A stretch of DNA of 31,226 bases from IMG/VR virus record IMGVR_UViG_2541047916_000004; one strand, given 5' to 3'. Shown here piece after piece: positions 1-31,226 of this stretch. Origin of the DNA: a virus. Lineage: Duplodnaviria; Heunggongvirae; Uroviricota; Caudoviricetes. The position numbers and the translations under genes are program-made. The notes beneath the pieces are model-generated. The model was not told the DNA's origin, made no database searches, and worked only from the letters and a program-made list of their open reading frames with translations. Positions within the stretch are counted from its first letter, which is position 1. Every line of letters starts with the position of its first letter.

Positions 1-1131
1 TCAAATGACCAGTTTTTTCCATTCCTTACCGCGTGCGTCGTTGTAAATATCGGTCATTTTTTGATTCGAATGGCCTAGCAAAATTTTGGTATCAACCCCC
101 TGCTCTCTGAACAATCGCTCTGATAAAGATCTCTGCTCATGGAAAGAGGGAGGGGTGCCATTAGCACGCCAGTTGTAATCCACAGAATCCCGGGCTTTTT
201 TAAATGCAACGGTTAATGTTGCTGGCTTAACCATCCCGCCGCGCTTAGCTGTCCCTTTCGCGTGATGGTGGTGCAATAGCCACGGACTAAGAATGCAATC
301 GCGGCAGGATGACACCACATCATCCAGGGTGAGATTTAATTTATCGCAACGCAGAGCCAGAGGGATGGCAATCCGGGTTCCTGTTTTTTGCTGTTCGACA
401 TGAAGATAACCATCCCGGATATCCGAAAATTGCATTTTGCAAATATCTGAAAGGCGCTGGCCTGTCATCAGTGCCAGCAGCATACCGCGCTGTAAAAAGT
501 AACCATCCTTTTCCGCTGCGTTATAAATCATCATCCACTCATCAAAAGTCAGTCGCTGTCTTGATATCCGCACCTGCGGTTTTTTTGCCGATTCTGCAGG
601 GTTAAAGCCTGGCGGGACATCGCCCGTTTGCTGAGCTTCCCGGAAAACATCGATCAGTACTTTCCTGAAAATTTGTCCCATTCTGTTATGTCCTCTGGCC
701 TTGTACTCTTCCAGTACTGATACCACATCTTTTACGGTTATGGCATCTAACGGTCTGGTGCCAAAACGTTCATCAAATACCCTGAGAGGAGCTGCTTTCT
801 GTTTCAGCGTGTTGAGTTTGATCTCGCCGTTTTCATATCTTTCCTGTTGAATTTTTCTGTAATTATTCAGAAAAATGGTAACGGTTGATGAACCGCCGGT
901 ATCACTAATAATTTTCTCCTGCAGACTGAGCATTTGTTCCATTTGCTGCCGGGCAAGACGGCTGTTCGCTTCTGCTGCAATAGTTTCTGCCAGTTTCTGG
1001 TCAATACTGCCGAGACCGTGATTTTTGCCTGTTATGGGATGCCTGTAACGCCAGTAAACTTTGTTATTTCTTTTGTCAAAATACGGAGATAATCCCGGAA
1101 CATCGGTTTTATATTTTCGCGGGCGCGCCAT
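1..1131 (-). CDS. int: Phage integrase, tyrosine recombinase family
   Basis: 376-aa ORF ending ...LLGHSNQKMTDIYNDARGKEW, typical of the C-terminal catalytic region of lambdoid integrases; start overlaps the upstream small xis-like ORF; stop codon sits at the window edge. Confidence 0.9.
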   Translation of the reverse strand: MARPRKYKTDVPGLSPYFDKRNNKVYWRYRHPITGKNHGLGSIDQKLAETIAAEANSRLARQQMEQMLSLQEKIISDTGGSSTVTIFLNNYRKIQQERYENGEIKLNTLKQKAAPLRVFDERFGTRPLDAITVKDVVSVLEEYKARGHNRMGQIFRKVLIDVFREAQQTGDVPPGFNPAESAKKPQVRISRQRLTFDEWMMIYNAAEKDGYFLQRGMLLALMTGQRLSDICKMQFSDIRDGYLHVEQQKTGTRIAIPLALRCDKLNLTLDDVVSSCRDCILSPWLLHHHHAKGTAKRGGMVKPATLTVAFKKARDSVDYNWRANGTPPSFHEQRSLSERLFREQGVDTKILLGHSNQKMTDIYNDARGKEWKKLVI

Positions 1132-1357
1132 CTTCCAGTATCCTCTTCAAAGCAGGGTGATCTGTGGCGATCACCTCCGGCTTGTTTACCATTCCGACAA
1201 AGCGAGCTTGCGGATCCACTCGCCAGCGTCTTCCAACTTTTTTGGGGAGAGGAAATATCATTCCGGCTTTAGCGTATTTACTTAACGTACTCGGAGTAGG
1301 GACCGGTTCACTGAATTCCTCTTTTGCCCACTCAGTGAGCAGAATAAGTCTTGCCAT
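1109..1357 (-). CDS. xis: Excisionase-like DNA-binding protein
   Basis: 82-aa basic ORF directly upstream of and overlapping int by 23 nt, the classic xis-int arrangement; assignment by position and size, not by a recognised motif. Confidence 0.65.
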   Translation of the reverse strand: MARLILLTEWAKEEFSEPVPTPSTLSKYAKAGMIFPLPKKVGRRWRVDPQARFVGMVNKPEVIATDHPALKRILEDGAPAKI

Positions 1358-1421
1358 GGGCGTCGTTCGCTAATCATGGTCGCCGCCACTATAGCTGGTG
1401 GGCAACGACCGGGGTTGAACA

Positions 1422-3893
1422 TTAAAAATCAGCCTGACTCGGGATCAGTTTTTGCCAGATAACTGAAACGTATTTTGCCTGGTAACGGGCGTCATCAAGT
1501 GCATTATGGCGCTCACCTTCGAATGGAATAGCCGTTCTGGCATCGAAGTCTATGGCTTTCCCCAGCTCAACGATTGTGCGTACATCGCGATCGTTGTAGT
1601 AACGCCACGGGCAGGGGATCCCCTGCCGTTCGTATGAACGGCGCAAAATCGTGTTGTCGAAGTTGGCTCCATTTCCCCAAACCTGAACAAAAAATTCACC
1701 GGAGTTTTCGTCGATAAATTCCCGCAATTGTAACAGTGCATCATCTAACGGGATTTCATCGGTCATAATGGCAGATTGCGCTTCGCGTGATTGCTTAAGC
1801 CACCATTTAATGGTGTCCCGATCAATGACTCCGCCAGCAGTTTCCAGATCGATAGTCTTACTAAATTCCGGTCCCATATCTCCGGTTTGCGGATCGAAAA
1901 ATATTGCACCTATTGAGATGATCGGGGCATCAGGATTTTTTCCCATGGTTTCAAGGTCGATCATTAGATGGTCACACGTCCTGCTGGTGGATGTGATTTC
2001 GTGATGACCGTTCACCTTAATTGAGCGATCTGCCGTCTCGCCAGTTTCATTATCGCTATCGTGATGCTGATTGCCGCCAGTGTTCTCCTTGTGTGGATGT
2101 TCAGCGCCTTCCATTTCCTCCGGATCATCTTCCTGAACTTCAACCTGATACTCTTCATCGAATGTTTCCTGGTATGTTGCGTCGCCCATCACCGCGCCAC
2201 AATCAGGGCAGTTGCCGCCGCCGGTCTGACCGCAGGCGGTGCAGACTTTTTCCACTTCCTGTTGCGCCACTGGTTCAGGCTGTTTCGTTTCTGGCTCGTT
2301 TTGTAACGCATTTGGGCTGTTTTGTTCCGCTTTTTGGTAGTTCCGTTCCGATTCATGCTGGTTCTGGTTCACAGAATCGCGGGTCTGGATCCCCTTAACC
2401 CATTTCGGATCATTCGGGTCACTAATCCCTTCAACAAATTCACCACGTGATGCAGCAAGCAACTTATCGGCGTCAGGCTGGCTGATATTGGCTGCCTGCA
2501 TAATTTTGTTTACTTCGTCAGCGGTAACTTTTATCGGCTCTGGTTGTTCTGAATCTTCAGCGGTATCTACATTTTGCGGTAAGCCCGTGTATGTGCCATT
2601 TTTTCGGGCAAAATATTCTTCTTTTGTGATTTCAGTGGCGCCAGCAGCCAGTGCCTTATCCAGACCAGAAAGTTTGTTTGCGCGACCGCATTTTTCTCCG
2701 TCCTTATCTGCGAAGAGGAAATAGAACGGCCCCTCACGCTCTACAGATGGTTCAGCTTCCGGCGCGGTTTCATTTTTTGGGATATCAGATACCTCAGTTT
2801 CCACTGCATCAGTTTGTGTTTCTGATGACTGGAGAACATCAACAGTGCCCAGGTCTGTTTCTTCATTCTCAAACACGCCCTTTGTCGTCAGGTATTCGCA
2901 GATATATTTGTTCAGTGCTATGGGATCTTTGTGAATGTCGATCGGACGCTCACGGACAAGGCCAAAAATAGTTTGGCGGTCGTAGCGAAGGGCATCAGGC
3001 TGTTTGCGCATTGATGCCGAGATACGCTTCCAGTCTTCGCGGTCGTTGTCGATAACTTCATTTTTTGCCCAGCGATGGATGCTGCCGTCAATGTTTCCGG
3101 CATCCACATCACCAGGCCAGAGAGCGTAGGCCAGTTCGTCATCCAGTGTTTTCCATGTCTGCTTGTATTCGCGATGAATGGCAGCAATGACCGGGCTGAT
3201 TTTTCCTGTTGAATTTTCACTGTGCTGTTGATTGGTTCTGGCGCGGGCGAGATCAATAACAGACGTGTATTTTCCGGTTTCCTTACGTTCACCTTCGCGA
3301 CGTTTTTTCCAGATGCGCATCTCTGCCTGAATTTCGGGCCATTTGGCACCAGGCTTACATTTATGCTTAACCCACCCGATGGCATGCAGCTTAAGCTCCG
3401 GATACATGGCGTTAACTTCTGGCATTTTCATCAACGCTTCAACGATATGTCCGTCGAATGTTGCCATGTCTTCCTGCAACAATTCCTGTGCGCTAATAAC
3501 CATATCAACGGTGATGTTTTCACATGTGTCGAACTTAACCATGACAGCGTTCTGTACTTCAGGGGCCAGCTTGTCAAAAGTGACGTTCATCGGATCGGAT
3601 TCAGTCTCAACCGGGACAAAGGAAGCAGACTCCTCATCCCAGCGGTTTTCCTGCATATATTCAGCATCCCAGGAATCGAGGGCAGGGCGGGGTATGCCGG
3701 GTTTATCCTCACAGACAATAAATTTATAAGCGCAGTCCTGAGCTGCAGGGAATTGCTCCAGAAATTGCCAATGAAATTTTGCGCGTGCGCGACGCTCATC
3801 ACCAGCTTCAATGGCAGTGGCCACCGCAACAGCGCTATCTTCTTTTATGGCCTGTTCATCAGGAATAGCAGCGCAAATAAAGACCTTACTCAT
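1422..3893 (-). CDS. Large phage exonuclease with C-terminal DnaQ-like DEDDh 3'-5' exonuclease domain
   Basis: 823-aa ORF; C-terminal 200 aa carry Exo I (MIDLETMG), Exo II (VWGNGANFDNT) and Exo III (HNALDDARYQ) motifs; acidic N-terminal region contains a CTACG...CPDCG zinc-ribbon-like motif. Confidence 0.75.
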   Translation of the reverse strand: MSKVFICAAIPDEQAIKEDSAVAVATAIEAGDERRARAKFHWQFLEQFPAAQDCAYKFIVCEDKPGIPRPALDSWDAEYMQENRWDEESASFVPVETESDPMNVTFDKLAPEVQNAVMVKFDTCENITVDMVISAQELLQEDMATFDGHIVEALMKMPEVNAMYPELKLHAIGWVKHKCKPGAKWPEIQAEMRIWKKRREGERKETGKYTSVIDLARARTNQQHSENSTGKISPVIAAIHREYKQTWKTLDDELAYALWPGDVDAGNIDGSIHRWAKNEVIDNDREDWKRISASMRKQPDALRYDRQTIFGLVRERPIDIHKDPIALNKYICEYLTTKGVFENEETDLGTVDVLQSSETQTDAVETEVSDIPKNETAPEAEPSVEREGPFYFLFADKDGEKCGRANKLSGLDKALAAGATEITKEEYFARKNGTYTGLPQNVDTAEDSEQPEPIKVTADEVNKIMQAANISQPDADKLLAASRGEFVEGISDPNDPKWVKGIQTRDSVNQNQHESERNYQKAEQNSPNALQNEPETKQPEPVAQQEVEKVCTACGQTGGGNCPDCGAVMGDATYQETFDEEYQVEVQEDDPEEMEGAEHPHKENTGGNQHHDSDNETGETADRSIKVNGHHEITSTSRTCDHLMIDLETMGKNPDAPIISIGAIFFDPQTGDMGPEFSKTIDLETAGGVIDRDTIKWWLKQSREAQSAIMTDEIPLDDALLQLREFIDENSGEFFVQVWGNGANFDNTILRRSYERQGIPCPWRYYNDRDVRTIVELGKAIDFDARTAIPFEGERHNALDDARYQAKYVSVIWQKLIPSQADF

Positions 3894-3988
3894 TTTGTTT
3901 TAACCTCATTACAGATTTCAGGGTGAACGAATCCCTGCCATTGCTGGCATTTTTAATCCGTTGGTATGGTGTTAATATGGCTGGAGGG

Positions 3989-4177
3989 TTATCCAGCCGG
4001 TGTTTCGTTATTCAGGTACAGCGATACTTTTTTTAGCGGGAGGCATTCACCAGAAATTTTTTGCTCGTCTCTTGCCTGGAGGCAGGATTCTTTACTTGCA
4101 TAAATTCCGGTAATCACATTCTGTGATTCACCCGTTATAAGAAAAACCGTCATCATCAGTGCAAATGCTGAAGTCAT
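3989..4177 (-). CDS. Hypothetical small protein with N-terminal hydrophobic signal/TM segment
   Basis: 62-aa ORF in an AT-rich stretch; start ATG overlaps stop of the upstream 62-aa ORF (ATGA), suggesting translational coupling; N-terminus MTSAFALMMTVFLITG is hydrophobic. Confidence 0.45.
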   Translation of the reverse strand: MTSAFALMMTVFLITGESQNVITGIYASKESCLQARDEQKISGECLPLKKVSLYLNNETPAG

Positions 4178-4362
4178 TGACGTTCTCCGAAAATACCAAG
4201 TTCAAGAAGAGCAATTCGGGAAAGTATGGAATTATCATTGAGCAGATAAGGCTCATATTTCCTCATATTAATGGCATCTTCAGTAAACTCCCGGTTACTG
4301 AGCAGAACACCAATATCAAAACAACCTTCAGACGTATTAACGTTTGGTAATAACGTTTCCAT
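4174..4362 (-). CDS. Hypothetical small protein
   Basis: 62-aa ORF, AT-rich, coupled by ATGA overlap to the downstream ORF; no recognisable motif. Confidence 0.45.
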   Translation of the reverse strand: METLLPNVNTSEGCFDIGVLLSNREFTEDAINMRKYEPYLLNDNSILSRIALLELGIFGERQ

Positions 4363-4933
4363 TATCGCGTCCTCAACAATGAATTTTGTGATGCAGTGCC
4401 TGGTGCCTCCAGGTGACGTTAACCAGTTAACAATTAACTCCGGGTTAGTTGATGCTCGTTACGCCCGTAAAATACCGCCTTACTGCTTTAACTGTTCCGC
4501 GTGCGCATAGCCGCATTCACCGCATCACAAAATTCACTTTAAAAAGGGCGGCAGAGCAGTCACGGAGTAAAACTGATACCGCCAAATGTCACCAGAAAAT
4601 TGATAACAGAGGGCGTTGTAGCGGGGTTGTCACTTAAGCGTATGGTCAACCTGACAACCCGGTGCATTTTCTGGAGCAATGGAGGAAACCCCAGCCATAC
4701 TTACCGCCGCGCCATTTCGCGGAGTGCCACAACCGGAAGCGCACGGTCGAACTAAATTTAACGACACCGTACAGAGAGACCAATTTCGCCGTGCGCTTTC
4801 GCGTTATGCCCTGACTTTTCAGGGACATATCCTTTCAGTAAGCTGTCAGTGCCGGATGCTCACCCGTGTCCGGCGCACGCACTCCACCTGACCCGTGGAG
4901 AACTCCTTAATTACCAACCCTCAGGAGGGTGAA

Positions 4934-5212
4934 ATGGATAAAAAGCAAATTGAGGCCCTGCAATCTATTATTGAAGAACAAGATGAAGCTATCAGGATTC
5001 TTTCATATCGCACTGATATGATACTAAATATGCTTTCTGCATTAACGGCTGCGCTTGGTGGTACAAAAACAAACGTATACCGCGAAGTTGTTATTCAACA
5101 GATAGATAAATTTGAAAAAACCATACCAGGTATTAATGCTCATCTTGCAGAACAAGAGAAAGACCATGCTCTTATGGCAATTTCTTCAGTAGCTCTCCCG
5201 AAAGTTGAGTAG
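4934..5212 (+). CDS. Hypothetical protein, predicted coiled coil
   Basis: ATG preceded by GGAGGG Shine-Dalgarno 6 nt upstream; 92 aa (MDKKQIEALQSIIEEQDEAIRIL...); AT-rich codon usage distinct from neighbours; opposite orientation to the surrounding leftward operon. Confidence 0.5.
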   Translation: MDKKQIEALQSIIEEQDEAIRILSYRTDMILNMLSALTAALGGTKTNVYREVVIQQIDKFEKTIPGINAHLAEQEKDHALMAISSVALPKVE

Positions 5213-5585
5213 TTTTAATTGTTGTTTTGAAATAATCACTGCTTTCACATTTGAGTGATTTCATGGCAATCCAAATGCGGGCCTCTGTGCCTGCATTTGG
5301 TTCCAGTTGCTGTAGACGTTTTGCGTCTTCCAAAAGTAAGGCGATAATGTGTTTCAGCTTCTCATCATTTGCTTGATTCTTGTTTTCAGGCGAATTCTGT
5401 CCGCCGAATAGGCGCTTCTCTTCATACAGACCTATAAAGGCACGACGCACGTTACCGGATATAGTATCGATGGTTTCCTTTTCTACGGTACTCAGGTCAA
5501 GAGTCGCCAGTTGAGAGCGAACCACATTCGATGCCATTTCCTGGAATGGTACTGGTAAATCTTTAAATTCCATCGTCAACCTCAT
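5172..5585 (-). CDS. Hypothetical protein
   Basis: 137-aa ORF; start overlaps stop of upstream 77-aa ORF by 1 nt (TGATG); 3' end overlaps the convergent + strand ORF by 41 bp. Confidence 0.5.
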   Translation of the reverse strand: MRLTMEFKDLPVPFQEMASNVVRSQLATLDLSTVEKETIDTISGNVRRAFIGLYEEKRLFGGQNSPENKNQANDEKLKHIIALLLEDAKRLQQLEPNAGTEARIWIAMKSLKCESSDYFKTTIKTTQLSGELLKKLP

Positions 5586-5818
5586 CAGTCAGTGTTTCTG
5601 GTTAACCAGCGACGCGCGCCAGCTTCAGTTTTAAACGTTTTGCTTCTGGTATACGTCATCGCGGTGAACGTACCGTCCTGGTTGGGGAACACGCCACATA
5701 CCAGAGATTCGCTGTTGCCAAGATCGATAGTATCCATGCTGACCTCATTTCCCCTTAACGCCGGGGTAGCGGAACAAAAACCTGCTGCATAGTTATTAAA
5801 GTTGAACCCTGCCGTCAT
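5585..5818 (-). CDS. Hypothetical protein
   Basis: 77-aa ORF, first gene leftward of the repressor and its downstream operator-like palindromes. Confidence 0.5.
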   Translation of the reverse strand: MTAGFNFNNYAAGFCSATPALRGNEVSMDTIDLGNSESLVCGVFPNQDGTFTAMTYTRSKTFKTEAGARRWLTRNTD

Positions 5819-5923
5819 GTTCTTACGCCTCGGGCTGGCTACTTAACCCCTGACCACTGCCTGGTAACTCGAAGTATTGCCCTGCATTCTGTGGGGCGGG
5901 GTGGGTTGGTATGAAAAGAAGGA

Positions 5924-5960
5924 TACCCATAGGTATTTAAAAAGTAAATACCCATGGGTA
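5924..5960. promoter_or_regulatory. OL-like operator cluster: two TACC-N4-GGTA palindromes
   Basis: TACCCATAGGTA (5924-5935) and TACCCATGGGTA (5949-5960) downstream of the repressor gene and upstream of the leftward genes; same consensus as the sites in the divergent region at 6443-6493. Confidence 0.45.
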
Positions 5961-6002
5961 AATTTTTGCGGTGTCTTAACTGGTGACTAGTTGTTTGGTG
6001 AG

Positions 6003-6422
6003 CTATGATGCGTTTTGTGCTTTCTTTTTACGGATTTCTTCGTAGATCATATTGTAATACTGTTTTTTCTCTTCAAGAGTTTTTAATAATTTATCCGCTT
6101 CACTTTCTGGCAGTTCGTCTAAGAGATCTAAAAAAATACGTTGTCGTGGCGTTAGAACCCTTGTTTCATAACTGGAGGCTGTGTTCGTTGATGATGAAAC
6201 GATACCATCCATCCATCCCCGGGGTAACCCAAAGGACTCTTCGATAATCTCCACCATATCATCAGCGATCCGTTTTTTTCCCTTTTTCCCCTCTGGGTAC
6301 AACATTCTTGATACATAAGAAGGCTCGCGCCCGATCTTTCTGGCCACGTTAACCGCTTTACCATCGCATTTCTCATCACGAATTTTGATGAGTTGCTGTC
6401 GTCTAAATTCATATTTGTCCAT
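6003..6422 (-). CDS. Putative CI-like prophage repressor (HTH)
   Basis: 139-aa ORF divergent from a Cro-like gene; segment AVNVARKIGREPSYVSRML resembles an HTH; flanked on both sides by palindromic operator-like sites. Confidence 0.6.
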   Translation of the reverse strand: MDKYEFRRQQLIKIRDEKCDGKAVNVARKIGREPSYVSRMLYPEGKKGKKRIADDMVEIIEESFGLPRGWMDGIVSSSTNTASSYETRVLTPRQRIFLDLLDELPESEADKLLKTLEEKKQYYNMIYEEIRKKKAQNAS

Positions 6423-6442
6423 AGGTAAATAATAGATGCGAT

Positions 6443-6497
6443 TACCGCAAGGTAAACAACCTGTGGGTATTGACTTTTGTTTACCTGTGGGTATTCT
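6443..6497. promoter_or_regulatory. OR-like operator/promoter region
   Basis: TACCGCAAGGTA (6443-6454), partial AACCTGTGGGTA (6459-6470) and TACCTGTGGGTA (6482-6493); candidate rightward promoter TTGACT (6470-6475), 16-nt spacer, TATTCT (6492-6497), ahead of the Cro-like gene at 6523. Confidence 0.5.
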
Positions 6498-6522
6498 TTG
6501 CTGTGTTTACTAAGGAGTAGCT

Positions 6523-6804
6523 ATGGAAGAATTAAGAATATTTCTCAATTCTCTTTCGTCAGATGAACAGCGTATGTTTGCATGCGAGTGTGGTACCAGC
6601 ATCGGTTATCTAAGAAAGGCATTGAGTAAAGGTCAAGTGTTAGGGGCATCGTTATGTGTCCTTATTGAGCGAGCCAGTAATGGTGAAGTTACACGTCAGC
6701 AACTAAGGCCTTTTGATTGGATGAATATTTGGCCCGAGCTGGAAGATACCAAAACGTTAACACAACCACTTTCTAGGAGCTTGATTCATGAAAATCAAGC
6801 ATGA
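6523..6804 (+). CDS. Cro-like HTH regulator (YdaS-like)
   Basis: 93-aa ORF divergent from the repressor; MFACECGTSIGYLRKALSKGQ is HTH-like; first gene of the rightward operon; resembles the Rac-type ydaS architecture. Confidence 0.65.
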   Translation: MEELRIFLNSLSSDEQRMFACECGTSIGYLRKALSKGQVLGASLCVLIERASNGEVTRQQLRPFDWMNIWPELEDTKTLTQPLSRSLIHENQA

Positions 6805-7213
6805 ACACATCCGCATGGCGATGAATGCCTGGGCGCGTCCTGATGGCGAAAAAGTTCCAGCAGCTGGAATAACCCAGGCTTATTTTGAGTTGGGTATGAC
6901 GTTCCCGGAACTGTATGACGACAGCCATCCGGAAGCCCTGGCTCGCAATACCCAGAAAATTTTCCGCTGGGTAGAGAAAGACACCCCTGATGCTGTTGAA
7001 AAAATGCAGGCTCTGTTACCGGCGATCGAAAAGGCGATGCCGCCTTTGCTGGTGGCCCGTATGCGCAGCCACAGTTCTGAATATTACCGTGAGATCGTCG
7101 AACGGAGGGATCGGCTGGTGAAGGATGTCGATGATTTTGTTGCGTCAGCGGTTGTTTTGTATGACCAGATGAATCGCGGCGGCCCGGCAGGGAATGCTGT
7201 GGTGATGCACTAA
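6788..7213 (+). CDS. YdaT-like (CII-like) regulator
   Basis: 141-aa ORF overlapping the Cro-like gene by 17 nt; position and size match the ydaS-ydaT pair of Rac-type prophages. Confidence 0.6.
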   Translation: MKIKHEHIRMAMNAWARPDGEKVPAAGITQAYFELGMTFPELYDDSHPEALARNTQKIFRWVEKDTPDAVEKMQALLPAIEKAMPPLLVARMRSHSSEYYREIVERRDRLVKDVDDFVASAVVLYDQMNRGGPAGNAVVMH

Positions 7214-7235
7214 AAGCGCGGTGTTCGGGGGTTTT

Positions 7236-8198
7236 ATGAGCAGCAAGCTTCATGGTCTTGTCTGGGAAGGGTGCGCCTTCACCGGCATGATCTTATCCAG
7301 GGTGGCGGTTATGGCCCGTCTTGCAGACTACAGCAATGACGAGGGCGTGTCATGGCCTGCCATTGAAACTATCCGGCGTCAGATCGGTGCAAGAAGTGAA
7401 TCCACAGTGAAATCGGCTATTGCAGAACTGGCGAAAGAGGGCTGGCTGACGAAGGAAGAGCGTAAGGTCGGTGGGCGTAATGTAAGCAATATCTATCGGC
7501 TTAATGTGGAAAAACTCGAAGCAGCTGCGGCGGCGGCGCGTGAGTCATATAAACCGAAAAGAAAAATTAGCCCGGCAAAAAATGACCCGTTAACAGTTGA
7601 CCCGTCAAATATTGACCCCTCAACGGTTGACCCGTCAAATTTTGATGGATCAACTGTTGATAAAAAACTGCCGATTAGGGGGGCGATGATTGACCCCGAT
7701 CCGTCAGTATTAAAACCTGATCCGTCAGATAAAAGATCTTCTTGTCCGGACGCTTCGCAACCGGACCCGCAGACGGCTGAACAGGATTTTTTAACCCGAC
7801 ACCCTGACGCGGTTGTGTTCAGTGCGAAAAAACGCCAGTGGGGAAGTCAGGAAGATTTGGTGTGCGCACAGTGGATCTGGGGACGAATCGTGAGTCTTTA
7901 CGAGCAGGCGGCCAGCTATGATGGCGAGATCACTAGACCGAAAGAACCCAACTGGACAGCATGGGCCAATGACGTTCGCACAATGCGGATGCTGGATGGC
8001 AGAACTCACAGACAAATTTGTGAAATGTTTGGGCGTCTCCAGCGGGATTCGTTCTGGGTAAAAAACATCATGAGTCCGGCAAAACTCCGGGAAAAATGGG
8101 ATGAACTGGTTATCCGCCTGGGGCGTTCGCCTGCGCAGCGTTGCGTGAATCACATTTCTGAACCGGACACTGAAATACCGCCGGGATTCAGGGGGTGA
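7236..8198 (+). CDS. Replication initiator, lambda O-like (replisome organiser)
   Basis: About 320 aa (ATG 7236; alternative GTG 7221); N-terminal HTH-like segment; gene body contains DNA iterons encoding DPSNIDPSTVDPSNFDGSTVD; followed directly by a DnaC-like loader gene. Confidence 0.7.
   Translation: MSSKLHGLVWEGCAFTGMILSRVAVMARLADYSNDEGVSWPAIETIRRQIGARSESTVKSAIAELAKEGWLTKEERKVGGRNVSNIYRLNVEKLEAAAAAARESYKPKRKISPAKNDPLTVDPSNIDPSTVDPSNFDGSTVDKKLPIRGAMIDPDPSVLKPDPSDKRSSCPDASQPDPQTAEQDFLTRHPDAVVFSAKKRQWGSQEDLVCAQWIWGRIVSLYEQAASYDGEITRPKEPNWTAWANDVRTMRMLDGRTHRQICEMFGRLQRDSFWVKNIMSPAKLREKWDELVIRLGRSPAQRCVNHISEPDTEIPPGFRG
7583..7730. repeat. Iteron array (putative phage replication origin) inside the O-like gene
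   Basis: Direct repeats TGACCCGT / TTGACCCGTCAAAT (7597-7610 and 7627-7640) / TTGACCCCTCAAC / TTGATGGATCAACT, then an A-rich tract and two GATCCGTCAG repeats (7698-7707, 7720-7729). Confidence 0.5.
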
Positions 8199-8204
8199 CG
8201 TGTC

Positions 8205-8951
8205 ATGAAAAACATTGCGGCAGTTGGGGTTCTTGAACGTATTCGCAGACTTGCACCACAGGGGTCGGTTCCACCGTACCGGACGGTGGAGGAGTGGCGG
8301 GAATGGCAACTTGCTGAAGGACGAAAACGCAGCGAGGAGATTAACCGCCAGAATCGCCAGTTGCGGGTGGAAAAAATCCTGAATCGTTCGGGCATCCAGC
8401 CTCTGCACAGCAAATGCTCGTTTGCAAATTATCAGGTGCAGAACGACGGGCAAAAATACGCGCTGAGCCAGGCCAAATCCATAGCTGACGAACTGATGAC
8501 CGGGTGCACGAATTTTGTGTTCAGCGGTAAAACCGGCACCGGGAAAAATCACCTTGCAGCGGCGATGGGCAACCGGCTGATGGTGAAGGGGCGCAGCGTG
8601 ATTATCGTCACCGTGTCTGACGTCATGAGCGTGTTGCATGACAGCTACGACAACGGCAAATCCGGGGAAAAATTTTTACAGGAGCTTTGCGGGGTTGATT
8701 TGCTGGTCCTGGATGAAATAGGCGTTCAGCGGGAGACGAAAAACGAGCAGGTGGTATTGCACCAGATAATTGATCGCCGGACAGCATCACTGTGCAGTGT
8801 CGGGATGTTAACAAACCTGAATCATGCCGCAATGAGTACGCTTCTTGGTGAGAGGATTATGGACCGCATGACCATGAACGGTGGTCGATGGGTGACGTTT
8901 AACTGGGATAGCTGGCGTCCAAATGTCAGCAATATGAGGGTTGTGAAGTAA
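8205..8951 (+). CDS. DnaC-like helicase loader (AAA+ ATPase)
   Basis: 248-aa ORF with Walker A GKTGTGKNHLAAA and Walker B-like LLVLDEIG; immediately downstream of the O-like gene. Confidence 0.85.
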   Translation: MKNIAAVGVLERIRRLAPQGSVPPYRTVEEWREWQLAEGRKRSEEINRQNRQLRVEKILNRSGIQPLHSKCSFANYQVQNDGQKYALSQAKSIADELMTGCTNFVFSGKTGTGKNHLAAAMGNRLMVKGRSVIIVTVSDVMSVLHDSYDNGKSGEKFLQELCGVDLLVLDEIGVQRETKNEQVVLHQIIDRRTASLCSVGMLTNLNHAAMSTLLGERIMDRMTMNGGRWVTFNWDSWRPNVSNMRVVK

Positions 8952-8972
8952 TTTTGTCCGGAGGAAATTTTA

Positions 8973-9743
8973 ATGGAAACCGTATCTGACGCACTGAAAG
9001 CACTGAAAAAAGCCTCTTCACATGTGGTGGCAGCTCGCCTTGGAATCAGTCGTGAAGAGGCTGTCAACGAGCTGTGGGAACTCAAAAGAAAAGGCGTCGT
9101 TGATAAAACTGGTCACACCTGGTTTCTGGCTGGCGAAGGTGAATCCCGGGTAACCGAAGAGCGGCCAGTAAAATCTGAAGCACAGGATATGCTGACCGGG
9201 GAGGTCGAACAAAAAGTTACCGCAGACATGATGATTGAGTTTATCGGTCAGGATGGGGCTAAAACGTGTGAGGAACTGGCGGGTAAGTTCGGTGTCAGTA
9301 CTCGCAAGGTTGCTTCCACGCTGGCGGTGGTAACCGCAACGGGGCGGCTGGCACGCGTTAATCAGAACGGTAAATTTCGTTACTGCATGCCGGGCGATAA
9401 TTTACCAGCAGAGCCGAAAGCCGCGCTGGTAACGGAAAGTGATGGTAAGGCCTTTCCTCAGCCAGCAGGTGCTGCGTTACCAGTCCGGGAAGCCGCAACA
9501 CAGGAAGAAATTAAAACAGAAACTGTGGCGGACATTGTGCAGCCGTTGCCATCGTTTACCGAAACGCAAGCAGATGAGCTGATTTTTCCGTCCCTTCGCA
9601 GGGCAAACCTGGCGCTGCGCAGGGCGAAAAGTGATGTTCAGAAGTGGGAGCGAGTCTGCGCCGCGCTGCGGGAGCTGAACAAGCACCGGGATATTGTTCG
9701 ACAGATTACTGATTCTTCCCGCCGTGTTGTATCGGAAAAGTGA
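8973..9743 (+). CDS. Hypothetical protein with two winged-helix-like repeats
   Basis: 256-aa ORF with GGAGG RBS; two internally similar segments (AARLGISREEAVNELWELKRKGVVD and CEELAGKFGVSTRKVASTLAVVTATGRLARV). Confidence 0.55.
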   Translation: METVSDALKALKKASSHVVAARLGISREEAVNELWELKRKGVVDKTGHTWFLAGEGESRVTEERPVKSEAQDMLTGEVEQKVTADMMIEFIGQDGAKTCEELAGKFGVSTRKVASTLAVVTATGRLARVNQNGKFRYCMPGDNLPAEPKAALVTESDGKAFPQPAGAALPVREAATQEEIKTETVADIVQPLPSFTETQADELIFPSLRRANLALRRAKSDVQKWERVCAALRELNKHRDIVRQITDSSRRVVSEK

Positions 9744-9758
9744 TTGCCGGAGGCGCTT

Positions 9759-10184
9759 ATGGCAAAAGTATTTACACAAGAAGAGCGGGAAAAAATTAAA
9801 GGGCAGGTTGTTGAACTTGTACGTCTGAGCGGTCGCGAGACGTTGCGGCAACTGGAAGCCAGGACAGGTGCGACAAGATATCTGATGAGTGTTCTCGCCA
9901 GAGAGCTGGTTGCCAGTGGCGATGTATACAACTCTGGTTACGGGTTATTCCCGTCTGAACAGGCGCGTAAGGACTGGCAAAATGCTCGCAAAAAACTCTC
10001 AAGGGCAAAGGTGAAGAAACCTGCAGTGGTTGATCCGGACCTTATCTGGTCGTTACCAGACGGCGAAATACGCCGCTACGACAGGCGCCTGAATATAATC
10101 TGTCGCGAGTGCCGGAAGAGCGAAGCTATGCAGCGTGTACTGGCATTTTATCAAGGAAATGTTAGGTATTTTAGACGTTACTAG
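9759..10184 (+). CDS. Hypothetical protein (winged-helix-like N-terminus)
   Basis: ATG at 9759 preceded by GGAGG; about 141 aa; N-terminal segment resembles the repeats in the upstream protein. Confidence 0.5.
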   Translation: MAKVFTQEEREKIKGQVVELVRLSGRETLRQLEARTGATRYLMSVLARELVASGDVYNSGYGLFPSEQARKDWQNARKKLSRAKVKKPAVVDPDLIWSLPDGEIRRYDRRLNIICRECRKSEAMQRVLAFYQGNVRYFRRY

Positions 10185-10337
10185 ATTAAAGAGCATTAGT
10201 TCAGATGTGAATTGACATTTTCATGGCGCAGGGTAGAGCCAGCGTGGTTGTCCGCTTTGCGTCAAAACCAGATATTACCAGATTTAGACATATATTCCCG
10301 ATAGACCTGCTCTGATGCTACACTCTGTGCTATTTTC

Positions 10338-11024
10338 ATGACCCCAATAAAAATATTTATGACTATTGCTGATTTCAAACGGCCTAAATTGGAGCTCCCA
10401 AACGGGGCAAACAAACTACTACTGCACTCTTGCTGTGCTCCATGTTCCGGTGAAGTGATGGAGGCGCTTCAGGCCTCGGGAATCGACTACACCATCTTTT
10501 TCTACAACCCGAACATTCATCCTCAGAAAGAGTATTTAATTCGTAAGGATGAAAATATTCGCTTTGCTGAACAACACGGCGTGCCGTTTATCGATGCTGA
10601 TTACGACACCGACAACTGGTTTGAACGTGCCAAAGGAATGGAATGGGAGCCTGAGAGGGGGATCCGTTGTACCATGTGTTTTGACATGCGTTTTGAGCGG
10701 ACAGCGTTGTACGCTGCTGAAAATGGTTTCAGTGTGATCAGCAGTTCACTGGGCATTTCACGCTGGAAAAATATGCAGCAGGTTAACGAGTGTGGGCGGC
10801 GAGCTGTTGCGCATTATCCGGGTATGGTGTACTGGGATTATAACTGGCGCAAGCAGGGCGGCTCGTCCCGTATGATTGAAATCAGCAAGCGCGAAAAATT
10901 CTATCAGCAGGAATATTGTGGCTGTGTGTATTCTCTGCGCGATACCAATCTACACCGCAAATCTCAGGGACGCCCTCTTATCAAAATTGGCCAACTCCAC
11001 TACGGAAAAGAAGAGAAGGAGTGA
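10338..11024 (+). CDS. queH: QueH-like (DUF208) putative epoxyqueuosine reductase
   Basis: 228-aa ORF with N-terminal [11 protein letters not shown] and C-terminal YCGCVYS cysteine motifs characteristic of QueH/DUF208 Fe-S proteins; assigned from motif recollection, not a search. Confidence 0.7.
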
Positions 11025-11261
11025 TTTTATGGATCACCTTTCTGATTGATTTCATATTGGCGAGGTGACGTGAGTTAAGTAGAATGGCTGCGGGTGCTTG
11101 AGGCTATCTGTCTCAGGCATGAACACTGAAAGGCAGATAGAGAAAAGCCCCAGTTAACATTTCGCGTCCTGCAAGACGCTTAACATTAATCTGAGGCCCA
11201 ATCTATGTCTCACAAATGTAGGTTAGCCTCTTACGTGCCGAAAGGCAAGGGGAAGCAGGCT

Positions 11262-11417
11262 ATGAAGCAGCAAAAGGCGATGTTAATCGCCCTGATCGTC
11301 ATCTGTTTAACCGTCATAGTGACGGCACTGGTAACGAGGAAAGACCTCTGCGAGGTACGACTCCGAACCGGCCAGACGGAGGTCGCTGTCTTCACAGCTT
11401 ACGAACCTGAGGAGTAA
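11262..11417 (+). CDS. hok: Hok/Gef family type I toxin
   Basis: 51-aa peptide MKQQKAMLIALIVICLTVIVTALVTRKDLCEVRLRTGQTEVAVFTAYEPEE, near-identical to Hok/RelF-family toxins; the longer in-frame ORF from 11205 is probably an artefactual extension. Confidence 0.85.
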   Translation: MKQQKAMLIALIVICLTVIVTALVTRKDLCEVRLRTGQTEVAVFTAYEPEE

Positions 11418-11485
11418 GAGACCTGGCGGGGGAGAAATCCCTCGCCACCTCTGATGTGTCAGGCATCCTCAACGCACCCGCACTT

Positions 11486-11513
11486 AACCCGCTTCGGCGG
11501 GTTTTGTTTTTTT
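11486..11513 (+). terminator. Rho-independent terminator downstream of hok
   Basis: ACCCGC-TTCG-GCGGGT stem-loop followed by a T-run (TTTTGTTTTTTT). Confidence 0.55.
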
Positions 11514-11584
11514 CTGGCATTCTGGTTTACAATTCGCACGTCAGCCTGAACACCTGACACCTGCTGCGCCAGCAGAGAAAACAG

Positions 11585-11857
11585 ATGGCGCACAAAACCA
11601 AATTTCACAATTCTGATACCGACCTTGCCATCCGGCATGGGCGGCGTTCACACGCATTTAAAACCGACTGGTACCAACACCCACCATGTACTGAAGAACA
11701 GGCCGAATGGCTAATTCATAACTACCGCAGACGCGGATACGAGATTAAGAAAGCCCTCAGCCTCGATTATCGTCACTGGATAATCTCCGTCAGGCTTCCT
11801 TACTCTGAACGCCCACCGCGTCCGTCCCGCACATTCCAGCAACGCATCTGGAGGTAA
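11585..11857 (+). CDS. Hypothetical protein
   Basis: 90-aa ORF whose TAA stop lies inside the GGAGG RBS of the next gene (translational coupling). Confidence 0.45.
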   Translation: MAHKTKFHNSDTDLAIRHGRRSHAFKTDWYQHPPCTEEQAEWLIHNYRRRGYEIKKALSLDYRHWIISVRLPYSERPPRPSRTFQQRIWR

Positions 11858-11858
11858 C

Positions 11859-12914
11859 GTGCGGGTATTACTTCGACCTGTTCTGGTACCGGAACTCGGG
11901 CTGGTGATCGTTAAGCCGGGCCGTGAATCCATGCCGGTATTCCACAATACCCGGGTACTGGTGGAGCCGGAACCGAAAAGCATGCGTAATCTGCCGTCCG
12001 GGGTCGTTCCTGCCGTTCGCCAGCCGCTGGCGGAGGATAAATCATTACTGCCATTTTTCAGCGACGAACGAGTGATTCGTGCTGCTGGTGGCGCTGGCGC
12101 ATTGTCTGACTGGTTACTGCGCCATGTTAAATCCTGCCAGTGGCCACACGGCGATTATCACCACAGTGAAACCGTCATTCACCGTTATGGTACCGGCGCA
12201 ATGGTGTTGTGCTGGCACTGCGACAACCAGCTGCGCGACCAGACCTCCGAATCACTCGGGCAACTTGCTCACCAAAACCTGTCTGCATGGATGATTGACG
12301 TCATACGCCATGCAATGAATGGCTCGCAGGAACGGGAATTATCGCTGGCTGAATTATCCTGGTGGGCGGTCCGCAATCAGGTGGCGGACGCGCTACCGGA
12401 AGCGGTATTACGTCGTTCGCTGGGGTTGCGTGCGGAAAAAATCCGCTCAATGTACCGTGAAAGCGACATCGTACCGGGAGAGCAGACCGCCACCAGCATA
12501 CTGAAGCAGCGCACAAAAAATCTTGCGCCGCTGCCTCACGCCCACCAGCAAAACCCGCCACAGGAAAAGACGGTGGTCAGCATTGCCGTTGATCCGGAGT
12601 CACCGGCTCAGTATCTCCAGCGCCAGAAATCACAACGGGAAGAGATGCCTGTATACACGCGTTGGGTAAAAACGCAGAAATGCATGACGTGTGGCAATCA
12701 GGCAGATGATCCGCATCACATCATTGGTCATGGACTGGGAGGGATGGGAACAAAGGCTGATGATTTGTTTGTTATTCCGCTGTGCCGTAAATGCCATAGC
12801 GAACTACACGCCGGGGTAAAAGATTTTGAAGAAAAACACGGCAGCCAGCTGTTGTTGCTGATTCGTTTTTTAATGCACGCGAGAAATTCGGGTGTTCTGA
12901 AGTGGAAAGCATAA
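11859..12914 (+). CDS. DUF968-like protein with C-terminal HNH-like Cys/His motif
   Basis: GTG start with GGAGG 4 nt upstream; 351 aa; C-terminus CMTCG...DPHHIIGHG...LCRKCHSELH resembles an HNH/zinc-binding nuclease fold; sits directly upstream of rusA. Confidence 0.6.
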   Translation: MRVLLRPVLVPELGLVIVKPGRESMPVFHNTRVLVEPEPKSMRNLPSGVVPAVRQPLAEDKSLLPFFSDERVIRAAGGAGALSDWLLRHVKSCQWPHGDYHHSETVIHRYGTGAMVLCWHCDNQLRDQTSESLGQLAHQNLSAWMIDVIRHAMNGSQERELSLAELSWWAVRNQVADALPEAVLRRSLGLRAEKIRSMYRESDIVPGEQTATSILKQRTKNLAPLPHAHQQNPPQEKTVVSIAVDPESPAQYLQRQKSQREEMPVYTRWVKTQKCMTCGNQADDPHHIIGHGLGGMGTKADDLFVIPLCRKCHSELHAGVKDFEEKHGSQLLLLIRFLMHARNSGVLKWKA

Positions 12915-13280
12915 ATGACTGAACGCATAGAATTTGTTTTGCCTTACCCGCCAACGGTGAACACTTACTGGCGACGTCGTGGCAGCACATATTTTGTATC
13001 AAAAGTCGGTGAGCGTTATCGCCGTGATGTGGCGCTTATTGTTCGCCAGCAGCAACTGAAATTAAACCTGTCCGGAAGGCCGGCAATAGAAATTATTGCA
13101 GAGCCACCGGATAAGCGCCGTCGTGACCTGGACAATATCCTGAAGGCACCACTGGATGTACTGACGCATGCGGGGCTGCTCATAGACGACGAGCAGTTTG
13201 ATGAAATTAATATTGTGCGCGGTCAGCTTGTTCCTGGTGGGCGGTTGGGGATAAAAATCACAGAACTGGAGTACGCATGA
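12915..13280 (+). CDS. rusA: RusA Holliday-junction resolvase
   Basis: 121-aa ORF with the RusA-family pattern (YWRRRG... PPDKRRRDLDNILKAPLDVLTHAGLLIDDEQ...GGRLGIKITELE). Confidence 0.9.
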   Translation: MTERIEFVLPYPPTVNTYWRRRGSTYFVSKVGERYRRDVALIVRQQQLKLNLSGRPAIEIIAEPPDKRRRDLDNILKAPLDVLTHAGLLIDDEQFDEINIVRGQLVPGGRLGIKITELEYA

Positions 13281-13966
13281 ATAACCAGTATTTACAGTTT
13301 GTTCGTGAGCAACTCATGATTGCCACCGCCGATTTGAGTGGATCAACAAAAGGGCAGCTTGAGGCCTGGCAGGAGAATGCCATGTTTGATACAGGGCGTT
13401 ACAGGCGTAAAAAAATCCGGTACCGCGATGAAGTGACTGGAAAAATGATAACGCGGGATAATCCACCAATCCCGGGAAAGCAATCGCTGGCGAAGGGGGT
13501 GTCAATTCCTCTCGTCAGTCCGGTTGAGTTTTCGACATCATCGTGGCGGCGGGCTGTTCTGTCTCTTGAAGAACATCATAAAGCCTGGTTGTTGTGGTGT
13601 TACAGCGGGAGTATTTGTTGGGAATATCAGATCGCGATAACGCAGTGGGTGTGGAATGAATTTAAAACCCGGTACGGCACCAGAAAAATTGCAGGGAAAA
13701 CGCAGGAGCGCGTGAAGAAGTTGATCTGGCTGGCGGCACAGGATGTCAGAGGATGGATTACCGGGTGTGAGGTCTACCAGAGACAGGAGCTTGCCAGACT
13801 GTGTGGAGTTAAGCCTGATAACTGGAGCCATAATTATGCGAACTACTGGCGTGAGATGTGCGATATTTTTAAGAGTCTCGATAGAGAATCTGTGATTTGC
13901 ACCGTGAAAATAAGAGCGCAACAAAAAGCGACTTTTTCACGACGAGATATTGCAAAAGTCAATTAA
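13277..13966 (+). CDS. Q: Late-gene antiterminator Q-like protein
   Basis: 229-aa ORF coupled to rusA by ATGA overlap; conserved lambdoid position just upstream of a terminator and the late region; contains Cys/His-rich segment. Confidence 0.65.
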   Translation: MNNQYLQFVREQLMIATADLSGSTKGQLEAWQENAMFDTGRYRRKKIRYRDEVTGKMITRDNPPIPGKQSLAKGVSIPLVSPVEFSTSSWRRAVLSLEEHHKAWLLWCYSGSICWEYQIAITQWVWNEFKTRYGTRKIAGKTQERVKKLIWLAAQDVRGWITGCEVYQRQELARLCGVKPDNWSHNYANYWREMCDIFKSLDRESVICTVKIRAQQKATFSRRDIAKVN

Positions 13967-14033
13967 ATAGCGTACGCTTCGTATAAATCTGATATTTTGC
14001 CGATTTTGTACGCGATGGCAAAGTAAGAAAAAA

Positions 14034-14059
14034 AACTGCCGTCAGGCGGTTTTTTTTTA
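14034..14059 (+). terminator. Rho-independent terminator (tR'-like) just downstream of Q
   Basis: CTGCC-GTCA-GGCGG stem-loop followed by TTTTTTTTT. Confidence 0.55.
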
Positions 14060-14180
14060 TGCCCAAAATCGCGTCAGTACAGTAAACACGCTGGTGGTTG
14101 CGAATACGGGTCTTTCAGCTTGCTGGCTTTTTCGACAAGAGTTATTGGTATGTCACGTTAACCGGAAAAAGGAAAAAGAC

Positions 14181-14378
14181 ATGCTAAAACAGCAGGATAT
14201 GACAGAAACCGCCAGAGTGGTGTTTAATGAATTAAGCGTTACCGAACCGGCGACAGTCGGGGAGATAGCGCAGAATACTTACCTTTCACGCGAACGCTGC
14301 CAGTTAATACTGACCCAGCTGGTTATGGCGGGTCTGGCAGACTATCAGTTCGGTTGTTACAGACGCCTTCAGTCCTGA
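14181..14378 (+). CDS. Hypothetical small protein
   Basis: 66 aa from ATG 14181 (AAGGAAAAAG upstream); stop lies within a downstream hairpin/T-run; bracketed by two terminators. Confidence 0.4.
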   Translation: MLKQQDMTETARVVFNELSVTEPATVGEIAQNTYLSRERCQLILTQLVMAGLADYQFGCYRRLQS

Positions 14379-14392
14379 AGGCTTTTTTATTT
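14364..14392 (+). terminator. Rho-independent terminator
   Basis: GCCTTCAG-TC-CTGAAGGC perfect inverted repeat followed by TTTTTTATTT. Confidence 0.5.
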
Positions 14393-14528
14393 GTGGTAAA
14401 TGGGCGGCTGGTGGGTGTTAGGGGCACCCACCAGCCATCTGCTCATGCGTTGGGTTCACAAGCAAACCTCAGGCCCACTGCTTTGCGCAAAAGCAGAATG
14501 AGCCTATCAGAGACAGGCTTAATGATCC

Positions 14529-15578
14529 ATGCTTAATACTGTAAAAATATCCAGTTGTGAGTTAATCAACGCCGACTGCCTGGAATTTATCCGGTCGTTA
14601 CCCGAAAATTCTGTTGACCTGATAGTCACGGACCCGCCGTACTTTAAAGTGAAGCCTGAGGGCTGGGATAACCAGTGGAAGGGCGACGATGATTACCTGA
14701 AGTGGCTGGACCAGTGTCTGGCGCAGTTCTGGCGGGTGCTGAAACCTGTCGGAAGTCTTTACCTGTTCTGTGGTCATCGCCTGGCATCTGATATCGAAAT
14801 CATGATGCGTGAACGCTTCAGTGTGCTGAACCATATTATCTGGGCGAAGCCGTCCGGACGCTGGAACGGATGCAACAAGGAAAGCCTGCGGGCGTATTTC
14901 CCCGCCACAGAGCGCATTCTGTTCGCGGAACATTATCAGGGGCCGTATCGTCCGAAAGATGCCGGGTATGCGGCGAAGGGCAGTGCACTGAAACAGCATG
15001 TGATGGCCCCGCTGATTTCTTACTTTCGTGATGCGCGCGCTGCCCTGGGGATAACGGCAAAACAGATTGCAGATGCCACAGGAAAGAAAAACATGGTGTC
15101 GCACTGGTTCAGTGCCAGTCAGTGGCAGCTACCGAACGAAAGCGATTATCTGAAATTACAGTCGCTGTTTGCCCGGGTGGCAGAAGAGAAACATCAGCGC
15201 GGTGAACTGGAAAAGCCCCACCACCAGCTGGTGGATACGTATACGTCACTGAACCGGCAGTATGTGGAGCTGCAGAGTGAATATAAGCATCTGCGGCGGT
15301 ATTTTGGTGTGACGGCGCAGGTGCCGTACACGGATGTGTGGACACATAAACCGGTGCAGTTCTATCCCGGGAAACATCCGTGCGAAAAACCGGCAGAAAT
15401 GCTGCAGCAGATAATCAGCGCAAGCAGTCGTCCGGGTGACCTGGTTGCAGATTTTTTTATGGGCTCAGGTTCAACGGTAAAAGCGGCACTGGCGCTTGGG
15501 CGTCGTGCGATTGGCGTTGAACTGGAGACCGGACGTTTTGAGCAGACAGTCAGGGAAGTTCAGGATTTAATCGTTTGA
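14529..15578 (+). CDS. Orphan DNA methyltransferase (beta-class N6-adenine or N4-cytosine)
   Basis: 349-aa ORF; DPPY catalytic motif near the N-terminus (LIVTDPPYF) and FxGxG AdoMet motif near the C-terminus (DFFMGSGST); no adjacent restriction endonuclease ORF. Confidence 0.85.
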   Translation: MLNTVKISSCELINADCLEFIRSLPENSVDLIVTDPPYFKVKPEGWDNQWKGDDDYLKWLDQCLAQFWRVLKPVGSLYLFCGHRLASDIEIMMRERFSVLNHIIWAKPSGRWNGCNKESLRAYFPATERILFAEHYQGPYRPKDAGYAAKGSALKQHVMAPLISYFRDARAALGITAKQIADATGKKNMVSHWFSASQWQLPNESDYLKLQSLFARVAEEKHQRGELEKPHHQLVDTYTSLNRQYVELQSEYKHLRRYFGVTAQVPYTDVWTHKPVQFYPGKHPCEKPAEMLQQIISASSRPGDLVADFFMGSGSTVKAALALGRRAIGVELETGRFEQTVREVQDLIV

Positions 15579-15627
15579 AACGGATGAGATTGCAGAATTA
15601 ATTACGCACCATTATTATTCTGCTCCC

Positions 15628-15703
15628 GGCCCTTTAGCTCAGTGGTGAGAGCGAGCGACTCATAATCGCCAGGTCGCTGGTTCAAATCCAGCAAGGGCCA
15701 CCA
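15628..15703 (+). tRNA. tRNA-Ile2-like (anticodon CAU; ileX/ileZ-type)
   Basis: 76 nt cloverleaf: acceptor GGCCCTT/AAGGGCC, D-arm AGCTCAGTGGTGAGAGC, anticodon loop CTCATAA, T-loop TTCAAAT, ACCA tail; closely resembles E. coli ileX. Confidence 0.85.
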
Positions 15704-15710
15704 TCACATA

Positions 15711-15787
15711 CCGCCATTAGCTCATCAGGAAAGAGCGCCAGCTTTCGAAGCTGGTTGCGCGGAGTTCGGGTCCCCGAAGGCGGTCCA
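15711..15787 (+). tRNA. tRNA-Arg(UCG)-like, possibly degenerate
   Basis: D-arm GCTC...GAGC and anticodon stem-loop CCAGC-TTTCGAA-GCTGG are clean; acceptor stem has one mismatch and the T-arm is non-canonical (loop TTCGGGT, mismatched stem). Confidence 0.45.
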
Positions 15788-15800
15788 TTATCTGTATCCT

Positions 15801-15877
15801 GCGTTGTTAGCTCAGCCGGACAGAGCAATTGCCTTCTAAGCAATCGGTCACTGGTTCGAATCCAGTACAACGCGCCA
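15801..15877 (+). tRNA. tRNA-Arg (anticodon UCU)
   Basis: 77 nt: acceptor GCGTTGT/ACAACGC, D-arm GCTC...GAGC, anticodon stem-loop ATTGC-CTTCTAA-GCAAT, T-arm ACTGG-TTCGAAT-CCAGT, GCCA tail. Confidence 0.85.
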
Positions 15878-15892
15878 CACTTATTTTCCCTG

Positions 15893-15918
15893 GCTCGCTT
15901 TTGCGGGCTTTTTTTAAA
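15893..15918 (+). terminator. Possible terminator after the tRNA cluster
   Basis: GGCTCGC-TTTT-GCGGGCT imperfect hairpin (G-U wobbles) followed by TTTTTTT. Confidence 0.35.
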
Positions 15919-15920
15919 TG

Positions 15921-16142
15921 TCTCACAATTCAGGCGGTTGACTGTTGTCTGGTTTGCGGGGAGTTTGTTAAAAGAAACTGGCATGGTGAATCCCCCTGTG
16001 CGGAGGGGCAATCAGCGAGTAGGTATATGGGATAATCGCGGATTCAGGTGCTGGTACTGAATTCACCGGGAGGCACCCGGCACCATGCAATGGCACATAG
16101 CGCCACTCTCCAGCCCCTCTCCGGAGGGGCTTTTCTGTGCCG
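15921..16142 (+). repeat. Copy A of a tandem paralogous hairpin-rich element (candidate sRNA unit)
   Basis: Shares with copy B the blocks CTCACAATTCAG..GTTGAC, GCATGGTGAATCCCCCTG(T/A)GCGGAGGGGC, GGTATA..ATAATC, TGAA(T/C)TCACCGGGAGGCACCCGGCACCATG and AGCCCCTCTCCGGAGGGGCTTT (terminator-like hairpin plus T-run); sequence between blocks differs. Confidence 0.45.
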
Positions 16143-16324
16143 GATACATCACAGTTTCTGGAACCTTAGGTACTACAGTATCAGTCAGGGTGCTATATTT
16201 TCAGATGTGATGAAAGCCTGTCAGCAGGCAGGGCGTATCGGAAATGACCCAGTAGAGAAAACGTTGACTCAGATACCGGTGCTGAGTTACCGGGAAACCG
16301 GCATCACATGACCGCTATCCTTCC

Positions 16325-16352
16325 AGGCCCATCCGCTCCGGTGGGCCTTTTT
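16325..16352 (+). terminator. Rho-independent terminator-like hairpin between the two repeat copies
   Basis: AGGCCCA-TCCGCTCCGG-TGGGCCT followed by TTTTT. Confidence 0.45.
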
Positions 16353-16390
16353 ACTGCAGAAAACAGGTTCCCCGTTAAATGCTATGTTGC

Positions 16391-16625
16391 TCACAATTCA
16401 GTAAGTTGACAGTTGCCTGTCAGACTGGGCATTTGTTAAAAAAATTTCGCATGGTGAATCCCCCTGAGCGGAGGGGCGACTGGTGACGGTATAATCTCTG
16501 ATTATCAAAACGAGAATGACGCGGGTTTAGTGGCACCGGGTTGAACTCACCGGGAGGCACCCGGCACCATGTGCATGATGATACAGATACGCGGCTTTAG
16601 CCCCTCTCCGGAGGGGCTTTCTTAT
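16391..16625 (+). repeat. Copy B of the tandem paralogous element (candidate sRNA unit)
   Basis: Same conserved blocks as copy A in the same order, including a perfect TATAAT (GGTATAATC) and the terminal GCCCCTC-TCCG-GAGGGGC hairpin followed by TTTCTT. Confidence 0.45.
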
Positions 16626-16629
16626 GGAC

Positions 16630-16658
16630 AAAAAAAGCCCGCGCTGGGAGACGCGGGC
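16630..16658 (-). terminator. Rho-independent terminator readable on the minus strand
   Basis: Minus strand reads GCCCGCG-TCTCCCA-GCGCGGGC followed by TTTTTTT (plus-strand A-run 16630-16636); lies back-to-back with the plus-strand terminator of copy B. Confidence 0.4.
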
Positions 16659-16851
16659 GGCAAGGAATAAACAATAAAACGTGAAGTAATATTTCAGCTG
16701 GCGAATAATACCCCATAGTAATCACTCTGCGCAACTGCGCGGTCTTTTTCGAATTGCGGGCTGTAGTCTCCCTTCTGCCATTGTCCTGTAACTTCCGGAC
16801 TTCAGCCTGCTCCTTATCTGACTCACAACATTATCCCGCCCGGGAGGATTC

Positions 16852-18705
16852 ATGGCATTTAAACACTATGACGTGGTCAGGGCGGCATCGCCGTCAGACC
16901 TTGCGAAACGACTGACACAAAAACTGAAGGAGGGCTGGCAGCCGTTTGGTAGTCCGGTGGCCATAACCCCTTATACCCTGATGCAGGCGATTGCAGCAGA
17001 AGGTGATGTGGTCGTCAGTGGTGCAACTGAGCCGGAGTGGTACTACGTCATCGTACTGGCCGGGCAATCCAATGCCATGGCTTACGGTGAAGGGCTTCCG
17101 CTTCCGGATTCATACGATGCGCCCCATCCGCGCATTAAGCAACTGGCCCGTCGTAACACAGTGACTCCCGGTGGTGAAGTATGCGTATTTAACGACATCA
17201 TTCCTGCTGACCATTGTCTGCATGATGTTCAGGATATGAGTACGATTAACCATCCCCGGGCTGACCTGAGCAAAGGGCAGTACGGCTGTGTCGGACAGGG
17301 CTTACATATTGCCAAAAAACTGCTTCCGTATATCCCTAATAATGCGGGGATCCTGCTGGTACCATGCTGTCGTGGTGGTTCGGCATTCACCCAGGGCACG
17401 GAGGGGACATTCAGCGAGTCCACGGGAGCCAGTCAGGATTCGGCTCGCTGGGGAGTGGGTAAGCCGTTATATCAGGATCTGCTTTTCCGCACGAAGGCAG
17501 CATTGCAGAAAAACCCGAAAAACGTTTTGCTGGCGATATGCTGGATGCAGGGGGAATTCGATATGACGAATGCCAGTTACGCCCAGCAGCCAGCAGCATT
17601 TCTTGCAATGGTACAGCAGTTCCGTGCTGACCTTGCCGGGCTGGCGGCGCAGTGTCACGGTGGAAGTCCGGCATCAGTCCCCTGGATTTGTGGCGACACG
17701 ACATACGCGTGGAAACAAGAACACGGTACGCAATATGAAGTGGTATATGGTGCATATAAAGGTAAAGAATCCCAGCAGATTTATTTTGTTCCCTTTATGA
17801 CCGATGGTAGCGGAGTTAATACACCGACAAACAACCCGTCAGAAGATCCTGATATTGCCGGGTCTGGTTATTACGGTTCGGCATCCCGAACGAACAAAAA
17901 CTGGGTATCATCAAATCGCCCGACGCATTTCAGCTCATGGGCGCGTCGTGGCATTATTCCCGATCGTATGGCAACTGCTATTCTGAACGTAGCCGGTCGC
18001 ACCTTAGCCTTCATTAGTGGTAAGGCACCGGAAATCAAACCCTCGCCCGGCGGCGACACGCCATCGGGGCCGTCTGAAGATGCATCCATACGCACAATCT
18101 CCCTGTTGCCGACAGCCGGAGACGCTGCTGCGCAGGGCTGGAGCATTAAGAATGGCGGAATTCAGTTGTCAGATGGTGTATTTAAGATCACCAAGCAGAG
18201 CAATAAAGCCTGGTCCCTGACGCGCCCGGTGGATGACGCAGTCTCCCTGCTGACACGGGGTGGCAGACTGAGCTGTAAGTTTCGACTGTCAGGCGCACTG
18301 ACCAACAACCAGTTCGGTCTGGGAATTTATCTGTATACCGATGTAGCGTTACCTGACGTCGTGGCGATGACCGGGACTGGTAACCCGTTCCTGATGTCGT
18401 TCTTCACCCAGACCACAGACGGCAAACTGAATCTGATGCATCACAAGAAAGCAGGAAACACAAAGTTGGGCGAGTTCGGGAATTACAGTAACGACTGGCA
18501 GACGCTGGAGCTGGTGTTCACCGCCGGCAGTGCCACGGTTACTCCGAAACTGAATGGAGTGGCTGGCCCGGCATTCCAGGTCATAAAAGACAGTCTGACA
18601 CTGGGGCTGAATGCGCTGACGCTGACGGATATTACCAAAAATGCAGCGTATGGCGTTGAGATAGAAAGTCTGGTGCTGGAGATAAATGCACCGGCATCAT
18701 CATAA
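16852..18705 (+). CDS. nanS: NanS-p-like prophage sialate O-acetylesterase (N-terminal DUF1737-like region plus SGNH-type esterase)
   Basis: 617-aa ORF with GGGAGG RBS; N-terminus MAFKHYDVVRAASPSDLAKRL... and esterase-like core (VLAGQSNAMAYGEG); occupies the position just downstream of stx in Shiga-toxin phages. Confidence 0.8.
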   Translation: MAFKHYDVVRAASPSDLAKRLTQKLKEGWQPFGSPVAITPYTLMQAIAAEGDVVVSGATEPEWYYVIVLAGQSNAMAYGEGLPLPDSYDAPHPRIKQLARRNTVTPGGEVCVFNDIIPADHCLHDVQDMSTINHPRADLSKGQYGCVGQGLHIAKKLLPYIPNNAGILLVPCCRGGSAFTQGTEGTFSESTGASQDSARWGVGKPLYQDLLFRTKAALQKNPKNVLLAICWMQGEFDMTNASYAQQPAAFLAMVQQFRADLAGLAAQCHGGSPASVPWICGDTTYAWKQEHGTQYEVVYGAYKGKESQQIYFVPFMTDGSGVNTPTNNPSEDPDIAGSGYYGSASRTNKNWVSSNRPTHFSSWARRGIIPDRMATAILNVAGRTLAFISGKAPEIKPSPGGDTPSGPSEDASIRTISLLPTAGDAAAQGWSIKNGGIQLSDGVFKITKQSNKAWSLTRPVDDAVSLLTRGGRLSCKFRLSGALTNNQFGLGIYLYTDVALPDVVAMTGTGNPFLMSFFTQTTDGKLNLMHHKKAGNTKLGEFGNYSNDWQTLELVFTAGSATVTPKLNGVAGPAFQVIKDSLTLGLNALTLTDITKNAAYGVEIESLVLEINAPASS

Positions 18706-18790
18706 AAAGTGAGCCAGCCAAATGGAAGGTATCGTTAAACTCACCGGTAGTGTCAGTGGGTCGTCTGAGACGCCTGCATGAGTTATCAGA

Positions 18791-18820
18791 GCCATCAGTA
18801 CTTAACTGGTGGCTTTTTTT
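18791..18820 (+). terminator. Rho-independent terminator after nanS-p
   Basis: GCCATCAG-TACTTAA-CTGGTGGC (one G-U wobble) followed by TTTTTTT. Confidence 0.5.
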
Positions 18821-18855
18821 ATTGTTGTCAGCTTCCGGATAACGGGAGACGGGGT

Positions 18856-19071
18856 ATGTACCAGATGGAAAAAATCACAACAGGTGTGTCATACACCACG
18901 TCAGCGGTGGGAACGGGCTACTGGTTCCTGCAGTTGCTGGACAGGGTTTCCCCGTCTCAGTGGGCGGCAATAGGCGTGCTGGGGAGTCTGCTGTTTGGGC
19001 TGCTGACATATCTGACTAACCTGTATTTCAAAATCAGAGAGGACCGTCGTAAGGCGGCACGGGGAGAGTAA
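18856..19071 (+). CDS. S: Pinholin, phage 21 S21-like (dual-start holin/antiholin)
   Basis: 71-aa [74 protein letters not shown], closely resembling the S21 pinholin; Met1 and Met4 give the dual-start motif; upstream part of the longer ORF from 18778 is discarded. Confidence 0.85.
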
Positions 19072-19075
19072 TTCA

Positions 19076-19420
19076 ATGACTCAAAACTATGAACTGATTG
19101 TGAAAGGGATCCGCAATTTTGAGAATAAAGTTACGGTAACTTTAGCGTTACGGGACAAAAAACGCTTTGACGGTGAAATTTTTGACCTGGACATCTCGCT
19201 GGACCGTGTTGAAGGTGCCGCGCTGGAGTTTTATGAGGCAGCAGCCAGAAGGAGCATCAGACAGGTCTTCCTGGATGTTGCTGCCGGGTTATGTGAAGGG
19301 GATGAGCAGTCGCCGGAAAAGCGCCCCGTAATTTTAGAGGCGCAGGATGTGTTGATAACCTACAGAGGAAAACTACCGGGAATAATTACGGGTTCTCTGA
19401 AGAGTCCGCCGAAATGGTAA
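19076..19420 (+). CDS. Hypothetical protein inserted between holin and endolysin
   Basis: 114-aa ORF starting 4 nt after the holin stop, with GGGAGAG RBS; no recognisable motif. Confidence 0.55.
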   Translation: MTQNYELIVKGIRNFENKVTVTLALRDKKRFDGEIFDLDISLDRVEGAALEFYEAAARRSIRQVFLDVAAGLCEGDEQSPEKRPVILEAQDVLITYRGKLPGIITGSLKSPPKW

Positions 19421-19658
19421 TTTTACCAGCATATTTTTCATCCAGTAATACAGCAAGCCGCCTGAAAGAGTCTTGTTGTTCCTGAGACCATTTGGGATTG
19501 CATGATTCAAACTGGATTGATGCCAGCGTTGATTGCATCTGTTCCCTTGGAATTGAGAATGCCAGATATGAGAAGGCGACGGTAAGGGTATTCACGTCTT
19601 CCCGAAGCCTGGAAATGCTGTCGAGCAACTCCTGTAGAGAAATGGTGTTATTGTCCAT
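19386..19658 (-). CDS. Hypothetical protein, antisense to the lysis operon
   Basis: 90-aa ORF with GAGGA RBS 7 nt upstream of ATG on the minus strand; 3' end overlaps the convergent 114-aa gene by 35 bp; relatively AT-rich. Confidence 0.5.
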   Translation of the reverse strand: MDNNTISLQELLDSISRLREDVNTLTVAFSYLAFSIPREQMQSTLASIQFESCNPKWSQEQQDSFRRLAVLLDEKYAGKITISADSSENP

Positions 19659-19763
19659 AAATAATCCTCATGATTGTATTGACCTGTTAGCAGCCTGAGG
19701 CAACAGGCTGGAACTGATAAACATATCCAGGGCTCAGAAACCGATAAATCCTGATAAATATCC

Positions 19764-20297
19764 ATGAACGCAAAAATCAGATACGGCCTGTCGGCTGCCG
19801 TTCTGGCGCTGATTGCCGCTGGTGCGCCTGCGCCTGACATTCTCGACCAGTTTCTGGATGAAAAGGAAGGTAACCACACCACGGCATACCGTGATGGCGC
19901 GGGTATCTGGACCATCTGCCGCGGTGCCATCCTGGTGGATGGCAAACCTGTCGTTCCGGGCATGAAGTTGTCGAAGGAAAAATGCGACCGGGTTAACGCC
20001 ATTGAGCGTGATAAGGCGCTGGCATGGGTGGAGAAAAACATCAAAGTGCCATTGAGCGAACCCCAGAAAGCGGGGATCGCGTCATTCTGTCCGTACAACA
20101 TTGGTCCCGGTAAGTGTTTCCCGTCGACGTTTTATAAACGAATTAATGCAGGTGATCGCAGGGGAGCGTGTGAGGCGATTCGCTGGTGGATTAAGGACGG
20201 TGGCAGAGACTGCCGTATTCGTTCAAACAACTGCTACGGTCAGGTATCCCGTCGTGACCAGGAGAGCGCGCTGGCGTGCTGGGGTATCGACAGATAA
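19764..20297 (+). CDS. R: SAR endolysin (T4-lysozyme-like, GH24)
   Basis: 177-aa ORF; N-terminal signal-anchor-release segment LSAAVLALIAAGAPAP; catalytic region EGNHTTAYRDGAGIWTICRG; functional partner of an S21-type pinholin. Confidence 0.9.
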   Translation: MNAKIRYGLSAAVLALIAAGAPAPDILDQFLDEKEGNHTTAYRDGAGIWTICRGAILVDGKPVVPGMKLSKEKCDRVNAIERDKALAWVEKNIKVPLSEPQKAGIASFCPYNIGPGKCFPSTFYKRINAGDRRGACEAIRWWIKDGGRDCRIRSNNCYGQVSRRDQESALACWGIDR

Positions 20298-20388
20298 GCA
20301 GAATATTTTGCTGAAAAATGCGGTTTGCTTACACGGACGGATAACACGAAATCCTGCGAACTGACAAAAACTAAGTGAATAAAAGTAA

Positions 20389-20427
20389 AAACCCCGTTTG
20401 TTGGCAGCAAGCGGGGTTTTGTTTTTA
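20389..20427 (+). terminator. Strong rho-independent terminator downstream of the endolysin
   Basis: CCCCGTTTG-TTGGCAG-CAAGCGGGG (9-bp stem with one G-U) followed by TTTTGTTTTT. Confidence 0.6.
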
Positions 20428-20491
20428 TGGCAGTAAGCTATGGGAGGCTGCCTTGATTGATTTTAGCAAACTGATTAGGGAGTTGCGACTC

Positions 20492-20587
20492 ATGATTAGT
20501 CAATTACCAAACTGGAAATTTTTGCTGGTCTGGAGCATCCCTTTTTTATGGGTAGTATCCCAGTTAATTGTGGCAATTAAGGGGTAG
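20492..20587 (+). CDS. Small hydrophobic peptide 1 (31 aa)
   Basis: ATG preceded by AGGGAG; MISQLPNWKFLLVWSIPFLWVVSQLIVAIKG, a single predicted TM segment; below the 60-aa ORF-track cutoff as a stand-alone gene. Confidence 0.35.
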   Translation: MISQLPNWKFLLVWSIPFLWVVSQLIVAIKG

Positions 20588-20589
20588 CT

Positions 20590-20721
20590 ATGTCAGACAA
20601 ACTCATAACGCCGGCAAAGGTCCTGTGTGTGATTGTCGGTATTTCATTTTCACTAATGCTGGTTGCTCTTTTTCTGTCCCTCGCCTGGGTGATGTTGTCT
20701 TCGTCGGGGCTGCTGGGGTGA
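20590..20721 (+). CDS. Small hydrophobic peptide 2 (43 aa)
   Basis: ATG preceded by AAGGGG with 5-nt spacer; MSDKLITPAKVLCVIVGISFSLMLVALFLSLAWVMLSSSGLLG; starts 2 nt after the peptide 1 stop. Confidence 0.4.
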   Translation: MSDKLITPAKVLCVIVGISFSLMLVALFLSLAWVMLSSSGLLG

Positions 20722-20840
20722 CAGTGACTGATGACATCAGCAGAGCGCTGGCTTTTGCTATTAAGTGGGTGGCTGTTGGTATTGCTGTGTCTCCGATGCT
20801 GTATGGGCTGGCAAAACTGGTCATTGCGCTGAAATCGTGA
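20718..20840 (+). CDS. Small hydrophobic peptide 3 (about 40 aa, GTG start)
   Basis: GTG overlapping the peptide 2 stop (GTGA); ...SRALAFAIKWVAVGIAVSPMLYGLAKLVIALKS; start codon choice uncertain. Confidence 0.3.
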   Translation: MTVTDDISRALAFAIKWVAVGIAVSPMLYGLAKLVIALKS

Positions 20841-20851
20841 ACTTTAAAAAG

Positions 20852-20938
20852 ATGAGTGCTGAACTTATTCGGGCAATGGCATTTGCCATTCGTATTGTGG
20901 CCATTGCTGTTCTGGTCTGGGCAATCCGTTGGTGGTGA
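20852..20938 (+). CDS. Small hydrophobic peptide 4 (28 aa)
   Basis: [28 protein letters not shown]; shares the motif A(L/M)AFAI(K/R) with peptide 3; stop is 1 nt before the Rz start; weak RBS. Confidence 0.3.
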
Positions 20939-20939
20939 T

Positions 20940-21434
20940 ATGAACCGTGTTCTGTGTGTGGTGATTATTGTCATGCTGGTAGCCTGTGGTGTGCTTAGTC
21001 TGGGGCTGAATCATTACCGCGATAACGCCATCACCTACAAAGCGCAGCGCGATAAAAAAGTCAGTGAGCTGAAACTGGCGAATGCCACTATTACTGACAT
21101 GCAGCAGCGCCAGCGAGATGTCGCTGCGCTTGATGCCAGATACACGAAGGAATTAGCCGATGCGAGAGCTGAAAATGAAACTCTGCGCGCTGATGTTGCC
21201 GCTGGTCGTAAGCGCCTGCGGGTCAACGCCACCTGCCCCGGTACCGTGCGTGAAGCCACCGGCACCTCCAGCGTGGATAATGCAACCGGCCCCCGACTGG
21301 CAGACACCGCTGAACGGGATTATTTCATCCTCAGAGAACGGTTGATGACAATGCAGAAGCAGCTGGAAGGGGCGCAGGAATATATCCGCACTCAGTGCAC
21401 TAAGCTGGCTTTTTATTATCCGGAGGATACATGA
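20940..21434 (+). CDS. Rz: Rz i-spanin
   Basis: 164 aa from ATG 20940: N-terminal TM ([18 protein letters not shown]) then a coiled-coil periplasmic domain; contains an embedded Rz1 ORF in another frame. Confidence 0.85.
21175..21345 (+). CDS. Rz1: Rz1 o-spanin lipoprotein (embedded in Rz)
   Basis: [15 protein letters not shown] lipobox signal followed by a proline-rich mature region ([16 protein letters not shown]); fully nested in a different frame within Rz. Confidence 0.8.
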
Positions 21435-21655
21435 AGAAATTACGGGTAACCGTAGAACCTTTTCAGGGAACAATTCCGTTCCGTATTTTGCAGCGTGGTC
21501 GTGTTCTTGTTGAAGGTTCGTTCAGTGGTAAATGTACGCAATTACACTCCCGGACCTTTCAGGTGAATGCCACGAATGAAGAGCTAACCGTGGAGTGTAC
21601 GATGAATGCCGCTAAATGCCGCATGGTATCCGCTGCATTACAACCAGTGTGTTGA
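21431..21655 (+). CDS. Hypothetical protein
   Basis: 74-aa ORF whose ATG overlaps the Rz stop (ATGA). Confidence 0.45.
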
Positions 21656-21853
21656 GCGACCTTATTATCCATGCGCGGTATTGTCGCCGTATTCCTGCAT
21701 TAACAGAGACCGCAGCCCGACAGGGAGACTCCTCTGCGCGAGTGTGCGGGGATAATCAAAAACGATACACACCGGGGTTTACCGCGTTAACGGAGCGCGG
21801 CGTTGTCCCCTCATAGTCGCCTGTCCGGTGCGATGGTGGAAGAAACCGAACGT

Positions 21854-22054
21854 TCATTTCTCGTTATTTGTCATGCTGGCCGGGCGCAGATGCGTTGCAT
21901 CTGTTGCCAGCCTTCTCCTGCAGGCTTCAATAACCCACGCTGAAAAGTTACCGGACCCTTTATGCTCAAGGGCGATGTTGATCTGTTCAATTATGTGATT
22001 GGGGAAACGGATATTGCGGGTTGTGGTTCTGCGGGTCCGGTTTTTCGATGACAT
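21854..22054 (-). CDS. Ribbon-helix-helix-like small DNA-binding protein
   Basis: 66 aa from the internal ATG at 22054 with AAGGA RBS 9 nt upstream; NIRFPNHIIEQINIALEHKGSGNFSAWVIEACRRRL resembles an RHH fold; the longer upstream extension is discarded. Confidence 0.5.
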   Translation of the reverse strand: MSSKNRTRRTTTRNIRFPNHIIEQINIALEHKGSGNFSAWVIEACRRRLATDATHLRPASMTNNEK

Positions 22055-22095
22055 ATTTATTTCCTTTACTGATTGCCATATGACGGGGATTTTAC

Positions 22096-22461
22096 ATGGC
22101 TGAGCTTCGTACACTCCAGAGCAGAATCAAAACACTGAATACCCGACGGGTGAATATTCTGAAGGGGGAGCAGCGTCGTGTCAGTGGCAGTGCACGTGTT
22201 TCCCTCAAGCGTCATATCTGGCTGAGGGACGCCGGGCAGTGCTGTATCTGTGGTCGTGTGGTTGACCTCTGTGACAGTGAACTCGATCACCGAATTGCAC
22301 TTCAGTTCGGTGGTGGTAATGAGGAGACGAATCTTTGGACGCTCTGTGCCGAATGCCATCGACAAAAGTCTGCTCGTGAAGCGGCGAGTGGTATGCCGGA
22401 CCCGACGCTGCCGGAGGTGTCCGGAGGTAGTGGCAGAGAGGACGACATCATCGGACTGTAA
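22096..22461 (+). CDS. HNH endonuclease (terminase-associated)
   Basis: 121-aa ORF with CCICG...DHRIALQFGG...N...CAECH motif; located just upstream of the packaging site and terminase genes. Confidence 0.85.
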   Translation: MAELRTLQSRIKTLNTRRVNILKGEQRRVSGSARVSLKRHIWLRDAGQCCICGRVVDLCDSELDHRIALQFGGGNEETNLWTLCAECHRQKSAREAASGMPDPTLPEVSGGSGREDDIIGL

Positions 22462-22552
22462 CCCAACCCGGGGGGGTATCATCCGGCGTAAAAAACGATC
22501 GCTTTGGACACCGCGCCCCCTCTCACGCAGAGAAAAAATTCCCGTTTCAGGG

Positions 22553-22679
22553 CAGTTAACATGTTAACTGGCTGCCCGGGCATTTTTGCGGTTTTTATCT
22601 TTATTATTCAGTTTGTTGTGCGGAAAAAATGTTAACAGGCTTTTTCAGCAAATGTTAACCAGGCAGCAGTTAACATTTG
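22553..22679. repeat. GTTAAC-containing palindrome/repeat cluster, candidate packaging recognition site
   Basis: Perfect 18-bp palindrome CAGTTAACATGTTAACTG (22553-22570) plus AATGTTAACAGG, AATGTTAACCAGG and CAGTTAACATTTG within 130 bp, immediately upstream of terS. Confidence 0.4.
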
Positions 22680-22750
22680 CGGCATGAGACGCCGGGAAAA
22701 ATGGGCTGAACCATACCCGGCTGAGTGCGTTCTGGACCCGGGAGGAGGCT

Positions 22751-23314
22751 GTGCTGACAACGCAAAAACGAAAATTTGCGCTGGCGCTCATGTCCGGGAA
22801 AAACAAAACAGCGTCAGCCATTGCCGCCGGTTATTCGGCGAAGACCGCCAGGGTTAAAGGCTCGCAGCTGGCAAAAGATCCGGAGGTGCTTGCGTTTATA
22901 GCCCGTAAACAATGCGAGACGGTGGAGGTGGATGAGGTTCCTGTTTACCGGCAGAAAAAATCAGAGCAGGAGGATAAACCCCGTCGCCGTGAGGCGGCTG
23001 CAATACCACAGCCGGACGAAAACAATCCGGAGATGCCACCGTCCGCGGTGATGTCTCCTGGTATTGAATATATGGAGGATGGTCTTCCCGATCCGGTGAA
23101 AGCCATGGGGCGGATCCTGGTGGAAAACCTCTGCATTGATCCGAAACTGGCACTGGATGCGGCCTGGCGTCTGGCGCAGTTCACGCACCATAAAAAAGGG
23201 GATACCGGGAAAAAATCGGCAAAAGGTGATGCCGCGAAAAAAGCGGCTAACCGTTTTGCGGTGCCACCGCCACCCCGACTGGTGGTGAATAACGATAATG
23301 AGGGCAACGGATGA
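22751..23314 (+). CDS. terS: Terminase small subunit
   Basis: 187-aa ORF, GTG start after GGAGGAGG; N-terminal HTH-like region (KTASAIAAGYSAKTARVKGSQL); coupled by ATGA to terL. Confidence 0.8.
   Translation: MLTTQKRKFALALMSGKNKTASAIAAGYSAKTARVKGSQLAKDPEVLAFIARKQCETVEVDEVPVYRQKKSEQEDKPRRREAAAIPQPDENNPEMPPSAVMSPGIEYMEDGLPDPVKAMGRILVENLCIDPKLALDAAWRLAQFTHHKKGDTGKKSAKGDAAKKAANRFAVPPPPRLVVNNDNEGNG

Positions 23315-31226: not shown

Follow-up and report, generated by a model that had tools for sequence, protein, structure and literature searches.

Tandem genes for single-helix membrane peptides between a terminator and Rz/Rz1: candidate accessory modulators of lysis in lambdoid phages

Lambdoid lysis cassettes are usually drawn as holin-endolysin-spanin. 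A 31,226-nucleotide stretch of Caudoviricetes DNA (IMG/VR record IMGVR_UViG_2541047916_000004; hereafter the window) raises the question of what four tandem short open reading frames are doing in such a cassette, where they lie between a terminator and Rz. The array had been noticed in a preliminary description of the locus, and it can be read directly from the sequence: on the plus strand the terminator is followed by four closely packed small ORFs and then by Rz/Rz1 (Table 1). Upstream are a P21-type holin gene, whose counterpart in the near-identical locus of Escherichia coli NCTC86 carries the PGAP name 'class II holin family protein', and a lysozyme gene, R, whose product is 94% identical to 933W R, listed as the phage 933W SAR endolysin in a published plasmid table (PMC9239132). 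Phage 933W also annotates an embedded Rz1 homologous to that of the window. We note that the window matches NCTC86 (∼99%) over positions 17798-23444 only, and that the genes upstream of this segment were annotated from the window itself.

Table 1. Coordinates of the peptide genes, the lysis genes and associated signals in the window
Feature	Coordinates	Strand	Remarks
Q antiterminator gene	13277..13966	+	PF06323 Phage_antiter_Q, E=1.4e-83
Class II P21-type holin	18856..19071	+	PF04971, E=9e-33
SAR-type lysozyme R	19764..20297	+	PF00959
Intrinsic terminator hairpin (A-tract, stem, U-tract)	20388..20430	+	15-pair stem at 20388-20420, then T-run
Shine-Dalgarno GGGAGG of ORF1	20442..20447	+	duplex dG -10.2 kcal/mol; 4-5 nt 5' of TTG 20453
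ORF1, 44 aa (most likely start), phrog_6632	20453..20587	+	TTG start; N-terminal amphipathic segment IDFSKLIRELRLM and one TM helix
ORF2, 43 aa, single TM, phrog_4906	20590..20721	+	ATG start; PHROG E=4.5e-21
ORF3, 40 aa, phrog_1115	20718..20840	+	GTG start; 38 aa if GTG 20724; PHROG E=6.4e-25
ORF4, 28 aa, phrog_4493	20852..20938	+	ATG start; ORF3 paralog
Rz i-spanin	20940..21434	+	PF03245, E=4e-51; phrog_13
Rz1 o-spanin	21160..21345	+	inside Rz, +1 frame; lipobox VVSAC, proline-rich

The terminator is strong, as first described (dG ∼-21 kcal/mol for the hairpin), and does lie downstream of the SAR endolysin gene, but it was wrongly attributed to the latter. It bounds the small-ORF module on the 5' side, its stem ending 32 nt from the ORF1 start (∼22 nt counted from the T-run), and the same AAAACCCCG...CGGGGTTTT hairpin also stands ahead of the leading small ORF in loci with four different types of endolysin; across relatives, nine of its base pairs never vary and one pair covaries. 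Judged from this comparison, the terminator and the Shine-Dalgarno (SD) leader belong to the peptide module and travel with it, not with the endolysin. No promoter-like site was found on the plus strand between the terminator and ORF1, and the region as a whole has three promoter-like matches against 4.2 expected by chance.

The ORFs are tightly packed, with the GTG start of ORF3 overlapping the ORF2 stop as GTGA, and a single base separating the ORF4 TGA from the Rz ATG. The two good SDs noted earlier are borne out, with pairing energies to the anti-SD of -8.4 for both the ORF1 ATG and ORF2 (∼5% of random 20-mers from the window reach -8), against -5 to -6 for ORF3 and -6.2 for Rz; ORF4 has no SD by this measure (+0.3). 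The Rz SD sits within the final ORF4 codons (CGT TGG TGG TGA), and the same 'RWW-stop' ending is found again in two unrelated peptide families. Each peptide has a single hydrophobic stretch, with maximum Kyte-Doolittle 19-residue means of 1.9 to 2.9, in agreement with the one transmembrane-like helix per peptide proposed at the outset. The C-terminal flanks are KG, SLAWVMLSSSGLLG, ALKS, and AIRWW, with none or one basic residue, and the predicted periplasmic tails are 2 to 14 residues long.

Are these ORFs genes? The products match PHROG families 6632, 4906, and 1115/4493 significantly and over most of their length, all of these families being labelled 'unknown function', and nucleotide changes pooled over the four family sets are codon periodic (p=1e-10). 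The ratio pN/pS, computed in diverged relatives and pooled for ORF2, ORF3, and ORF4, is lowest in the annotated frame (see below), and the soluble N-terminal motifs IDFSKLIRELR and MKNGLELKAPVTDDISRA are under purifying selection. By these comparative criteria all four ORFs are real, conserved genes for single-helix membrane peptides of three PHROG families. Searches of Pfam, NCBIfam, PADLOC (E≤1), and PDB sequences gave no match for any of the four peptides, and Rfam gave none at E≤1 over positions 18000-23000. The peptides do not resemble spanins: none has the lipobox of an o- or u-spanin, and none combines an N-terminal TMD with the long periplasmic coiled coil of an i-spanin. A literature search with the module, its accessions, and the PHROG identifiers found no paper on its function or on the module itself. 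Annotation of these genes is patchy; the 933W RefSeq record lacks all of the peptides, PGAP omits ORF1, and phage records omit ORF4.

Other frames in the region were considered and rejected. A 123-aa minus-strand ORF (20603-20974) is regarded as a shadow frame: all of these hydrophobic-coding segments have open antisense frames, the extent of the minus-strand ORF shifts with each architecture, and the sense frames show lower pN/pS than its frame. Two longer calls, of 70 aa (GTG 20375) and 90 aa (TTG 20568), either cross the terminator or overlie ORF2 in another frame, and were judged gene-caller artefacts. Such calls are mirrored in some phage records and in PHROG 3246.

The start of ORF1 required particular attention. 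The preliminary description had counted ORF1 from an ATG (20492..20587, 31 aa), but the true start is most likely the TTG at 20453, to judge from its relatives. The phrog_6632 profile has 45 positions with a conserved N terminus, IDFSKLIRELRxM; six diverged homologs have GTG or TTG at exactly the position of TTG 20453 with a strong SD ahead; and pN/pS of the N-terminal extension is 0.45 in frame versus 2.2 to 2.4 in the shifted frames. For the whole of ORF1 it is 0.35 in frame, the lowest of the three sense frames, versus 0.81 and 2.88 shifted. The match to family 6632 is at E=1.3e-12, with a longer reading frame covering the 44-aa form as query, and family members are 44 to 45 aa in E. coli, Salmonella, Citrobacter, Enterobacter, Klebsiella, and Providencia. 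The lengths originally given for ORF2, ORF3, and ORF4 (43, about 40, and 28 aa) are unchanged.

ORF2 relatives are nearly all 43 to 44 aa, and pN/pS in the ORF2 frame (0.42) is the lowest of six. Constraint on ORF2 is nevertheless only weak, with changes by codon position of 21/13/25 (p=0.15) and a C-terminal frameshift in 8 of 175 copies. Its homologs include EDL933_1392, Sakai XECs191, and an unannotated ORF between ant and Rz of phage 933W, which share ∼75% nucleotide identity with ORF2, are of the same length class, and lie immediately 5' of Rz; the first two are annotated as hypothetical proteins. These Stx phages differ from the window in having ORF2 alone, behind an ant gene, and none of ORF1, ORF3, and ORF4. 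For XECs191 of O157:H7 Sakai the published prediction is an inner-membrane location with a single TM helix (PMC5597208), and in LB this ORF cleared the thresholds that the same study set for RIBOseq (translatome RPKM 12.6, coverage 0.55, RCV 0.43; PMC5597208 supplementary tables), with a weak signal from uninduced cultures. Among GTDB species-representative genomes the ORF2 profile has one match, in a 'Xanthomonas pisi' contig of 328 bp, apparently a contaminant.

ORF3 and ORF4 had been suspected to be duplicates from a shared A(L/M)AFAI(K/R) motif, and profile and alignment comparisons confirm that the motif is true homology and the two genes are paralogs: both match phrog_4493, 3246, and 1115, and their full-length forms align at E=3e-8. 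The ORF4 match to its PHROG is at E=3.8e-6, and that of a 37-aa form at E=5.5e-16. Changes by codon position are 18/3/36 for ORF3 (p=6e-7) and 11/3/22 for ORF4 (p=5e-4), with pN/pS of 0.28 and 0.23, respectively, in each case the lowest of six frames. The window copy of ORF3 is an N-terminally shortened member of a 48/60-aa family that lacks the conserved N terminus and has a weak SD, and could be a tolerated remnant. A search of 1.84 billion representative proteins with the ORF3/4 profile found only 19 relatives, all of 87 aa or fewer, and the same profile had no confirmed match in GTDB species-representative genomes.

Of 5,426 complete E. coli genomes, 587 carry 80% or more of the region and 2,068 carry parts of it. 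As far as these searches reach, relatives of ORF2 and ORF3/4 do not occur outside prophages of the E. coli/Shigella/Salmonella type, and ORF1 extends to other Enterobacterales; plaque-forming or induced phages with the module include PhiR5_1, vB_EcoS-569R3, 933W, P27, and SPN3UB. In more than 190 related loci each family also occurs alone or in other orders. The architectures include Rsar-O1-O2-O3-O4-Rz (71 loci), GH108-O3-O2-Lpp60 (37), Rsar-O3-O2-Rz (37), Lys161-GWGW-O3-Rz (5), M15-P93-O4/O3-Lpp60 (2), Rsar-Ant-O2-Rz (933W and P27), Rsar-O4-Rz (GER2), GH19-O1-spanin pair (Enterobacter), and R-terminator-O1-Rz (the E. coli type strain). Their position is nearly constant, after the endolysin gene and directly 5' of a spanin or small lipoprotein gene, whichever of five endolysin types and four holin Pfam families (PF04971; PF16080; PF16931 paired with PF05449) the locus has. 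Besides the SAR lysozyme, the accompanying endolysins are of the GH108, M15, and GH19 types, plus another PF00959 lysozyme that is divergent, and in the GH108 and M15 cassettes the small lipoprotein Lpp60 stands in for Rz/Rz1. The relatives share a common anatomy: a terminator hairpin, a leader of ∼25 nt with a strong SD, one to four small TM-peptide genes, and an outer-membrane-disruption gene that begins -4 to +10 nt after the stop of the last peptide gene. The first small ORF lies 155 to 234 nt from the endolysin gene in loci without an intervening gene, and the small genes then follow at distances of -4 to +17 nt.

The array in the window is itself recombinant, with [terminator-ORF1-ORF2-GTG] from an ORF1-ORF2-Rz module fused to [ORF3 minus its first ∼22 codons-ORF4-Rz] from an ORF3-ORF4-Rz module; this origin is visible in two of the related loci, L085 and L149. 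Recombination at a shared ...GGTGGTGAnATGAACCG junction, and not function, may account in part for the unvarying linkage to the spanin start. The peptides are also not universal. In lambda and phage 21, R is followed directly by Rz, and the K-12 Qin prophage, which we checked for its known small proteins (ynfQ, ynfR, and ynfS), lacks the cluster, with rrrQ overlapping rzpQ; the peptides are thus dispensable for lysis as such.

We consider there to be about an even chance that the four are independent genes for single-pass inner-membrane peptides of 28 to 44 aa, forming with Rz/Rz1 a distal, translationally coupled, Q-dependent late sub-operon of a lambdoid prophage and acting as accessory lysis modulators. 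How Rz/Rz1 could be transcribed behind a terminator was a question in the preliminary description. Q-modified polymerase passes terminators in lambdoid late operons, and because a Q antiterminator is encoded upstream, transcription through to Rz/Rz1 would be explained; only Q-modified RNA polymerase would cross the terminator, so that the peptides and spanins would be made late and not in the lysogen. The tight packing fits the proposal of a translationally coupled unit leading into Rz/Rz1: ribosomes would load at the strong leader SD and move on through stop-start coupling into ORF3, ORF4, and Rz, whose own SDs are weak or absent. By the positive-inside rule the peptides would insert N-in/C-out in the inner membrane, where, as a putative function, they would modulate the membrane steps of lysis without being essential to it. 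Of these steps, the spanin (terminal) one would be a likelier target than the triggering of the holin, because the position of the downstream partner is constant in these loci and the holins and endolysins vary.

The peptides could instead be morons, expressed late or in the lysogen, with a non-lysis job such as superinfection exclusion by blocking DNA injection at the inner membrane, and merely filling a recombination-prone gap. Unrelated cargo, the ant genes of 933W and PhiR5_1, does occupy the same endolysin-spanin gap, the peptide families are shuffled as morons are, and the Sakai homolog gives its RIBOseq signal in uninduced cultures. Moreover, ORF1 homologs are found within baseplate gene clusters, in SEN34 and one Klebsiella grimontii prophage, so the lysis context is not obligatory for this family. 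However, with no promoter of their own and a terminator immediately 5', lysogen expression of the genes is unlikely; there is no PADLOC match, and close coupling to the spanin gene is retained over five endolysin types. We regard this explanation as unlikely, though one to be taken seriously.

It is rather unlikely that the small ORFs serve chiefly as a ribosome relay, delivering ribosomes to Rz/Rz1 and setting spanin dosage, with the peptides themselves largely irrelevant. The confinement of strong SDs to the front of the unit, the short stop-start distances, and the placing of the Rz ribosome binding site in the last codons of the upstream ORF, with its recurrent 'RWW-stop', are what such a relay would show. 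Nonetheless, the amino acid sequences are under purifying selection, N-terminal motifs included, and a pure relay would not preserve three peptide families and their lengths.

A bolder form of the preferred reading, that of accessory lysis modulators, is that the peptides belong to a new kind of lysis factor devoted to the last step, either spanin partners or regulators that gate fusion of the inner and outer membranes or, with Lpp60, a separate outer-membrane-disruption system, and that the terminator-leader is a device silencing the unit without Q. We think this a long shot.

It is improbable that the peptides are antiholin or holin-like partners of the P21-type pinholin, setting the time of lysis by TM-TM contacts. 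They are small lysis-cassette membrane proteins, as are holins and antiholins such as P21 S68/S71, and holins set timing; ORF3 contains, on reading its sequence, a small-residue pattern (AVGIAVS) of the kind used in helix packing; and there are timing precedents, since one-TM holin-like timing proteins occur in mycobacteriophages and the P2 membrane protein LysA affects lysis timing. But the same families accompany four unrelated holin Pfam families, the genes are distal to the endolysin gene and do not adjoin that of the holin, and the peptides match no holin family and lack a charged cytoplasmic C-terminal tail. The earlier suggestion that they could be holin-like is not supported on these grounds, and a P21-type holin is already present. 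The proposal of type I toxin-like peptides under antisense RNA control is highly improbable, although the peptides resemble Hok, Ldr, and TisB in size and hydrophobicity and one promoter-like match does lie on the minus strand (20596-20567): such matches are no more frequent than chance predicts, no antisense RNA or Rfam family was found, the antisense ORF is a shadow frame, and four tandem, operon-internal genes that start 32 nt past a terminator stem, leaving no room for a promoter of their own, are not type I architecture. Finally, that the ORFs are pseudogene remnants of a frameshifted ancestral multi-TM protein is scarcely credible, and is refuted by the criterion set in the preliminary description, despite a concatenated length (∼142 aa) near that of P2 LysA (141 aa) in the same slot and the truncated N terminus of the window ORF3, since no relative has a spanning ORF, the families stand alone or in other orders elsewhere, the ORF3/4 profile finds only small relatives, purifying selection acts on each frame separately, and BLASTP of the concatenated peptides against LysA shows no similarity (E=6.2).

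The present cassette has a variable fourth component 5' of the spanin genes, consisting of shuffled one-helix peptides with their own terminator-leader. Parts of the module are present in ∼40% of complete E. coli genomes, and Stx phages, which set Shiga toxin free on lysis, also carry it, 933W being an example; if the peptides tune lysis timing or spanin action, then burst size, toxin release, and prophage fitness would be affected. The genes are short and genetically tractable, and 933W, with ORF2 only, offers a clean single-gene case. Even without a lysis role, the peptides are a well-supported set of real small membrane proteins.

Two known accessory systems are similar to this module in gene position. 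The Mu releasin gp25 (DUF2730) is a membrane-tethered accessory lysis protein encoded a few genes 3' of the SAR endolysin (PMC9239132), and the likeness is that of an accessory lysis-region membrane gene downstream of such an endolysin. Releasin is, however, a 99-aa N-out/C-in protein with a 73-aa cytoplasmic domain, whereas the peptides here are 28 to 44 aa, have no Pfam match to PF10805 (DUF2730), and also accompany endolysins of the GH108, M15, GH19, and divergent PF00959 types. P2 lysA is likewise a non-essential membrane protein gene that follows that of the endolysin, K, and directly precedes the spanin genes lysB/lysC. Its product is a single 141-aa protein that looks multi-TM, whereas the present loci have one to four separate one-helix peptides of 28 to 60 aa; the P2 record describes lysA as 'nonessential; affects timing of lysis'.

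The four small ORFs (ORF1 to ORF4) between the lysozyme gene R and the Rz/Rz1 spanin genes are part of a lambdoid prophage late operon. Positions 20298-20945 are 100% identical to E. coli NCTC86, in whose near-identical locus PGAP annotates terminase genes just past the HNH ORF; taken in full, the window is a mosaic of different make-up, matching NCTC86 only over 17798-23444 (~99%). R is 94% identical to that of phage 933W, a SAR endolysin in a published plasmid table (PMC9239132). We note that the order Q-methylase-tRNA-Met/Arg/Arg-SASA esterase-holin (13277-18705) is that of Stx-phage late regions; no stx genes are annotated or were noticed across 13277-18705. Two further ORFs are present: a 90-aa ORF in opposite orientation within the lysis cassette, matching phrog_2411 at full length (E=1e-58; hypothetical in PGAP), and a 74-aa ORF with a strong Shine-Dalgarno sequence (SD; GGAGG, dG -9.5) and a partial match to phrog_2571 (unknown function), which lengthens the coupled unit past Rz.

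Features of the late region in the window
Feature	Coordinates	Strand	Remarks
Q antiterminator gene	13277-13966	+	PF06323; first in listed order
DNA methylase gene			between Q and tRNA genes
tRNA-Met/Arg/Arg (three genes)	15628-15877		after methylase
SASA-type esterase gene			between tRNA genes and holin
Class II holin, P21-type	18856-19071	+	PF04971
DUF1327 protein gene			between holin and R
90-aa ORF	19386-19658	-	between DUF1327 gene and R; overlaps 3' end of DUF1327 gene
Lysozyme R	19764-20297	+	PF00959
Terminator hairpin	20388-20420		15 pairs, then T-run; dG ~ -21 kcal/mol
ORF1, best reading	20453-20587	+	TTG start
ORF1, short reading	20492-20587	+	ATG start
ORF2	20590-20721	+	
ORF3	20718-20840	+	GTG start
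ORF4	20852-20938	+	
Rz, with Rz1 embedded	20940-21434	+	PF03245; after small ORFs
74-aa ORF	21431-21655	+	ATGA overlap with Rz stop
HNH endonuclease ORF			downstream of Rz/Rz1

The features given in the preliminary description are all there: a strong terminator precedes the cluster, the ORF3 GTG overlaps the ORF2 stop (GTGA), a single nucleotide lies between the stop of ORF4 and the ATG of Rz, and each peptide has a single transmembrane-like hydrophobic stretch (Kyte-Doolittle 19-residue maximum 1.9-2.9). The SDs of ORF1 and ORF2 are strong; that of ORF3 is weak, ORF4 has none, and the moderate one of Rz (GGTGGTGA) is made by the final codons of ORF4. The one point to correct is the 31-aa length given for ORF1, which is most likely too short. 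ORF1 is best read as 44 aa from a TTG behind GGGAGG (dG -10.2), because its family (phrog_6632) has 44 to 45 aa and a conserved N-terminus (IDFSKLIRELRxM), six diverged homologs have a GTG or TTG start at the identical position behind a strong SD, and the N-terminal extension has a pN/pS of 0.45 in frame versus >2 in shifted frames.

The four ORFs are real genes, and the peptides are membrane-type. Each of them matches PHROG entries labelled as unknown in function, and their families have existing records as hypothetical proteins (PHROGs; RefSeq WP_001280935.1, WP_042004856.1 and WP_032140280.1; EDL933_1392), with PGAP annotating ORF2, ORF3, and ORF4 as such in NCTC86 and phage records annotating ORF1-3. 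Diverged copies from >190 related loci (IMG/VR, phage GenBank records, E. coli genomes, and assemblies) were compared codon by codon, and pN/pS was calculated per frame. The annotated, wobble-sharing antisense, and other frames give 0.42, 0.57, and 0.9-1.4 for ORF2, 0.28, 0.37, and 0.9-3.3 for ORF3, and 0.23, 0.40, and 0.9-1.7 for ORF4; ORF1 gives 0.35 in frame and 0.81 and 2.88 in the shifted sense frames. Minimum numbers of changes by codon position are 18/3/36 for ORF3, 11/3/22 for ORF4, and 11/5/16 and 21/13/25 for two ORF2 subtypes (pooled, 61/24/99; p=1e-10). ORF2 is the least constrained, with a C-terminal frameshift in 8/175 copies. A 123-aa minus-strand ORF over the cluster was considered and rejected as a shadow frame, the sense frames having lower pN/pS than antisense. 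Weak expression evidence, from uninduced cultures, comes from one ORF2 relative, XECs191 of O157:H7 Sakai, which was above RIBOseq thresholds in LB (translatome RPKM 12.6, coverage 0.55, RCV 0.43) and for which a single transmembrane helix and an inner-membrane location were predicted (Hücker et al. 2017, PMC5597208); its protein is EDL933_1392, adjoining 933W Rz (PMC4765031 supplement).

The proposed duplication is borne out, in that ORF3 and ORF4 are paralogs: canonical ORF3 (MKNGLELKAPVTDDISRAVAFAIKWVAVGIAVSPMLYGLAKLVIALKS), probably 60 aa from an upstream ATG directly after the leader SD (M-x-KYKRILLRLT...), aligns with canonical ORF4 (37 aa) at E=3e-8, and there are intermediates and reciprocal PHROG matches. 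ORF1 and ORF2 are separate families. Two related loci display the parents of the window's array, L085 (terminator-ORF1-ORF2-Rz) and L149 (terminator-ORF3-ORF4-Rz). Both L085 and L146 have a GTG (within GGGGTGA) that overlaps the stop codon of ORF2 and starts the Rz reading frame; in the window that GTG (at 20718) opens ORF3 instead, the start signal having been reused after recombination. Because the window's ORF3 enters the canonical sequence only at ...VTDDISRA, with the first ~22 codons missing, it is a shortened, re-started copy. Two synonymous variants and one singleton nonsynonymous variant of ORF3 in the window-type lineage are consistent with continuing constraint, at low power. The short ORF4 N-terminus (MSAELIRAM) is a natural variant, found also after full-length ORF3.

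Gene arrangements around the peptide genes in related loci (O1-O4, ORF1-ORF4; Ant, ant gene; Lpp60, small lipoprotein gene in place of Rz/Rz1; P93, 93-aa gene)
Arrangement	Loci
SAR-lysozyme-O1-O2-O3-O4-Rz (window type)	71
SAR-lysozyme-O3-O2-Rz	37
GH108-O3-O2-Lpp60, plus variants with an additional 65- or 93-aa gene	37
161-aa lysozyme-GWGW peptide-O3-Rz	5 (Salmonella)
SAR-lysozyme-Ant-O2-Rz	933W, P27
SAR-lysozyme-Ant-O1-O2(-O3-O4)-Rz	PhiR5_1, Stx1a phages
SAR-lysozyme-O4-Rz	GER2
SAR-lysozyme-O3-O4-Rz	L149
SAR-lysozyme-O1-O2-Rz	L085
M15 peptidase-P93-O4 or O3-Lpp60	phiSTEC1575, L148
SAR-lysozyme-O1-like-Rz	SPN3UB; E. coli type strain ATCC 11775
GH19-O1-like-i/o-spanin pair	Enterobacter

These varied architectures show that the peptide families are independent, shuffled genes, modular and widespread. 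The distribution refutes the suggestion that the ORFs are fragments of a frameshifted multi-transmembrane protein, and makes pseudogene remnants highly improbable; nor is there an intact ancestor among the 19 proteins matching an ORF3/4 profile in 1.84 billion representative proteins, the longest being ≤87 aa and the longer ones being gene calls extended upstream. The slot is constant, 3' of the endolysin and immediately 5' of the outer-membrane-disruption gene, across five endolysin types and holin families PF04971, PF16080, and PF16931 paired with PF05449. The first small ORF lies 155-234 nt from the endolysin (loci without an intervening gene), neighboring small genes are spaced by -4 to +17 nt, and Rz or Lpp60 begins -4 to +10 nt after the last of them.

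In GH108 and M15 cassettes, a 51-65-aa lipoprotein (L087, 2789-2986; L092, 2764-2961; L103, 1886-2068) directly follows the small ORFs in place of Rz/Rz1, with no Rz-like gene within 2.5 kb. It has a lipobox (LVGC), three cysteines in a mature part of ~30 aa, and the same MNR/ATGAACCG start junction as Rz; it belongs to phrog_7528 (unknown function) and may be a noncanonical outer-membrane-disruption gene. Another small family (34-38 aa; L097, 2208-2312; SPN3UB locus L106, 1490-1606) has two short hydrophobic segments flanking a GWGW motif and weak matches to phrog_14810; in Salmonella phages it overlaps the endolysin 3' end, upstream of the terminator. The sole match among species-representative genomes, a 328-bp 'Xanthomonas pisi' contig (NZ_JPLE01000251.1) with an ant gene end and an ORF2 homolog, most likely reflects E. 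coli phage DNA contaminating that assembly.

Peptide and spanin genes sit close together downstream of a terminator-leader that is conserved. The hairpin (AAAACCCCG...CGGGGTTTT) and leader (CTGTTTCTGRCCTTGRRTAAGGCAAGGGAGAAC-ATG) are common to SAR lysozyme, GH108, Salmonella lysozyme, and M15/P93 loci, 5' of the first small ORF, and the terminator thus belongs to the small-peptide module. In 933W-type phages, divergence begins exactly at the would-be hairpin start, the element being replaced by an ant module that brings a hairpin of its own. Alignment of 12 hairpin variants shows nine base pairs unchanged throughout, covariation at one (GC/UG/AU/UA), and a variable inner stem. Some leaders (GER2 locus L102, ~1690-1735; L097, ~2470-2500) have an 8-codon mini-ORF (MGREVLSL* or MCREVYSL*) between the SD and the GTG of the ORF3/ORF4 homolog, with a GTGA overlap, which looks like an additional coupling step. 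Because the stem end (20420) and the start codon of ORF1 (20453) are only 32 nt apart, and scanning the plus strand between them revealed nothing promoter-like, the peptides and Rz/Rz1 must be transcribed by readthrough. In lambdoid phages the late transcript is antiterminated by Q, and with a Q gene upstream the readthrough is presumably Q-mediated; a plausible consequence is that the distal unit would be silent in lysogens.

Expression would thus be late and Q-dependent, with the leader SD loading ribosomes that stop-start coupling would pass along, and the peptides are predicted to lie N-in/C-out with just 2-14 residues outside. Phages without the peptides lyse their hosts nonetheless, and this, together with varying holins and endolysins and a fixed downstream position, leads us to favor the guess that they are nonessential modulators of late membrane steps; we give a role linked to the spanins or to lysis timing in general somewhat less than an even chance. 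That they are morons with a role outside lysis is unlikely, although ORF1 homologs also occur outside the slot, within baseplate clusters of Salmonella phage SEN34 (locus L105, 1762-1899) and a Klebsiella grimontii prophage (locus L194, 2501-2638); the SEN34 gene keeps the SD leader (GGCAAGGGAGAACAT-GTG), and the K. grimontii version is looser. It is quite unlikely that the small ORFs are purely a ribosome relay, and distinctly improbable that the peptides are holin-specific antiholins, since their position is fixed while holin families vary. A toxin function has very little probability.

With respect to known systems, P2 LysA is the nearest analogue by position and shares the slot, but it has 141 aa and no similarity to the peptides was found; Mu releasin is a looser positional analogue, and one-transmembrane holin-like timing proteins and type I toxins are nearest by size. 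The peptides mostly lack those defining features of these systems that are testable, and we found no literature description of the module, its terminator-leader, or any function. We rate the module as a variety of lysis-cassette accessory membrane proteins.
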